A DNA stretch of 64,000 nt, taken from contig CAVRGP010000011.1 in NCBI GenBank assembly GCA_963720755.1, forward strand, positions 64,001-128,000, given 5' to 3'. The translations under genes and the position numbers were made by a program. How positions within the stretch are numbered: the stretch's first letter is position 1; every line of letters starts with the position of its first letter. This DNA is from an uncultured Chloroflexia bacterium (GTDB taxonomy: Bacteria > Chloroflexota > Limnocylindria > Limnocylindrales > CSP1-4). The notes beneath the pieces were generated by a model. That model ran no database searches. It saw only the letters and a list, made by a program, of their open reading frames with translations, and had not been told where the DNA came from. This document shows, piece by piece, positions 1 to 64,000 of this stretch.

Positions 1-1
1 C

Positions 2-745
2 CGTGCGGCCGGCCCCGGCCAGGAGTCCATCGCCGTGGCGGTGACCATGCGGACACCCGGCAACGAAGCGGAACTGGCGGTCGGGTTCCTGGCCACGGAA
101 GGCCTCCTCGCGGGTCAGGACGTGCTTCGGACGACGGGGGGCGACCCGGCGAACCTGAGCCAGCCCGACGACACGATCGTGGTCCGATTGTCGCAACCGT
201 TCGACGACTCGGTCGTCGCCGAACGGCATTTCGTCGCGACGGCGTCGTGCGGGATCTGCGGCAAGGCATCGATCGATGAGGTCGCCCTCCGAGTGGAGCC
301 GTTGCCGGACGGCCCGGTCGTCGATCGGTCGGTGATCCTGGCGCTGCCGGACCTCCTTCGCGCGGCGCAACGTGCGTTCGACGAAACGGGTGGACTCCAC
401 GCTGCGGGCCTGTTCACGCCGAAGGGGGAGCTCCTGGCGTTGCGCGAGGATGTCGGCCGCCACAACGCGCTCGACAAACTGGTCGGGTCGCAGGTCCTGG
501 CCGGCACGATGCCCCTCCACGACCGGATCCTGATGGTCTCGGGCCGGGTCAGCTTCGAGATCGTCCAGAAGGCTGCGGCGGCCGGCATCCCCATCGTCTG
601 CGCCGTCTCCGCGCCATCGGATCTGGCGATCGAGACGGCAGAGCGACTCGGCGTGACGCTCGTCGGCTTTCTGCGCGGGACCGGCTTCAACGTCTACGCC
701 CACGATGCCCGGATCGACCTGCGCGACCTCAGCGGCCTGGGCTGA
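2..745 (+). CDS. fdhD: Formate dehydrogenase accessory sulfurtransferase FdhD (5'-truncated by window edge)
   Basis: Motifs TMRTPG, SCGICGK, TGGLHAA, REDVGRHNALDK, SGRVSFE; frame is open to the window start. Confidence 0.95.
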   Translation, partial: RAAGPGQESIAVAVTMRTPGNEAELAVGFLATEGLLAGQDVLRTTGGDPANLSQPDDTIVVRLSQPFDDSVVAERHFVATASCGICGKASIDEVALRVEPLPDGPVVDRSVILALPDLLRAAQRAFDETGGLHAAGLFTPKGELLALREDVGRHNALDKLVGSQVLAGTMPLHDRILMVSGRVSFEIVQKAAAAGIPIVCAVSAPSDLAIETAERLGVTLVGFLRGTGFNVYAHDARIDLRDLSGLG

Positions 746-775
746 CCTCGAGCGAACTGCCCCGGTGCGGGCGGC

Positions 776-1822
776 CTACGGCTTGGGTCGGTTGTTGACG
801 AACTCGAAGCCGAACCGGCCCTTGATGCACAGGTGGCCGTCCGTGACCGATGAGTCGGACGGTGAGGTGACCTTCACGATCCGGTCGTCCTGCGCGTGGA
901 GCGACACCGCGCAGCCGACGCCGCAGTAGGGGCAGATCGTATCGGTGACGGTCTGAGCGGACTCGTCCCAGGTACCCGCCTCGCGCATGTCGTACTCCGA
1001 CTTGAACATGAGCGCGCCGGTCGGGCACACCCCGATGCAGTTGCCGCAATAGACGCACGCCGATTCGGGTAGGGGGACCGCCGATTCGGTCGAGATCCGG
1101 GCGTCGAATCCGCGCCCGGCGACCGCGATCGCAAAGGTGTTCTGGGCCTCCTCGCCACAGGCATCGACGCACTTGTAGCAGAGGATGCACTTCGAGTAGT
1201 CGCGCACGTACAGGTCGTTGTCGACCTTGGTCGGCTGGGCGACCGTGGCAGCCATGGCATCGCCCGCCGGGGCGTGGTGATGGCCGCTTTCGCGCTGGTC
1301 TCGATCACCCGCAGGAGCCGCCGGGGCGGGCGGCCCGAACCGCTCGGGATCCGCGCCGTAGCGCCCCGCGTAGGCGGCGATGGATCCGTCCGGAGCGATC
1401 GGCCCGGTGAGCGAGAGGTCCACGCTCGACCCGAGGAATTCGAGGACCAGTTTGCGCGACAACCGGACGCGGTCCGAGTCGGTCTGGATCTCCATCCCTG
1501 CTTCGACCTTGCGCGAGCAGGCCGGCACGAGGACCCGGGAGCCGGTGACTTCCACGACGCAGACGCGGCAGACGTTGACCGGCGAGAGGTTCTCCGCGTA
1601 GCACAGCGTCGGCGTATCGATGCCGACTTCCCGACAGGCGCCGAGGATCGTCGTCCCCGCCGCCACGGACACCTCGGCGCCGTCGACGGTGAGTTCGACC
1701 TGGGGTGGCGGCTCGACCGGCGGCGGCCCCGGCGGCACCGATGCCCGGGCCGGCGAGGACATCAGGATGGCGGCGAGGGTCTCCGGATCGGAGGTCGCGC
1801 TCGGCGTCGCGTGATCGGTCAC
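776..1822 (-). CDS. Fe-S subunit of NAD-dependent formate dehydrogenase (2Fe-2S + 2x4Fe-4S + molybdopterin-oxidoreductase 4Fe-4S domain)
   Basis: PTLC...CRVC...C; CILCYKC; CVYCGNCIGVCP; C-terminal TICPYCGVGC...LCIKGRFG; GTG start overlaps upstream stop (GTGA). Confidence 0.9.
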   Translation of the reverse strand: MTDHATPSATSDPETLAAILMSSPARASVPPGPPPVEPPPQVELTVDGAEVSVAAGTTILGACREVGIDTPTLCYAENLSPVNVCRVCVVEVTGSRVLVPACSRKVEAGMEIQTDSDRVRLSRKLVLEFLGSSVDLSLTGPIAPDGSIAAYAGRYGADPERFGPPAPAAPAGDRDQRESGHHHAPAGDAMAATVAQPTKVDNDLYVRDYSKCILCYKCVDACGEEAQNTFAIAVAGRGFDARISTESAVPLPESACVYCGNCIGVCPTGALMFKSEYDMREAGTWDESAQTVTDTICPYCGVGCAVSLHAQDDRIVKVTSPSDSSVTDGHLCIKGRFGFEFVNNRPKP

Positions 1823-3675
1823 AGGGCCACCATACCCGGCTGACGGAAGGCCGACTCGATCGCCGACGACGCGGTCTGGCCGAGGCCGCAGATGGAAGCA
1901 TCGCGCATCGCCTGGCCGATCTCGCGCAGGAGCACCAATTCGTCATCGCGCGATCGAACGGACGACCCGGCCGCCAGCCGTGCGAGGAGCTCCTCCTGTC
2001 GAACGCTCCCGACCCGGCATGGGACGCACTGGCCGCACGATTCGTCACGGAAGAACTGGGCGATCCGGCGGAGTGTATCGACGAGGTCGGCGGTCTCGTC
2101 GAAGACCATGATCACCCCGGATCCGAGGGTCGCGCCTGCCGCGCGGGTCGCCTCGAAGGTCAAGGGCAGGTCCAGCGCATCCGGACCCACGAACACGCCG
2201 GCGGCACCGCCGAGCAGGATCGTCCGGATGGGTCGGCCCCCGGGGACGCCGCCGGCCATCTCGATCAGTTCGCGCAGGGTCGCCCCGAATTCGACCTCGT
2301 AGACGCCCGGCCGGGCGACGTGTCCGGACAGGCAGAAGAGCTTCGAGCCGGTCGATCCTTCGGTTCCGATCCGGGCGAAGGCAGTGCCGCCATCGGTCAG
2401 GATCCGGAGGACGTTGGCCAGGGTCTCCACGTTGTTGACGACCGTCGGCTTGCCGAACAGCCCGACCTCGACCGGGAAGGGTGGCTTGTTGCGAGGCTCC
2501 CCGCGCTTGCCCTCGATCGATTCGAAGAGCGCGGTCTCCTCGCCGCAGATGTAGGCCCCCGCCCCGCGCCGGACCTCGATATCGAACGCGAGACCGGAGC
2601 CGAGGATGTCCGGGCCGAGGAGGCCGGCGGCGCGTGCCTGATCGATCGCCCCACGCACGCGGGCCTCCGCCTCCGGGTATTCACCCCGGATGTAGAGGTA
2701 GCCCTTCGAGGCGCCGCTCGCGAACGCGCCGATCGTCATGGCCTCGACGGTCGCGAACGGATCGCCTTCGAGCAGGACCCGGTCCTTGAACGTCCCGGGT
2801 TCCGACTCGTCGGCGTTGCACACGAGGTAGTGTGGCTGGGCCGTCTGGGCGGCGACCGCGTCCCACTTGCGTCCGGTCGGGAAAGCCGCGCCGCCACGTC
2901 CCATCAGCTTGGAGGCCGTCACCTCGGCGACGACCCCGGCCGGGCCGATCTCGATGGCGCGCGCCAGGGCGACATACCCACCATGGGCGCGGTAGTCGTC
3001 GAGCGAGTCCGGGTCGACGACGCCGACCCGGGCGAGCAGACCGGTCGGTGGCGGGCCGTCGCTCGGAGGATCGCGGAAGCCATCCGAACCGGCGGCGTGA
3101 TCCGCGTTCTCGAGAAGCCGCGCGACCGTCACGGCGTCGACCCGCCCGAAGGCACTGGCTCCGGCTCGCTCGCCGGCCACGGTCAGCAGGCAAGCCGGCG
3201 CCGCATCGCACAGCCCGAGACATGGGCTGCGCAGCCAGGTCGCGTGGCCGTCGTCCATCGGCGCCCCGGCCTGGCCGAGGCTTCGGGTCAGATCCGCGCA
3301 GATCCCTTCCGCACCCGCCAGCCGGCAGGCGATGTCATCGCAGACATGGGCGACGACGGGCGGGCGTGGGGTCGTCGCGAACAGCGAGTAGAAGGTGGCG
3401 ACGCCATACGCTTCCGCCGGCGGCACGGCCAGGCGCTTGCAGATGTAGTTCAGGGCCGGGGTGCTGATCCAGCCGATCCGCGACTGGACCGCGTGGAGCG
3501 CCGGCAGGAGTTCCGAGCGTCTCGACCGGATCTCGTGGCCGCCTCGAGCGACGTGGCCATCCGGTCCGGGATCGCGCGGGCCACCGTCCCAGCGGGATCC
3601 GGGCGGGCCGAGGACGGCATCGACGGCCGCCCGTTCCACGGGCGACGCGAGGGGGCCGATCACGTGCAGGTCCAT
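1819..3675 (-). CDS. NuoE-NuoF fusion flavoprotein (NADH-binding diaphorase subunit of FDH)
   Basis: LLPALHAVQ, VATFY, CDDIAC, CLGLC; GRGGAAFPTG, NADESEPGTFKDR, GAGAYICGEETAL, ESCGQCVPCR; start MDLHVIG at 3675, 8 nt after a TACACT -10 box. Confidence 0.92.
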   Translation of the reverse strand: MDLHVIGPLASPVERAAVDAVLGPPGSRWDGGPRDPGPDGHVARGGHEIRSRRSELLPALHAVQSRIGWISTPALNYICKRLAVPPAEAYGVATFYSLFATTPRPPVVAHVCDDIACRLAGAEGICADLTRSLGQAGAPMDDGHATWLRSPCLGLCDAAPACLLTVAGERAGASAFGRVDAVTVARLLENADHAAGSDGFRDPPSDGPPPTGLLARVGVVDPDSLDDYRAHGGYVALARAIEIGPAGVVAEVTASKLMGRGGAAFPTGRKWDAVAAQTAQPHYLVCNADESEPGTFKDRVLLEGDPFATVEAMTIGAFASGASKGYLYIRGEYPEAEARVRGAIDQARAAGLLGPDILGSGLAFDIEVRRGAGAYICGEETALFESIEGKRGEPRNKPPFPVEVGLFGKPTVVNNVETLANVLRILTDGGTAFARIGTEGSTGSKLFCLSGHVARPGVYEVEFGATLRELIEMAGGVPGGRPIRTILLGGAAGVFVGPDALDLPLTFEATRAAGATLGSGVIMVFDETADLVDTLRRIAQFFRDESCGQCVPCRVGSVRQEELLARLAAGSSVRSRDDELVLLREIGQAMRDASICGLGQTASSAIESAFRQPGMVAL

Positions 3676-3716
3676 CGCTACCGAGTGTAAGACGAACGAC
3701 TCGCCGCAGTCTCCGC

Positions 3717-4490
3717 CTAGCGCTGCTCGAACACGACCATGAGGGTCTCGCCCGCGTCGCGCAGTTCGAGCTTCGCGCCACGGGCGGCGAAGGTGGTCGC
3801 CTGCTCGAGGGCCGCCAGGTACTGCGTCTCCTGGGTGTTCAAGGCCTCGTCCGCGCAAGCCCGCTTGGTCGATGCCAGCGGGCCGATCTTGATCGAGGTG
3901 CCGTCGACGGTCACCGGACCACTGAAGGTGTTGCACGAGCCGTCGCCGCTGACCGTGCCGGCCTGGTCGAAGATGGCCGTCGGGTCCGACCCGGTCACGA
4001 CGCTGGTCACGCCGCCGGTCCCGTTGTTGTAGCCGGTCACGTGCCAGGTCACGCCGTCCAGGGTCGCCGGTGGGATCGCCGCGTAGATGAGGATCTCGTT
4101 CCCGCCCGAGTCGTACATCGTCAGCGTGTCGCTCGTGGCGGTGTAGGTACGGACCTTACCGAGGTTCATGATGTAGGCGGTCTCGATGTCGGCCTGCGGC
4201 GAGGGGCACCCGATCAGGGTCATCGGCCCGACATCGATCTTGAGCGCGTTGCCGTCGACGGTGTAGGAGGCGGCATAGCGGTTGCAACCCGTGGATCCGC
4301 TGATCGTGGCACCCCGGATCGTCGCATCGACGGTCACGGGATCCGGGATGTCCACCATGGAACGGCCGTCGTCCTGCGTGGTGAGCTGCCAGTCGCCTTC
4401 GAGCTGGCCGCCGCTGCCGCCGCTGCCCGTGACGCAGCCCGACAGGACCGCCGCGAGCGAGATGCCGGCGAGTCCCACGGTCATTCGCAT
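3717..4490 (-). CDS. META-domain lipoprotein (two META domains)
   Basis: Lipobox-like LSGC after a hydrophobic stretch; two GxxGCN/GSCN...GP..T..C repeats. Confidence 0.8.
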   Translation of the reverse strand: MRMTVGLAGISLAAVLSGCVTGSGGSGGQLEGDWQLTTQDDGRSMVDIPDPVTVDATIRGATISGSTGCNRYAASYTVDGNALKIDVGPMTLIGCPSPQADIETAYIMNLGKVRTYTATSDTLTMYDSGGNEILIYAAIPPATLDGVTWHVTGYNNGTGGVTSVVTGSDPTAIFDQAGTVSGDGSCNTFSGPVTVDGTSIKIGPLASTKRACADEALNTQETQYLAALEQATTFAARGAKLELRDAGETLMVVFEQR

Positions 4491-4607
4491 GGTCGATCGA
4501 CCCTCCTCCGGCACCGAGGTCGTCCACGTGCCGACGCTGAGGATAGCGCGACCACGCGCCTGCTACTGTTCATCGTGATTTCGCAGACAGCTGGAGGTGG
4601 GGGGACG

Positions 4608-5810
4608 ATGACGCAGGACGCGGTGGAGGCGACCCAGGATCGCCCGGCGAGCCGCCGTCGGAGTGGTCTCGCCGGCCTGGCGCTCGTCCTCGCCTGTGTG
4701 TCCATCCTCGTGTCCACCGTCGCCGTCTGGACCCACCAGGTCGCGTTCAACACGGAGCGGTTCACCGCGCTGGCCAGCGGCGTGCTCGCCGACCCGGCCG
4801 TCATCGACCCACTGGCGAACCGGATCAGCACGCAGGTCGTCACCGCCGTCGACGTCCAGGGACGGATCGCCGAGAAGCTGCCGACCGCGGCCCAGCCGCT
4901 GGCCGCGCCCATCACGCTGGCGATCCGCGACGCGCTCGACAAGCGTCTCCAGATCGCCCTTGCGAGGCCACAGGTCCAGGCCGGTCTGACCAAGGTGATC
5001 TCGGTCACCCACGCCGGGATCATGCACCTGTTGCGTGACGACCCGGACGCGGTGTCCGTCGTGGACGGATACATCGTCATCTCGGCCTTCCCGGTCGTCG
5101 AGGCCGCCCTCGTGGAGCTGCAGGACGTCGGGTTGATCCCGGCAGGCATCCAGATCCCGGACCTGTCATCGCCTGAAGCGCCGGATGTGCTTGCCCAGCG
5201 ACTCGAGAGCGTGCTCGGGATCACCCTTCCCGACGGGTTCGGGACGATCCAGCTGATGAAGGCCGATCGGCTGCTTGCCGCTCGGTCTGCGGTCCGCGCC
5301 TTCGACCTGATCGTCGTCGGGTTGTTGATCCTGACGGTGCTCCTCATCGTCCTGGCCGTTTGGCTCGCGACCCACCGCCTGCGGATGGTCATCTACCTGG
5401 GTCTGGGGACGATCGTCGCGTTCGTGCTTGCCCGCCTCGCGATCGGCGCGATCGAGAACGCGGCGCTTGCGGGCGTGGCTGACGCGGACTTGATCGGGGC
5501 GATCCGGGCCGTGGTCGATGTGACCCTCGCCGATCTGCGACGGATCACGGCGGTCGTCCTGATCGGGACGGTCGTTCTGGTCGTTGCTGCGGCCCTGGGT
5601 ATCTTCCGATCCAGCGGAGCCACGATCCCGAGGGACCGCGCCTCACTCGAGCGGATCGGCCTGGTCGCGATCGCGTTCGTCGTGATCTGGCTCGCCGTCG
5701 GGCCGGAGATCGCGTTGCTCGGGGTCGTGCTCGTCGTCGCCCTCGAACTCATCGCGCGAGCGCTGGCGTCGCGCTCGGCTGACGACGCGGCGCCCACCGC
5801 CGAGGCGTAG
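4608..5810 (+). CDS. Hypothetical multi-pass membrane protein
   Basis: GGAGG SD upstream of ATG 4608; N-terminal TM helix, soluble domain, several C-terminal TM helices. Confidence 0.75.
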   Translation: MTQDAVEATQDRPASRRRSGLAGLALVLACVSILVSTVAVWTHQVAFNTERFTALASGVLADPAVIDPLANRISTQVVTAVDVQGRIAEKLPTAAQPLAAPITLAIRDALDKRLQIALARPQVQAGLTKVISVTHAGIMHLLRDDPDAVSVVDGYIVISAFPVVEAALVELQDVGLIPAGIQIPDLSSPEAPDVLAQRLESVLGITLPDGFGTIQLMKADRLLAARSAVRAFDLIVVGLLILTVLLIVLAVWLATHRLRMVIYLGLGTIVAFVLARLAIGAIENAALAGVADADLIGAIRAVVDVTLADLRRITAVVLIGTVVLVVAAALGIFRSSGATIPRDRASLERIGLVAIAFVVIWLAVGPEIALLGVVLVVALELIARALASRSADDAAPTAEA

Positions 5811-5814
5811 CTCG

Positions 5815-6525
5815 GTGACCGAAGCCGAGCCGGCCGGCTCGACGGACGATTCCCAGGGCGATGCGACGCTTCGCGGGATGGCCAGTGCGGCCCGTGACGC
5901 ATGGCGGGACGAACGCGTCGAGGTCGTCGCGGCGGTCCTGCTGTCACTGGCGACCGTGTTGTCCGCATGGGGGGCCTACCAGGCGACACGGTGGGGCGGC
6001 AACCAGGCGAATAGCTACGCGGAGGCAGCGGAACTCCGCTCAGAGGCGGCAAGTCATACCACCGTCGCCTCTCGCCAGATCCAGATCGATGTGGCCACCT
6101 ACCTTGCCTGGTCCGACGCCGCCCTGGGTGGGGACGAGACGTTGGCAAAGTACATCGAGGACCGTTTCCGGACGGAGTTCCTCGTCGCCTTCGAGGCGTG
6201 GCTTGGTGAACGTCCGCCGGACATCGCGTTGATCCCGATCGGCACACCATTCGAACGACCCGAGTACGTCCTTGCGGAACAACAGGCGGCCGACGCGAAA
6301 ACCGTCGAGGCCGAGCGGGCGCTCTCGGACGCCCAGAAAGCGAATCAGACCGGGGACGACTTCGTCCTGACCGCGGTCCTGTTCGCGTCGGTCCTGTTCT
6401 TCGCCGGGATCGCCGCCCGCTTGCGGCCGCAATGGCTCCGCTGGGCGATGCTCGGGGTCGGGATGCTGATCTTCGCGATCGGTCTGGTGGTCGAGTTCTC
6501 GCTCCCCCAGAACGTCGGGTTCTAG
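5815..6525 (+). CDS. Hypothetical membrane protein (DUF4337-like)
   Basis: LLSLATVLSAWGAYQA; C-terminal VLFASVLFFAGI plus TM helices. Confidence 0.7.
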   Translation: MTEAEPAGSTDDSQGDATLRGMASAARDAWRDERVEVVAAVLLSLATVLSAWGAYQATRWGGNQANSYAEAAELRSEAASHTTVASRQIQIDVATYLAWSDAALGGDETLAKYIEDRFRTEFLVAFEAWLGERPPDIALIPIGTPFERPEYVLAEQQAADAKTVEAERALSDAQKANQTGDDFVLTAVLFASVLFFAGIAARLRPQWLRWAMLGVGMLIFAIGLVVEFSLPQNVGF

Positions 6526-8447
6526 GCTCGAGGCGCGACCGGCTCGGGCTGGCCGAGCTTCTCGATCCGGATGGCGGTGGCCTTGAACTCGGCCGTGCCG
6601 GACTTGGGGTCGGTCGCGTCGATGGTCAGCAGGTTGACCGCCACATCGTCCTGGAAATGCATGGTCATGAAGGTCAGACCGGGTCGCAGGCTGGGGTCGA
6701 TCCGGACCGGCACCTCGACCTGGCCGCGACGGGACACGACCCGGACGATCTCGCCGTCGGCGAGATCGTAGGTCGCGGCATCCTCCGGGCTGGTGTCGAG
6801 GCTCTCGCCGCGACGGAGGGGGGAGGTGTACCCGCCGGATTGAACGCCCGTGTTGTACGAATCGAGTCGGCGTCCGGTCGTGAGTCGGATCGGGAAGGTC
6901 TCGTCCAAGCGGTCGACGGGCGGATCGTGGTCGACCGGGACGAACGGCACCCGATGGCCGGGCATCGGATCCTCCCACAACCGTGAGTGCAGGAAGAGCT
7001 CACCCGGGTGGTTCTCATCCCAGCACGGCCACTGGATCCCGCCGAGTGCCTCGAGCCGGGCGTAGCTCATCCCGGCGAAGGCGGGGGCCAGCCGGCGGAC
7101 CTCATCCCAGACCGCCTCGGGATCCGGTTCGCCCCAGCCGGCACCCATCCGGTTCGCGAGGTCGAACACGATGGCGAGGTCGTCGCGGGCGCCCGGCGGT
7201 GGCTCGACCGCCTTGCGGACACGCTGGACGCGGCGCTCGGAATTGGTGACGGTCCCCTCCGCTTCGGCCCAGGCCGCGGTGGCCGGCAGGACGACATCGG
7301 CGAGCGCCGCGGTCCTGGTCAGGAACAGGTCCTGGACGACGAGGAAGTCGAGGTCGGAGAGGAGGTGGATCGTCCGCTTCTGATCCGCCTCAGACTGGAC
7401 GGGGTTCTCGCCGATGCAGTAGATGGCGGTCAGGTCGCCTCGCTCCATCGCGTCGAACATCCCGGACAGGTGCCAGCCGCGCTTGGGTGGCACCGTCACG
7501 CCCCAGGCGGCGTCGAACGGCGCCCGCAGCGCGTCGTTCTCGATGTGCTGGAACCCGGGCAGGCGGTCGGGCAGGGCGCCCATATCGCCGCCACCCTGGA
7601 CGTTGTTCTGGCCGCGCAGCGGGTTGACGCCGCTGCCATAGCGTCCGACGTGCCCGGTCAGCAGGACGAGCGAGATGAGTGCCAGCACATTGTCGACCGC
7701 GTTGTGGTGCTCGGTGATCCCAAGCGTCCAGCACAGGATCGCCCGGGGAGCCGTCGCGAACGCGTGGGCCAGATCCCGGATCGCTTCGGCCGGGACGCCG
7801 GTCTCGCGCTCGGCGTACTCGAGGGTGTACGGCTCCACCTTCGCCTTGTAGGCATCGAAATCCATCGTCGCCCGGGCGATGAACTCGCGGTTCTCGAGTC
7901 CCGCCGCGATGATCTCGCGGCCGACCGCGTTGGCCAGGGCGATGTCGCTGCCGACGTCGAGGCCGAGCCAGCGGTCCGCCCACTCCGCGCTCGACGTCCG
8001 GCGAGGGTCGATGGCGTACAGGCGGGCACCGTTGTGGATGCCCTTGAGCAGGTGGTGGAAGAAGATCGGATGGGTCTCGCGGGCGTTGCTGCCCCACAGG
8101 ACGATCAGGTCCGTGTCTTCGATCTCACGATATGAGGATGTGCCGCCCCCGGCACCGAACACTGTCGCCAGACCGGCGACGCTAGGGGCGTGTCACGTCC
8201 GGTTGCAGCTGTCGATGTTGTTGCTGCCCAGGACCGCCCGGCTGAACTTCTGGGCAGCGAAGTTGACCTCGTTGGTCGCCTTGCTGCAGCTGAAGGTGCC
8301 GAAGGTCGTCGGGCCGTGGGCCGCCATGGCGGCCTGGAACCCGGCTACGGTCCGGTCGAGCGCCTCGTCCCAGCTCGCGGGTCGAAGCTCGCCGCCCTTC
8401 GTGTCGCGCACGAGGGGCTGGGTCAGTCTCACGTAGGGCTTCGCCAA
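6522..8447 (-). CDS. fdhF: Formate dehydrogenase catalytic (Mo/W-bisPGD) subunit, selenoprotein with Sec at in-frame TGA 8193-8195
   Basis: ORFs 8193..8447 and 6522..8162 are in one frame and read NNIDSCNRT-U-HAPSVAGLATVFGAGG; later PLRGQNNVQGGGDMG and GTVTNSERRVQ; TTG start with GGAGG SD. Confidence 0.93.
8164..8180 (-). promoter_or_regulatory. Bacterial SECIS hairpin of the FDH mRNA
   Basis: GUCGCC-GGUCU-GGCGAC stem-loop starting 13 nt 3' of the UGA; loop resembles the E. coli fdhF SECIS apical GGUCU. Confidence 0.85.
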
Positions 8448-8511
8448 GGGTGGCCTCCTGCGGTTCGACGACCCCGCGAGTGTAGCGCGTGCTGTCGGTA
8501 TCCGGCGGCGC

Positions 8512-10689
8512 TCAGCGGTCGTCGTCGCGGCCCGGTTGTGAGAAGAAGACCCGGAACAGGACGACGAAGCTCACCACGAGGGTCACCGCGAACGCGATCA
8601 TCGCCAGGTAGGCGACGCCCTGGAACTGGGTGAGTGACGGCTGGAGCAGGATGGCCATCACGATCGCTGTGCCGATGAGCTGGCCGACGACGATGACCCC
8701 GACCGTCGCCTGGCGGCCGATGTCGCTGACGCTCGCGATCGAGCGCTCCAGGCCCTTGGTGTCGACCTCGACGACGAACTTGCCCTTGTTGAACTGGTCG
8801 ATCCACTTGAGCGCTGCGTCCTCCATCGACGGCGCCCGCCGGGCGAGTTCCTTGCCGACCCGGACCGCGCTGCTCTGGAGTTGCTTCTGGATCTTCTCCG
8901 GCGTGAACGACTCCAGCAGCGCCGCCCTGGCCTCGATCACCGCAGCCTCGCCCAGATCGATGTCGAACGACAAGGCCCTGGCCGTCTCCTCGGCCTGGAT
9001 GACCGCCTTGATCGCCAGCGTCAGCTGGCTGTCCATGCGCAGGCCGTTGTTCAGCACCGCGCTCAGGAAGGCGCCGATGGCCGAGCCGAACGACGTCGCC
9101 TTGCCGTAGATGAGGTACTGACGGGCGAGCCGGTCGATGTCGTCGCGGAACCCGGCCTCGTCGTACTGGCCTGACGGCGTGCTGAGTGCCAGCAGCCCGT
9201 CGCCGATGCCAGGGATATCCACATCCTTGATCGCGTAGATGAGGCCGAGCAGATCGATCCGCTGCTGGGAGTTCAGTTTCCCGACGAGACCCAGGTCGAG
9301 GAAGATGATCTGTTTCGAGTCCGGATCGGCCAGGATGTTGCCGGGATGCGGATCGCCGTGGAAGAAGCCGTCGATCAGGACCTGCTTGATGATCGCCCGG
9401 ATGAAGACCGTGCCCAGCTCGGTCGTATCGAAGCCCGCCGCGCGCAGCTCGTCCGCCTTCGAGATCTTGATCCCCGTGACGAACTCCATCGTGATGACCC
9501 GCTGACCGGACAGGTCGTCCCAGACGAGCGGGACATGGATCGACGGGAACCTGGTCATCCCGTCGGCGAGGCGCCGGGCGTGGTAGGCCTCGTTCCGATA
9601 ATCCAGTTCCTTGAGGACGCCCTGGGCGAACTCGGCCACGATGCCGCGCAGCCCGACCTTGCGGGCGATCGACAGGCGCTTTTCGGCGACCCCGGCCAGC
9701 TCCTGCATGACCCCGAGGTCGGCCTGGGTCTTGGCCACGATCCTGGGACGCTGGACCTTCACCGCGACGACCGTGCCGTCATGGAGCCGAGCCTGGTGGA
9801 CCTGCGCGGTCGAGGCGGCCGCGAACGGCACCGGATCGAAGGTCTCGTACAGCTCCTCCGGGGAAGCCCCGAGTTCCTTGGTGATGATGGCGACGACGTC
9901 GTCGTAGGCGAACGGCGTCGCCTCGTTCTGGAGCTTCGACAGCGCCTCGATCCATTCGGCCGGCAGGATGTCGCTCCGGCTGGCCATCATCTGGCCGATC
10001 TTCACGTAGGTCGGCCCGAGCTGCTGGAGCATTCCCGCGATCCGCTCGGGACCGCTCGCCTCCAGCAGATGATCCTTGTTCCCGATGACCACCCGGTCGA
10101 ACCAGCGGCGGACCGCGCCGACCGGGGTGTCGGCCAGGGCGATGTCCAGCCCGGTCGCATAGATCAGGTTGTAGACCTGCTGGAGGCGCAGGTTCTCGAG
10201 GATCGCATTGCGCCGTGGCGTCGGCAGCGATTCGAGGAAGGCCCACATGCCGCGCCCGGTTTCCGATCGCAGATCCGGCCGGCTCAGACCGAGGCCCGCG
10301 TCCAGGAGCGTCGACAGCGCGGTGTAGAGGGCGGCTGCGACGACGACCCAGACGATGGTCGGCTCGGCCACGGTCGCGATCTTGATCGGGGCGATGACCC
10401 CGGTGATCCAGATCGCGGCGGCGTTGATGATCACCACGAAGAGGCCCATCGACGACAGCAGGAGTCGACCGGTCAGGGCGACGAGGACGGGACGGGCGAA
10501 CCGGTTGACCAGGACCAGGATCGCGGCCCACGTCAGGAAGCCGACGATCCCCGCATCCCGCAGCCCGAGGATCGGCGCCGACGAGGACCCGAATGGGAAC
10601 GGCTGCCCGACCGAAACGACGCCGAGCAGCAGGACGATGAACGCGAGCACGATGGCATCGAGGACGACCTCGACGAAGAAACGTCGCAT
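8512..10689 (-). CDS. AarF/UbiB (ABC1) atypical kinase with N-terminal 4-TM holin-like (YvlD/DUF360-like) membrane domain
   Basis: LGPTYVKIGQ, AAASTAQVH, VAVKVQRP, ELDY, FFHGDPHPGN, LDLG; N-terminal LVNRFARPVL...GLFVVIINA. Confidence 0.88.
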   Translation of the reverse strand: MRRFFVEVVLDAIVLAFIVLLLGVVSVGQPFPFGSSSAPILGLRDAGIVGFLTWAAILVLVNRFARPVLVALTGRLLLSSMGLFVVIINAAAIWITGVIAPIKIATVAEPTIVWVVVAAALYTALSTLLDAGLGLSRPDLRSETGRGMWAFLESLPTPRRNAILENLRLQQVYNLIYATGLDIALADTPVGAVRRWFDRVVIGNKDHLLEASGPERIAGMLQQLGPTYVKIGQMMASRSDILPAEWIEALSKLQNEATPFAYDDVVAIITKELGASPEELYETFDPVPFAAASTAQVHQARLHDGTVVAVKVQRPRIVAKTQADLGVMQELAGVAEKRLSIARKVGLRGIVAEFAQGVLKELDYRNEAYHARRLADGMTRFPSIHVPLVWDDLSGQRVITMEFVTGIKISKADELRAAGFDTTELGTVFIRAIIKQVLIDGFFHGDPHPGNILADPDSKQIIFLDLGLVGKLNSQQRIDLLGLIYAIKDVDIPGIGDGLLALSTPSGQYDEAGFRDDIDRLARQYLIYGKATSFGSAIGAFLSAVLNNGLRMDSQLTLAIKAVIQAEETARALSFDIDLGEAAVIEARAALLESFTPEKIQKQLQSSAVRVGKELARRAPSMEDAALKWIDQFNKGKFVVEVDTKGLERSIASVSDIGRQATVGVIVVGQLIGTAIVMAILLQPSLTQFQGVAYLAMIAFAVTLVVSFVVLFRVFFSQPGRDDDR

Positions 10690-10792
10690 CCGGGCCTCCG
10701 GGGTGAGCCGCTCACGAGTCGATCGCGTCGTAGCGTGACGGATCCCTATTGTCGGACATGCGGGCACGCGATGCAGGCGCCGCGCGGGCAGA

Positions 10793-11857
10793 TCAGACGA
10801 GCGCGACCGTGCCCGTTCCCGTCCGATCGGACTCGACGCGTCCGATCCACCGATGGCCCGCCCCGACCGCCTCGAGGGCCGTGTCGACCGCGCTGACGCG
10901 GTCTGCCGGCACACTCGCCAGCAGCCCACCCGAGGTCTGTGGGTCGTGCGCCAGGGCCACGGCCGGGCGGTCCGTGTCCTGCCCCAGATGCAGTGAACCG
11001 GCGACGAACCGGCGGTTGTGGGCCGCGCCGTCCGTCTCGACACCTGCCGCGGCCGCCTCGATCGCCCCGGCCAGTGCCGGGAGCGTCGCCGCCTCGAAGA
11101 CGAAGCGTGTCCGGGACGCACGGGCCATCTCCAGCCCGTGGCCCAGCAGCCCGAACCCGGTCACGTCGGTGGCGGCCCGGATCCCGCACCCGACGAGCGC
11201 ATCGGCGGCGACACGGTTGAGGCCGCGCATGCTGTCGATCGCCCCGGCCAGGTCGCTCGCACTCGCCTTGCCCTGACGGACGCCGGACACGAGCAGGCCG
11301 GTGCCCAGTGGCTTGGTCAGGACCAGCCGGTCGCCCGGGGAGGCGCCGCCCTTGCGCAGGAGCCGGTCGGGATGGGCGGCCCCGATGACCGCGAGACCGT
11401 ACTTGGGTTCTGCGTCGCGGATCGTGTGTCCACCGGCGAGCGTGCCGCCGGCCTCGCGGACCTTGGCCGATGCCCCGGCGAAGATCTCGGTCATGACCTC
11501 ATGCGGGAGATCCTCCGGGAACGCCGCGATCGAGAGCGCGAACAGGACCCGGCCACCCATCGCGAAGACATCGGACAGCGCGTTCGCCGCGGCGATCTCG
11601 CCGAAGGTCCGCGGGTCGTCGACGAGTGGCGGGAAGAAGTCGAGGGTGCCGATGATCGCGAGGTCGTCCGTGACCCGGTAGACGGCGCCATCGTCCGGTG
11701 GCGTAAGGCCTGCGATCAGCGCGTCGGGAGCGTCGATCGCCGCCGCCGCTCCGAGTCCGGCCAGGGCCTCGGCCAGCAGATCCGCCCCGAGCTTGGCCGC
11801 ACAGCCCCCGCAGTCGGTCAGCTCGGTCAACCGGAACGGTCGGTCGCTCGTCGTCAT
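10793..11857 (-). CDS. selD: Selenide, water dikinase (Cys form)
   Basis: CGGCAAK, DDGAVY, DFFPP, AANALSDVFAMGG, GGHT, LTKPLGTG, TDVTGFGL, DPQTSGGLL. Confidence 0.96.
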   Translation of the reverse strand: MTTSDRPFRLTELTDCGGCAAKLGADLLAEALAGLGAAAAIDAPDALIAGLTPPDDGAVYRVTDDLAIIGTLDFFPPLVDDPRTFGEIAAANALSDVFAMGGRVLFALSIAAFPEDLPHEVMTEIFAGASAKVREAGGTLAGGHTIRDAEPKYGLAVIGAAHPDRLLRKGGASPGDRLVLTKPLGTGLLVSGVRQGKASASDLAGAIDSMRGLNRVAADALVGCGIRAATDVTGFGLLGHGLEMARASRTRFVFEAATLPALAGAIEAAAAGVETDGAAHNRRFVAGSLHLGQDTDRPAVALAHDPQTSGGLLASVPADRVSAVDTALEAVGAGHRWIGRVESDRTGTGTVALV

Positions 11858-11863
11858 CCGCCG

Positions 11864-11891
11864 ATGATAGAACGCTGCCTCGCGCTACCAT
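11864..11891. promoter_or_regulatory. Back-to-back -10 boxes for selD (minus, TATCAT 11864-11869) and selC-selA-selB-mobA (plus, TACCAT 11886-11891)
   Basis: TANNNT hexamers lie 6 nt before the selD ATG and 7 nt before the tRNA 5' end. Confidence 0.65.
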
Positions 11892-11898
11892 CCGCGGT

Positions 11899-11995
11899 GG
11901 GAGCGGTCGGGTCCCGGTGGGTCCCCTGGTCTTCAAAACCAGTGGCGCGGCGCTCGGCGCGGCGCGGTGGGTTCGACTCCCACGCGTTCCCGCCA
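11899..11995 (+). tRNA. selC: tRNA-Sec (UCA)
   Basis: Acceptor GGGAGCG/CGTTCCC; 6-bp D stem with CGGT loop; anticodon arm CTGGT-CTTCAAA-ACCAG; long variable arm; GTGGG-TTCGACT-CCCAC; G73-CCA; lies between selD and selA. Confidence 0.96.
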
Positions 11996-12004
11996 GGAGG
12001 GCCG

Positions 12005-13402
12005 ATGCCACCCGTCCACCCGCGTCCACCCAGCATCGAGCGGTTGCTCGCGGTCGCTCGTCCGCGCCTTCCGGATGCCACGGATCCCGACGCGCTGACG
12101 ATGGCGGCCCGGGCGGTGGTCGCCGACGAGCGAGCCCGGATCCGATCGGGCGAACCGCCGGCGACCGTCGAGCTGCTGGCCGACGACCTCGCTCGGCGGA
12201 TCGACGCCTTTGCCGACCCGCTCGGCGAGGCGAGCGGCCTGCGGCCCGTTCTCAACGCGACCGGTGTCGTTCTCCATACGAACCTCGGTCGGGCGCCTTG
12301 GCCGCAGGCGGCCATCATCGCCGCGGACCGCGCGGCCAGGACCTACTCGCTCCTCGAACTCGATCGCGACTCCGGCCGTCGTGGGCCGCGCTTCCGGATC
12401 GCGGAGACGCACCTCATCGCCCTGACCGGTGCCGAAGACGCAATCGTCGCCGTGAATAACGCTGCTGCCGTGGCGCTGGCCGTCGGGCTGGCCGGGAAGC
12501 ATGGCGTGGCCGTGTCCCGGGGCGAGCTCGTCGAGATCGGCGGCGGCGTCCGGATCCCGGAGATCATCCGGCGGACGGGCGCTCGGCTGGTCGAGGTCGG
12601 GACGACCAACCGGACGCGGGTCGCGGACTTCGAGGCACCGCTGGCCGAAGGGCGGGCGACCGTCGTCCTGCGGGTCCACCCTTCCAATTTCGCCCAGCTG
12701 GGGTTCGTCGAGGCGCCCGATCCGGGCGAGCTGGCCACCCTCGCCCACGCCCACGGGGCCATCGTGGTCGATGATCTCGGCAGCGGCGCGTTGCTCGACA
12801 CCGCCGCCTTCGGCCTCAGCCATGAGCCGATGCCGTCCGAGCGGCTGGCTGCCGGCGCAGACCTGGTCACGTTCAGCGGCGACAAGCTGGTCGGTGGGCC
12901 GCAGGCGGGATTGATCGCCGGCCGAGCCGATCTGATCGCCCGGTTGCGGAAGGATCCATTCGCCCGTGCCGTTCGGCCGGAGAAGACGATCCTCGCCGCG
13001 CTCGCGGCGACGCTTGGCCTGTATCGTGCGGGCCGCGCCACGATGGAGATCCCGGTGTGGCGGATGATCGCGATGACCGAGGCGGTCCTGACGGCCCGCG
13101 CGGAGGCGATCGTGGCCGGGCTCGGGGCCGCACTGCCGCCAGACCTCCTGGCTCGGGTGTCGATCACCGCGCTGGACTCGACGGTCGGCGGCGGTTCGCT
13201 CCCCGGCGGGATCCTGCCCTCGGTGGGGATCCGGATCGCGGGTCCTGCTCCGGAGGCGCTGACCGCCCACCTTCGGGCGGGGGATCCGGCCGTGATCGGA
13301 CGGATCGGGGACGGCGCCGTCCTCCTGGACCTGCGGACGATCGACCCGGCCGATGATCAGGGACTCGAGGTCGCGGTGACCAAAGCGTTGCGCGGCGCCT
13401 GA
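12005..13402 (+). CDS. selA: L-seryl-tRNA(Sec) selenium transferase
   Basis: VLNATGVVLHTNLGRAP, VNNAAA, SRGELVEIGG, EVGTTN, DDLGSG, FSGDKLVGGPQAG; AGGAGG SD. Confidence 0.96.
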   Translation: MPPVHPRPPSIERLLAVARPRLPDATDPDALTMAARAVVADERARIRSGEPPATVELLADDLARRIDAFADPLGEASGLRPVLNATGVVLHTNLGRAPWPQAAIIAADRAARTYSLLELDRDSGRRGPRFRIAETHLIALTGAEDAIVAVNNAAAVALAVGLAGKHGVAVSRGELVEIGGGVRIPEIIRRTGARLVEVGTTNRTRVADFEAPLAEGRATVVLRVHPSNFAQLGFVEAPDPGELATLAHAHGAIVVDDLGSGALLDTAAFGLSHEPMPSERLAAGADLVTFSGDKLVGGPQAGLIAGRADLIARLRKDPFARAVRPEKTILAALAATLGLYRAGRATMEIPVWRMIAMTEAVLTARAEAIVAGLGAALPPDLLARVSITALDSTVGGGSLPGGILPSVGIRIAGPAPEALTAHLRAGDPAVIGRIGDGAVLLDLRTIDPADDQGLEVAVTKALRGA

Positions 13403-13408
13403 CCACCG

Positions 13409-15247
13409 ATGACCGTCGTCGTCGGCACGGCCGGCCACATCGATCACGGCAAGACGACCCTGCTCCGCGCGCTGACCGGCATCGATGCGGATCGGCTCCC
13501 GGAGGAGCGCCGACGCGGGATGACGATCGACGTTGGCTACGCCCACATGGCATTCGCCGATGGCACGGAGCTCGACTTCATCGACGTGCCGGGGCATGAC
13601 CGTCTGGTCGGCAACATGCTCGTCGGCGCGGGCGAGATCGATGCCGCACTGCTGGTCGTCGCCGCGGACGACGGCCCTCGGGCCCAGACCCGCGAACACC
13701 TGGCGTTGCTCGATGCGCTTTCCATCCGCCACGGGGTCGCGGTCGTGACCAAGGCCGATGTGGCCGGAGCGGAGCGGACCGCGGCGATCGTGGCCGAGGT
13801 CGAGGCACTGCTCGACGGCACGACGCTGCGCGGATCGGGCGTGATCCCGGTCTCGGCGGTGACGGGGCACGGTCTCGACATGCTCCGCGAGGCGCTCGAA
13901 CTGTTGCGCGATCGCGTCGAGGCGGACCGCGGAAGGCTGCCGGGCCGGCCCGGACCTCGCCTGTCGATCGACCGCGTCTTCACGGTCAAGGGTCGTGGCG
14001 TGGTCGTGACGGGCACCCTGCGCGGTGGCCGGCTGGCGGCCGGCGACAGACTCCGGCTCGTCCCGGGCGATCGGTCGGTGCGGGTCCGTGAGGTCCAGGT
14101 CCACAGCGTGCAGGTGGGTCATGCCGGACCAGGCAGGGCCGCGCTCAACCTTGCCCGGTCCGACGCCATCGGGCTCCATCGCGGTCACGTCCTGGCCGAC
14201 GACCCTGCCGTTGTGGCGAGTGAACGGCTGCTCGTCGCGCTGGCCGGACCCCTGCCGGACCGCGCCCGCGCTCGCCTCCACCTCGGCACGTCCGCGGTCG
14301 ACGCGAGCGTCGGCCGGAGTGGACATGATGCGATCGACCTGTCGGATGGCCGGGCCGCGGCGATCCTCCGCTTGTCCGAGCCCGTGGCGGTCGCGATCGG
14401 CGACCCGCTCGTGCTTCGCCGCGGATCGTCCGAGGAACGGATCGTCGGGGGGATCGTGCTCGACCCGCGTCCCGCCCGAGGCATCTCCCGGCGGCGTCAG
14501 ACGGCCGAGCGGGTCGACCGGCTGGCGCTCGCGGTCACGAGCGCCGACGCCGGTTCGATCGCCCGAGCGCGACTGGATCTGCATGGCTTGCTGGAGTCCG
14601 GAGCCGGTCCATCGATCGCCCCCGACGTCGCCGGATCGGTGGCAGACGCCGTCGTCGAGGCCGTTGCCGAGCCCGTCGCGCTCGCCGATGCCCGGACGCT
14701 GGCCGCCCGGATGTTGCGACGGATCGTCACGGCGGATCGCTCGGCAGCTGCGGCCGCGGGCGAGTCGATGGTCAGGGAACTGATCGCGGGCGGCCGGTTC
14801 GTCCGGGATGGAGCGATGCTGCGTCCCGCGGGTGCGGCATCCGCGCCACCGGTGTCGTCCGATCCTGTCCTCGCGGCCGCGATGGACCGGCTGGAGAGGT
14901 CGCTCGACGAGGCGTCACCGCCGGGCCTCGAGGCGGCCGCCCGGGCCGCCGGCTGCTCCGACACCGGCATCCGCGAACTCGAGCGGACCGGTCGGATCGT
15001 CATCCTGGAGCCCGATCTCGCCTACGCCGCGCGCGCCTACCGATCGCTGGTCGAGACAGCGGTCACCATGGCCACCCAGGCACCGCTCACGCCGGCGGCA
15101 CTGCGCGACGCCACCGGGACGAGCCGGCGGTACGTGCTGGCGATCTTGACCGACCTGGATCGGCGGGCGATCCTCCGGCGAGCGCCCGACGGGCACGTCC
15201 CTGGTCCGAGATCCGGCGCGCCGACGATCGCCCCGGGTGGCCGATGA
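13409..15247 (+). CDS. selB: Selenocysteine-specific elongation factor
   Basis: GTAGHIDHGKT, RGMTIDVGY, DVPGH, DRVFTVKGRGVVVTGT; C-terminal winged helix SRRYVLAILTDLD. Confidence 0.95.
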   Translation: MTVVVGTAGHIDHGKTTLLRALTGIDADRLPEERRRGMTIDVGYAHMAFADGTELDFIDVPGHDRLVGNMLVGAGEIDAALLVVAADDGPRAQTREHLALLDALSIRHGVAVVTKADVAGAERTAAIVAEVEALLDGTTLRGSGVIPVSAVTGHGLDMLREALELLRDRVEADRGRLPGRPGPRLSIDRVFTVKGRGVVVTGTLRGGRLAAGDRLRLVPGDRSVRVREVQVHSVQVGHAGPGRAALNLARSDAIGLHRGHVLADDPAVVASERLLVALAGPLPDRARARLHLGTSAVDASVGRSGHDAIDLSDGRAAAILRLSEPVAVAIGDPLVLRRGSSEERIVGGIVLDPRPARGISRRRQTAERVDRLALAVTSADAGSIARARLDLHGLLESGAGPSIAPDVAGSVADAVVEAVAEPVALADARTLAARMLRRIVTADRSAAAAAGESMVRELIAGGRFVRDGAMLRPAGAASAPPVSSDPVLAAAMDRLERSLDEASPPGLEAAARAAGCSDTGIRELERTGRIVILEPDLAYAARAYRSLVETAVTMATQAPLTPAALRDATGTSRRYVLAILTDLDRRAILRRAPDGHVPGPRSGAPTIAPGGR

Positions 15248-15828
15248 CCGCCGCGCGGGTCAGCGCGGTCATCCTGGCCGGGGGGCGCTCCGAGCGGTTC
15301 GGGCGCGACAAGCTGGCTGAACCGATCGATGGCCGACCCGTCCTCGTGCACGCCATCGAGGCTGTCCGCGTCCACGCGACCGAGATCGTGGTCGTGGCCC
15401 CGCCGGGGGTGACGCCGGCGCTGCCACTGGGCGTCCGACTGGTGCACGACACGGTCGCCTACCGGGGGCCGTTGGCCGGGTTGTCAACCGGGCTCCTGGC
15501 CTGCCGCGAACCGGTCGCTCTCGTGATCGGGGGCGACATGCCGTGGCTCGCGGACGCGGTCGTCGCCTTGCTCATCGCCCGCATCGTGGATGCCGACACC
15601 GATGCTGTCGTCCTCGAACATGACGGCCGGCCGCGCCCGCTCCCATCGATCGTTCGACGGGATCGCGCGCTCGAGATGGCAGATCGGTTCCTGGACCGCG
15701 GCGAACGGAGCCTGCGAGCCCTGGTCGAAGGGCTCGGTGCGGTCGTCATCGGCGAAGTGGAGTGGCGAATGGCCGATCCAGATGGCCGGACCATGCACGA
15801 CATCGACACGGTGGCCGACCTCGATTGA
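15244..15828 (+). CDS. mobA: Molybdenum cofactor guanylyltransferase
   Basis: ILAGGRSERFGRDK, GPLAGL, DMP, DIDT; ATGA overlap with selB. Confidence 0.9.
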   Translation: MTAARVSAVILAGGRSERFGRDKLAEPIDGRPVLVHAIEAVRVHATEIVVVAPPGVTPALPLGVRLVHDTVAYRGPLAGLSTGLLACREPVALVIGGDMPWLADAVVALLIARIVDADTDAVVLEHDGRPRPLPSIVRRDRALEMADRFLDRGERSLRALVEGLGAVVIGEVEWRMADPDGRTMHDIDTVADLD

Positions 15829-15856
15829 GCCGTCGGCGGATCGCGGGCCGGGTGGA

Positions 15857-17509
15857 TCAGCCCTCGAGGCCGGGATCCTCGTGGACGGCGACGCCGTCGA
15901 TGAATGTCGCAACGACCCGGGCGTCGCCGATCGCACCCGACGCCCGATCGAACAGGTCGCGATCGAGCACGACGAGGTCCGCCGACTTGCCGACCTCGAT
16001 CGACCCGAGCTCGTCATCCAGGTGGTTCACCCAGGCGCTTCCGGTCGTGAAGCCGGCCAACGCGTCGAGCAGGTCGAGGCGCTCGGCGGGCAGCAGTGGA
16101 TCCCCGTCTCGCGCTTCCTCGCCGACCCGGGTGACCGCGACCTCCATCTGGAGCAGCGGGTCCGCGGTGGACACGCTCCAGTCGGAGCCCATAGCCAGCC
16201 TCGCACCCGCGCGAAGGAGGGAACCGAACGGATACAGCCGGCCGGAGACCTCGGGCCCGAGGAAGGGGATGTTCAGGGTGTCCAGCTGATCCCCGTGGCA
16301 GGCCCAGTAGGCCTGTGCGTTGGCGGTCACGTCGAGCGCGGCGAAGCGCCCGAGATCGTCGGGATGGATCACCTCGATGTGGGCGACATGCGGCCGGGTG
16401 TCGGACGGTCCGTTCGTCCGTCGCGCGGCGTCGACCGCGTCGAGGGCCTCGCGCACGGCACCGTCACCGATGGCGTGGAAATGCGGCTGGAACCCGAGCC
16501 CGTCGAGTCTGGAGACATAGTCGCCGAGTTCGACCGGATCGATCAGGCTCATCCCGCGGATGTCGGTCGGGTGGCCGTTGGCGTCGAGGTACGGCTCGAG
16601 CATCGCTGCCGTGAAGCTATCGATGATGCCGTCCAGGAAGAACTTCACGCTGGTCGGCGTGTAGCGGCCGATCGACGTCCGATCCCGACGCTCGATCAGT
16701 TCCTCGATCTGTTCAGGCCCGCGCGTCTCGTCCCAGCCAAGGGCGCCGATCACGCGCGCCGTGAGTTCGCCGGCTCCGGCCAGCGTCGTGTAGGCGATCT
16801 CCCCCTCATGGGGCCACACATTGGCGTCCTGCCAGTGGGTGATGCCCAGGCCGTGGAGCTCGGCCTGCGCGGCCCTCAGGCCCGCGACCAGGTCGTTCGG
16901 ATCTGGTCGCGGTGCGACGCGCTCGACCAAGACGTAGGCAGCCTCCTGGAGGGCCCCCGAAGGTCGGCCGTCGGCGTCTCGCTCGATCCTTCCGCCGGTC
17001 GGATCAGGCGTGTCCGCGTCGATCCCGGCCGCCACGAGCGCCGCGGAATTGACCCAGGCGGTATGCCCGTCCGCGCTGAACAGCAGGACCGGCCGGTCCG
17101 GGACCACACGATCCAGATCCGATCGGTGGGGTCGTCCACCGGGGAAGTCGGCCATCGCCCAGCCATCCCCGAGGATCCATGGGACATCGGGATGGCTCAG
17201 CGCGTACGCCCCGACCGCCTCCACGTACTCGGCAAGGCCGTGGCGACCCTCCAGGCTGCACCGCAGACGCCCGAGCCCGGCTTCCACCGGATGGGTGTGC
17301 GCGTCGCCGAAACCCGGGGTCATCGACCGCCCGCGCAGATCGACCACGCGCGTGGCCGGACCGATGGCCGCCCGGATCTCCGCGTCACGGCCGACAGCGA
17401 CGATCCTGCCGGCCCGCACGGCGAGGGCACTGGCGAAGCGGCGATCGCGGTCCATGGTGGCGACGCGGCCATCCAGGAAGACGAGGTCGGCTGGCCGATC
17501 GGATCGCAT
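15857..17509 (-). CDS. Amidohydrolase family 3 (YtcJ-like)
   Basis: DLRGRSMTPGFGDAHTH, DGHTAWVNS, KFFLDG, HAIGD, HIE, GSDW, GSIEVGKSADLVVLD. Confidence 0.9.
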   Translation of the reverse strand: MRSDRPADLVFLDGRVATMDRDRRFASALAVRAGRIVAVGRDAEIRAAIGPATRVVDLRGRSMTPGFGDAHTHPVEAGLGRLRCSLEGRHGLAEYVEAVGAYALSHPDVPWILGDGWAMADFPGGRPHRSDLDRVVPDRPVLLFSADGHTAWVNSAALVAAGIDADTPDPTGGRIERDADGRPSGALQEAAYVLVERVAPRPDPNDLVAGLRAAQAELHGLGITHWQDANVWPHEGEIAYTTLAGAGELTARVIGALGWDETRGPEQIEELIERRDRTSIGRYTPTSVKFFLDGIIDSFTAAMLEPYLDANGHPTDIRGMSLIDPVELGDYVSRLDGLGFQPHFHAIGDGAVREALDAVDAARRTNGPSDTRPHVAHIEVIHPDDLGRFAALDVTANAQAYWACHGDQLDTLNIPFLGPEVSGRLYPFGSLLRAGARLAMGSDWSVSTADPLLQMEVAVTRVGEEARDGDPLLPAERLDLLDALAGFTTGSAWVNHLDDELGSIEVGKSADLVVLDRDLFDRASGAIGDARVVATFIDGVAVHEDPGLEG

Positions 17510-17581
17510 GGTCGGAGCATCGCATGCCGCCCGCGACCGGGCCGGCGAATCTCGCCCGTCGCGACGAGCTAGCATCGGCGG

Positions 17582-18136
17582 ATGACCAGTGTCCAGCTCC
17601 TCCACGCGGGGTATGCCCGACCTGACGGCCGCGTCGGCAGCAGCATCGTCCTGGTCCGCGACGGTGATGCTGTCATCGTGAGCGACCCGGGGATGGTCGC
17701 CCACCGCTCGCTGATCCTCGACCCACTGGCCGCGGCAGGGGTCGTCCCGGATGCCGTCACCCACGTCTTCCTGAGCCACCACCACCCGGACCACACCGTC
17801 AACATCGCCCTGTTCCCGAATGCCGAGGTGGTCGACTTCTGGGCCCGCTACCGCGACGACCTGTGGCTCGATCACGACGGCGACGGTCACCGGCTGGGCC
17901 CGAACAGCGAGCTATGGCTGACTCCCGGGCACACCGAGGAGGACGCCAGCCTCATCGTCACCGCGGATGATGCCGTCTACGCGATGACCCACCTGTGGTG
18001 GTATCAGGATCGGACCCCCGAGGTCGATCCGCTCGGGTCGGACCAGGCGGCGATCGAACGCGGCCGGGAGCGGGTGCTGGCCGCTGCCGATATCGTCATC
18101 CCAGGCCACGGGGCACCGTTCCGGGTCAGCGACTGA
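17582..18136 (+). CDS. MBL-fold metallo-hydrolase
   Basis: SHHHPDH, TPGHT, IPGHG; leaderless TAGCAT-N6-ATG. Confidence 0.88.
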   Translation: MTSVQLLHAGYARPDGRVGSSIVLVRDGDAVIVSDPGMVAHRSLILDPLAAAGVVPDAVTHVFLSHHHPDHTVNIALFPNAEVVDFWARYRDDLWLDHDGDGHRLGPNSELWLTPGHTEEDASLIVTADDAVYAMTHLWWYQDRTPEVDPLGSDQAAIERGRERVLAAADIVIPGHGAPFRVSD

Positions 18137-18145
18137 CCGTCTCGG

Positions 18146-18892
18146 TCAGTCCGCCGCGCGGCGCGCCACGATATTCAGTCGGACATAGTCGATCATCGGC
18201 TCCGGCAGCCGGCTCGCGACCGCGCGGACGAAGGCGTCGCGCTCGGCCGTGGGCAGTCGGTCGAGGTGAGCGCCGAGGATCACCGTCCGGAGGTAGGCCT
18301 CGAACGGCTCGCCCGGCTCGAACCAGGTCGGCTCATCCTGGAGCCAGCACTCGATGTCCACGAACCCGGCCGCATCGAGCCGACGGGCCGTTTCCATCGG
18401 GCCCTGGAAGTTCGCGTCGCCCAGCCAGCCGTCCCCGACCGTCGCCAGGACGCTCTGGACCGCCGCGATGTTGTCCCCACCACCACATTGGGCGACGAGC
18501 CAGCCACCGGGGCGGACGATGCCGGCCAGGTTGTCGAACAGCGCATCGTGATCGGCGATCCAGTGGAAGGTGGCCGTCGACAGCACGGCGTCCACGGCCA
18601 CGTCGAGTGGGAGCGGCATTCGCAGGTCGGTCTCGATGAACCGGACGCGATCGGCGTAGCGCGCCAGGCGGCCCCGCGCCACGTCGATCATGGCCGGCGA
18701 GGCATCCACGGCGATGACCTGGCCGCGCGGCAACCGTTCCGCCAGCAACTCGGTCACCCGACCGCTCCCGCAACCCGCGTCGAGGACCCGCTCGTCACCG
18801 GCCAGTGGCAGTCGGTCGAGGACGGCCGCGCCCCAGCGCGTTGCCGGGTCGGCGACCCGATCGTAAGCCCGTCCGTCCCAGTCGCGGACCAT
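18146..18892 (-). CDS. SAM-dependent methyltransferase (trans-aconitate methyltransferase-like)
   Basis: VLDAGCGSG, VDAS, STATFHW, DYVRLNI; start MVRDWDG. Confidence 0.88.
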   Translation of the reverse strand: MVRDWDGRAYDRVADPATRWGAAVLDRLPLAGDERVLDAGCGSGRVTELLAERLPRGQVIAVDASPAMIDVARGRLARYADRVRFIETDLRMPLPLDVAVDAVLSTATFHWIADHDALFDNLAGIVRPGGWLVAQCGGGDNIAAVQSVLATVGDGWLGDANFQGPMETARRLDAAGFVDIECWLQDEPTWFEPGEPFEAYLRTVILGAHLDRLPTAERDAFVRAVASRLPEPMIDYVRLNIVARRAAD

Positions 18893-18894
18893 CG

Positions 18895-20481
18895 TCAGTC
18901 GCCTGGCACGGATGGATCGGCGAGCCCAGACGCGGCGACTCGCCGACCCGATGGTTCGCGCAGCCCATACCAGGAGATGAGTGCGCCGATCACCAGCAGG
19001 GCGGCACACACCAGCATGGCCAGGTGGAACGCCTCGATCGAGGCATGATTCGATGCAGCCACCTGGGCGGGCGTTGCGGCCGCACCCGGGGGGTTGAGCG
19101 GCTGGAAGATCTTGCGGACGGCGGGATCGGCCGTATCGATCCCCGTCGATCCTCCGAGTGAGGCGTAGTAGACGGCGCTGATGGGGATGAAGATGAGCGC
19201 ACCGAGCAGCGGCTGGCCCACCCGTGAGATCGAATTGTTGACCGCCGAGCCGATCCCCGAGAAGCGACCGGAGATCGAGCCCATCAGCGCGTTCGTGAGC
19301 GGGGCCACGACCAGCGAGATCCCCAGTCCGAACAGCAGCGTGTACGGCACCACGTCTGTGAACACCGAAACCGGCGGGACGAGGCTGGCCGCGTCCTCGA
19401 GCGAGGCCCGCCAGGGCGCCGAATCGAACGGCAGACGCGTGAACCAGAGCACGCCGGCGGCCATCAGCAGCGGGCCGGCGACCAGGAACGGCCGCGAGCC
19501 GATCCGGCCCGCGAGCGTCCCGACTCGGGTCGACAGCAGCGCCAGCATGAGGCCCGTCGGCAGGCCGACGATGCCGGCCCCGAGGGCCGTGTAGCCGATG
19601 GCGCCCTGGAGAATGACCGCCTGGTAGAAGAACGTGACGTACAGGCCACCGTAGATGAAGAACGTTGCGAGGTTGACCGAGGCGAACACCCGCGATCGGA
19701 AGAGGCCAAGCGGCACGAGTGGGTGCGGCCGGCGAGCCATCAGGATCGGGAAGGCCACCAGCGCGACCACCCCGATCGCGATGGCGATCCATGCGGCCGC
19801 ATCGGCCCAGGCATTGGCTCCACCGCGGATCACCCCGAACGCGAGCCCGCCGACAGCCAGTGCGGCGACGAACGCCCCGAGCCAGTCGAACCGACCGGTC
19901 GCCTCCTCGTCGCGTGACTCCGATACGTGGGTGAGCGTGGCCCACAGGGCGAACGTGAGGAGAGGGACGTTGATCAGGAAGGCGACCCGCCAACCGACCG
20001 TGTCCACGATCGTCCCCCCGATGATCGGCCCGAGCACGAGCAATGCCGAGGTCGCGGCCGCCCACATCCCAAAGGCGCGAGCGCGCTGGACGCCATCGAA
20101 GGCATGGGTGATCAACGCGAGGGAACCGGGGATGAGCAACGCTCCGGCCGCCCCCTGGAACAGGCGGAACACGACCAGGATCTCGAGCGTCGGCGCGAGC
20201 CCGCACAGGGCGGAGGTCAGGCCGAAGCCGATCAGACCGATGGCGTAGACGCGCCGCCTGCCGTAGTAGTCGGATAGCGCCCCGGCCAGGATGAGCAGGG
20301 CGGCCAGCACGGCCAGATAGCCACCGACGATGTAGGCCTGGCCCTCCAGGACGCCGATCATGGAGCCGGGCAGGTCGGTGCCGATGTGTCGGAGGGCGAC
20401 GTTGACGATGGTCCCGTCGAGGAAGACCGCTCCCGAGCCGATGACCGTGCAGATGATCGTCCAGCGTTGGCGTCGGGTCAT
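18895..20481 (-). CDS. MFS transporter (DHA2/EmrB-like)
   Basis: LDGTIVNVAL, GALSDYYGRRR, RLFQGAAGAL, GWRVAFLINVP; about 14 TM. Confidence 0.9.
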   Translation of the reverse strand: MTRRQRWTIICTVIGSGAVFLDGTIVNVALRHIGTDLPGSMIGVLEGQAYIVGGYLAVLAALLILAGALSDYYGRRRVYAIGLIGFGLTSALCGLAPTLEILVVFRLFQGAAGALLIPGSLALITHAFDGVQRARAFGMWAAATSALLVLGPIIGGTIVDTVGWRVAFLINVPLLTFALWATLTHVSESRDEEATGRFDWLGAFVAALAVGGLAFGVIRGGANAWADAAAWIAIAIGVVALVAFPILMARRPHPLVPLGLFRSRVFASVNLATFFIYGGLYVTFFYQAVILQGAIGYTALGAGIVGLPTGLMLALLSTRVGTLAGRIGSRPFLVAGPLLMAAGVLWFTRLPFDSAPWRASLEDAASLVPPVSVFTDVVPYTLLFGLGISLVVAPLTNALMGSISGRFSGIGSAVNNSISRVGQPLLGALIFIPISAVYYASLGGSTGIDTADPAVRKIFQPLNPPGAAATPAQVAASNHASIEAFHLAMLVCAALLVIGALISWYGLREPSGRRVAASGLADPSVPGD

Positions 20482-20576
20482 GCAGGCTCCGGCGGGGCGC
20501 TCGAGAGCGCGATGGTGTCCCGGGGCAGTTTCGCAGCGACGACGGGGTTCGGGCAAGGGACCGCTAGACTCGACCG

Positions 20577-21284
20577 ATGCCTGGACCCGTGGCGCTCGTC
20601 GGCGCCGGTGAGTTCCTCCCTGCGATGCTCGGTTTCGACGATTCGCTGCTCAGGTCGAGCGGCCGGACCAGACCGCGGGTTGTCATCCTGCCGACCGCGT
20701 CGTACCCGGATGGCCCGTCCGTGTTCGCGGACTGGGCGGCCCGCGGTGTCGCCCACTTCAGCCAGCTTGGTGCCGAAGTCGAGCCGGTCCTGGTTCGCGA
20801 TCGCCTGGGAGCCGACGACCCGGCGGCCGCGCAGGCCATCGGCGAGGCCGATCTCGTCTACCTCTCCGGTGGGAAGCCGTCGTACCTGCTGGACTCCCTG
20901 CTCGGGAGCGCGGTCGCGGCGGCCCTCGTCGATGCGCATGCGAGAGGCGCGATCCTGGTCGGTTGCTCGGCCGGCGCGATGGCGCTCGCCGCCCGGACGT
21001 TCGAACTCCGGGCCGGCGCTGCCCCGTGGCCACTTCGCTGGCGCGATGGTCTCGGGTTCGTGCCGGGCATGTCGGTCGTGCCCCATTACGACGCCTGGCC
21101 GGAGGCGTTGTCTGCGCTCATCGCGCTCCAGGCGCCTCGGGCGTCGGTCGTGCTCGGGATCGACGAGGAGACGGCCGTCGTCGGGCGGGACGGGGCGTGG
21201 CAGGTATACGGCCGGTCGAGGGTCACGGTCTGGCGCGGGCGGCGGCGCGATCGCTACCGGGCCGGCGAGACCTTTCGGCTGTGA
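20577..21284 (+). CDS. Peptidase S51 / cyanophycinase-like (class I GATase fold)
   Basis: ALVGAGE, ILPTAS, YLSGG, GCSAGA, PHYD, GIDEET. Confidence 0.85.
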   Translation: MPGPVALVGAGEFLPAMLGFDDSLLRSSGRTRPRVVILPTASYPDGPSVFADWAARGVAHFSQLGAEVEPVLVRDRLGADDPAAAQAIGEADLVYLSGGKPSYLLDSLLGSAVAAALVDAHARGAILVGCSAGAMALAARTFELRAGAAPWPLRWRDGLGFVPGMSVVPHYDAWPEALSALIALQAPRASVVLGIDEETAVVGRDGAWQVYGRSRVTVWRGRRRDRYRAGETFRL

Positions 21285-21294
21285 GCCGTGCCGG

Positions 21295-21633
21295 TCAGTC
21301 GGGTCGGACGGTCCGGAAGCAGTCCGAGCAGTACACCGGACGATCCATCCGCGGCTTGAACGGGACCTGGGCCTGGTTGCCGCACGACGAGCAGACGACG
21401 GCGAAGTACTCGCGACTCGCCCGGTCGTCGCCGCGCTCGTAGCCGCGTGGGCCGCCGATCTCGCGCGCGTCGTAGCCGCCATCCCGGCTCGCTCGGCGGC
21501 TGGCACGGCAACTGGTGCATCGCTTCGGGTCGCTGACGAAACCCTTCTGCTGGTAGTACTCCTGATCGGCCGCGGAGTGGATGAATTCCACCCCGCAATC
21601 GACACAGTTCAGGGTCCGATCGACGTAGGTCAC
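21295..21633 (-). CDS. Zinc-ribbon protein (zf-trcl + CxxC-x17-CxxC)
   Basis: DRTLNCVDCG..F....DQEYYQQKGF..PKRC..C; CSSCG...VPFKP...RPVYCSDC; GGAGG SD before GTG. Confidence 0.9.
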   Translation of the reverse strand: MTYVDRTLNCVDCGVEFIHSAADQEYYQQKGFVSDPKRCTSCRASRRASRDGGYDAREIGGPRGYERGDDRASREYFAVVCSSCGNQAQVPFKPRMDRPVYCSDCFRTVRPD

Positions 21634-21967
21634 GATGCTCCTCCGAGGGGCAATACAGGTCAGGGGTGTGCCAGTCGCGGGGCGGCCGCATCAGCAGTCG
21701 GGACGTGCAGGTCTGGCGGAGTTGGCCGGGACACGCGCCCAGGTGCCGATGTTGGGTCCCTGTCGCTCGGGGCGCACCGGTTCGATGACCGCGAGGATAC
21801 ATCGACTCGGCGAAATGGGCTGTCGAAGCATCGTCTGCCCGCGGCTGCAGCCGTGACACCGTACCTGTCACAATGTCGACGGACCTTTGCTTCGGCGAGC
21901 GGGGAGTCATGGGGGCGCCTCGCTCGCACCGTTCGCCTCGGGCCGCGAGGAGGGACCCCGCCACCTG

Positions 21968-23134
21968 ATGCTCAGGATCATCCATACGGCCGATGTCCAC
22001 CTCGGGGCGCGTCATGACGACCTCGGCGAGCAGGCGGCCGCCCAACGGGAACGCCAGTTCGCCGCATTCCAGGCCGCGGTGGACCTCGCCATCACGGAGC
22101 GGGTCGACCTCTTCCTGGTCGCGGGCGACCTGTTCGACTCGAACGTCCAGCCGCGCCGCTCGGTCGAACGCGTCGCCGCCGAGCTCAAGCGTCTGGCCGA
22201 CGTTCGGATCCGATCCGTGATCATCCCGGGCACCCATGACGTCTACGATCGGGCATCCATCTACCGCGCCTACGACCTGCCCGCGATGGCTGGGCTCGGC
22301 CAGGACTCGGACCTGATCACCGTCCTTCACCCGGATCGGTCGTCGGTCCATCTCGCGTCGCTCGACGCGGTGGTGATCGGCAAGGTCTTCGCGACCAAGC
22401 GCGCGCCAGCCAGTCCGCTCCTCGGCATCGGCGCCCTCGCGGATCAGCCCGCAACCTGGCGGATCGGGATGGTCCACGGCTCGATCTCGATCCCGGGCAA
22501 GACGGATCGCGACGAGGTCGTGATCACATCCGAAGAGATCGCCGCAAGCGGGTTCGACTATCTCGCCCTCGGGCACTGGCATTCCGCCCAGGTCGGCAAG
22601 CTCGGGTCCGTGACCTATGCCTACGCGGGCGCGCCGGAAGCGGTCGCCCTGGACCAGGATCGCGCCGGCAAGGTCCTGCTCGTCGAGCTCGAGGAGCGGG
22701 ACGGGCAGCGGTCCGTGACCGTCGAGGAACGGCAGGTGGGCCGGACGAGGTTCCTCAAGCAGGAGATCGATGCCGCCGCCATCGCCAGCCAGCCGGCCCT
22801 GATCACCCTGCTGGCTGCCCACGCGAGCGAGGATCTGGTCCTGGACGCCCGACTCGTCGGCGTTCGGCCGGACGACCTGGACCTGGATCTCACCGAGGTC
22901 GAGGCCGCCCTCGTGACCTCGTTCCTCAAGGTTCGGGTCCGCGACGCATCCGTCCCGGCCCTGACCGAGGGTCCGTTGCCGTCCGAGGACACGATCGCCG
23001 GTGCGTTCATCCGCGACCTCGAAGCACGGATCAAGGCCCTCGAGGCCTCCGGATCCACGGCGGAGGCCGCCGAAGATCGCGACGCTCTGCGCCTTGGGCG
23101 GCTGCTCCTCGCCGGTCACGAGGTGTCCCTGTGA
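21968..23134 (+). CDS. SbcD/Mre11-family metallophosphoesterase (DNA repair exonuclease)
   Basis: HTADVHLG, AGDLFD, PGTHD, HG, YLALGHWH, YAGAPE. Confidence 0.9.
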   Translation: MLRIIHTADVHLGARHDDLGEQAAAQRERQFAAFQAAVDLAITERVDLFLVAGDLFDSNVQPRRSVERVAAELKRLADVRIRSVIIPGTHDVYDRASIYRAYDLPAMAGLGQDSDLITVLHPDRSSVHLASLDAVVIGKVFATKRAPASPLLGIGALADQPATWRIGMVHGSISIPGKTDRDEVVITSEEIAASGFDYLALGHWHSAQVGKLGSVTYAYAGAPEAVALDQDRAGKVLLVELEERDGQRSVTVEERQVGRTRFLKQEIDAAAIASQPALITLLAAHASEDLVLDARLVGVRPDDLDLDLTEVEAALVTSFLKVRVRDASVPALTEGPLPSEDTIAGAFIRDLEARIKALEASGSTAEAAEDRDALRLGRLLLAGHEVSL

Positions 23135-25323
23135 GGGTCAGGCGGATCAGCGGTGAGCAGTTCCGTCGATACCCGACATTCGATATCGAACTCGCTCCGG
23201 GGCTGACGGTCGTCCGCGGCCCCAACGAGGCGGGCAAGACGACGATCCAGCGAGCGCTCGAGCTTGCCCTGACCCGGCGCGCGACGAGCACAGCCGCTGA
23301 ACTCGAGGCGCTTCGCCCGTGGGGAGCACCGGCAGATGTCCGCTCCACCATCACGGTCGAGTTCGAGCAGGACGATGAGGATGGCCGCAAGTCCGGGACG
23401 CTCGAGAAGACGTTTGCCGGGGCCCGTGGCACGGTCCGGCTCGATTACGACGGTCAGTCGATCACCGATCCTGCGTTGGCCGATCAGGTCCTCGCGGAGT
23501 TGACCGGCATCCCGACCGAGGGGTTCTTCCGGTCCACGGCGTCGGTCCACCACTTCGAACTGAGTGACCTGTCACGCGACGAGGGTGCGCTGCGCGATCG
23601 TCTCCAGTCATCCATCAGCGGGGCGGACCGGGGGACGAGCCGGGCGCGCAAGAAGCTGGACAAGGCACTCCACGACCTGACCACCAAGGGCGAGCGGAAT
23701 CCCGGCCGCCTCAAGGTCGCAGAGCAGGCGGTCGAGCAGGCTCAGGCAGCCCTGGACCAGGGCGAGCTGGCGCTTGCCCAGCTCGAACGCGACCGGGATG
23801 CGGCGTCGTCGGCGCGCGACCGCCGGACGGAAGTGGAGCTCGCGCTCGCGGAGCGACGCAGCCTGCTGGAGAAGGCTCGTCAGGCTGAGCGTCTGGTGGC
23901 CGAACGCACGGCTGCGAGCGAGCGCTACGAACGCTACCGCCAGGCGGTCGAGGTCGCGGCGGAGCTGGATACGCTCGCCGGTGCGCACCCATCGCCCAAT
24001 CCACTCCCGGTCGTCCGGGCAACGGTGGAGCGCCTGCGCGTGCTCGACGGCCGCGCCCGTGAGCTGCGCGCCGCGTTGGCCGGTGAGGTCGAGGTCTCGT
24101 TCGATGTCGAACCCGAACCGACCTGGCGCCCGTTGTCACGCGTCTCGATCGCGATGGTGGTCATCGGGATCCTCCTTGCGGCCGGTCCGGTCATCCTGAG
24201 TCTCCTGGGGATCACGGGCCAGGTCGTGGTCGTCCAGGCGATCGGCGCCGTCGTCGCGCTGGTCGGCGTGGCCGTCGCCGCTGTTGCCCTGTGGCTGCGT
24301 CGCAGCGACAAGATGCATGCCCAGCTGCGCGACGTGGAGATCGATCGGCGCCTTCGCGGGCGGTCCGAGATCGAGGCGGAACTCCGGGACGTCGAGGCGA
24401 AGACCGCCGGCCAGCTCGGGTCGCTCGGTCTGGCCGACCTCGCCGAGGCCGAGGATCTGCTGGCCCGTGAAGAGGCGCACGTCGCCAAGATCGACCGCCT
24501 GTCGGCGCAACTCGAGGGCCTGGTCGGAAAGGAACCGAGCGAGACGCTGGCTCCCCAACGGGACGCGGCCGCGCTCGAGATCGAGCAGAAGACCAGCGCC
24601 ATCGAGGCGCTCGGACCGATCGCCAAGGAGCCACGGGCGCGGGAGCGGCTCGAGGTGGAGGTCCGCGATCAGGAGGGAGCCCTCGAGAGGGCACGCGACG
24701 ATGAGGCCAACGCGCGCGCCCGGGTCGAGGCCAACGCCGTCGATGCCGAACAGGTCGCCGGACAGGCCGAGCGCCTGGCCGCGTGGCGTGAGCAACTGGC
24801 CGGTGCGCAGCGTCGCCAGCGGGTGTACGCGACCACGCTGGCGGCGATCGATGCCGCGGAGCAGGCCACGATGAAGACCGCCACCAGGTATCTCGAGGCG
24901 CACATGGTCCGCGACCTGGCCGCCGTGACCGGCGGCCGCTACCGTCGAGTGCGGGTCGACGACAAGACGCTGGACATCGAGGTTCGGGCGCCAGAGAAGG
25001 GCGACTGGGTGTCAGTGACGTCCCTGAGCCAGGGGACGCTCGACCTGGTCTACCTCGTCGCTCGGCTCGGCCTGGTCAGGCTCGTCACCGGCGATCGTCG
25101 ACCGCCGCTCGTGTTCGACGATCCGTTCGTGACCCTTGACGACGAGCGGGCGGCTCGGGCCCTCGGCCTGCTCCGGTCGGTCGCGGCCGACTTCCAGGTC
25201 ATCTACCTGACGACTTCGCCGCGCTACGACAAGGCAGCGGACGCCGTCGTCGTCCTCGAGGGACCGACCAGTGTCGATCCGGGTGCCGAGGCCGACGCGG
25301 CACCGCCCTCGAGATCCGCCTGA
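23131..25323 (+). CDS. SMC/Rad50-like AAA ATPase (YhaN-like) with central TM hairpin
   Basis: Walker A GPNEAGKTT; coiled coil; two hydrophobic helices; signature LSQGT; Walker B VFDDPFVTLD. Confidence 0.88.
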   Translation: MRVRRISGEQFRRYPTFDIELAPGLTVVRGPNEAGKTTIQRALELALTRRATSTAAELEALRPWGAPADVRSTITVEFEQDDEDGRKSGTLEKTFAGARGTVRLDYDGQSITDPALADQVLAELTGIPTEGFFRSTASVHHFELSDLSRDEGALRDRLQSSISGADRGTSRARKKLDKALHDLTTKGERNPGRLKVAEQAVEQAQAALDQGELALAQLERDRDAASSARDRRTEVELALAERRSLLEKARQAERLVAERTAASERYERYRQAVEVAAELDTLAGAHPSPNPLPVVRATVERLRVLDGRARELRAALAGEVEVSFDVEPEPTWRPLSRVSIAMVVIGILLAAGPVILSLLGITGQVVVVQAIGAVVALVGVAVAAVALWLRRSDKMHAQLRDVEIDRRLRGRSEIEAELRDVEAKTAGQLGSLGLADLAEAEDLLAREEAHVAKIDRLSAQLEGLVGKEPSETLAPQRDAAALEIEQKTSAIEALGPIAKEPRARERLEVEVRDQEGALERARDDEANARARVEANAVDAEQVAGQAERLAAWREQLAGAQRRQRVYATTLAAIDAAEQATMKTATRYLEAHMVRDLAAVTGGRYRRVRVDDKTLDIEVRAPEKGDWVSVTSLSQGTLDLVYLVARLGLVRLVTGDRRPPLVFDDPFVTLDDERAARALGLLRSVAADFQVIYLTTSPRYDKAADAVVVLEGPTSVDPGAEADAAPPSRSA

Positions 25324-26198
25324 ACGAGGTCGACCCGACCCAGACGGCAACGGTCGTCTTCGGGCTCGCCGCGGCCGTCGCCTGGGGTGGCGGCGATTTC
25401 GGGGGCGGGCTCCTGAGCCGGCGCACGGCGCTGTTCGGCGTCGTCCTTGTATCCCAGCTGGCCGGTCTGGTCGTGGCCGCCGTGCTCGCCGTCGTCACGG
25501 CCGAATCCGCGATGTCGACCGCGGACCTCGCCTGGTGTCTTCTCGGAGGGATCGCCGGCGGGATCGGCGTCACCGCCCTCTATCGAGGGCTCGCCGAGGG
25601 GCGGATGGCGGTGATGGCGCCGTTGACCGCCGTGATCGCCGCCTCGATCCCGGTGACGGTCGGGATCCTGACCGAAGGCGTCCCGCCGGCGTTGGTGGTC
25701 GCGGGCATGATCATCGCGTTCATCGCCGTCATCCTCGTTTCGAGCGTCGACGTCTCGAGCGTCGACGACCGGTCGGCGGGCCTCTATGGCCTGAGGTTCG
25801 CGCTCATTGCCGGCATCGGGATCGGGACGTTCGGCGTCTGTCTGGCCCAGGTGAGCCATGGCCACATCTTCGGTCCGCTCGTCCTCATGCGCGCCATCCA
25901 GGTCGTTCTCATCGCCGCCGTCGCGCTCGCCACTCGGGCGGCCTGGCGACCGGCCCGGAAACTCGTGCCGGCCATCGTCGCCGTCGGGGTCCTGGACCTG
26001 GCGGGCAACGGTGCCTACTTCTTCGCCATCCAGGCCGGCTCGCTCGCGATCGCGACCGTGGTGTCGTCGCTGTACCCGGTGACCACGGTGATCCTCGCCA
26101 CGGTGCTGCTGCACGAGCGGGTGTCGCGTGCGCATGCTGTCGGGATCGCGCTTGCCGTCGTGGCGCTGGTCGCGATCGCGGCTGGAGCGACCGGCTGA
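25320..26198 (+). CDS. EamA/DMT transporter, probable CUG start
   Basis: Conserved N-terminal GLAAAVAWGGGDFGGG lies upstream of the first canonical start (25473); in-frame CTG 25320 overlaps the upstream TGA; SSLYPVTT...LHER. Confidence 0.82.
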   Translation: MNEVDPTQTATVVFGLAAAVAWGGGDFGGGLLSRRTALFGVVLVSQLAGLVVAAVLAVVTAESAMSTADLAWCLLGGIAGGIGVTALYRGLAEGRMAVMAPLTAVIAASIPVTVGILTEGVPPALVVAGMIIAFIAVILVSSVDVSSVDDRSAGLYGLRFALIAGIGIGTFGVCLAQVSHGHIFGPLVLMRAIQVVLIAAVALATRAAWRPARKLVPAIVAVGVLDLAGNGAYFFAIQAGSLAIATVVSSLYPVTTVILATVLLHERVSRAHAVGIALAVVALVAIAAGATG

Positions 26199-26235
26199 AG
26201 GGACGGCGGTCCTGACGAGTAGACTCCAGGGCACC

Positions 26236-26544
26236 ATGACCGACGTGACGATCGAACCCACCTGGCTGATCGAGGCGACCTACGCCCCCGACGGAGCCGA
26301 AACGCGAGGCCCCTTCCGCGCCCGCCACATCGCCCGGCTGGTCGATCTCAAGCGAGCCGGCGTGCTCGTCGAAGTGGGGGCCTTCAGCGACGTGTCGGCG
26401 TCGATCCTGATCGTCCGCGCAGCTGATGAAGCCGCGGCGCTCGACATCGCCCGCGAGGACATCTACATGGCGAATGGCGTCTGGGTCGAGGTCCGGGCAC
26501 GCCCGTTCGGGCGGATCGTCACGAACGATGGCGGTGGATCCTGA
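26236..26544 (+). CDS. YciI-family protein
   Basis: RGPFRARHIARL, G..VEVGAF, EDIYMANGVW. Confidence 0.75.
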   Translation: MTDVTIEPTWLIEATYAPDGAETRGPFRARHIARLVDLKRAGVLVEVGAFSDVSASILIVRAADEAAALDIAREDIYMANGVWVEVRARPFGRIVTNDGGGS

Positions 26545-27049
26545 TCCTGGACAGTTCGGCTGGGTCGCGCAGCACGATGACGTCGGCGAACCCTTCGTTG
26601 GCAAGTGTCGAGCCTTCGAGTGACGCCCTGAGCTGATCCAGATGTCGACGGACCACGACCGGATCGACGACCCGTGGTCGACCGAGGTTCTGCGCCAGGA
26701 CCACTGCCTCGGGTGGATCGATGACCAATGCGATCGTCGGCAGCTCGGCGTCATCCGCCAGAGCGAGGAGCGCCCGCCGAGCGCGCGCCTGGACGTTGGT
26801 CGCGTCGATCACGGTCAGTCGCCGGGCCGCCAATCGGCCGGCCACAGCTCGGTGAAGGCGTTGGAATGCGGCGCGTGTCGCCGACTGATCCGCTTCGTCG
26901 CCGGACACGATCGACCGGAACCGGTCGGACGACAGGACCTCGTCCGATGCGAAGTGCCCGGCGGCGAACGTGGACTTGCCGGCACCAGCCGCCCCGATCA
27001 GGACGATCAGGCTCGGGTCGGGTACGACGATCTCGCGTCCGTGATCCAT
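26519..27049 (-). CDS. AAA_33 P-loop kinase (stand-alone polynucleotide-kinase-like domain)
   Basis: LIVLIGAAGAGKSTFA, SSDRFR, RRLTVIDATN, EGF. Confidence 0.85.
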   Translation of the reverse strand: MDHGREIVVPDPSLIVLIGAAGAGKSTFAAGHFASDEVLSSDRFRSIVSGDEADQSATRAAFQRLHRAVAGRLAARRLTVIDATNVQARARRALLALADDAELPTIALVIDPPEAVVLAQNLGRPRVVDPVVVRRHLDQLRASLEGSTLANEGFADVIVLRDPAELSRIRIHRHRS

Positions 27050-27105
27050 CGGGCGATGATGCCCCAGGCGACGTCCGCGAGTCGCCGGCGTGCGAACCAT
27101 GGTCG

Positions 27106-28551
27106 ATGACTGATTCGACAGCGATCGTCTGGTTTCGCCGGGATCTGCGGATCCACGACCACCCGGCTCTTGTCGCGGCGGCCGCGGCGCATCGGACGGT
27201 CGTCCCCTTGTACGTGCTCGACCCGCGCCTGATCGGTGGGCGATCGGCCAGCCCGAATCGAACCTGGTTCCTCCTCGGATCGATCCGTTCGCTCGCATCC
27301 GAACTTGCCGATCGCGGCGCCCCGCTGGTCGTCCGGGTCGGTGATCCGGTGAGCGTCGTGCCGGACGTCGCCGCTGCCGCAGGCGCACACGATGTGTATG
27401 TTTCGCGCGATCACGGGCCGTACGGTCGCGCTCGAGACGCGGCGGTGGCCGGGGCCATCGGGGCGGGACGCCTGCATGCCGAGCCGGGGGTCCTTGTCCA
27501 CGAGCCGGAGACGATCGCTACGCTCGATGGGCGTCCGTTCAGCATCTACTCGCCATTCCGACGGACCTGGGAACGGCGGCTTCGTCGGGCGCCGCTCGCG
27601 TCGCCTGTCCGCCTTGCCGGCCACCGGATCGATCCCGGCACGATCCCGACGCTTGGCGACCTCGACCTCCCCTCATCCCCGACGGCGGATCCGGACCTCC
27701 TGCCCGAACCCGGCGAGGCCGCGGCCCGGCGACGACTCGAGCGGTGGCTGGCCCACGGCATCGATCGCTACGCGACCACCCGCGACCGACTCGACCTGGT
27801 CGACGGCACGTCGCGGCTGTCGGCCGACCTCCACCTGGGTCTCCTGTCCGCCACGGAGGTGGTCGATCGCGCCCTTGGCCCCGGTGATGGCCGACAGCGG
27901 TTCCTCGATCAACTCATCTGGCGTGAGTTCTATGCCCACGTCCTCTTCCACCGACCGGACGTGCGTCGCCGCGAGTTCCGAGCGGATCTCGCGGGCCTCG
28001 CGTGGTCGAACGACGGGGCCGCGTTGGCTGCCTGGCGCGCGGGAACGACCGGCTTTCCGGTCGTGGACGCCGCGATGCGCCAGCTGGCCGCGTGCGGCTG
28101 GATGCACAATCGGGCCAGGATGATCGTCGCCTCGTTCCTGACCAAGGACCTGCTCATCGACTGGCGGGCCGGCGAGGCGCATTTCATGCACCACCTGGTG
28201 GACGGCGATCTCGCCTCGAACAACGGGGGCTGGCAGTGGGCCGCCTCGACCGGGACGGATCCGCAGCCGTACTTCAGGATCTTCAATCCCGTCCTGCAGG
28301 GCCGAACCCACGATCCGCATGGCGAATATGTCCGACGCTGGGTGCCCGAGCTCCGGAACGTCCCACCCGAGCACATCCATGCTCCATGGGAGATGACCGA
28401 GGTGGTGGCACGGCGGTCCGGGGTCCAGGTCGGGTCGGACTACCCGGCCCCGATCGTCGATCACGCCGATGCCCGCGCGCGGGCGTTGGCCGCCTACCGA
28501 CTGGCGCGGTCTGTCCACAGCTCGTCCACATCGGCCACCGAATGGGGATAA
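27106..28551 (+). CDS. phrB: Deoxyribodipyrimidine photolyase (class I CPD)
   Basis: WFRRDLRIHDHPAL, TSRLSADLHLG, LIWREF, TGFPVVDAAMRQL, MHNRARM, NNGGWQW, FRIFNP. Confidence 0.95.
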   Translation: MTDSTAIVWFRRDLRIHDHPALVAAAAAHRTVVPLYVLDPRLIGGRSASPNRTWFLLGSIRSLASELADRGAPLVVRVGDPVSVVPDVAAAAGAHDVYVSRDHGPYGRARDAAVAGAIGAGRLHAEPGVLVHEPETIATLDGRPFSIYSPFRRTWERRLRRAPLASPVRLAGHRIDPGTIPTLGDLDLPSSPTADPDLLPEPGEAAARRRLERWLAHGIDRYATTRDRLDLVDGTSRLSADLHLGLLSATEVVDRALGPGDGRQRFLDQLIWREFYAHVLFHRPDVRRREFRADLAGLAWSNDGAALAAWRAGTTGFPVVDAAMRQLAACGWMHNRARMIVASFLTKDLLIDWRAGEAHFMHHLVDGDLASNNGGWQWAASTGTDPQPYFRIFNPVLQGRTHDPHGEYVRRWVPELRNVPPEHIHAPWEMTEVVARRSGVQVGSDYPAPIVDHADARARALAAYRLARSVHSSSTSATEWG

Positions 28552-28584
28552 CTTCCGCGGTGTTTGGACCGATTTCGTGGACAA
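28511..28584. promoter_or_regulatory. Cluster of DnaA-box-like 9-mers
   Basis: CTGTCCACA 28511, TCGTCCACA 28522, TTATCCCCA (rc, 28543-28551), TTGTCCACG (rc, 28576-28584); each is one mismatch from TT(A/G)TCCACA. Confidence 0.55.
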
Positions 28585-28589
28585 CCCCG

Positions 28590-28619
28590 TTGTGGTGCCC
28601 CCATGGCGGGCCGTATATT
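28590..28619 (+). promoter_or_regulatory. Sigma70-type promoter of the candidate ncRNA
   Basis: TTGTGG-N18-TATATT; predicted +1 at G28626 coincides with the first base of the terminal stem. Confidence 0.6.
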
Positions 28620-28625
28620 TCTCTT

Positions 28626-28806
28626 GCCCGAAGGGGCAGGTTGAACCGCCAGACCGGTCAGGGGAGCGATCCTCAGGACGGTCCCGGGAACCAGGTTCGC
28701 AGGTCGCAAGGCCCGCGAGCGAGGGACTCGGCGACGACCAGGGACTGTGGACTTGTTCGCAGCCTCAGGACCCGTCGAACGGAGGTCCCCACCAGTTCCT
28801 TCGGGC
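28626..28806 (+). ncRNA. Candidate ~181-nt structured ncRNA (6S-like rod or novel)
   Basis: 12-bp terminal stem GCCCGAAGGGGC/GTTCCTTCGGGC; internal stem ACGGTCCC/GGGACTGT; GCAA and GCGA tetraloop hairpins; no credible ORF. Confidence 0.65.
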
Positions 28807-28815
28807 GTTTCCATG

Positions 28816-28850
28816 CGCCCGGCACGGCCCCCAGCCGCCCGGCACGGCCC
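28816..28850 (+). repeat. 15-bp direct repeat CGCCCGGCACGGCCC x2 (20-nt period)
   Basis: Copies at 28816-28830 and 28836-28850. Confidence 0.8.
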
Positions 28851-29090
28851 ACAACCGCGTGGTCTCTGCCGCTGAGTATCCTCGTTCGTGTTCGGCTACA
28901 CCACAGGCCACATCTTCGCCAGCTACACATGGGGCTCGTGCCTGACACGGATCGGACGTCCAACGAGGCCGCCGGAACGACCGAGGGCGGTAGGCGTCCG
29001 CAGAAGACGAACCATGCTGCTATCTGGCGAGGACCCCGGACCAGTCGGGATCCTGGGCAGCATCCTCGCGACTTCCGCTAGTCTCCGCAG

Positions 29091-30380
29091 GTGCCCACGA
29101 CCTTGACCGAGCCCGATCTCGCCACGCCCCGCGCCGGGCAGGATTGGCGGATCCTCGTCGCCGTCTTCTGGGTCACCTCGATGGTCGAAGGCCTCGGCGT
29201 CAGCCAGATCTTCGCGCTGCTGCCGTCCTACCTGCACCAGATGGGCGTCCCGGACAGCCAGCGGCTCACGTTCATCGGGATCTTCAGTGCCCTGATCTTC
29301 GTGGTCGGGATGCCGCTCGTCCCGGTGTGGGGCGCCTGGGCCGACAAGTACAGCCGGAAGGTCGTCATCGTCCGGAGCGCCATCGTCGAGGCGGTCGTAC
29401 TCGCCGCAGTCGCCCTGGCCCGCGAACCCTGGCAGGTCGCACTGGCGATGCTCCTCGTCGGCCTCCAGCTGGGCAATACGGGCATCATGCTGGCGGGGAT
29501 CCGAGACGTGACGCCGCGCCGACGGCTGGGCACGACGATCGCCCTGTTCGGCGCGTCCGGCCCGGTCGGGTTCGCCGTCGGCCCGGCCCTGGCCGGCATC
29601 CTGATCGACGGTTTCGGCTGGGCCATCCCGGCGGTCTTCGGTTTCTCGGCCCTCCTGTCCGTCGGGACCGCGGTGCTGGTCACCTTCGGTTCGAAGGAGA
29701 TCCGTCCCGAGGTCGTGCCGACCGGCCGGATCGTGGACCTCGCCTTCTCGTCGCTCCGCGGCGTCCTAACCGACAAGGCCACGCGACGGATCTTCACGAT
29801 CTTCGGCATCTCGTTCGTGGCGATCCAGATGAGCCGGCCGTACATCCCGATCCTGGTCGAGGGGATCAACGGGCTCGGTCCCGGACTGGCGTCCGCGATC
29901 GCGCTGGTCGCCGGGACGGGGGCGCTGGTCGGGGCGCTCGTCTCACCGCTCGGCGGGGTCATCGGCGATCGGATCGGCTTCCGGCCGGTGCTCATCGCCG
30001 CTCTCGGCGGCGCCAGTGTCGTGCTGTTCACGATGCCACTGGTCGGGTCGATCGGGGTCCTGGCCCTGCTGGCGGTCGGGCTCGGGGCGGCGACCGCGAC
30101 CGTCAGCTCGATGATCTTCGGGTTGCTCGCCACGGAGCTCCCGCCGGAGCGCCGCTCCGCCGCGCTCAATCTCGTCTACCTGCCGCTCTATGCCGCCGGG
30201 ATCATCGGACCGGCCGCCGGCGCGCTGATCGCGTCGGTCAGCGGGGTCCACGGGCTGTTCGTCGCCGCATCGGCGGTGTTCCTGTTCGGCGCCATCACGA
30301 TCTGGCTGCGGCGCAACCCGGCGGTGAGCCCGCACCACGTCGCCGCCTCGGAACTGCCGCCGACACCCGTCGAGTTCTGA
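29091..30380 (+). CDS. MFS transporter (DHA1-like)
   Basis: WGAWADKYSRK, GVIGDRIGFR; about 12 TM; TAGTCT-N6-GTG. Confidence 0.88.
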   Translation: MPTTLTEPDLATPRAGQDWRILVAVFWVTSMVEGLGVSQIFALLPSYLHQMGVPDSQRLTFIGIFSALIFVVGMPLVPVWGAWADKYSRKVVIVRSAIVEAVVLAAVALAREPWQVALAMLLVGLQLGNTGIMLAGIRDVTPRRRLGTTIALFGASGPVGFAVGPALAGILIDGFGWAIPAVFGFSALLSVGTAVLVTFGSKEIRPEVVPTGRIVDLAFSSLRGVLTDKATRRIFTIFGISFVAIQMSRPYIPILVEGINGLGPGLASAIALVAGTGALVGALVSPLGGVIGDRIGFRPVLIAALGGASVVLFTMPLVGSIGVLALLAVGLGAATATVSSMIFGLLATELPPERRSAALNLVYLPLYAAGIIGPAAGALIASVSGVHGLFVAASAVFLFGAITIWLRRNPAVSPHHVAASELPPTPVEF

Positions 30381-30390
30381 GTCCGACGCG

Positions 30391-31356
30391 TCAGCCCGGC
30401 CGTCTCCGCGCGACCACGAAGCCGGCGACGAGCAGCGCGACCAGCGACCCGCCCAGCAGCACCGCGGCTTCGCGCGCCGCCACGAACTGGTAGCGCTCGC
30501 CCGGGATGACGACGTCGACCATCGGGTAGCGCGGGTTGCCGAACTCGTCGAACGGGTCGCCCTGACCGCCCTGGTAGAAGTAGTCGAAGCCCACGAGGGT
30601 GCCGTCGGGCAGAACGAACTTCTGGTCGAGATACCTGTCGCCCGGCTGGGCGCCCACGAAGGCCCCGCCGGAGCCGGTCGGATCGGCCGGGATGGCGACC
30701 GCCTCGCCGCGCAGGATGCCGTCGTACACGTTGATCACGCCAGTCAGCGCGATCGTCGCCACCAGCGTCGAGACGAGGATCGTCGGCAGCGCGCGGCCCA
30801 TGATCGCTCCGACGACCACCGCGATGGCGAACATGACGATCGCCCGTGCAGCGAGCAGGCCGCCGCGGACGCCATAGCCGTCGAACGAGCGTGACAGGTC
30901 TGCGCCCGGCTGGCCGGCCGCGAAGAACAGGTCCATCGCGGCGCCGGCAAGGACGGTCAGGAGGACGACGACCGCGAGGATCGGCAGCATCCGTGATGCG
31001 TACCAGCGCCAGCGTGACGGTCCCAGCGACCAGGCGAGCCGGACGGTCCCGCGCTCGAGCTCGCGGGCGACGATGGGTGCTCCGAGGAACAGTCCCAACG
31101 CGAACGTGACGATGAGCAGGGGCGCCAGCAGCAGGCCGCTGAGCCAGCCCTGCGCGTCATTGAACCGGTCGGCGGCGACCTGGCACGTCGACGGAATCGC
31201 GTCGTTCAGGATGCGGCAGTCGGCTCCGGGCTGGAGGCTGATCAGGTAGAGCGATGCGACGAACAGCGCCACGATGAGGGCCCCGAGCGCGGCACCGAAC
31301 GTCACGAGCTCGAAGCGCTGGAGACGCAGGGTCAGGCGCGTGCCGTCGAACCTCAC
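30391..31356 (-). CDS. ABC transporter permease
   Basis: GLFLGAPIVARELERGTVRLAWS; TM helices; GTGA overlap with the ATPase gene. Confidence 0.85.
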   Translation of the reverse strand: MRFDGTRLTLRLQRFELVTFGAALGALIVALFVASLYLISLQPGADCRILNDAIPSTCQVAADRFNDAQGWLSGLLLAPLLIVTFALGLFLGAPIVARELERGTVRLAWSLGPSRWRWYASRMLPILAVVVLLTVLAGAAMDLFFAAGQPGADLSRSFDGYGVRGGLLAARAIVMFAIAVVVGAIMGRALPTILVSTLVATIALTGVINVYDGILRGEAVAIPADPTGSGGAFVGAQPGDRYLDQKFVLPDGTLVGFDYFYQGGQGDPFDEFGNPRYPMVDVVIPGERYQFVAAREAAVLLGGSLVALLVAGFVVARRRPG

Positions 31357-32243
31357 GCCGCTCGACCCCCGGTCGTCGCCCGACTCGACCGAGTGCGACC
31401 TGCCGCCAGATGGCCGAGGACGACCTCCTCGAGGGTCGCCGGCCGGCTTCCCGGCACAGCCGCGCCACGCACGAGGCTCAGGCGCTCGCCCATGGGACCG
31501 GGGAATGATCCGACGATCGTCGCGGTCGACCCGAGGTCGATCGACTGCCCGCCGTCCGGCGTCTCGACGATGACGTGCTCCGCGATGGCGGCCGCGATCG
31601 ACAGGTCGAGAAGCGTCCGGCCGCCCCCGAGGACCAGCAGCCGATCACATGCCTGCTCGATGTCGGTGATCACATGGGAGGACAAGAGGACCGTCGAGCC
31701 GTCAGCGCGGGCGGCGTCGACCAGCACGTGCAGGAATTCGCGTCGCGCCAGCGGATCGAGGCTGGCCAGGGGTTCGTCGAGCAGCAGGACCGGCGCTCGG
31801 GTCCCGAGTGCCAGGGCGAGCCCGACCTGTGCCTGCTGGCCGCCGGAGAGCTCGTCCGCCCGCGACTGCAGCGGGATGTCGAGGTCATCGAGACGTCGCC
31901 GCGCGATACCCGCGTCGAACCCCGGCCGCAGCGTGCGGGCGAGGATGACGTGCTCCTCGACCGTGAGCTCGCGATACAGCGACGGCGCCTGTGGCACATA
32001 ACCGATCTGCGCCAGCGCGGCGGCGCGGTCGTGCCAGGGATCGATCCCGCCGACGGTCAGGCTGCCCTCCGTCGGCCGTTCGAAGCCGACCCATGCCTTC
32101 AGGAGCGTCGACTTGCCCGATCCGTTGGGTCCGACGAGCGCGGTGATGCTCCCGTCCGGCACAGAGACGTCGAGGTGGCGGAGTGCCCAGGTGCGGCGCC
32201 CGTACCGCTTGCCGATGTCGTGGGTCTCGAGGATCGCCACCAT
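31353..32243 (-). CDS. ABC transporter ATP-binding protein
   Basis: GPNGSGKST, LSGGQQ, LLLDEP, SSH. Confidence 0.92.
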   Translation of the reverse strand: MVAILETHDIGKRYGRRTWALRHLDVSVPDGSITALVGPNGSGKSTLLKAWVGFERPTEGSLTVGGIDPWHDRAAALAQIGYVPQAPSLYRELTVEEHVILARTLRPGFDAGIARRRLDDLDIPLQSRADELSGGQQAQVGLALALGTRAPVLLLDEPLASLDPLARREFLHVLVDAARADGSTVLLSSHVITDIEQACDRLLVLGGGRTLLDLSIAAAIAEHVIVETPDGGQSIDLGSTATIVGSFPGPMGERLSLVRGAAVPGSRPATLEEVVLGHLAAGRTRSSRATTGGRAA

Positions 32244-32329
32244 GCCTCCGAACGGAGGGGCGCCCGACGGGCGGTCCGTGGATGCTACTCGACGCGGCTG
32301 CCACGGGAGACGACCGCTACGATGGTGCC

Positions 32330-33334
32330 GTGCCGAACCTCGCCTTCCCGCGCCCGCTGCCCCGGCCCCGAGGCCGGCGCCACGCCGTGCCGGTCGACAC
32401 GATCTCGATGGTCGATGTCTCCGTGCCGGACATCATCGAGGCATCCGGCATCCGGTGGATCCATATCGAGTCGCCGCGGATGGCCGACCGCGACTGGCTC
32501 GAGAGTCACTTCGACTTCCACCCGCTCGACTACGAGGACGTCTACTCGCGGAACAACCGGCCGAAGCTGGACCAGTACGACGACTACGTGTTCATCGTCC
32601 TGCACTTTCCGCTGTTCGAGAAAGAGACCGGCCGGATCCTGACCGCCGAGCTGGACTTGTTCATGGGTCCGGACTTCATGATCACCCTGCCGAACATCCC
32701 GCTACCGCCGCTGACCGCGATGTTCGAGCGCTATCGCGAGAAGGCGGACCTGCGCGAGGCGACCTTCTCGAAGGGATCCGGCTACCTCCTCTACAAGATC
32801 GCCGACACCTGCGTGGATGCCTCGTTCCCGATGCTCCGGAAGATGGCGGTCAAGCTCGATCGGATCGAAGACGACATCTTCGAAGGTCGTTCGTCTGAGA
32901 TCGTCCGCGACATCTCGGAGGCGAAGCAGGAGATCATCAACTTCCGGCGGATCGTCCGACCCCAGCGGGCGGTCCTGCGTGATCTGGAGCGGACGAAGCA
33001 GCGCTACTTCCAGGAAGAACTCGAGATCTACTTCGACGACATCTCGGATGCCGCCGAGCGGATCTGGGACACCCTCGAGAACTACAAGGAAGTCATCGAG
33101 GCGCTGGAGTCCACGAACGAATCGGTGTTGTCACACCGCCTGAACGACTCGTTTCGCATCCTGACAGCGGTGAGCGTCGTCCTCCTGCCGCTCACCCTCA
33201 TCGCCAGCATCTTCGGGATGAATGTCCCGGTCCCGGGAGAACGCCAGGAATTCTCGTTCCTCGCGATCATGCTGATGATGGGCGTGCTGCTCATCCTGTT
33301 GGTCGCCTACTTCCGTCGACAGGGCTGGCTGTAG
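32330..33334 (+). CDS. corA: CorA-family Mg2+ transporter
   Basis: FHPLDYED, RPKLD, LPLTLIASIFGMN; two C-terminal TM helices. Confidence 0.92.
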   Translation: MPNLAFPRPLPRPRGRRHAVPVDTISMVDVSVPDIIEASGIRWIHIESPRMADRDWLESHFDFHPLDYEDVYSRNNRPKLDQYDDYVFIVLHFPLFEKETGRILTAELDLFMGPDFMITLPNIPLPPLTAMFERYREKADLREATFSKGSGYLLYKIADTCVDASFPMLRKMAVKLDRIEDDIFEGRSSEIVRDISEAKQEIINFRRIVRPQRAVLRDLERTKQRYFQEELEIYFDDISDAAERIWDTLENYKEVIEALESTNESVLSHRLNDSFRILTAVSVVLLPLTLIASIFGMNVPVPGERQEFSFLAIMLMMGVLLILLVAYFRRQGWL

Positions 33335-33347
33335 GCCCTTCGGACTG

Positions 33348-34493
33348 TCAGGCAGGCAGGTCCCGCTCGGCCGGTCCGACGTATCGGACATTCGGCCGGA
33401 TGAGGTGGTCCGCCGCCGCCTGCTCGAGGGCGTGCGACGTCCAGCCAGCGTGGCGGGCCAGCGAGAACGCCGCGGGGAACAGGTCCGGAGCGAGACCGAC
33501 GCCCATGAGCACCGGCGCGGCGTAGTACTCGACATTCGTCTTGAGGGCGCGTTCCGGGTGCTTCTCGGCCAGGACGCGAAGGACGACATCCTCGACTTCG
33601 ATCGCTCGTTCCAGCCAATCCGGGCGGTGCTCCATCCCCTCGGCCACAGTCCTTAGGGCGGCGGCGCGGGGATCGTAGGCTCGATAGACGCGGTGCCCGA
33701 AGCCCATCAGGCGCTCGCCGCGGTCGATGGCCCCCCGGACCCAGATCTCGGCCGACTCGGCGGTGGCCATCTGGCTCAGCTGGTCCACGACCTCGGACGG
33801 CGCTCCACCGTGGAGCGGCCCCTTCATCGTGCCGATGGCGGCCACGACGGCCGACGCGATGTCGGACCGGGTCGAGGTGACGACCCGGGCGGTGAAGGTC
33901 GAGGCGTTGAAGCCGTGTTCCGCACCGACGATGAAGTAGGCGTCGAGCGCTCGCGCGGTGCCCGCGTCCGGGCGCTCCCCGTTGAGTTGGTACAGGAAGC
34001 CCTCGACCAGGTCGAGGGTCGGGTCCGGATCGATCGGTTCGTTGCCGGCGCGCAACCTGGCGAAGGCGGCAAGCGCCGACGGCGAGAAGGAGGTCAGCGC
34101 CCGAGCCTGCTCGATGGTGGGCGGCCACGGCAGGTTCCTGGTGGCGCCCCACGCCGACACGGCAGTCCGCAGGGCATCCATCGGCTTCGTCGTGGCGGGC
34201 AGGGTCCGCAGGACCGTCATGACTTCGGGCGGGATCTCGCCGGTCGGCAGTCGATGATCCGGATCCCAGTCACCCGTCCAGAGCATGTTGGCGACGGCAG
34301 GGTAGGTGCCATGGGCCACGAGATCGCCGATCCGATAGCCCCGATACGTCAATCGCCCACGCTCGCCATCGACGAGACTCAGGCTTGTCTCGCCGGCGAT
34401 CACGCCGGCGAGGCCGGGCGAGTAGGGTGCGGGCGCCGATTCCGGGGCCGGCGTGGCCGTGGTGGGGGCGGTGGCAGCGTTCGCGTCAGGCAT
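33348..34493 (-). CDS. Citrate / 2-methylcitrate synthase
   Basis: GLAGV, LTYRGY, AEHGFNASTF, GPLHGGA, MGFGHRVY, NVEYY. Confidence 0.93.
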   Translation of the reverse strand: MPDANAATAPTTATPAPESAPAPYSPGLAGVIAGETSLSLVDGERGRLTYRGYRIGDLVAHGTYPAVANMLWTGDWDPDHRLPTGEIPPEVMTVLRTLPATTKPMDALRTAVSAWGATRNLPWPPTIEQARALTSFSPSALAAFARLRAGNEPIDPDPTLDLVEGFLYQLNGERPDAGTARALDAYFIVGAEHGFNASTFTARVVTSTRSDIASAVVAAIGTMKGPLHGGAPSEVVDQLSQMATAESAEIWVRGAIDRGERLMGFGHRVYRAYDPRAAALRTVAEGMEHRPDWLERAIEVEDVVLRVLAEKHPERALKTNVEYYAAPVLMGVGLAPDLFPAAFSLARHAGWTSHALEQAAADHLIRPNVRYVGPAERDLPA

Positions 34494-34547
34494 GGTCGTT
34501 GTTTCCCCTTGTGTGTGTCGATGGTAGTCCCCGGCTGCGGCGTTTGC

Positions 34548-35360
34548 TCAGGCGAGGAACGTGACGATCGACTCGACAAGGAGATCCGGATGGGTGTGAT
34601 GCGCCGCGTGGCGTGCACCTTCGATGATCGCGACACGACCGTCCGCGAGCTTCGCATCGAGGGCGACCGTGGCATCGCGAAACACCGGCAGGCTGTCGCC
34701 GCCCAGGACCTGCAGGACCGGCTGGCGGACGGCACCAAGTCGCTCGATCGAGGCGGCCGGATCCGCTTCCGCCCGGAGTTCCCGGAGGATCGTTCCGGCC
34801 GCATCGACTCGGGTCGGCCAGATCGGGTTGTGGCGATAGGCGGCGAGGTCGGCGGCGGACATCCCGACGACCTCGGACAGGAACATGGCCAGGGCACCAG
34901 CGAGGTCGCCGGACGCGATCCGGCGCTGGAGCCGGTCCTCGATCCCGAGCGGGTGGTAGGACGCGCCCGGCGGCGTCGGCGCTCCTTCGTAGGAGACGAT
35001 CCGCCCCACGCGTTCGGTCAGCAGCGCTGCCCCGAGCGCACACCGCCCTCCGTAGGAGTGACCGAAGACGTCGACCCGCTCAGCGGGTCGGGCAACGGCG
35101 TCGGCGACGGCCGCGACATCCTCGAACTCACGCTCGATCGCATAATCCGGGCCATCGCCCGATGCCCCCCGCCCGCGCCGATCGATGGTGTGGACGGTGA
35201 ACGTCGCGGCCAGGATCGGCCCGATGACCCGGAAGGCCGTGTGATCGGCCGTCGCACCATGGACGAGGATGAGCGGCGGGCCGGTCCCACTGGTGAAGAC
35301 CGCGATCGGCGTCCCGTCCGGCGAGATGACCTGGCGGCTCGGCTTGGCGGCGCCGGTCAG
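34548..35360 (-). CDS. Alpha/beta hydrolase, probable CUG start
   Basis: DGTPIA, GPPLILVHG, DRRGRGASGD and GHSYGG all lie upstream of the first canonical start (35009); CTG at 35360 has a GGAG SD; catalytic His region GARHAAH. Confidence 0.85.
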   Translation of the reverse strand: MTGAAKPSRQVISPDGTPIAVFTSGTGPPLILVHGATADHTAFRVIGPILAATFTVHTIDRRGRGASGDGPDYAIEREFEDVAAVADAVARPAERVDVFGHSYGGRCALGAALLTERVGRIVSYEGAPTPPGASYHPLGIEDRLQRRIASGDLAGALAMFLSEVVGMSAADLAAYRHNPIWPTRVDAAGTILRELRAEADPAASIERLGAVRQPVLQVLGGDSLPVFRDATVALDAKLADGRVAIIEGARHAAHHTHPDLLVESIVTFLA

Positions 35361-36175
35361 CGCGGGATCTCCGCCGCTGCGGCCTCATCAAGGATCCAGG
35401 TGGCCCCGGCTCGGCGTGCCAACTGAGCGGGCCACCGGCGCGGATCCCATTCTGGTCCGAAGATCTTGCCGATGACCGGGGCCTTATCCGCACCGAAGGC
35501 GACGACGATGACGTGGCGGGCCGCTCCGACCAGTGCCGGGTTGAGGGTGACGCGCTCGAGGTGCGGCTCGATGTGGACGGGAGCGGGAACGGCCAGGACC
35601 GTTTCGGTCGCGTCGAACGCCAGCGAGCCCGGGAAGACCGACAGGATGTGGCCGTCCGGTCCGACACCGAGCAGGATGAGATCGAGGGCCGGCCAGCCGC
35701 CGGGCTGCTTCGGCGTGACGTCGCGGAGGGTTTGGGCCAGCGACCATGCGCACCAGGTCGCGCCCGAGCCACGACCGATCGCCTCCGCCGTCGGGAACGG
35801 ATGGACCTGGCTGAGCGGGATCGGCACGGCCCGCATCACGCCCTCGGTCCCTTCCTCGGCTTGCCCGATGGCGAGCATGATGTCGTCGAAGGGCTTGACG
35901 TTCGACTCGGGGTGGTCGCGCGGGACGAACCGGTCGTCACCCCACCAGACGTGGACGTCGCTCCAGGGGACCGCGTCCACCAGGGGGGTCGACGCGAGGT
36001 TCCGATAGATCCCGGTCGGGCTGGAGCCCCCGGTCGTGGCCCAATCTGCCCGGCCGCGCTCCGAAACGGTGGCACGGAGTTGTGCGGCGATTCGGTCCGA
36101 TGCGACGGCTTCGCATGCCACGGCATCCGGCACGATGATGACCTCGGGTTCGTCCACGGTCGGGTGACCGGTCAT
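35357..36175 (-). CDS. pgl: 6-phosphogluconolactonase
   Basis: TGGSSP, WGDDRFVP..HPESN, DLILLGVGPDGHILSVFP, RVTL. Confidence 0.92.
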   Translation of the reverse strand: MTGHPTVDEPEVIIVPDAVACEAVASDRIAAQLRATVSERGRADWATTGGSSPTGIYRNLASTPLVDAVPWSDVHVWWGDDRFVPRDHPESNVKPFDDIMLAIGQAEEGTEGVMRAVPIPLSQVHPFPTAEAIGRGSGATWCAWSLAQTLRDVTPKQPGGWPALDLILLGVGPDGHILSVFPGSLAFDATETVLAVPAPVHIEPHLERVTLNPALVGAARHVIVVAFGADKAPVIGKIFGPEWDPRRWPAQLARRAGATWILDEAAAAEIPR

Positions 36176-37437
36176 GATCGTCGGCCGCCATCCGAGCGAT
36201 CATCCCCGACCAGGGACGCGGCCGCGCGCAGGGCGCCCACCGCCACCGGATCGCGCCGCCCGGATTCGATCGCGTCGGCGAGCAGGTCGACCTCGCCCCG
36301 CCGGGGCGCCCGGAAACGGCGGTCGAGGGCCTCGACGCCATCGAGCCAGACCCGCGACCGGACCGTTTCGGCCTCCGCCGTCACGTCGGCGCGGAGTTCC
36401 GATCCTCGTCGTTCGGCCAGCAATTCGACACGCAGGGTCGTGCCGGCCGGCATCGCCGACAGGAGTGGTCTGATGACCACGGCGACGTCGCCGCGACCAT
36501 CCGACAGCGTCGCGACCTGACCCCGGCCGGTCGTGGGTCGGCCGGCGGCCGGCCGCGCGTTCGCCGGGCGTGCTGCGCTCTGCGGCCCCCCGGCCACGGT
36601 CAGGGGCTTCACGACCGAGAGGCCGAGACGCGAGGCGAGCCAACCGACGTGGTAGATCGGTTTGACGAGGTTGGTCGAGCTCGGATCATCGGTCTCGTCG
36701 TGGGTCGCATAGGTGACCGCGATCCGCCGGAGCGAGCGCAGGTACGGGAGGAAATCCTGGTCGTCGAAGATCGAGGCGATCGCTTCGCGCCAGCGGGACT
36801 GACGCTCGAGGGCGAAGTCGCTGATGGCCAGATTCGACGTGTCGAGGAGTCGGGCCATCTGGCGAAGCCGGGTGAGGCCATCCGAGCTCCAGGTCGACCC
36901 GTCGACCACAAGACGATCGGCCCCGGCGAGGAGCCGTCCCGCCGCCGTGCTGGTCAGGGCCGGTTCGCCGGGCCACCAGACCGTGACCGGCAGGTCATGG
37001 ATGATCAGCGGCGTGGCGATGGCCGTCAGATGCCGACCTGCTTCCCCGCCGGAGCGGATGTGGATCGTCTCTGCACACGTCTCCGCAACGCCGGCATTCG
37101 GCAGGACGCAGTGGGCCTCGATCCGCGCGTCGAGCCAGGAGGGCCCGTCCGGATCGGCTGACTGGATGACCACGGTCCGCGACGGGAGTCGGCCCGTGAG
37201 CGCCTGGATCGTGGCGGCGCTTCGCTCGGCCAGTTCCGGGCCGGGCGCGATGACGATGAGGTTCATCACGTTCGTCCTGGCCGCCACGGTCCCGGTCAGA
37301 TCGCCGTCCGTGTGGCCCGGATGATCCTGGGCGACCCACATCCGGCTGATCTCCGTCTCGATCTCGGCGATGCTGTGCGCCCGTGCCGACCAGCGCAGGG
37401 CAGGCTCCGCGATGCGAGCAGACGCCTCGGTCGTCAT
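36172..37437 (-). CDS. opcA: Glucose-6-phosphate dehydrogenase assembly protein OpcA
   Basis: VMNLIV, PSR, DLPVTVWW, DRLVVD, WRE.IA..FD; directly downstream of zwf. Confidence 0.85.
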   Translation of the reverse strand: MTTEASARIAEPALRWSARAHSIAEIETEISRMWVAQDHPGHTDGDLTGTVAARTNVMNLIVIAPGPELAERSAATIQALTGRLPSRTVVIQSADPDGPSWLDARIEAHCVLPNAGVAETCAETIHIRSGGEAGRHLTAIATPLIIHDLPVTVWWPGEPALTSTAAGRLLAGADRLVVDGSTWSSDGLTRLRQMARLLDTSNLAISDFALERQSRWREAIASIFDDQDFLPYLRSLRRIAVTYATHDETDDPSSTNLVKPIYHVGWLASRLGLSVVKPLTVAGGPQSAARPANARPAAGRPTTGRGQVATLSDGRGDVAVVIRPLLSAMPAGTTLRVELLAERRGSELRADVTAEAETVRSRVWLDGVEALDRRFRAPRRGEVDLLADAIESGRRDPVAVGALRAAASLVGDDRSDGGRRS

Positions 37438-37447
37438 CGCTCCGTCC

Positions 37448-39139
37448 TCAGATGCGGCGCCAGGCGCGCCCATCGCGATCGAGCAACCGATCGGCTGCTT
37501 CCGGGCCCCACGTGCCGGCATCGTAGTTCGGGAAGTGCGGTTCCGCTGCGGTCGCCCAGGTCTCGACGATCGGGTCGACGATCCCCCACGCCTCCTCGAC
37601 CTCGTCCGCCCGGGTGAACAGCGACGCGTCACCCTGCAGCGCGTCGAGGATGAGCGTCTCGTATGCGTCCGGCGAATCGACGCTGAATGCCGACCCGTAG
37701 GTGAAGTCCATCGCCACCGACCGGACGTCGAGGCCGAGGCCGGGGACCTTGGCTCCGAATCGAAGCATGATCCCCTCATCCGGCTGGATCCTGATCACCA
37801 GCAGGTTCGCGTCCGGCGCGACGCCCTGATCTTCGAACAGGCGGTGCGGGACTTCTCGGTACTGGATGGCGATCTCGGTCGCCCGCTTGGGCAAGCGCTT
37901 CCCGGTCCGGATGTAGAACGGCACTCCGGACCAGCGCCAGTCGTCGATCGTCAGCTTCGCGGCCACGTACGTCTCGGTCTCGGATGCGGGGTCGACCGCC
38001 TCTTCCTCGCGATAGCCGAGGACCTGGGTCGCGGAGACCCAGCCCGGCCCGTACTGGCCGCGAACCACGTCGCTCGCCGGGTCGGTCGAGATCGCCCGGA
38101 GCACCTTGACCTTCTCGTCGCGCAGGGCGTCGGCCTGGAACGTGGCCGGCGGTTCCATCGCGATCAGGCTGACCAGCTGGAGGAGATGGTTCTGGAGGAC
38201 GTCGCGTGACGCGCCGGTCTGCTCATAGAACGCGCCCCGACTTTCGATCCCGATCGACTCCGCCACCGTGATCTGGACGTGGTCGACGTAGCGGCGATTC
38301 CAGAGTGGCTCGAAGATCCCGTTCCCGAAGCGGAAGACCAGGAGGTTGCGGACGGTCTCCTTCCCCAGGTAGTGATCGATGCGATAGACCTGCGTTTCGC
38401 GGAAGACCTTGCCGACCTCGCGATTCAGGCGCCGCGCCGAGTCGAGATCGTGGCCGAACGGCTTTTCGACGACGATCCGGCGCCACCCACCGTCGTGCCG
38501 CTCGTGGTCCAGACCCGCCCGGCCGAGCTGTGCGACGATCTCGGCGAACTGGGCCGGTTGCGTCGCGAGGTAATAGAGCCGGTTGCCACGGGTCCCGTGT
38601 TCCTCATCGTGCCCGTCGAGGGCCACGGCCAGCTCGTCGAAGCCGTCGGTGTCGTCGAAGTCGAGGCGGTGATATTCGATCCGTTCCGCGAACAATTCCC
38701 AGGCATCGACATCGATAGGGAGGACCCGGCTGAACTTCTCGAGGGCAGCCCGGAGCTCTGCCCGGAACGTCTGGTCGTCGTACGGTCGCCGACCGATGGC
38801 GACGAGGGTGAACTCGTGGGGCAGGAGGTTGTTGCGCCACAGCTGGTAGAGCGCGGGGATGACCTTGCGATGGGCGAGGTCGCCGGTCGCGCCGAAGAGG
38901 ACGAGGATCGACGGGTCAGGGACCCGCTCCAGGCGGAGGCCCTCGCGAAGCACGTTCTGGGCCGGCTTGGCCCGTGACGGTCGGCGACCCTCCCGCGACG
39001 CACGCAGCTCCTTCATCGTCGCCGGCGTTTCCTTCGGACGGGGCGCCGGGCGGGCCGGGACTGGTTGATCGCTCGGGACGTCGACGGGAGCCCGGCGGCG
39101 TGGCTTCGCGCTCGGGGTCCGGGGTCGGGTCGCCGCCAT
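37448..39139 (-). CDS. zwf: Glucose-6-phosphate 1-dehydrogenase
   Basis: GATGDLA, EKPFGHD, RIDHYLGKE, RDVLQNHLLQ, RWSGVPFYIRTGK. Confidence 0.97.
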   Translation of the reverse strand: MAATRPRTPSAKPRRRAPVDVPSDQPVPARPAPRPKETPATMKELRASREGRRPSRAKPAQNVLREGLRLERVPDPSILVLFGATGDLAHRKVIPALYQLWRNNLLPHEFTLVAIGRRPYDDQTFRAELRAALEKFSRVLPIDVDAWELFAERIEYHRLDFDDTDGFDELAVALDGHDEEHGTRGNRLYYLATQPAQFAEIVAQLGRAGLDHERHDGGWRRIVVEKPFGHDLDSARRLNREVGKVFRETQVYRIDHYLGKETVRNLLVFRFGNGIFEPLWNRRYVDHVQITVAESIGIESRGAFYEQTGASRDVLQNHLLQLVSLIAMEPPATFQADALRDEKVKVLRAISTDPASDVVRGQYGPGWVSATQVLGYREEEAVDPASETETYVAAKLTIDDWRWSGVPFYIRTGKRLPKRATEIAIQYREVPHRLFEDQGVAPDANLLVIRIQPDEGIMLRFGAKVPGLGLDVRSVAMDFTYGSAFSVDSPDAYETLILDALQGDASLFTRADEVEEAWGIVDPIVETWATAAEPHFPNYDAGTWGPEAADRLLDRDGRAWRRI

Positions 39140-39145
39140 CGAGCG

Positions 39146-40045
39146 CTACTCGGTCTTGACTTCGTGCCCGCCGAACTCGTTGCGCAGGGCGGCCAGCACC
39201 TTGGCCCCGTACGAGTCGTCCTGGCGCGAGCGGAAGCGCGTCAGCAGCGACAGGGTGATGATCGGCGCAGGGACGTCGTGGTCGATCGCCTCCTGGATCG
39301 TCCAGCGGCCCTCACCGGAATCGGCCACGAACCCCTTGAGATGGTCCAGGTCCTGGCCGTTCGATCGGAACGCCCGACCGGCAAGCTCGAGCAGCCACGA
39401 GCGAACGACCGATCCCTGCATCCACAGGTCGGAGATGGCTGCGAAGTCGAGGTCATAGTCACCCGCGTGCATGATCTCGAAGCCCTCGGCATAGGCCTGC
39501 ATCAGGCCGTATTCGATGCCGTTGTGGACCATCTTCACGTAGTGGCCGGCGCCGGGCCCGCCGACGTGCAGGTAGCCATCCGGAGGCGCCAGCGAGGTGA
39601 AGACCGGGACCAGCGGCTCGACCGCCGAGGCATCGCCGCCGACCATCAGGCAATAGCCCACCTGGAGACCCCAGACCCCGCCCGAGACGCCGGCATCGAC
39701 GTAGCGAATGCCCTTGGCTGCGAGTCCGCGGTGGCGGCCCACATCGTCATGGAAGTTGGTATTGCCGCCGTCGATGATCGTGTCGCCCGGCTCCAGGTGC
39801 TCGAGCAGCTCGGCGATCTGGGCCTCAGTCGCGTCGCCGGCCGGGACCATGACCCAGACGGCGCGGGGTTTCTCGAGTGCCGCGACGAGTTCCGCGATCG
39901 AGAAGGTCGCCGTCGGCCCTTCTTCGGCGATCTCCCGGGTCTTCTCCGGCGTCCGGTTGTAGATGACGATCTCGTGGCCGTCGCGGACCAGCCGGCGGAC
40001 CATGTTGGCCCCCATCCGGCCGAGCCCGATGAACCCGATGCGCAT
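39146..40045 (-). CDS. gnd: 6-phosphogluconate dehydrogenase (decarboxylating, short type)
   Basis: IGLGRMG, IDGGN, DAGVSGG, GHYVKMVHNGIEYG, DSGEGRWT, RNEFGGH. Confidence 0.95.
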   Translation of the reverse strand: MRIGFIGLGRMGANMVRRLVRDGHEIVIYNRTPEKTREIAEEGPTATFSIAELVAALEKPRAVWVMVPAGDATEAQIAELLEHLEPGDTIIDGGNTNFHDDVGRHRGLAAKGIRYVDAGVSGGVWGLQVGYCLMVGGDASAVEPLVPVFTSLAPPDGYLHVGGPGAGHYVKMVHNGIEYGLMQAYAEGFEIMHAGDYDLDFAAISDLWMQGSVVRSWLLELAGRAFRSNGQDLDHLKGFVADSGEGRWTIQEAIDHDVPAPIITLSLLTRFRSRQDDSYGAKVLAALRNEFGGHEVKTE

Positions 40046-40049
40046 CCCG

Positions 40050-41834
40050 TCAGCCCTCCGTCGTCGTCTCGAGGGCTGCCGCGAGGGCCCGTTCCAGGGC
40101 GGCCAGGCCGGCGTCAGGGTCCGCCCCGAGGTGGACCCGCAGGATCGGCAGGTCATGGGATTCGATCGCGCCGAAGTCACCGGCCGCCTGGGCGTCGATC
40201 AGTTGCCCGAAGGTGTACGGCCAGTCCGGGATGTCGACGTCGGTCGGGTGGTCCGAGGTGAGCTGGACGAACAGCCCGATCGGTGCTCCGCCCTTGTGGA
40301 GCTGGCCGGTCGAGTGCAGGAAGCGGGGGCCATAGCCCGCCGTCGTGGCTCGGCCGGTCCTGTCGCGGAGCAAGGTCCGGATCCGGGCGAACGCCTCGTC
40401 CCGCGCGGGGCTCGGCGCGATGAACGCCTGCAGACAGAGGTACCCGTCGGGGCGTCGTCGGGCGAGATGGCGGGTCAGTTCGCCGACGACGTCGCCCGCG
40501 CCAGCCGTCAGGCGCAGCACCGCGTCACCGAACAGGGTCAGTCCGTCGCCTCGGGCGATCGGCTCGATGGGTGGTGCCCCTGCCGATCGATCATCGTGCT
40601 CGCCGACGGCCTCGAGCACGTCCCGGGTCAACTGCTTCGCCTCCTCGACATTGGGTTGATCGAACGGGTCGATGCCGAGGACGACGCCCGCGATCGCGGT
40701 CGCCACTTCCCACCGGATGAATTCTGCGCCGAGGTCGATCGGGTCGTTGATCTCGATCCGCACGACCGGATGACCGGCGCCCTCGAGCGCCGCAGCGAGG
40801 GCATCGCGCTCGCCGCCATCCGCATCGGCCAGGGCGATCCGGACGAACGCCCGGTCGGTCCCGTAGGTGTCGACCGCTCCGAGGGGCTCGAGGTCGATCG
40901 GCACGACCCCGACCCCGTGTTTGCCGGTGCTCTCGGCGATCAGCTGCTCGACCCACGCACCGAAGCTGACGATCTCGTCGTCGGTGAGGAAGGTCAACTT
41001 GTCGCGCCCGGCTTTCGCCAGGGTCCCGATCGCGATCCCGAGCGACAGGCCCGGGTTGATCGCGGGATCCGGCTCTCGGCACGCCCCGAGCATCGCCGAC
41101 GCCGAAGCGATCAGGGCATCGAGGTCGATCCCGATGAGTGACGCCGGCACGAGCCCGACGTAGCTCAGCGCGGAATACCGTCCCCCGATGTCCGGCGGAT
41201 TGATGAAGACCTCCCGGAAGTCGTCCGTGTGCGCGATCGCAGCGACGCTCCGGCCGGGGTCGGTGATCGCCGCGAAGTATGCGCCCGGGTGCTCGTAGCG
41301 ATTGTGTGGCACGGCCTCGAGCGCGGCATCGGCGCGAGCCCAGGCGTAGGCCAGGAACGCATTCGGCTCGGTCGTCGTCCCCGACTTCGAGGCGATGATG
41401 ACGAGCGTCCGGATCGGGTCGAGGTCGTCCAGCGTGGCCGAGACCGCGGCCGGGTCGGTGGAGTCCAGGATCCGGATCACCGGATAGCCTTCGAGCGCGC
41501 CGAAGGTGCGATGGAGGACGTCCGGGGCGAGACTGCTGCCGCCCATCCCGGCCACGACGACGGTGGTGTAGCCCTCATCGACGATCGCATCGCCGAATCC
41601 TTCGAGCCCGGCCGTCCGGTCTGCGAAGTGGGCGGGCGCATCGAGCCAACCGAGACGCTCGGCGATCGCCCGCCCGACCCGCTCATCGCCGGTCCACAGG
41701 GTGACGTCGCGAGCGAACAGGCGGTTGGCCCATTCGGCCTCCCGAGCGCGGTCAACCGCCACGGCATACGCGGCGGCGCCGTCGCCAAGGGCCAGGCGAG
41801 GAGCAGCGAGGGCGGTCGAGGCAGAGTCGGTCAT
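40050..41834 (-). CDS. pgi: Glucose-6-phosphate isomerase (Tal/Pgi-type PGI domain)
   Basis: GMGGSSL, SKSGTT, GGRYSALS, EQLIAESTGK, PFDQPNVEEAK, GPRFLHSTGQLHKGG. Confidence 0.9.
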   Translation of the reverse strand: MTDSASTALAAPRLALGDGAAAYAVAVDRAREAEWANRLFARDVTLWTGDERVGRAIAERLGWLDAPAHFADRTAGLEGFGDAIVDEGYTTVVVAGMGGSSLAPDVLHRTFGALEGYPVIRILDSTDPAAVSATLDDLDPIRTLVIIASKSGTTTEPNAFLAYAWARADAALEAVPHNRYEHPGAYFAAITDPGRSVAAIAHTDDFREVFINPPDIGGRYSALSYVGLVPASLIGIDLDALIASASAMLGACREPDPAINPGLSLGIAIGTLAKAGRDKLTFLTDDEIVSFGAWVEQLIAESTGKHGVGVVPIDLEPLGAVDTYGTDRAFVRIALADADGGERDALAAALEGAGHPVVRIEINDPIDLGAEFIRWEVATAIAGVVLGIDPFDQPNVEEAKQLTRDVLEAVGEHDDRSAGAPPIEPIARGDGLTLFGDAVLRLTAGAGDVVGELTRHLARRRPDGYLCLQAFIAPSPARDEAFARIRTLLRDRTGRATTAGYGPRFLHSTGQLHKGGAPIGLFVQLTSDHPTDVDIPDWPYTFGQLIDAQAAGDFGAIESHDLPILRVHLGADPDAGLAALERALAAALETTTEG

Positions 41835-41889
41835 GCGTGTCTCCGAACTGGTGGTCCATGGTACGCCGCCCGCGGTTCGGGGCGGCAGA

Positions 41890-42348
41890 TCAGCGATCGC
41901 GCGCGGCGGCCTCGATGGCGAGCACCTTGTCCAGCCGTCGTTGGTGGCGAGACTCGCCGCTGAACGTCGCGGTGGCGAACGCCCTCGTGCACTCGACGGC
42001 TGGTTCCACGCCGATCACCCGTGCGCCCAGGGTGAGCACGTTCATGTCATCGTGCTCGACCCCCTGGTGGGCCGAGTACGTGTCGTGGCAGACGGCCGCG
42101 CGGACGCCGGGGATCTTGTTGGCGGCGACCGACGCTCCGACCCCGGAACCACAGATCAGGACACCCCGGTCTGCCTGCCCGTTCGCGATCGCATCGCCCA
42201 GGCGCTGGGCGAAGTCCGGGTAGTCGTCGGTCGGGTCGGAGCCGTCACCACCGAGGTCGACGAGTTCATGCCCCGTGCCCGCGAGGCGATCGAGGAGCTC
42301 GTCCTTGAGGGCCGCTCCGGCGTGATCGGCCGCGAATGCGATGCGCAT
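41890..42348 (-). CDS. rpiB: Ribose-5-phosphate isomerase B
   Basis: DHAG, DYPD, CGSGVG, ANKIPGVRAA, RHQRR. Confidence 0.95.
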   Translation of the reverse strand: MRIAFAADHAGAALKDELLDRLAGTGHELVDLGGDGSDPTDDYPDFAQRLGDAIANGQADRGVLICGSGVGASVAANKIPGVRAAVCHDTYSAHQGVEHDDMNVLTLGARVIGVEPAVECTRAFATATFSGESRHQRRLDKVLAIEAAARDR

Positions 42349-42392
42349 GCATCAAAGCATACGGCGCCGACGTGGCCGTCGATGCGCAGTCC

Positions 42393-44465
42393 CTAACGCC
42401 GGCGCGGATCCATCCAGCCGAAGTGGCCACCATCAAGGGTCGGGATACGACCGTGCAACCCTTCCCGGACGACCCGGCGGCCGATATCGGTGACGCGGTC
42501 GGTCGTGAAGCCGAACTTGTCGAAGATCGTCGCGGCCGGTGCCGACGCACCGAAGTGATCGAGCCCGATGATCGCGCCCTCGTCGCCGACCCAGCGCTCC
42601 CACCCGAGCGATACCCCGATCTCGACGCTGACCCGCTTGCGGACGGCCGGCGGCAGGACCTCGTCCTGGTAGGCCTGGCCCTGGGCGTCGAACCGTTCCC
42701 AGCAGGGCAGCGAGACGACCCGGGTCGGGATCCCGTCGGCTTCGAGTGCGTCGGCGGCCGAGAAGGCGAGCTGGAGTTCGGACCCGGTCCCGATCATGAT
42801 CAGCTCGGGTGTGCCACCCGAGGCCTCGCGCAACACGTAGCCGCCTCGCGCGACGCCGTCGCGGGCGAGGCGGTCCGTCCCCGGGAGTGTCGGGAGCTTC
42901 TGACGGGTGAGGGCCAGCGCCACCGGACCGTCGGACCGAGCCGCCGCCAGCGCCCAAGCCGCTGCGGTCTCGTTCGCGTCCCCCGGGCGCACGAACCAGA
43001 GGTTGGGGATCGCCCGGAGCGCGGCGTAGTGCTCGACGGGCTGATGGGTCGGTCCATCCTCGCCCAGGCCGACCGAGTCGTGTGTCCAGACATAGACCAC
43101 GTGGAGGCTGGACAAGGCGGCGAGCCGGACGCTGCCTCGCATGTAGTCGCTGAAGGTCAGGAACGTGGCGCAGTAGGGCAGGAAGCCTCCGTGATAGGCG
43201 ATCCCGTTGGCGATCCCACCCATCGCGTGCTCTCGGACACCGAAGCGGATGTTCCTCCCGGCCTCATCGGCGCTGAAATCGAGCGCTCCCTTGACATCGG
43301 TCAGGTTCGATTCGGACAGGTCCGCAGCACCCCCGAAGAGCTCTGGCAGACGGTCCGCCAGCGCGGCGATGGCGTCCTGGCTGGCATTCCGGGTGGCAAC
43401 CTCCGTGCCGGTCTCGTATACCTTCAGATCGCTGTCCCACCCGTCGGGCGATCCGCTGGCGAGCATCCGGCGTCGGAGTTCTGCGGCGGCGTCCGGATAG
43501 GCATCCTGGAAGGCATAGAACCGGGATTCCCAGTCGCGGTAGCGCTCCTCGCCGACATCGATCGCCTGGCGCAGATGTTCGGACACTTCCGGCGGGATGT
43601 AGAACGACCGGTCGGGATCCCAGCCATAGGCCTCCTTGGTCAGGCGAACCTCCTCTGGGCCGAGCGGCGATCCATGCGCCTTCTGGCTGTCGTGCTTGTT
43701 CGGGCTGCCGAACCCGATATGCGTCCGGATCGCGATGAGGCTCGGCCGCTCGTCGGCCTGCGCGGTCCGGATGGCGGCCTCGATCGCGGCGATGTCATTG
43801 CCGTCCACCACCCGCTGGGTGTGCCAGCCGTACGCATCGAACCGCTCGAGGACGTTCTCCGACCAGGCCATCGTCGTGGGGCCGTCGAGCTGGATGCCGT
43901 TGTCGTCGTACAGGACGATGAGCTTGCCCAGGCGAAGGTGCCCGGCGAGGCTCGCGGCTTCGGACGAGATCCCTTCCTGGAGGTCCCCGTCCGACGCGAT
44001 GACCCAGGTCCGGTGGTCGACGATGTCGTGGCCGGGCCGCCCGAACTCATGGGCCAGCCGCCGCTCCGCGATGGCCATCCCGACCGCGTTGGTGAAGCCC
44101 TGACCGAGCGGTCCGGTCGTCGCCTCGACGCCTGGGGTCAGGCCGTACTCCGGGTGGCCCGGCGTGATGCTGCCCCACTGGCGGAAGGACTCGAGATCCT
44201 CGAGGGAGACGGCATAGCCGGTCAGGTGCAGGAGCGAATAGAGGAGCATGCTGGCGTGCCCGGCGCTCAGGACGAAGCGGTCGCGGTCGGCCCAGTCGGG
44301 GTGTGCCGGAGCGTGGCGCAGGAACCGGGTCCACAGGACGTAGGCCATCGGCGCGGCTCCCATGGGCGCACCCGGATGGCCGGAGTTCGCCTTCTGGACG
44401 CCATCGATCGAGAGTGTCCGGATCGTGTCGATGGACAGCTGATCGAGGTCGGTCGCGATGGTCAT
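42393..44465 (-). CDS. tkt: Transketolase
   Basis: [50 protein letters not shown]. Confidence 0.97.
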
Positions 44466-44535
44466 GGTCCGAGGCTCCGTTCGGCAAGGGAAGGGGGTCG
44501 AGTCATTGTAGTCGTGGCCGGGCTATCCTCCGACC

Positions 44536-45498
44536 ATGCCGCCCATCCCACGACCCAGGCGACCGCGACGCCCTGCCCGCCGGTCGAGGGTGGTCGTCCT
44601 CGGCGATCTGATGCTCGACGTGGTGATGGCTCCGGCCCGACCACTCGAACCCGGTACGGACGTGCCCGGCCGGATCCTGCTGGTGCAGGGCGGATCGGCG
44701 GCCAATACCGCTCGCTGGGTGGCGCGACTCGGGGCTCGGTCAACGTTGATCGCCGCCGTCGGACGCGATGCAGCCGGCCGCGCCCTGGTCGCCGCGATCC
44801 GTCACGACGGCGTCGTGTCCCACATCGCCAGGGTCGGTGGTGCCGCGACGGGCCGGATCGGTGTCTTCGTGACCCCTGATGGCGAGCGCAGTTTCGTGGC
44901 GGACCGGGGAGCGGCCGATCGACTCGAGCAGACCTTCCTCAAGCCAGCCTGGTTCGCCGGCGCCGACATGCTCCACCTGCCGGTCTACTCGCTCCTCGGC
45001 GCGTCGCTGGGATCCGCCGCCCGGCGAGCCGTCGAGCTGGCCCGGGCGGCTGGCACCCCCGTGAGTGTGGATCTGGCCTCGGTCGGCCCGCTGCTGGCGG
45101 ACGGACGCCGTCCAGCCCAGGCGCTGGTCAGTGCCATCGAGCCGGCCATCCTGTTCGGTACCGCCGCCGAAGCCGAGGCTCTGCTCGGGCCGCGCGACGT
45201 CGAGGGCTTGCTGGAGATGGCCCCGATCGCGGTGGTCAAGCGCGGGCCGAAGGGGTCGACCGTCCTGCTTCGCCAGGGTTCGGAGCGGCTCCGGTTCGAG
45301 ATCGCCACGGAACACCTGCCGGCAAGCGACACGACCGGTGCCGGGGACGCCTTCGATGCCGGGTTCCTGGTCGCCTGGTCGGATGCCCGCGCCTCGGGCC
45401 GGTCCGGGCCTGCCTCGCTCCAGCGCGCTGCTCTGGCCGGGCATCGGGCAGCAGCCCGCCAGATCTCCACGCCACGACCCGAATTGCCGCTCGCCTGA
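44536..45498 (+). CDS. PfkB-family sugar kinase (probable pseudouridine kinase)
   Basis: GGSAANTA, VKRGPKG, DTTGAGDAF; TGATG overlap with psuG. Confidence 0.85.
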   Translation: MPPIPRPRRPRRPARRSRVVVLGDLMLDVVMAPARPLEPGTDVPGRILLVQGGSAANTARWVARLGARSTLIAAVGRDAAGRALVAAIRHDGVVSHIARVGGAATGRIGVFVTPDGERSFVADRGAADRLEQTFLKPAWFAGADMLHLPVYSLLGASLGSAARRAVELARAAGTPVSVDLASVGPLLADGRRPAQALVSAIEPAILFGTAAEAEALLGPRDVEGLLEMAPIAVVKRGPKGSTVLLRQGSERLRFEIATEHLPASDTTGAGDAFDAGFLVAWSDARASGRSGPASLQRAALAGHRAAARQISTPRPELPLA

Positions 45499-46460
45499 TG
45501 CTGTCCGATCGGATCGCCGTCCATCCCGAGGTCCGGGAGGCCCTGGCCGACGGGGGTCCGGTCGTTGCGCTCGAATCGACCCTGATCAGCCACGGCCTGC
45601 CCTATCCGCAGAACCTCGACGTCGCCAGTGCGTCGGAAGCGGCCGTGCGGACGTCCGGCGCGGTCCCGGCGACGGTCGCGATCCACGATGGCCGCCTGCT
45701 CGTCGGGCTTGACGAGCCGGCCCTGGTCGCCCTCGCCACCGCGGCCCCCGGCTCCGTCCGCAAGGCGTCGCGCCCGAGCCTCGCCGCGGCCTTGGCCGGT
45801 GGGGGCTGGGCGGCGACCACGGTCTCGGCGACGATGATCGCGGCCCACGCCGCCGGGATCGTCGTCTTCGCCACCGGAGGGATCGGTGGCGTGCATCGCG
45901 GGGCGCTGGGCGACCCTCGAACGGCCGACGGGTCCAGGCCGGCGACCCTCGACATCTCGTCCGATCTCGAAGAGCTGGGGCGGACCGCCATGGCGGTCGT
46001 GTGCGCCGGTCCGAAGGCGATCCTCGACGTCCGGGCGACGCTCGAATACCTCGAGACGCGAGGCGTGCCCGTCATCGCCGTCGGCCAGGCAGAGCTGCCG
46101 GGCTTCTACGCCCGCTCGTCCGGGATCCCGGCGCCGTCGTCCGTCCCCGATGTCGCCGGCGCGGCCGCGGTCGTCGGGATCCACCTGCGGCTGGGCCTGG
46201 GTGGCGCCCTCATCTGCGTCCCGGTCCCGGAACCCGAGGCGTTGGAGGATGCCCTGGTGCGGGACGTGGTCGCCCGGGCCATCGCCGATGCCGATGCGGC
46301 CGGCGTCCGGGGTCCGGAGCTCACGCCCTGGCTGCTCGCACGGATCGCCACGCTCACGTACGGAGCCTCGATCCGGGCGAACACGGCGCTCATCGTCAAC
46401 GACGCCGCCGTCGCCGGGACCCTGGCTGTCGAGCTGGCTGCCGACACGACCCGCGCCTGA
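45498..46460 (+). CDS. psuG: Pseudouridine-5'-phosphate glycosidase
   Basis: VALESTLISHGLPYP, ATTVSATM, TGGIGGVHRG, DISSDL, KAILD, LTPWLL. Confidence 0.95.
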   Translation: MLSDRIAVHPEVREALADGGPVVALESTLISHGLPYPQNLDVASASEAAVRTSGAVPATVAIHDGRLLVGLDEPALVALATAAPGSVRKASRPSLAAALAGGGWAATTVSATMIAAHAAGIVVFATGGIGGVHRGALGDPRTADGSRPATLDISSDLEELGRTAMAVVCAGPKAILDVRATLEYLETRGVPVIAVGQAELPGFYARSSGIPAPSSVPDVAGAAAVVGIHLRLGLGGALICVPVPEPEALEDALVRDVVARAIADADAAGVRGPELTPWLLARIATLTYGASIRANTALIVNDAAVAGTLAVELAADTTRA

Positions 46461-46542
46461 GTCTTGCCGCTCGCATGGCCCATCGCTACACTGCTCCGGG
46501 ACCCGGCTGCGGCTCCCGGACGCTCGAGGAGGCCCCGATCGC

Positions 46543-47049
46543 ATGCAGATCTACGAGGGCAGTGCGCGCCAGGATTTCGAGGAGGTCTTCCGCTCGATCG
46601 GCGCGTTCCTCGACCAGCGAGGCATGCGTGAGGTGCTGCTGCTCGAGGCGCCGGATGGGTTCATCGTCCAGGGCCTGGTGATCTCCGGGACCTCGACCGG
46701 GACCTGGTCGGACACGATGGGCACGGCGAACAAGGAGACCCTCACCTTCCTCGATGACGATATCGCCAGGTTCATGGAGGAAGCTGCGTCCCGCCGGGGG
46801 GCGCCGCCGGTCGCGGACGCGCGGATCATCGGCCACTACGAGGCCGCATTCCGGGTCATCGGTCGATACATGGACGACCAGAAGCCGCGGGACGTGTTCT
46901 TCTTCGAGCAGGATGGTGCGTTCGTCCTGCGGCTGCTGATGGGAGGCCAGGCCGGCAACAAGCATGTCCTCGCCGAATTCACCCGCGATGACATCGCCGA
47001 GATGATCAAGCGCGGGCCGAGCCTCCGCCATACGGAGGCCACCCCGTGA
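46543..47049 (+). CDS. Hypothetical protein with internal duplication
   Basis: GGAGG SD; two repeats of (F/Y)E..FR.IG..(L/M)D....R(E/D)V...E..(D/G).F...F..DDIA. Confidence 0.8.
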   Translation: MQIYEGSARQDFEEVFRSIGAFLDQRGMREVLLLEAPDGFIVQGLVISGTSTGTWSDTMGTANKETLTFLDDDIARFMEEAASRRGAPPVADARIIGHYEAAFRVIGRYMDDQKPRDVFFFEQDGAFVLRLLMGGQAGNKHVLAEFTRDDIAEMIKRGPSLRHTEATP

Positions 47050-47095
47050 TGCACGGCGTATCATCGACCCAGCCATCGCTCCAGGAGGTTCACCC

Positions 47096-47251
47096 ATGAG
47101 AGCCCTCAAGACCGTCGCCGTCGCGCTGGGGATCACCCTTGCGGCCCTGATCGTCATCCCACTCGCAGTCCTGGCCGGACTCTTCGTCTGGCTCAAGGTC
47201 ACCGAGGAGGACGACGAAGAGCTGCTTGAGCTCGATCAGGAAAGCGCCTGA
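47096..47251 (+). CDS. Small membrane protein (51 aa), absent from the ORF track
   Basis: TATCAT -10 and AGGAGG SD; MRALKTVAVALGITLAALIVIPLAVLAGLFVWLKVTEEDDEELLELDQESA. Confidence 0.75.
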   Translation: MRALKTVAVALGITLAALIVIPLAVLAGLFVWLKVTEEDDEELLELDQESA

Positions 47252-47310
47252 CCAGCACCGACCCCGTCGCCCAGCCACCCGAGACGCCCGCCGGACCGGC
47301 GGGCGTCGGA

Positions 47311-48276
47311 GTGTCCGGCACCAGGGCCACGGTCCGCCCGAACGAGTCGACCGCCCGTGAGCGGCGGCTGGCCGAACTCGCGGCGCTCGTCGTCATGGTG
47401 TTCTGGGCCGCCAACTTCATCGTGGTCAAGGGGGCGATCGGCATCCTGCCGCCGGTCGGCTTCACCTTCCTGCGATACACCGTTGCGGCGATCACCCTGG
47501 TCGTTCTTCTCCGAGTGCGGGAGGGCGCGATCCGCCTCCCTCGCGGCGATGTCGGACGGATCCTCCTGCTCGGGGTCGTCGGGTTCGGCTGCTATCAGAT
47601 CCTTTGGACGGTCGCCCTGCAGGGCGTCCCGGCCGGCGACTCGGCGCTGCTGATCGCCACCACGCCGGTGATGACCGCGCTGCTCGCCATGGCGATCGGG
47701 ATGGACACGCCCAACGCGGTCAAGCTGATCGGGGCGTTCGTGTCGTTCGCCGGGGTCGGGATGGTCATCGCCGCCGGGCAGCGGATCGATATCGGGGCAT
47801 CGATCGGCGGAGACCTGCTGACGCTGGTGGCCGCCGCATGCTGGGCGACCTATACGGTGTTCGGCGCCCGGATCCTGCGCCGCCACTCACCGCTCGTGAC
47901 CACGACCTGGGCGATCGTGGCCGGGACCGTGTTCATGGCACCGATCGGGATCGCTCAACTCGCGTCCTCGGACTTGTCAGGGTTCGGCTGGCCGGTCGTC
48001 CTCGCGATCCTCTATTCGGGGACGCTCGCCGCCGGCTTTGCCAACGTCATCGTCTTCCACGCCGTGAAACTCCTCGGCCCGACCCGGGTGACGGCGCTCC
48101 AGTTCCTCGTCCCGGCGCTCGCGGTGGTGATGGCCGCGGTGTTCCTGGCCGAGCCGATCCGTCCGATCCAGGTCATCGGCGGGCTGGTCATCCTGGCCGG
48201 GGTCGCGTTGCTCCGGCGTGGCGCGTGGCCGACTGGGGGCCGCGTGCGTCGGGTCATCGGCGGGCATCCGCGATGA
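47311..48276 (+). CDS. EamA/DMT transporter (possible CUG start at 47248)
   Basis: FWAANF..VK, GDLLTLVAAACWA, LVP...AVFLAE; about 10 TM. Confidence 0.88.
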   Translation: MSGTRATVRPNESTARERRLAELAALVVMVFWAANFIVVKGAIGILPPVGFTFLRYTVAAITLVVLLRVREGAIRLPRGDVGRILLLGVVGFGCYQILWTVALQGVPAGDSALLIATTPVMTALLAMAIGMDTPNAVKLIGAFVSFAGVGMVIAAGQRIDIGASIGGDLLTLVAAACWATYTVFGARILRRHSPLVTTTWAIVAGTVFMAPIGIAQLASSDLSGFGWPVVLAILYSGTLAAGFANVIVFHAVKLLGPTRVTALQFLVPALAVVMAAVFLAEPIRPIQVIGGLVILAGVALLRRGAWPTGGRVRRVIGGHPR

Positions 48277-49085
48277 TCCCGGCCGGTGGGGTGGCGCCGC
48301 CGGTGGCCGCCCTGCTCCCGGGGGAGTTGCCGCTGGCCATCCTGGTCGACTATGACGGGACCGTGGCCCTGACCGATGTCTCGGACACGGTGATGGCGGA
48401 GCATATGCCCGGCGCCTGGGAGGCGGAAGTCGCGGCCTATGACGCGGGTCTGGCCGGTTCGCGCCGGCTCATGGAATTCGAGATCGGGCTGGTCGACGTT
48501 CCCGAGGCCGACCTGCTCGCGACGGCGGCCGCGCAACCACACGACCCGGGTTTCGTACCGTTCGTCCGTCGGGCTCAGGCGGCTGGTATCCCGGTCGAGG
48601 TCGTGTCGGACGGGTTCGGGTTCTTCATCGAGCCGGCTCTCGAGGCGCTCGGCGTCCCGGAGTTGCCGGTGGTCACCGCCCGGACCACCTTCTCCGGCCT
48701 TCGCGCGTCGATCGCGTTCCCCAACGGCAACCCGACATGCCGCGTCTGCGGCACCTGCAAGCGGGATCGGGTGCTGGCCCATCAGGCGGCCGGACGGACG
48801 GTCGTGTTCATCGGCGACGGCGAGTCCGATCGGTACGCGGCGGGATATGCCGATGTGGTCTTCGCGAAGCGGTCGCTGGTCCGGATCTGCATCGAGGCGG
48901 GTTGGCCGTTCCTGCGCTGGACCGAGTTCCGCGAGATCGAGACCTGGTTGGGCGACGTGATCGCCATGTGGCGGGACGATCCCGACTCGCTTTCAGCGTC
49001 GTCCGCTCGGCCCGTGTTCTGCGGCCCCGAGGTGTGGGGCGGGGGACTCGAGGATCCGCCGCCGGGGAGTTGGCCGCCCGGCTGA
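48273..49085 (+). CDS. HAD-IB phosphatase (MtnX-like)
   Basis: DYDGT, VVSDG, CRVCGTCK, FIGDGESD, VFAK; ATGA overlap. Confidence 0.85.
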   Translation: MIPAGGVAPPVAALLPGELPLAILVDYDGTVALTDVSDTVMAEHMPGAWEAEVAAYDAGLAGSRRLMEFEIGLVDVPEADLLATAAAQPHDPGFVPFVRRAQAAGIPVEVVSDGFGFFIEPALEALGVPELPVVTARTTFSGLRASIAFPNGNPTCRVCGTCKRDRVLAHQAAGRTVVFIGDGESDRYAAGYADVVFAKRSLVRICIEAGWPFLRWTEFREIETWLGDVIAMWRDDPDSLSASSARPVFCGPEVWGGGLEDPPPGSWPPG

Positions 49086-49125
49086 CCCGGCCCCAGCTTC
49101 AAGATCGACGAGAGCTTGGCCGCGC

Positions 49126-49719
49126 TCAGTCCTGGTCCCAGCGCTCCCAGCGAGCGAACGCCTCGAAAGGCACCCAGCCCCGCTTCAGGGACGGTGATCG
49201 GACGTCCGGGAGCGGTTTGCCGACCGGCATGACCCCGATCGGGACGAACTCGTCCGGGATCCCGAGGTACGCGCGCAGACCGTCGATGTCAGGCCCCACG
49301 AAGCCGCACCCAAGCCCCTCGTTCACCGCCGCCAGCATGATGTTCTGCATCGTCGCCCCGATATCGACGAACCAGAACGGGACGGGCCACTCGATCTCCG
49401 TGCCGTCGTCCCGGACCTTGTCCGGTTCCTGGTACCGACGGTGGTAGTTCGCCTCGCTCACGCATGGGATGAACTGGGCGGCGCACCCACTGATCCACGG
49501 CCCGAAGTCGGCTTCGTACTCGTCCTCGCCGCAGATCCGGGCGACTTCCCGACGACGGTCCCGGTCGGTCACGATCAGCAGCCGCTGGCCCTGGCTGAAC
49601 CCGGCCGAAGGCGTGCGCTGCGCGAGCCGGGCGATCCGCTCGAGGACGGCGCGGTCCACACCACCCTCCTCGAATCGACGGACGGCTCGACGCTTCATGA
49701 CGACATCGACGAATTCCAA
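49126..49719 (-). CDS. Nitroreductase family protein
   Basis: KRRAVRRF, PSAGFSQ, DIGATMQNIMLAAVNEGLG. Confidence 0.88.
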   Translation of the reverse strand: MEFVDVVMKRRAVRRFEEGGVDRAVLERIARLAQRTPSAGFSQGQRLLIVTDRDRRREVARICGEDEYEADFGPWISGCAAQFIPCVSEANYHRRYQEPDKVRDDGTEIEWPVPFWFVDIGATMQNIMLAAVNEGLGCGFVGPDIDGLRAYLGIPDEFVPIGVMPVGKPLPDVRSPSLKRGWVPFEAFARWERWDQD

Positions 49720-49764
49720 CGTGACTCTCCCAAGGGCTCGGCGACGGCCGACAGACTTCGTGGA

Positions 49765-50142
49765 TCAGGCAGGCAGCACGTTCGTCCCATACGCCGCGAA
49801 CACGTCATCGCGGCTGACGACCAAGGCACCGACCCGATCCGCCTGGGCGACGAGCATCCGGTCGAACGGATCGCGGTGGTGCGCCGGGAGCGCGCCGGCG
49901 CGTTCGGCGTCGTCGCCCGTTATCGGCAGCACGGCGAAGCCGGCCTCGTCGCAGGCGGCCGTCAGGCCGACCGGTGCGGCGAGCTTGCCAAGGGCTCGTT
50001 TGATCGCGATCTCCCAGATGCTCGCGGAGGACACGAGGACGTCGTTGGCCGGATCGGCGATCGCCGAACGAGCAGCTGGATGAAGGTTCGGGTCATCGGC
50101 GAGCCACCACAGCACGGCGTGCGCGTCCAGCAGCAGGATCAC
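49765..50142 (-). CDS. vapC: PIN-domain (VapC) toxin
   Basis: LLDAHAVLWW, SSASIWEIAIK, HRDPFDRMLVAQA; GTGA overlap with the antitoxin. Confidence 0.9.
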   Translation of the reverse strand: MILLLDAHAVLWWLADDPNLHPAARSAIADPANDVLVSSASIWEIAIKRALGKLAAPVGLTAACDEAGFAVLPITGDDAERAGALPAHHRDPFDRMLVAQADRVGALVVSRDDVFAAYGTNVLPA

Positions 50143-50375
50143 GACTCGAAGGCGTCCAGGAGAGTCTCGTCCGACTGGTCGAAATCGGGCGAGACCCGGA
50201 CCTGACCGCGCCACAACCCGGGCACTCGTGGGCTGGTCCGTGCTCTGAACGGGACGAGCCGTGCGACCGGTCGACCCGCCCGCGCGATGACGACTTCCTC
50301 GCCGGTCTCGACACGTTCGATCAGCCGCGACAGGTGGGTCTTGGCCTCGTGGATGTTCACGGACGACTCGGTCAT
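50139..50375 (-). CDS. Phd/YefM-family antitoxin
   Basis: VNIHEAKTHLSRLIERV..GEEVVIARAGRPVARLVP. Confidence 0.92.
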   Translation of the reverse strand: MTESSVNIHEAKTHLSRLIERVETGEEVVIARAGRPVARLVPFRARTSPRVPGLWRGQVRVSPDFDQSDETLLDAFES

Positions 50376-50381
50376 GCTTCG

Positions 50382-50410
50382 ACGGTACGAGGTTAGTCCA
50401 TGTTAGTCAA
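50382..50410 (-). promoter_or_regulatory. TA operon promoter with tandem operator repeats
   Basis: TTGACT-N17-TACCGT-N6-ATG; GACTAAC repeated twice across the -35 box and spacer. Confidence 0.75.
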
Positions 50411-50467
50411 CCAACGCGACGACCAAGGCTCGGCGGTCGTCAACCGGCGTGCCGGGCCGGTTTCGGG

Positions 50468-50496
50468 TTGCCCCGGGGCACCGTTTCCGATAGCAT
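50468..50496 (+). promoter_or_regulatory. pyrG promoter
   Basis: TTGCCC-N17-TAGCAT, followed by A5C5-GGAGG. Confidence 0.65.
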
Positions 50497-50521
50497 CAGA
50501 AAAACCCCCGGAGGACCCTGA

Positions 50522-52886
<2,365 letters not shown>

Positions 52887-52937
52887 CGACCAGCGTAGAA
52901 TCCGTCGAACCCGACCCTCCCACCTGGAGCCTGCCGT

Positions 52938-53600
52938 ATGAAGATCTTCCTGGACACCGCCGACATCGAAGAGATCCGGACCGCCGCTCGATGGGGCGTG
53001 CTGGACGGCGTCACGACCAATCCGACGCTCTACGCCAAGGTCGGTGGCTCGTACGATTCGATCCTCCAGGAGGTCTGCCAGATCACCTCGGGACCCGTCT
53101 CCGCCGAGTGCGTCAGCGATGACGTCGAGGGCATGCTCGAGGAGGGACGGCACTTCGCCAAGCTCGCCCCGAACATCGTGGTCAAGGTCGCGATGTCGGA
53201 GAACGGCCTCGAGGCGATCAGCCGCTTCGCCGAAGAGGGGATCAAGACGAACTGCACCCTGATCTTCACGGCCAATCAGGGTCTGCTGGCCGCGAAGGCC
53301 GGCGCGTCGCTCATCTCCCCGTTCGTCGGCCGGCTTGACGACATCAACCAGGACGGGATGATCGTCATCCGCGAATTGGCCGAGATCTTCGCGATCCATG
53401 AGATCGAATCGGAGGTCCTCGCGGCCTCGATCCGCAATCCGCTGCACATGACCCAGGCAGCCTTGGCCGGCGCCCACATCGCGACCCTGCCGTTCAAGGT
53501 CCTCCAGCAGATGGTCCACCACCCCCTCACCGACAAGGGCATCGTCCAGTTCAAGAAGGACTGGCAGGCGGCACGCGAGGCGGCGGCCGCCAAAGCCTGA
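52938..53600 (+). CDS. tal: Transaldolase / fructose-6-phosphate aldolase (short type)
   Basis: IFLDTA, GVTTNP, NIVVK, NCTLIF, SPFVGRLDD, ASIR, HPLTDKG. Confidence 0.93.
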   Translation: MKIFLDTADIEEIRTAARWGVLDGVTTNPTLYAKVGGSYDSILQEVCQITSGPVSAECVSDDVEGMLEEGRHFAKLAPNIVVKVAMSENGLEAISRFAEEGIKTNCTLIFTANQGLLAAKAGASLISPFVGRLDDINQDGMIVIRELAEIFAIHEIESEVLAASIRNPLHMTQAALAGAHIATLPFKVLQQMVHHPLTDKGIVQFKKDWQAAREAAAAKA

Positions 53601-53641
53601 CCCGATCGGACCGGCGCGGTCGGTCTACCTCGTTGGGTCTC

Positions 53642-54610
53642 TCAGGCAACCGAGCGATTGAGCCGTCTGAAGATCGGCCGGAATCCGATACTCGGCCAGG
53701 CTCGTGACGACAGCAGGTTCGTCTCGCGCCAGTCGGTCACGACCGTCTCGTGACCGGCATCGCGTGCCCAGAGCAGGACCGCCTCACCGAGCGCCCTGCC
53801 TGCACCGAGCCCCCGCGCCTCAGGCAGGACGGCCGCGAATCCAAGGAAGCCGGCGCCCGGTGGCCGAACGATCCCGTAGTGCTCGGATGAGACCTCCACA
53901 GCGCAGCCGATCGCGGAGCCGATGACCGCTCCGTCGTACTCCGCGACGAACCAGCTGTAGGCGGGATCGTCGAAGTCGTCCTCCATCTCGCGGGCCGTCT
54001 CCTCGAGGTCGGGCAGCGGCACGTCCGAGAAGACCGGCGACCGGCGCTGATGCTCCGGCAGCACGATCTCGAGTCGGGCGAGGACCGGGATGTCGGCACG
54101 TTCGGCGCGCCGGATGCGCACACCGCGGCGCGGCTGGAGGGCCTCATCAGGAGCGGCGGCGGGACGGATCGCGTGGACATGCTGTTGCCCGAACCCGACC
54201 CGGAACCAGGCATCGATGAGATCCGGTTCGTCGGCCGGGACGATGACCGAGTGACTCGTGGCACCCGCCTCGACCCACTCGGCCGCCGCGAGGCCGTACA
54301 GGTCTCGAACGATCTCGGGCTCGATGGCGGCCGATCCGGCGCCCTCGACGAACATGTTCGGACCCCACACCGGCTTTCGTGGGGCCCCGACCAGGTAGCC
54401 GACCACCTCGTCGCCTCGGACGGCGACGAAGCCGGAGGCGCCGGCCCGCGCGAGCAGCTCCTCGATCTCGGCTCGCGCGACCGTCGGATCCTCGTACATG
54501 GCCGACAGTTCGGGGACCGTCCGTCGCTGTCGTCCATGCCGGTCCGACAGCAGCACTCCGGCCGCATCCAGGTCGTCGGCGGTGATGGCGCGGATGGTCT
54601 GCGATCTCAT
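53642..54610 (-). CDS. GNAT acetyltransferase (tandem domains)
   Basis: AVLPEARGLGAGRAL, TDWRETNLLSSRAW..GF. Confidence 0.85.
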   Translation of the reverse strand: MRSQTIRAITADDLDAAGVLLSDRHGRQRRTVPELSAMYEDPTVARAEIEELLARAGASGFVAVRGDEVVGYLVGAPRKPVWGPNMFVEGAGSAAIEPEIVRDLYGLAAAEWVEAGATSHSVIVPADEPDLIDAWFRVGFGQQHVHAIRPAAAPDEALQPRRGVRIRRAERADIPVLARLEIVLPEHQRRSPVFSDVPLPDLEETAREMEDDFDDPAYSWFVAEYDGAVIGSAIGCAVEVSSEHYGIVRPPGAGFLGFAAVLPEARGLGAGRALGEAVLLWARDAGHETVVTDWRETNLLSSRAWPSIGFRPIFRRLNRSVA

Positions 54611-54620
54611 CGATCCATCG

Positions 54621-55760
54621 TCATGCGGCGTCGTGGATCCAGACGCCGTCTCGCATCACGCGCCGGACGTGGAAGTCGTCGGTGAGCTCGACCAGGTCGG
54701 CCCGCTGCCCGACCGCGATCCGCCCGCGATCCTCGATCCCGATCAGCTTGAGCGGGTTGCGGCTGGCGGCGGCCACGACTGCGGGGATCGAGACGCCGGC
54801 GTTCGCGAGGTTCCGGACCGCCTCGTCGAGACCGATGACCGATCCGGCCAGCGTGGTCGTCCCGACGACGGTCGAGCGGATCCCGCGGACCTCGACCTCG
54901 AGACCGCCGACCATCGCCCGGCCGTCGCCGACACCGGCCAGGCTGATGGCGTCGCTGACCAACACGAGCCGATCGACGGGCTTCAGCCGGGTGATGAGCG
55001 GCCACAGCGCCGAATCGACATGGAGCCCGTCGGCGATCAGTTCGACGAAGTTCGTGTCGTCGAGCAGGGCGGCCAGAGCCAGGCCAGGCGCGCGATGGTC
55101 GAGTCCGACCATGGCATTGAACAGGTGCGTCGTCGATGTCGCTCCGGCCGCGAATCCAGCTTGCGCCTCGGCGAAGGATGCCGCGGAGTGCCCCAGCGAT
55201 ACGGCGACGCCGCGCCCATGGAGCCAGCCGATCAGCTCGAGCGCGCCCGGCCGTTCCGGGGCGATCGTCACCAGCCGAAGGCCGTCGAGCAGGGGTTCGA
55301 GATCACGGTGCGGGATGTCCGCCGGGTCTCGCAGGTCGGCTGGATCGTGGGCCCCGCGACGCGCCTCGGCAAGGAACGGACCTTCGAGGTTGAAGCCGAG
55401 CGGTTGCGCGCCATCGATCGGGGCGCTCCGCAGACGACCGCGGACGCGCCCGGCGAAGGCAACCAGGGTCTCGATCGGGGCGGTCACCGCGGTCGGCAGG
55501 AACGACGTCACGCCATGCTGCACGAGGTGACGCGCGACGCCATCGAGCTCGTCCGAGTCGCCCATCGCGTCGTGGCCACCGCCGCCGTGGACGTGGACGT
55601 CGACGAACCCCGGGGCGACGTACGGCGCGCCAGGCGCGTCGACGGAGCGCTCGAAGTCGATATCGACGATCCGGCCATCGTCGACGGAGATGCGGCCGGT
55701 CGCGACTCGATCGTCGAGGACCAGGCGACCGACGACCTCGATCGGAGCACGTCGTGACAT
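54621..55760 (-). CDS. nagA: N-acetylglucosamine-6-phosphate deacetylase
   Basis: PGFVDVHVHG, GVTSFLPT, LEGPFL..RGAH, GHS, THLFNAM, IADGLH, LAGS. Confidence 0.93.
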   Translation of the reverse strand: MSRRAPIEVVGRLVLDDRVATGRISVDDGRIVDIDFERSVDAPGAPYVAPGFVDVHVHGGGGHDAMGDSDELDGVARHLVQHGVTSFLPTAVTAPIETLVAFAGRVRGRLRSAPIDGAQPLGFNLEGPFLAEARRGAHDPADLRDPADIPHRDLEPLLDGLRLVTIAPERPGALELIGWLHGRGVAVSLGHSAASFAEAQAGFAAGATSTTHLFNAMVGLDHRAPGLALAALLDDTNFVELIADGLHVDSALWPLITRLKPVDRLVLVSDAISLAGVGDGRAMVGGLEVEVRGIRSTVVGTTTLAGSVIGLDEAVRNLANAGVSIPAVVAAASRNPLKLIGIEDRGRIAVGQRADLVELTDDFHVRRVMRDGVWIHDAA

Positions 55761-55834
55761 GGAAACCTCTCGATCGCTGCGTCGAGTGACGCCGTCAGTA
55801 TGTCGATCCCGATGGTCGGCTGCAGCGATGGTCA

Positions 55835-55863
55835 TTGACGACCGTTCGACTGCGGTCTATGCT
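55835..55863 (+). promoter_or_regulatory. rho promoter
   Basis: TTGACG-N17-TATGCT, followed by a C-rich leader. Confidence 0.7.
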
Positions 55864-55953
55864 CCCATCATCCCGACCGGCACCCGCGCTGCGGCTGCGA
55901 TTCCGCGCGCACCATCGCCCGGTCATCCCCTCACCCGCAGGTGACCCCTCCAT

Positions 55954-57342
55954 ATGCCCGGACCAGGCCCAGACCAGCGACAACGCAACCGCCGACCACG
56001 TCGACGCGCGCCCGTCAGCGGCGGACGCGCGCCCGTCACCGAATTCGAAGAGCAGCAGGAACTCGAGGCTGCCCGCCAGCGCAATGACCTGGAGGTCGCC
56101 GACCTTCGCGAGATGAGCGTCGCCGAACTCCGCGAGGTGTCCCGCGATCTCGAGGTCGAGGCGTCCAGCGGTGAACGCAAGGACGTGCTCGTCGATCTCA
56201 TCCTGCAGCGACAGACGGAGCGTGCCGGCCACGACTATGCGACCGGCATCCTCGATATCGTCGACGAGGGGTTTGGTTTCCTGCGCCGTCATGGCCTCCT
56301 GCCGAGCCCGGAGGACGTCTATGTCAGCTCGAGCCAGGTCCGTCGGTTCGGTCTCCGGATCGGCGACCGCGTCTCTGGCGCGGTGCGCGCGCCCCGCGAA
56401 GCCGAGAAGTACTGGGGGATGCTCCGGGTCGACTCGGTCAACGGGGTGGACACGGAAACGGCTCGTCGCCGCCCGGTCTTCGCCGATCTGACGCCGGTCC
56501 ATCCGGATGTCCTGATCAACCTGGAAACGGACTCGAAGAACCTCAGCCAGCGGCTGATCAACCTGGTCAACCCGATCGGGAAAGGTCAGCGCGCCCTCAT
56601 CGTCAGTCCGCCCAAGGCGGGCAAGACGATGCTGCTCAAGCAGATCGCCAACGGCGTCAGCGCCAACTACCCGGAGATCCTCCTGATGGTCGCCCTCATC
56701 GGCGAGCGGCCCGAGGAGGTCACCGACATGCGCCGCAGCGTCAAGGGCGAGGTCATCAGCTCGACGTTCGACGAGCCGACCGAGAACCACACTCATGTCG
56801 CGGAGATGGCGCTGGAGATCGCCAAGCGCCAGGTCGAGACGGGGCGTGACGTCGTCATCCTGCTCGACTCGATCACCCGTCTGGCCCGGGCCTACAACCT
56901 CGCTCTCCCGCCATCGGGGCGCACCCTTTCGGGTGGCCTGGATCCGATCGCGCTCTATCCGCCCAAGCGGTTCTTCGGGGCCGCCCGGAACATCGAAGAG
57001 GGTGGCTCGCTCACGATCATCGGAACGTGCCTGGTCGATACCGGTTCGCGGATGGACGATGTCATCTACGAGGAATTCAAGGGGACCGGCAACTCGGAAC
57101 TCATCCTCGACCGGAAACTCGCCGAGAAGCGGATCTACCCGTCGATCGATGTCCAGCGGTCGGGCACCCGTCGCGAGGAACTCCTCCTCGAAGAAGGGAC
57201 CCTCAAGATGGTCTGGACGATGCGCCGGATGCTGTCCGCGGTCGGGGCCAATGAGGGGATCGAGATCCTCCTCAACCGGCTGGCCAAGACCGAATCCAAC
57301 GCCGAATTCCTGTCTTCGCTGACCAAGAGTCTCGACGCCTGA
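55954..57342 (+). CDS. rho: Transcription termination factor Rho
   Basis: [62 protein letters not shown]. Confidence 0.98.
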
Positions 57343-57560
57343 TCTGGACGGGCGTCCGCCCACCAGGGCACCCGGAGCCTCGGTTGCCCGTCTCGCAACC
57401 TTCGTGATAGGGTTGCCGATGATGTCGTGAACCCGTTCCCACGGGAACCGACCGCGAAGAGAGACCCCAACTCGATATCGCGACCAGGGCGGTCCGCCCC
57501 CGAGCCTTTCCCCCGCGACTCCGCGCGACACAAGGGACCGTCCGATGCCAGGAGACCGTA

Positions 57561-58973
57561 TTGCAGAACGCATCGGTCGGCGTGCGGCGCGTCCTTGGAC
57601 GCCTGCGTCGATCTCGAGAAAGCCGTGTACCGGCCGTCGGCAAGCGGCCATCGCAGCAGATCGTCAGCCGCGACCACCTCGGTCGGCGGCTCCGGACGCT
57701 GGCGACGGCTTCCCGCCTGGCACCACGGCATCCCGACCAGCTGACTGAGCGTCCGGCGGGTCAGCCCCACTCCTCATGGCTCGGGCGGATCGGACACGAC
57801 CACGTCCTGGCCGTGGCGGTCGCGGCGGTCCTGCTCGGCGCATCGGTTGTCAGCGTTTCGGCCGGGGTATCAGCGCCAAGCACAGGGAACACAGACGGAG
57901 GCGGCATCGCGCCCCGGATCGCGATCGGCGGCGACGCCGGCGGAGCGCTCGAAGGCGATGGTGGCGCATCCGGATCCACGGCCGGGGCCGATCTCACCGG
58001 TGATGTCGCCTTCGGCGCACCAGACCCGACGGGCCTGAACGACGCCCAATTCGCCGCCATCGGCCTCGGGAATACCGCGGCGAGCGGAGCCGACAGCCAG
58101 TCTTCCAACGTCGACAGCCTGTTCATCGACGATGGCACGCTGGTCAAACCGGTCGCCGTCGATACGTCCGTGCCGGACGGAAGCGAGCTGGTCCAGACGT
58201 ACAAGGTGAAGTCGGGAGACACCCTCGTCGGCATCGCCTCGAAGTTCGGCGTATCGATGATGTCGGTCTGGTGGGCCAACGACCTCAAGAACAAGGACGA
58301 CCTGAAGATCGGCCAGGTCCTGGACATCCCGCCGGTGAACGGCCTGATCGTCACGATCGCGGCGACGGACACGCTCGACGCACTGGCCGCGAAGTACCAC
58401 GTCAATACCGAGGACATCCTTGCCACGAACGGGCTTGACGACCCGAACCTCGTGGTCGGCCAGGTCCTCGTCATCCCCGGCGCAAGGGGTGCGCCGATCC
58501 CGACGCCGAAGCCCACGCCCAAGCCGAAGACGGTCGCCCGATCGACGAGCCACAGCAGCTCCGGGAGTTCGCGCCCGCCAACGACGTATTCGGGCGGCAA
58601 GATGCTCTGGCCGGTCGTCGGCGGTGGCAACTACATCAGCCAGTACTTCCACACCGGTCACTACGCCATCGACATCGCCGCGACCTATGGATCGACCGTG
58701 CGGGCGGCGGCGAGCGGGACGGTCGAGTTCGCCGGCTGGAAGAACAACGGCGGCGGCTACCAGGTCTGGATCGCCCATGGATCCGGGCTGTACACGACCT
58801 ACAACCACATGTCGGCCATCACCGTCGGCGCCGGCCAGCATGTCGGCCGCGGCCAGCAGGTCGGACGGATCGGACAGACCGGTGACGCGACCGGCCCACA
58901 TCTCCACTTCGAGGTGTGGCGCGGACCGGTCTGGAACGGCGGCGTACGGGTCAACCCGCTCCTGTATCTGTAG
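57561..58973 (+). CDS. LysM-domain M23 peptidase
   Basis: Two LysM repeats (YKVKSGDTL..IA), HYAIDIA, YNHM, TGPHLHFE; TTG start with AGGAG SD. Confidence 0.9.
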   Translation: MQNASVGVRRVLGRLRRSRESRVPAVGKRPSQQIVSRDHLGRRLRTLATASRLAPRHPDQLTERPAGQPHSSWLGRIGHDHVLAVAVAAVLLGASVVSVSAGVSAPSTGNTDGGGIAPRIAIGGDAGGALEGDGGASGSTAGADLTGDVAFGAPDPTGLNDAQFAAIGLGNTAASGADSQSSNVDSLFIDDGTLVKPVAVDTSVPDGSELVQTYKVKSGDTLVGIASKFGVSMMSVWWANDLKNKDDLKIGQVLDIPPVNGLIVTIAATDTLDALAAKYHVNTEDILATNGLDDPNLVVGQVLVIPGARGAPIPTPKPTPKPKTVARSTSHSSSGSSRPPTTYSGGKMLWPVVGGGNYISQYFHTGHYAIDIAATYGSTVRAAASGTVEFAGWKNNGGGYQVWIAHGSGLYTTYNHMSAITVGAGQHVGRGQQVGRIGQTGDATGPHLHFEVWRGPVWNGGVRVNPLLYL

Positions 58974-59045
58974 GGTCCGACCGGCCCGTCAGACCGGCAT
59001 CGCCTGCCGAAGGCTGCACGCGCCCGCCATGCGAGAATGGGTCTG

Positions 59046-60335
59046 ATGTTCCTCGACCGCGTGAAGATCTGGGTCCGCGCCGGTGATGGTGGCGACGGGG
59101 CCGCGACCTTCCGGCAGGAGGCGCACGTCCCACGAGGAGGCCCCGACGGCGGGGATGGCGGTCGAGGTGGCTCGGTCTACCTTCGCGTCGACGCGGGCCA
59201 GACCACGCTTCGCGACTTCAATCATCGGCATCATTTCAAGGCGACCCCTGGCGGTCGCGGCACCCGGGCACGTCGTCACGGCAAGGCCGGCGATGACCTG
59301 ACCCTCGACGTCCCGCCCGGGACGGCTGTGTATGACGACGAAACGGGTGCGTTGCTCGCGGATCTGGTCGCGGTCGGCCAGACGGCGATGGTCGGCAGGG
59401 GCGGCCGTGGAGGACTGGGCAACACCCACTTCAAGACCTCGACCCACCAGGCCCCCAAGCACGCGCAGAAAGGCGAGCCCGGGTCCGAGGCGTGGATTCG
59501 ACTGGAGCTTCGGCTGATCGCCGACGTCGGGCTCGTCGGACTGCCGAACGCCGGCAAGTCCACGATCCTTGATGCCCTGACGGCGGCCACGCCCAAGATC
59601 GCCGATTACCCGTTCACGACCCTCGAACCGAACCTCGGCGTGCTCGAACTCGATGACGAGCGTCGTCCCACGATCGCCGACGTGCCGGGCCTCATCGAGG
59701 GCGCCAGCAGCGGGGCGGGTCTGGGACACGCGTTCCTCCGCCATGTCGAGCGGACGCGGATCCTCATCCACGTGGTCGATGGCGCGGGCCGGGATCCCGA
59801 GTGGGACTACGACGTCATCCGGGAGGAGTTGCGTGCGCACGACCCGGCCCTGCTCGAGAAGCCGATGCTCGTCGCATTCAACAAGGTGGATCTGCCCGCC
59901 GCGGAGGAGGCATGGCCGGCATTCCAGCGGGCGCGTCAGGCCGAAGGTGTGGAGACCATCGCCATCTCGGCGGCCCTTGGGGAGGGTCTTGGGGCGTTCC
60001 GCGACCGGATCGGGGACCTGCTCCCGGATGCCGCCGAGATGGGCGAGCCCCCGGAGCCGACCGGCGTCGTCGTCCACAGGATCGATGCCATGGGTGATGG
60101 CTTCTCGGTCGAGCTCGACAGCGACGGGGCGTTCCGGGTCCGCGGCGCTCGGATCGAGCGGATCGCCGCCCAGACGAATTTCGATGTCGAGGAGTCGGCC
60201 GAGCGGTTCCAGCGAGAGCTGGCCCGGTTCGGGATCGATGACGAGCTGCGCCGAGCCGGGATCGCTGCCGGTGACACGGTCCGGATCGGCGGGACCGAGC
60301 TCGAATGGGAGGCGCAGCCCTGGGAACGGACGTGA
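59046..60335 (+). CDS. obgE: GTPase ObgE/CgtA
   Basis: MFLDRVKI, GGPDGGDGGRGG, GLPNAGKST, YPFTT, DVPG, NKVD; C-terminal OCT domain. Confidence 0.97.
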   Translation: MFLDRVKIWVRAGDGGDGAATFRQEAHVPRGGPDGGDGGRGGSVYLRVDAGQTTLRDFNHRHHFKATPGGRGTRARRHGKAGDDLTLDVPPGTAVYDDETGALLADLVAVGQTAMVGRGGRGGLGNTHFKTSTHQAPKHAQKGEPGSEAWIRLELRLIADVGLVGLPNAGKSTILDALTAATPKIADYPFTTLEPNLGVLELDDERRPTIADVPGLIEGASSGAGLGHAFLRHVERTRILIHVVDGAGRDPEWDYDVIREELRAHDPALLEKPMLVAFNKVDLPAAEEAWPAFQRARQAEGVETIAISAALGEGLGAFRDRIGDLLPDAAEMGEPPEPTGVVVHRIDAMGDGFSVELDSDGAFRVRGARIERIAAQTNFDVEESAERFQRELARFGIDDELRRAGIAAGDTVRIGGTELEWEAQPWERT

Positions 60336-60988
60336 TCCATGGGCCGCGGCCGATCGTGGCGGGTTCGATCGGCGTCTTCGGCGGGACGTTCGATCCGATC
60401 CATTTCGCTCACCTGGCGGTCGCTGAGGAGGCGGCCGAGATCCTCGGCCTCGAGTCCGTCCTGTTCGTCCCGGCCGGGGTACCACCGCACAAGCAGGGCC
60501 GCCGGATCTCCGCGGCTGAGGATCGCCTGGCCATGGTCGAACTTGCGATCGCCGGTAACGAGCGGTTCCGGACCAGCCGCCTGGAACTCGATCGCGCCGG
60601 GCCGTCATACACCGTCGATACGCTGGAAGCGCTGCACGCCGCGGCGTCGGCCGACGAGGTGGCCGCGGATGTCACCCTCATCGTGTCGGCCGAAGCCTTC
60701 CTCGGGCTGATGACCTGGCACCAGCCGCAGCGCATCCTCGAGCTGGCCCGGATCGCGGTCGCGCCACGGGACGGCTACCCGGATGCCGGGCCGGCGTTCC
60801 TCGCGACCCACCTGCCGGACCAGGCAGCGCGCGTCGTCTTCCTCGATTCGCCCCGGATGCGGCTGTCGGCGAGCGAACTCCGCGCCCGGTCCGCGGCCGG
60901 CCGATCCCTGCGCTACCTCGTCCCGGATGCGGTCGCGGCCTACATCGGCGACCATGCCCTGTACCGGAACCCAAGGAGGAACCCCTGA
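60332..60988 (+). CDS. nadD: Nicotinate-nucleotide adenylyltransferase
   Basis: GVFGGTFDPIHFAH, PPHK, SYTVDTL, SASELR. Confidence 0.95.
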   Translation: MIHGPRPIVAGSIGVFGGTFDPIHFAHLAVAEEAAEILGLESVLFVPAGVPPHKQGRRISAAEDRLAMVELAIAGNERFRTSRLELDRAGPSYTVDTLEALHAAASADEVAADVTLIVSAEAFLGLMTWHQPQRILELARIAVAPRDGYPDAGPAFLATHLPDQAARVVFLDSPRMRLSASELRARSAAGRSLRYLVPDAVAAYIGDHALYRNPRRNP

Positions 60989-60990
60989 TC

Positions 60991-61425
60991 GTGACCGAAC
61001 CCGTCCAGTCCGCCGACACCGCGAATGCTCCGAGCGCCGATGGCCTGCCCCAGCGCGCCGGGGCTGCCCCTGCCGCCGAACGCCCGCCGCTGGATCTGGC
61101 CCGCCGCATCGTCGAGCTCGCGGAGGACAAGAAGGCCGCCGACATCGTGCTGCTGGACCTCGCCGGCCTGACGACCATGGCGGACTACTTCGTCATCTGC
61201 TCGGGTGGATCGGAACGTCAGCTCGAAGCGATCGCGAGCGGGATCATCGCCAGCCTTCGCGATGAGAAGGTCCGCTCCATCGGCCGGGAGGGGACTGCCG
61301 CATCGCACTGGATCCTGGTCGATTTCGGGTCCGTGATCGTCCACGTCTTCACGCCGCCGGAGCGCGAGTACTACGGCCTCGAGAAGCACTGGTCTGGCGC
61401 CCGGACGATCCTCAGCGTCCAGTAG
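60991..61425 (+). CDS. rsfS: Ribosome silencing factor
   Basis: DKKAADI, DYFVICSG, WILVDFGSVIVHVF, REYYGLEKHW. Confidence 0.95.
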   Translation: MTEPVQSADTANAPSADGLPQRAGAAPAAERPPLDLARRIVELAEDKKAADIVLLDLAGLTTMADYFVICSGGSERQLEAIASGIIASLRDEKVRSIGREGTAASHWILVDFGSVIVHVFTPPEREYYGLEKHWSGARTILSVQ

Positions 61426-61493
61426 CGGGTCCGGGGGTACGGGGTACCGTCGGGTCATGTCAGCCGACGCGGCGGTACTCCTAGCATCACCGC

Positions 61494-61748
61494 ATGTCCG
61501 CCGTTCGCGATCGTTGCCCCGTCTGCGCCCGCCGTCTCATCACGACTCGGTTCGATACGACGTTCCGTCTGTCCGATCGCACCGAGCGGCTGTGCTTCGG
61601 CATCCCCGGCGGCCTGTGCGAGGACTGCTCGCAGTTGTACATCGATCCGGACCTGATCGAGTTGCTCGATCTCGGCGAGAGCCGGTGCGTGTTCGCGATC
61701 GAGAGTGACCTCGTGGTCCAGGAACAGGCCTGGTCGTCCGCGGACTGA
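61494..61748 (+). CDS. Small zinc-finger protein (YgiT-type-like)
   Basis: CPVC...IPGGLCEDC..LYID; leaderless TAGCAT-N6-ATG. Confidence 0.65.
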   Translation: MSAVRDRCPVCARRLITTRFDTTFRLSDRTERLCFGIPGGLCEDCSQLYIDPDLIELLDLGESRCVFAIESDLVVQEQAWSSAD

Positions 61749-61751
61749 CGG

Positions 61752-62837
61752 TCAGCCGCCGACCGGTCGGCCGCCGCCGACGTGATCCATCACCCACAGG
61801 CTGAATGACAGGCGTCGCTGGGCTTCGTCGCGCTCCCATCCGGGGACGCCCTTCACCATCGCATCGAGATCGACGAGGCCATCGAGCGCGGCGACCAGAC
61901 CGTCCACGGTCCACGTCCGGGCTTGATCGCGCAGGCGCTCCATCCGGAACTCGCTGCTGACGCCCATCGCCTTGCCGATCGCCGACAGCCGTTCTCCGTC
62001 GGCAAGCCGGTCGGCCGTTTCGATGAGCTCCCGGATCCGCCGGTGGAGGACTGCCAACAGGACAGGTTCCGGGGTCGTATCGAGCAGGCGGTCCAGCCAT
62101 TCGAGCGCCTGCTCGGTCCGTCGCGATCCGACCGCGTCCGTGAATGCCCAGATCGACCCCGGGACGGCCTCGGCAACGAGCGCCCGGACATCGTCCGGAC
62201 CGATCGGCTCCGAGCCCCGGTAGAGCGCCAGCTTGTCGAGCTCCATCGATGCGATCCGCGTGTGCTGGGTCCGTTCCGTGTCTCCCTCCGTGACGAAGCC
62301 GCCGACTCGTTCGGCCAGCGTCTTCGCGGCCCCCGGCACGAGGACCAGGCCTCGGTCGCGAGCCTCGGCTTCGATCCATCCCGCGAGAGCGCCGGCCTTG
62401 GGCGCCTTGAATTGGCGGACGGTGCCCCCCGCCGCCGCGATCGCGTCGGCGAGGCGCTTTGGCGCCGGCGCCCGCGCGGCGCCGTCGGCGGAGCCGAGGA
62501 TGACCAGGGCGTTGCCGGGCGCGATGAGGGTGAGGGCTGACAGGAAGGCATCACGATCCTCGGTCCGAACGACCAGGCTGCCCGAGTTGGACACGATCGC
62601 CAGGGTCCCCCCTCCGAACATCACCGGTGTCGCCAACCGGCTATTGAGCTGGGCGACGAGCCCGCCGGCGCCGCTTCGCTCGCCGCGCAGCGCCCACCGG
62701 TCCATCGGGGCGCCGTCCGAACCGGTCAGGCTGTCCGCGAAGCGGTCGACGGCGCGCGCCATGGACAGTTCGTCGTCGCCCCAGAAGAAGGCGAGTGGCG
62801 TCGGGGAGGCACCCTCCGGCCGCCGGGTGGCTGTCAT
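61752..62837 (-). CDS. holA: DNA polymerase III subunit delta
   Basis: FFWGDD, PVMFGG, ELDKLALY, IWAFTDAV, DAMVKG; canonical position after comEC. Confidence 0.85.
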   Translation of the reverse strand: MTATRRPEGASPTPLAFFWGDDELSMARAVDRFADSLTGSDGAPMDRWALRGERSGAGGLVAQLNSRLATPVMFGGGTLAIVSNSGSLVVRTEDRDAFLSALTLIAPGNALVILGSADGAARAPAPKRLADAIAAAGGTVRQFKAPKAGALAGWIEAEARDRGLVLVPGAAKTLAERVGGFVTEGDTERTQHTRIASMELDKLALYRGSEPIGPDDVRALVAEAVPGSIWAFTDAVGSRRTEQALEWLDRLLDTTPEPVLLAVLHRRIRELIETADRLADGERLSAIGKAMGVSSEFRMERLRDQARTWTVDGLVAALDGLVDLDAMVKGVPGWERDEAQRRLSFSLWVMDHVGGGRPVGG

Positions 62838-63999
62838 CGACTCGATGGTACCCGACGGTCGAGCCACGGCCCAGGACCTCGTCGCCGCCCGGGTCGGCGG
62901 TCCGGGTCGCGATCGCTTCGGCGGACCGTGGTGGTTCGGGGAGAAGGCCCGTGACCGGGACGGCGCACAGGAAGCTGGGAGCCCGGGCCACGGTCGAGGC
63001 GCTCACCGCCAGTGTCGCGGAGATCGGATCCCCGACGACCGGGACCGTTGCCGCGGCGCGAACCGGCCCGACGCCCGTCGCCGTGCCGCGGCCGCCCTCC
63101 AGGCGCGTCGTCATCTCGTCCCCGATGAACCCGACCACGACCGTCCCATCGTCGTCGGTTCGCAGGACGCGGGCCCCGGATGCGGCCAGTCGCTCGAGCG
63201 TCGATCTGGCTGGGTGGCCATACGGGTTGCCGGCGCCTGCCGACGCCACCGCGACCGTCGGCCGGGTCGCGTCGATGAATGCCTGTGTCGTGGCGGTCTT
63301 GCTCCCGTGGTGGGCGACCTTGAGGAGGTCGACGTGAGGCAGTCCCTCCTTGATCAGGGATGGGTCGATCTCTTCCTCGACGTCACCCATCAACAGGAAG
63401 CGGCGGGTCCCGACCTGGCCGAGCAGAACGACCGAGACGTTGTTGATGCCCGTGCCGCCGTCGGGTGGCCTCGTGGGGACCTGCCCCCGGATCGGCCACA
63501 GGACGTGCAATTCGACCTCGTCCACGGCCAGTCGGTCGCCGGCGGCGAGGCTCAGCCGTACGGGCGATCCGGGTCGTTCCAGGTCGCGTAGCCAGGCCGC
63601 GTAACCGGGACCCGGGCCGACCATCCCCGGCTCGAAGACGCGCGTCACCCGATAGCGCTCGAGGAGGAGCGCCAACCCGCCGACATGATCCTCGTGCGGG
63701 TGACTCAGGATGACGGCGTCGATCCGCCGGTCCCACGGTGGGATCCGTCGGTCGAGCGCGACGAGGAGTCGGTCCGGATCCGGACCGCCGTCCACGAGTA
63801 GCCGACCTCCTCGCGATCCCTCGACCAGGATCGCGTCACCCTGGCCGACATCGAGGATCGTCACCCGGACGAACGCTCCGGGTCGGGCCGCGACCACCGC
63901 GCCGGCCACCAGCATCGAGACGACCAGGCCGATGGCACTCGCCCGGCTGGCGGCGCGTGCCAGGCTCGAGTGTGCCGCCGAGGCGGGCCGAATCGTCGT
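62641..63999 (-). CDS. comEC: ComEC/Rec2 competence protein, C-terminal MBL domain (5'-truncated by window edge)
   Basis: LDVGQGDA, SHPHEDHVGG, NNVSVV, GDVE, KVAHHGS, NPYGHP, RTDDDG. Confidence 0.92.
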   Translation of the reverse strand, partial: TTIRPASAAHSSLARAASRASAIGLVVSMLVAGAVVAARPGAFVRVTILDVGQGDAILVEGSRGGRLLVDGGPDPDRLLVALDRRIPPWDRRIDAVILSHPHEDHVGGLALLLERYRVTRVFEPGMVGPGPGYAAWLRDLERPGSPVRLSLAAGDRLAVDEVELHVLWPIRGQVPTRPPDGGTGINNVSVVLLGQVGTRRFLLMGDVEEEIDPSLIKEGLPHVDLLKVAHHGSKTATTQAFIDATRPTVAVASAGAGNPYGHPARSTLERLAASGARVLRTDDDGTVVVGFIGDEMTTRLEGGRGTATGVGPVRAAATVPVVGDPISATLAVSASTVARAPSFLCAVPVTGLLPEPPRSAEAIATRTADPGGDEVLGRGSTVGYHRVDDSHPAAGGCLPDATRLLLGRRRTVHGARRRPLRGQPDRFGRRPDGPVGAARRAKRRRRARRPAQ

Positions 64000-64000
64000 G

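Follow-up and report, generated by a model that had tools for sequence, protein, structure and literature searches.

Does the interval 28626..28806 of this stretch encode an RNA of its own and, if so, is that RNA a member of the 6S or Ms1 families or something undescribed? The window (the whole stretch of DNA analysed, 64,000 nucleotides long) had been read before from its letters, and the earlier note proposed a structured RNA of ~181 nt on the + strand, starting at G28626 from its own promoter. This proposal was borne out by sequence, fold z, conservation and transcript. The interval is confirmed as a new, unannotated structured RNA of 181 nt, the long form of class 1, and we are highly confident that it is real and an independent sRNA of a new family.

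28626..28806, + strand: 181-nt sRNA, class 1 long form (fold z, covariance model score, metatranscriptome contigs)

The minimum free energy of the + strand was -95.1 kcal/mol, compared with -77.3±4.6 kcal/mol for 200 shuffled sequences (z -3.87), none of which folded as well. For the - strand of 28626-28806 the z score was -2.24 and 3 of the 200 shuffles were as good. The covariance model scored 182.3 bits forward and 35.1 bits in reverse; the + strand was assigned because its G-U pairs are invariant and the forward score lies far above the reverse score. Long ORFs overlap the region, as is expected at ~70% G+C. An ORF of 359 aa had no Pfam matches, and the RNA alignment contains indels of 1-2 nt alongside compensatory pair changes.

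The RNA accumulates very abundantly as a discrete species. Contigs were found in four RNA runs from four studies, and all 513 of them (154, 5, 268 and 86) lay within 28625-28807, with zero depth in the flanks; in 3 of the 4 runs, the share continuing into unlike sequence was 0. Adapters abut 28625, and adapter or poly-A abuts 28803 and 28807. The very deep block sought as a check on the transcript therefore ends at ~28625 and ~28807, placing the 5′ end at G28626 or the adjacent base and the 3′ end at the base of the terminal helix. The summed word depth reached ~6x10^5, although levels and ends alike were taken from metatranscriptome contigs, which cannot strictly prove either. With such depth in four soil and plant metatranscriptomes, the RNA could confound or inform analyses of data of this kind.

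Known RNA families did not account for the locus. A gathering search of the whole 64-kb window against Rfam 15 returned tRNA-Sec only, whilst an E-value search of 28450-29150 (E<=10) gave just two chance matches, to a microRNA and a lncRNA. The same search at nine sibling or homologue loci (E<=1) gave one chance match. As no Rfam 15 family matches, the suggestion of an undescribed ncRNA held. In the literature open to full-text search we found nothing on this RNA, the matches to sequence strings being to unrelated papers; the family is thus absent from Rfam and the searchable literature. The SRP identity suggested for checking did not hold, as the SRP RNA of this genome lies elsewhere (C11:502509-502772), as do RNase P (C11:670332-670703) and tmRNA (C2:111252-111626), all above their cut-offs.

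The signals surrounding the RNA are as follows.

28512..28530, + strand: two distal boxes in reverse orientation, TGTCCACA (28512-28519, ~-114) and CGTCCACA (28523-28530)
28577..28584, + strand: GTGGACAA, the proximal box (within TTCGTGGACAAC), with its centre at about -45 and immediately 5′ of the -35
28590..28619, + strand: sigma-70-type promoter, -35 TTGTGG (28590-28595), 18-nt spacer, -10 TATATT (28614-28619)
28807..28817, + strand: U-rich 3′ flank, GTTTCCATGCG here and GCTTTCGTGTG in most relatives

The promoter, the 12-bp terminal stem with two G-U pairs and the GTTT after 28806 are all present as first described, and G28626 lies seven bases beyond TATATT. A simple promoter scan against the consensus listed no site here, since TTGTGG fits TTGACA at merely 3 of 6 positions; the promoter is supported instead by positional conservation across 131 homologous loci, which were found by their RNA ends. 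A TAnnnT motif stands 5-9 nt 5′ of the RNA start in 123 of these, the TTG position is likewise conserved, and a GTGGAYAA box, conserved in the alignment, occurs at -50/-49 in 128. Further core boxes (GTGGAYA/TRTCCAC), one or more per locus, were found between -250 and -56 in 97/130 loci, compared with 5/257 background windows. They peak at ~-90 and -110/-120, and 82 of the 84 at the latter position point in the reverse direction. The conserved boxes at ~-49, -90 and -115 belong to the RNA's own sigma-70-type promoter, and the two distal ones here fall within the 3′ end of a photolyase gene. Clusters of three or more core boxes per 200 bp occur at just two places in this genome, namely the regions preceding the two sibling sRNAs. 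One dedicated regulator may read the boxes and so co-control the 1-4 sibling sRNAs of each genome. The proximal box looks like a DnaA box. The dnaA gene itself (C2:~122.8-123.3 kb) has only two near-boxes beside it, and the GC skew of the genome is too flat for an origin to be placed. At the other end, a U-rich flank is present at 127/131 loci and, together with the terminal helix (P1), probably forms an intrinsic terminator; the mature 3′ end falls at ~28803-28808.

The RNA folds as a four-way junction, in which three covarying hairpins with stable tetraloop caps join a closing helix of 12 bp that is invariant and includes two tandem G-U pairs.

28626..28650, + strand: P1 5′ strand (RNA positions 1-25), first 12 nt GCCCGAAGGGGC invariant and capable of forming a mini-hairpin
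28652..28683, + strand: P2 hairpin (RNA 27-58), tip GA-GCGA-UC with a GNRA loop at 28666-28669
28684..28731, + strand: P3 hairpin (RNA 59-106), GCAA tetraloop at 28706-28709
28732..28777, + strand: P4 hairpin (RNA 107-152), the variable arm, CUUG loop at 28752-28755
28781..28806, + strand: P1 3′ strand (RNA 156-181), with the invariant GUUCCUUCGGGC at its end

Among 34 sequences from the genus, 96.2% of cells were paired in this model and 19 of 65 pairs showed compensatory change, where shuffles gave 6.0±1.5 and slid controls 2-7. A wider set of 45 sequences from 16 genera, in an alignment fitted to the model, gave 45 compensatory pairs (26.3±2.8 in the control) and 238 cells (59 in the control). 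In P2 (helix 3), 12 pairs were 94.8% paired and 4 of them showed compensatory change; the 16 pairs of P3 (helix 4) were 98.2% paired; in P4 (helices 5 and 6), 10 of 15 pairs showed compensatory change, and in other genera its modules are swapped for a GAGCAAUC or GAGAUCACAUCAAGG module. The predicted junction leaves merely 1-3 bases unpaired, and these vary among sequences without conservation. Conservation lies elsewhere: 47 columns are held in at least 93% of sequences, almost all of them in the 12+12 nt of P1, the P2 tip GAGYRAUC and the P3 tip CGCAAGG, both tips being at least 93% invariant across the 16 genera. In P1, 28626-28637 pairs with 28795-28806. These 12 pairs are identical in all 32 distinct sequences of the genus and nearly so in the 45 sequences, where the two tandem G-U pairs, formed by U28796 and U28797, are retained in 44/45 and 45/45.

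The earlier note had taken a 6S/Ms1-like rod as the main fold and a branched one as the alternative. Covariation rejects the former, as the rod-specific helices were only 68.5% and 74.2% paired in the 34 sequences, compared with 94-98% for the junction hairpins, and it is the branched fold that covariation backs. Both hairpin tips described there (GGGGA-GCGA-UCCUC and GGUC-GCAA-GGCC) were found in the sequence. A first run of RNAalifold gave a local 5′ hairpin in place of the extended P1, and covariation cannot choose between the two because both P1 strands are invariant; in isolation, the 5′ 12-mer forms a hairpin of -6.8 kcal/mol that makes up 97% of its ensemble. Other readings of the invariance of P1 are a constraint on the DNA itself across +1..+12, or bistable switching between 5′ hairpin and terminator.

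Conservation among relatives, proposed as a check alongside covariation, was found in 32 of 36 same-genus genomes. The long form occurs as one copy per genome in 36/151 genomes and 16/49 genera of the family, a tally that includes one unpublished genome whose locus was excluded from all alignments. Searching with the box and 5′-end signature gave 1-4 loci in each of 68/91 genomes of family f1 and hits in 2/12 genomes of f2, with none in f46 (0/92), f3 (0/103) or f47 (0/2); a reversed control pattern matched nowhere. Six loci labelled Rokubacteria, Geminicoccaceae, Verrucomicrobiota, Opitutales and Chloroflexia (two) were chance pattern matches without the inner motifs and were dropped before every count. 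In other classes of Chloroflexota the RNA family was found in 0/134 genomes. It is thus restricted to one family of Limnocylindria.

The additional loci are shorter siblings, framed by the same promoter and the same terminal helix but having nothing else in common with the long form. Short siblings of 77-87 nt carry the terminal helix, and those of class 2 contain 1-3 copies of a hairpin GAGAUCAC(A/C)UCAAGG. In a variant of this hairpin, 9 contiguous bases (GAUCACCUC) are identical to the 3′ tail of the 16S rRNA of this genome, a likeness noticed post hoc.

What might such an RNA do? The best explanation, to which we give about an even chance, is that it is the long member of an undescribed family of stand-alone, trans-acting and probably protein-binding sRNAs. 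On this reading it would bind protein in trans, either as a scaffold or to sequester its partner. Recognition would fall to the terminal helix and to the tips of P2 and P3, since they are the sole parts invariant across genera, leaving the junction and stems free to covary. The more specific claim, that it works by binding protein through the invariant helix, is put forward tentatively, at somewhat under an even chance. No gene for a candidate protein partner was encoded in the neighbourhoods examined. It is unusual for paralogues to keep an invariant helix whilst differing in their inner modules, and a helix-specific reader, whether a protein or a switch, can be sought directly.

Most bacterial trans-sRNAs act by antisense pairing, and the loops or arms of this one could likewise be antisense to mRNAs, the invariant helix merely stabilising and terminating the cassette. 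Several siblings per genome sharing one regulatory box would suit such a regulator, as for other multi-copy base-pairing sRNAs, and the 16S-tail match of the class-2 hairpin offers an anti-Shine-Dalgarno-like seed that could pair with ribosome-binding sites. However, that likeness is post hoc and concerns the siblings rather than the 181-nt RNA, whose conservation falls on the paired ends of helices and on GNRA tetraloops instead of on a single-stranded seed. Base pairing is an unlikely mode of action.

A bolder form of the protein-binding reading, which we regard as quite doubtful, treats the invariant 12-bp helix with its tandem G-U pairs as a handle, common to the family, by which a protein or complex peculiar to the lineage recognises these RNAs. 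Together they would make up a modular RNP system displaying interchangeable hairpin modules, mimics of the 16S rRNA 3′ tail among them, with switching through the DnaA-box-like sites. Family members adjoin hflX and nucleotide-salvage genes. If true, an uncultured soil lineage of global abundance would possess a new kind of RNA-based control, one that ties replication or growth state to the economy of ribosomes or nucleotides.

The gene neighbourhood bears on a further possibility, that the RNA is a cis-acting leader or attenuator. Here the P1 terminator would compete with the 5′ mini-hairpin, and a factor reading the tips would decide read-through into the downstream gene, MFS in this genome and NUDIX, pyrophosphatase or nucleoside phosphorylase elsewhere. 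Such a bistable switch would explain the weak tandem G-U pairs of P1, and the 12-mer does form a stable hairpin by itself (-6.8 kcal/mol). At 125 loci, with genes in relatives called through a crude GC3 filter (raw stop-to-stop ORFs being swamped by spurious high-G+C ORFs), the downstream gene was NUDIX at 33, MFS at 28, PPase at 16 and PNP at 4, lay on the opposite strand at 27 and was not called at 7. Co-orientation was found for 91 of the 118 called genes, several of which encode nucleotide or pyrophosphate enzymes. Moreover, an MFS gene follows the RNA at 29/34 loci of the genus, PNP lies downstream of the class-2 sibling at 13 or more of 21 loci, and in the order tdk-RNA-NUDIX the NUDIX start codon lies ~40 nt past the RNA, making read-through plausible. 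However, at least four unrelated gene families follow the RNA and the gene is convergent at those 27 loci; because neighbours differ among clades, the RNA does not serve any single gene family as its leader. No constant same-strand association with one downstream family was found. Nor were conserved junction or ligand-core nucleotides, in contrast to metabolite riboswitches. The MFS gene of this genome begins 285 nt downstream, beyond a variable spacer, and in relatives a TAGGCT -10-like motif precedes its start. In 3 of the 4 RNA runs, no contig of the RNA continued beyond its 3′ end. A cis-acting role is distinctly improbable.

A functional analogue of 6S or Ms1, binding RNA polymerase and damping transcription in resting cells through a different architecture, is very improbable. 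Like 6S RNA (RF00013), the RNA is ~180 nt long, very abundant and single-copy, with its own promoter and with a long closing stem formed between its two ends. Canonical 6S was undetected in this genome (93.6% complete) and in 14 others of the class (0/3 in f1, 0/1 in f2 and 0/10 in f3), whilst RF00013 finds 6S in 34/151 Chloroflexota genomes. An abundant, stable transcript of ~180-200 nt is indeed present. However, neither RF00013 nor RF02566 (Ms1), both named for checking in the earlier note, gave any match at E<=10 in the region or the genome, and no sequence is shared with canonical Chloroflexota 6S RNAs. In place of a rod with an open central bubble there is a tight four-way junction of three hairpins, as given by covariation, and siblings of 77-87 nt bearing the same closing helix cannot mimic an open promoter. 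Moreover, families f3 and f46 of the same class are without this RNA (0/195); as f3 has neither it nor detectable 6S (0/10), the RNA does not fill a 6S gap. Ms1 of mycobacteria is likewise an abundant structured sRNA from a high-G+C bacterium without recognisable 6S, but its model has 304 positions, compared with 181 nt here. The Actinobacteria premise behind that comparison was wrong, as the genome is a Limnocylindria (Chloroflexota) MAG relative. A tempting misannotation is removed: this RNA is not 6S RNA. Lastly, an element working at the DNA level, either palindromic protein sites or a mobile repeat, whose transcription is incidental, is hardly credible and already largely refuted by covariation and RNA-seq. 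In its favour, GCCCGAAGGGGC is near-palindromic and returns as an inverted repeat at the two ends of each member of the family, and candidate protein-binding boxes flank each locus. Against it, the conserved G-U pairs would be C-A mismatches on the opposite strand, the RNA helices are preserved by compensatory changes, the RNA is very abundant, and its placement is orthologous and syntenic within clades rather than scattered.

Limnocylindria are widespread uncultured Chloroflexota of soil and freshwater with almost no experimental biology, and they gain here a very abundant family of structured sRNAs whose ends, fold and promoter are defined, along with a candidate regulator motif. Three further known systems invite comparison. 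RsmX/Y/Z and CsrB/C are sibling sRNAs under one upstream activating box. As here, there are several paralogues per genome, abundant and sharing a regulator box and terminator, with a hairpin motif repeated 1-3 times in some members, and a protein may be sequestered. However, Rsm/Csr RNAs are not known to have the invariant terminal helix that the present paralogues share, and the 5 GGA triplets counted by eye in the 181-nt RNA all lie outside conserved loops. Ro60-bound bacterial Y RNAs resemble the family in their stem of 5′ and 3′ ends as a possible protein handle, their variable inner modules and their several paralogues per genome; in contrast, the helix here is perfect, without the bulges of a Ro site, and no Rfam Y RNA family matched. 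A Y RNA/Ro60 identity was rejected, as TROVE (PF05731) had no matches in the 93.6%-complete genome whilst the positive control, Deinococcus, was detected. Although no Rfam family matched at this RNA or the nine sibling and homologue loci, orphan RNAs of the IMES, raiA and OLE type share with it a confinement to uncultured or poorly studied bacteria, a highly structured fold and a striking abundance in metatranscriptomes.

Metatranscriptome contigs from four runs of four different studies, placed at no less than 85% identity, formed a sharply bounded block in the window. All of the 154, 5, 268 and 86 contigs lay inside 28625-28807, depth was zero at 28480-28614 and 28810-28920, and the summed word depth reached about 6x10^5, ends and abundance both being read from assembled contigs, which cannot prove ends or levels. 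In three runs no contig extended into unlike sequence (share 0); the fourth had a share of 0.35, and there one contig diverged in its middle and not in a flank. In one run, three contigs had adapter sequence next to 28625; adapters or poly-A stood next to 28803 and 28807. A discrete, highly abundant RNA of ~181 nt is what would give such a block in four studies, and we infer its strand and exact ends; this agrees with the ~180-nt transcript anticipated in an earlier note on this DNA.

Features of the 181-nt sRNA locus (window coordinates, positions in the RNA in brackets).
21887-25323, +, SbcD/SbcC-like nuclease pair, upstream of the sRNA
26728-28551, +, photolyase gene, upstream of the sRNA
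28512-28519, distal box TGTCCACA
28523-28530, distal box CGTCCACA
28590-28595, +, -35 element TTGTGG, from sequence, 18 nt from the -10 element
28614-28619, +, -10 element TATATT, from sequence, with G28626 seven bases further on
28626-28650 with 28781-28806, helix P1 (1-25 with 156-181), no loop
28652-28683, arm P2 (27-58), loop GCGA
28684-28731, arm P3 (59-106), loop GCAA
28732-28777, arm P4 (107-152), loop CUUG
29091 (start), MFS efflux-type transporter gene, downstream of the sRNA

The promoter TTGTGG-N18-TATATT with a start at G28626 was present as previously described, and is backed by conservation across 131 homologous loci, picked by RNA ends or homology and not by promoter. A GTGGAYAA box occurs at -50/-49 in 128 of these, TAnnnT lies 5-9 nt ahead of the RNA 5′ end in 123, and 127 have a U-rich 3′ flank of the GCTTTCGTGTG type; in the window, the expected GTTT directly follows the terminal helix. 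A consensus promoter scanner listed no site upstream of G28626, because TTGTGG poorly matches TTGACA. Moreover, at least one extra core box was found at -250 to -56 in 97/130 loci, as against 5/257 background windows. These boxes peak at fixed positions, about -90 (forward in 60/65 cases) and -110/-120 (reverse in 82/84). The core box agrees with 8/9 positions of the DnaA-box consensus. However, no box cluster was seen in the dnaA region of the source genome, the GC skew of which is flat, and only two places in this genome hold at least three core boxes within 200 bp, both upstream of further small RNA genes. Within the promoter spacer, a terminator-like hairpin followed by CCGTATATTT (28586-28610, +) may terminate the upstream photolyase gene; the spacer sequence is not kept in relatives.

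The 181 nt fold on the + strand at -95.1 kcal/mol, a value that none of 200 shuffled versions (-77.3±4.6; z -3.87) reached, and the - strand gives z -2.24. The 12-bp terminal stem with two G-U pairs (28626-28637 with 28795-28806) was confirmed in the sequence. The earlier note had set out a 6S-like rod, with a branched fold as the alternative. In an alignment of 34 sequences (32 distinct) used for pair counting, the 65-pair branched structure, a closing stem with three hairpins, has standard pairs in 96.2% of cells and compensatory changes in 19 pairs, against 6.0±1.5 after column shuffling and 2-7 with partners slid by 1-3 columns; the covariation sought in relatives is thus present. When the rod was modelled by forced pairing of ACGGUCCC with GGGACUGU, its specific helices were just 68.5% and 74.2% paired on the same sequences, and it was therefore rejected in favour of the branched fold. 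An alignment of 45 sequences from 16 genera, which was made to the model and hence leans towards it, has compensatory changes in 45/65 pairs against 26.3±2.8 in shuffles (238 cells against 59). The predicted junction contains only 1-3 unpaired bases and its sequence is not conserved across genera. Almost every position held at 93% or above across genera belongs to the 12 nt at either end of the RNA (GCCCGAAGGGGC, GUUCCUUCGGGC) or to the tips of P2 (GAGYRAUC) and P3 (CGCAAGG). The two P1 G-U pairs are kept in 44/45 and 45/45 of the sequences and the covariance model scores 182.3 bits forward versus 35.1 bits in reverse; for these reasons the RNA was assigned to the + strand, as its G-U pairs had suggested. 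The earlier note saw no credible ORF over it; long ORFs do overlap, as throughout this 70% G+C DNA, but the largest has no Pfam match. The alignment of homologues contains 1-2-nt indels.

A single strong blastn match (73-91% identity, window ~28574-28823) was found in 32/36 same-genus genomes, the other four being 59-89% complete, and in 0/24 genomes of the sister family. Under strict filters, and counting one unpublished genome (G140), the covariance model identified exactly one full-length copy in 36/151 family genomes and 16/49 genera. Within the class Limnocylindria its matches were confined to family f1 (18/44; other families 0/6, 0/49, 0/50 and 0/1). A scan for the sequence pattern in one genome of each prokaryotic species gave at least 120 stretches; among the matches listed, almost all were MAGs labelled Limnocylindria/Limnocylindrales, Chloroflexia or Chloroflexota. 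These labels point to a soil Chloroflexota lineage as host and not an actinobacterium. Six stretches under other labels lacked the inner motifs and were chance matches. The window also carries a tRNA-Sec gene (11899-11991, +; RF01852, 65.5 bits), implying selenocysteine use in the source genome.

Two more genes in the source genome share the promoter boxes, a 5′ GC(C/U)CGAAGGGGC and a 3′ ...UUCGGGC with a U-rich tail.

Sibling sRNAs in the source genome.
C11:298693-298769 (L203 1094-1170), 77-nt sRNA between moaA and the purine nucleoside phosphorylase (PNP) gene, upstream of the latter; one GAGAUCACAUCAAGG hairpin, terminal helix as in the 181-nt RNA
C15:544934-545014 (L257 5435-5515), 81-nt sRNA directly after hflX; single long hairpin, terminal helix as in the 181-nt RNA

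The signature of a box and an RNA 5′ end separated by 36-46 nt was present in 68/91 f1 genomes, at 1-4 loci each, in 2/12 genomes of family f2, in none of f46 (0/92), f3 (0/103) or f47 (0/2), and in 0/134 genomes from other classes of the phylum; a reversed control pattern had no match in the genomes scanned. Class 2 siblings have one to three GAGAUCAC(A/C)UCAAGG-type hairpins and lie upstream of PNP in at least 13/21 loci, the flanks of the remainder being short; in some genera this hairpin serves as arm P4 of the long RNA. Class 3 siblings (78-87 nt) form one long hairpin, with 12/26 pairs compensatory in 27 sequences, and occur as 1-3 tandem copies right behind hflX in 16/18 loci. Promoter and terminal helix are common to all members, and nine sibling/homologue loci had no Rfam match. 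Between the class 2 sRNA and the PNP start codon (L203 ~1230-1290 and class 2 loci L217-L248) there is a second conserved hairpin, GACGYGAUCGGCAUCCCGGUGUCGAUAC, enclosed in a stem of GCCCGACGG...CCGUCGGGC. Nothing in Rfam matches this hairpin, which may be a leader element of PNP in its own right.

Taken together, we are highly confident that the 181-nt RNA is a real sRNA that stands alone and represents a new family: its promoter is independent and keeps a multi-box layout, its transcript is discrete and abundant, its four-way junction covaries, its terminal helix and two GNRA-capped tips are invariant, and its paralogues share with it the promoter and the helix alone. P1 and its U-rich tract would terminate transcription, and a single regulator would co-control the family. 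Since stems and junction covary freely while the helix and tip surfaces are frozen even between paralogues, we tentatively propose, from sequence comparison, that the RNA may act in trans via a protein reading the invariant helix (with its tandem G-U) and the tips.

Regulation by base-pairing is a rather unlikely alternative, to which one class 2 variant hairpin, GAUCACCUCAAGG (e.g. L237, L239, L252), lends some weight: it has nine contiguous bases, GAUCACCUC, in common with the 16S rRNA 3′ tail of the source genome (…GGCUGGAUCACCUCCUUUCU, G000:C11:~507296). By this likeness, noticed post hoc, the hairpin may be an anti-Shine-Dalgarno mimic.

That the RNA is a bistable leader or attenuator we consider improbable. 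The 5′ 12-mer alone folds at -6.8 kcal/mol, and such a switch would explain the weak P1 G-U pairs. The genes that follow are, however, too varied for the leader of one gene family. MFS is downstream in 29/34 genus loci (photolyase is upstream in only 5/34), and other genera show thymidine kinase - RNA - NUDIX - FAD oxidoreductase, DnaB_C/KaiC-like - RNA - inorganic pyrophosphatase - LigT, RDD - RNA - PNP, or a GroEL or GT87 gene that converges on the RNA from downstream. At the 125 loci with enough flank, scored with a crude GC3 gene caller, the downstream gene was on the same strand in 91 (NUDIX 33, MFS 28, pyrophosphatase 16, PNP 4, others 10), on the opposite strand in 27 and not called in 7. 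Read-through is possible: the downstream gene is often co-oriented, and only ~40 nt separate the RNA from the NUDIX start codon. The RNA-MFS spacer is 285 nt in the window, where it contains a tandem direct repeat of ~20 nt (GCCCGGCACGGCCC…, 28815-28860); in most relatives it measures no more than ~50-130 nt. At the relatives' loci L009-L024, the stretch just ahead of the MFS start codon, ~35-45 nt past the RNA, holds a conserved (C)TAGGCT(T)CC that looks like the -10 element of a leaderless mRNA; if so, MFS would be independent of the sRNA promoter.

A 6S-like polymerase binder, as the earlier note proposed alongside Ms1, is very unlikely given the rejected rod and the lack of any match to RF00013 (6S) or RF02566 (Ms1) in the 93.6%-complete source genome, where SRP RNA, RNase P RNA and tmRNA were found elsewhere, above cut-offs. 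RF00013 finds 6S in 34/151 Chloroflexota genomes; within the class, in a sample not identifiably including f46, it found none in f1 (0/3 and the source genome), f2 (0/1) or f3 (0/10). The 181-nt RNA is missing from f3 and f46, and no 6S was detectable in f3 either, so it is not just a stand-in for an absent 6S. A purely DNA-level element has a negligible chance of being the explanation.

Lastly, no Rfam 15 family matched the region at E<=10, in keeping with the suggestion of an undescribed RNA, and a full-text literature search found nothing on it. The Chloroflexota 6S RNAs detected by RF00013 have conserved strings in common (e.g. GUUUUGAGCCAAC, GGUUCAAAAC) that the 181-nt RNA lacks. The absence of a Ro60/TROVE gene from the source genome counts against a Y RNA. 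Among the other RNAs compared, those of the Rsm/Csr type likewise come as siblings under a shared upstream box, and IMES RNAs are likewise highly structured and abundant in metatranscriptomes. The 181-nt RNA belongs to a new family, but in general kind it is familiar, a bacterial sRNA that has sibling copies; its unusual feature is an invariant terminal helix common to otherwise different paralogues.
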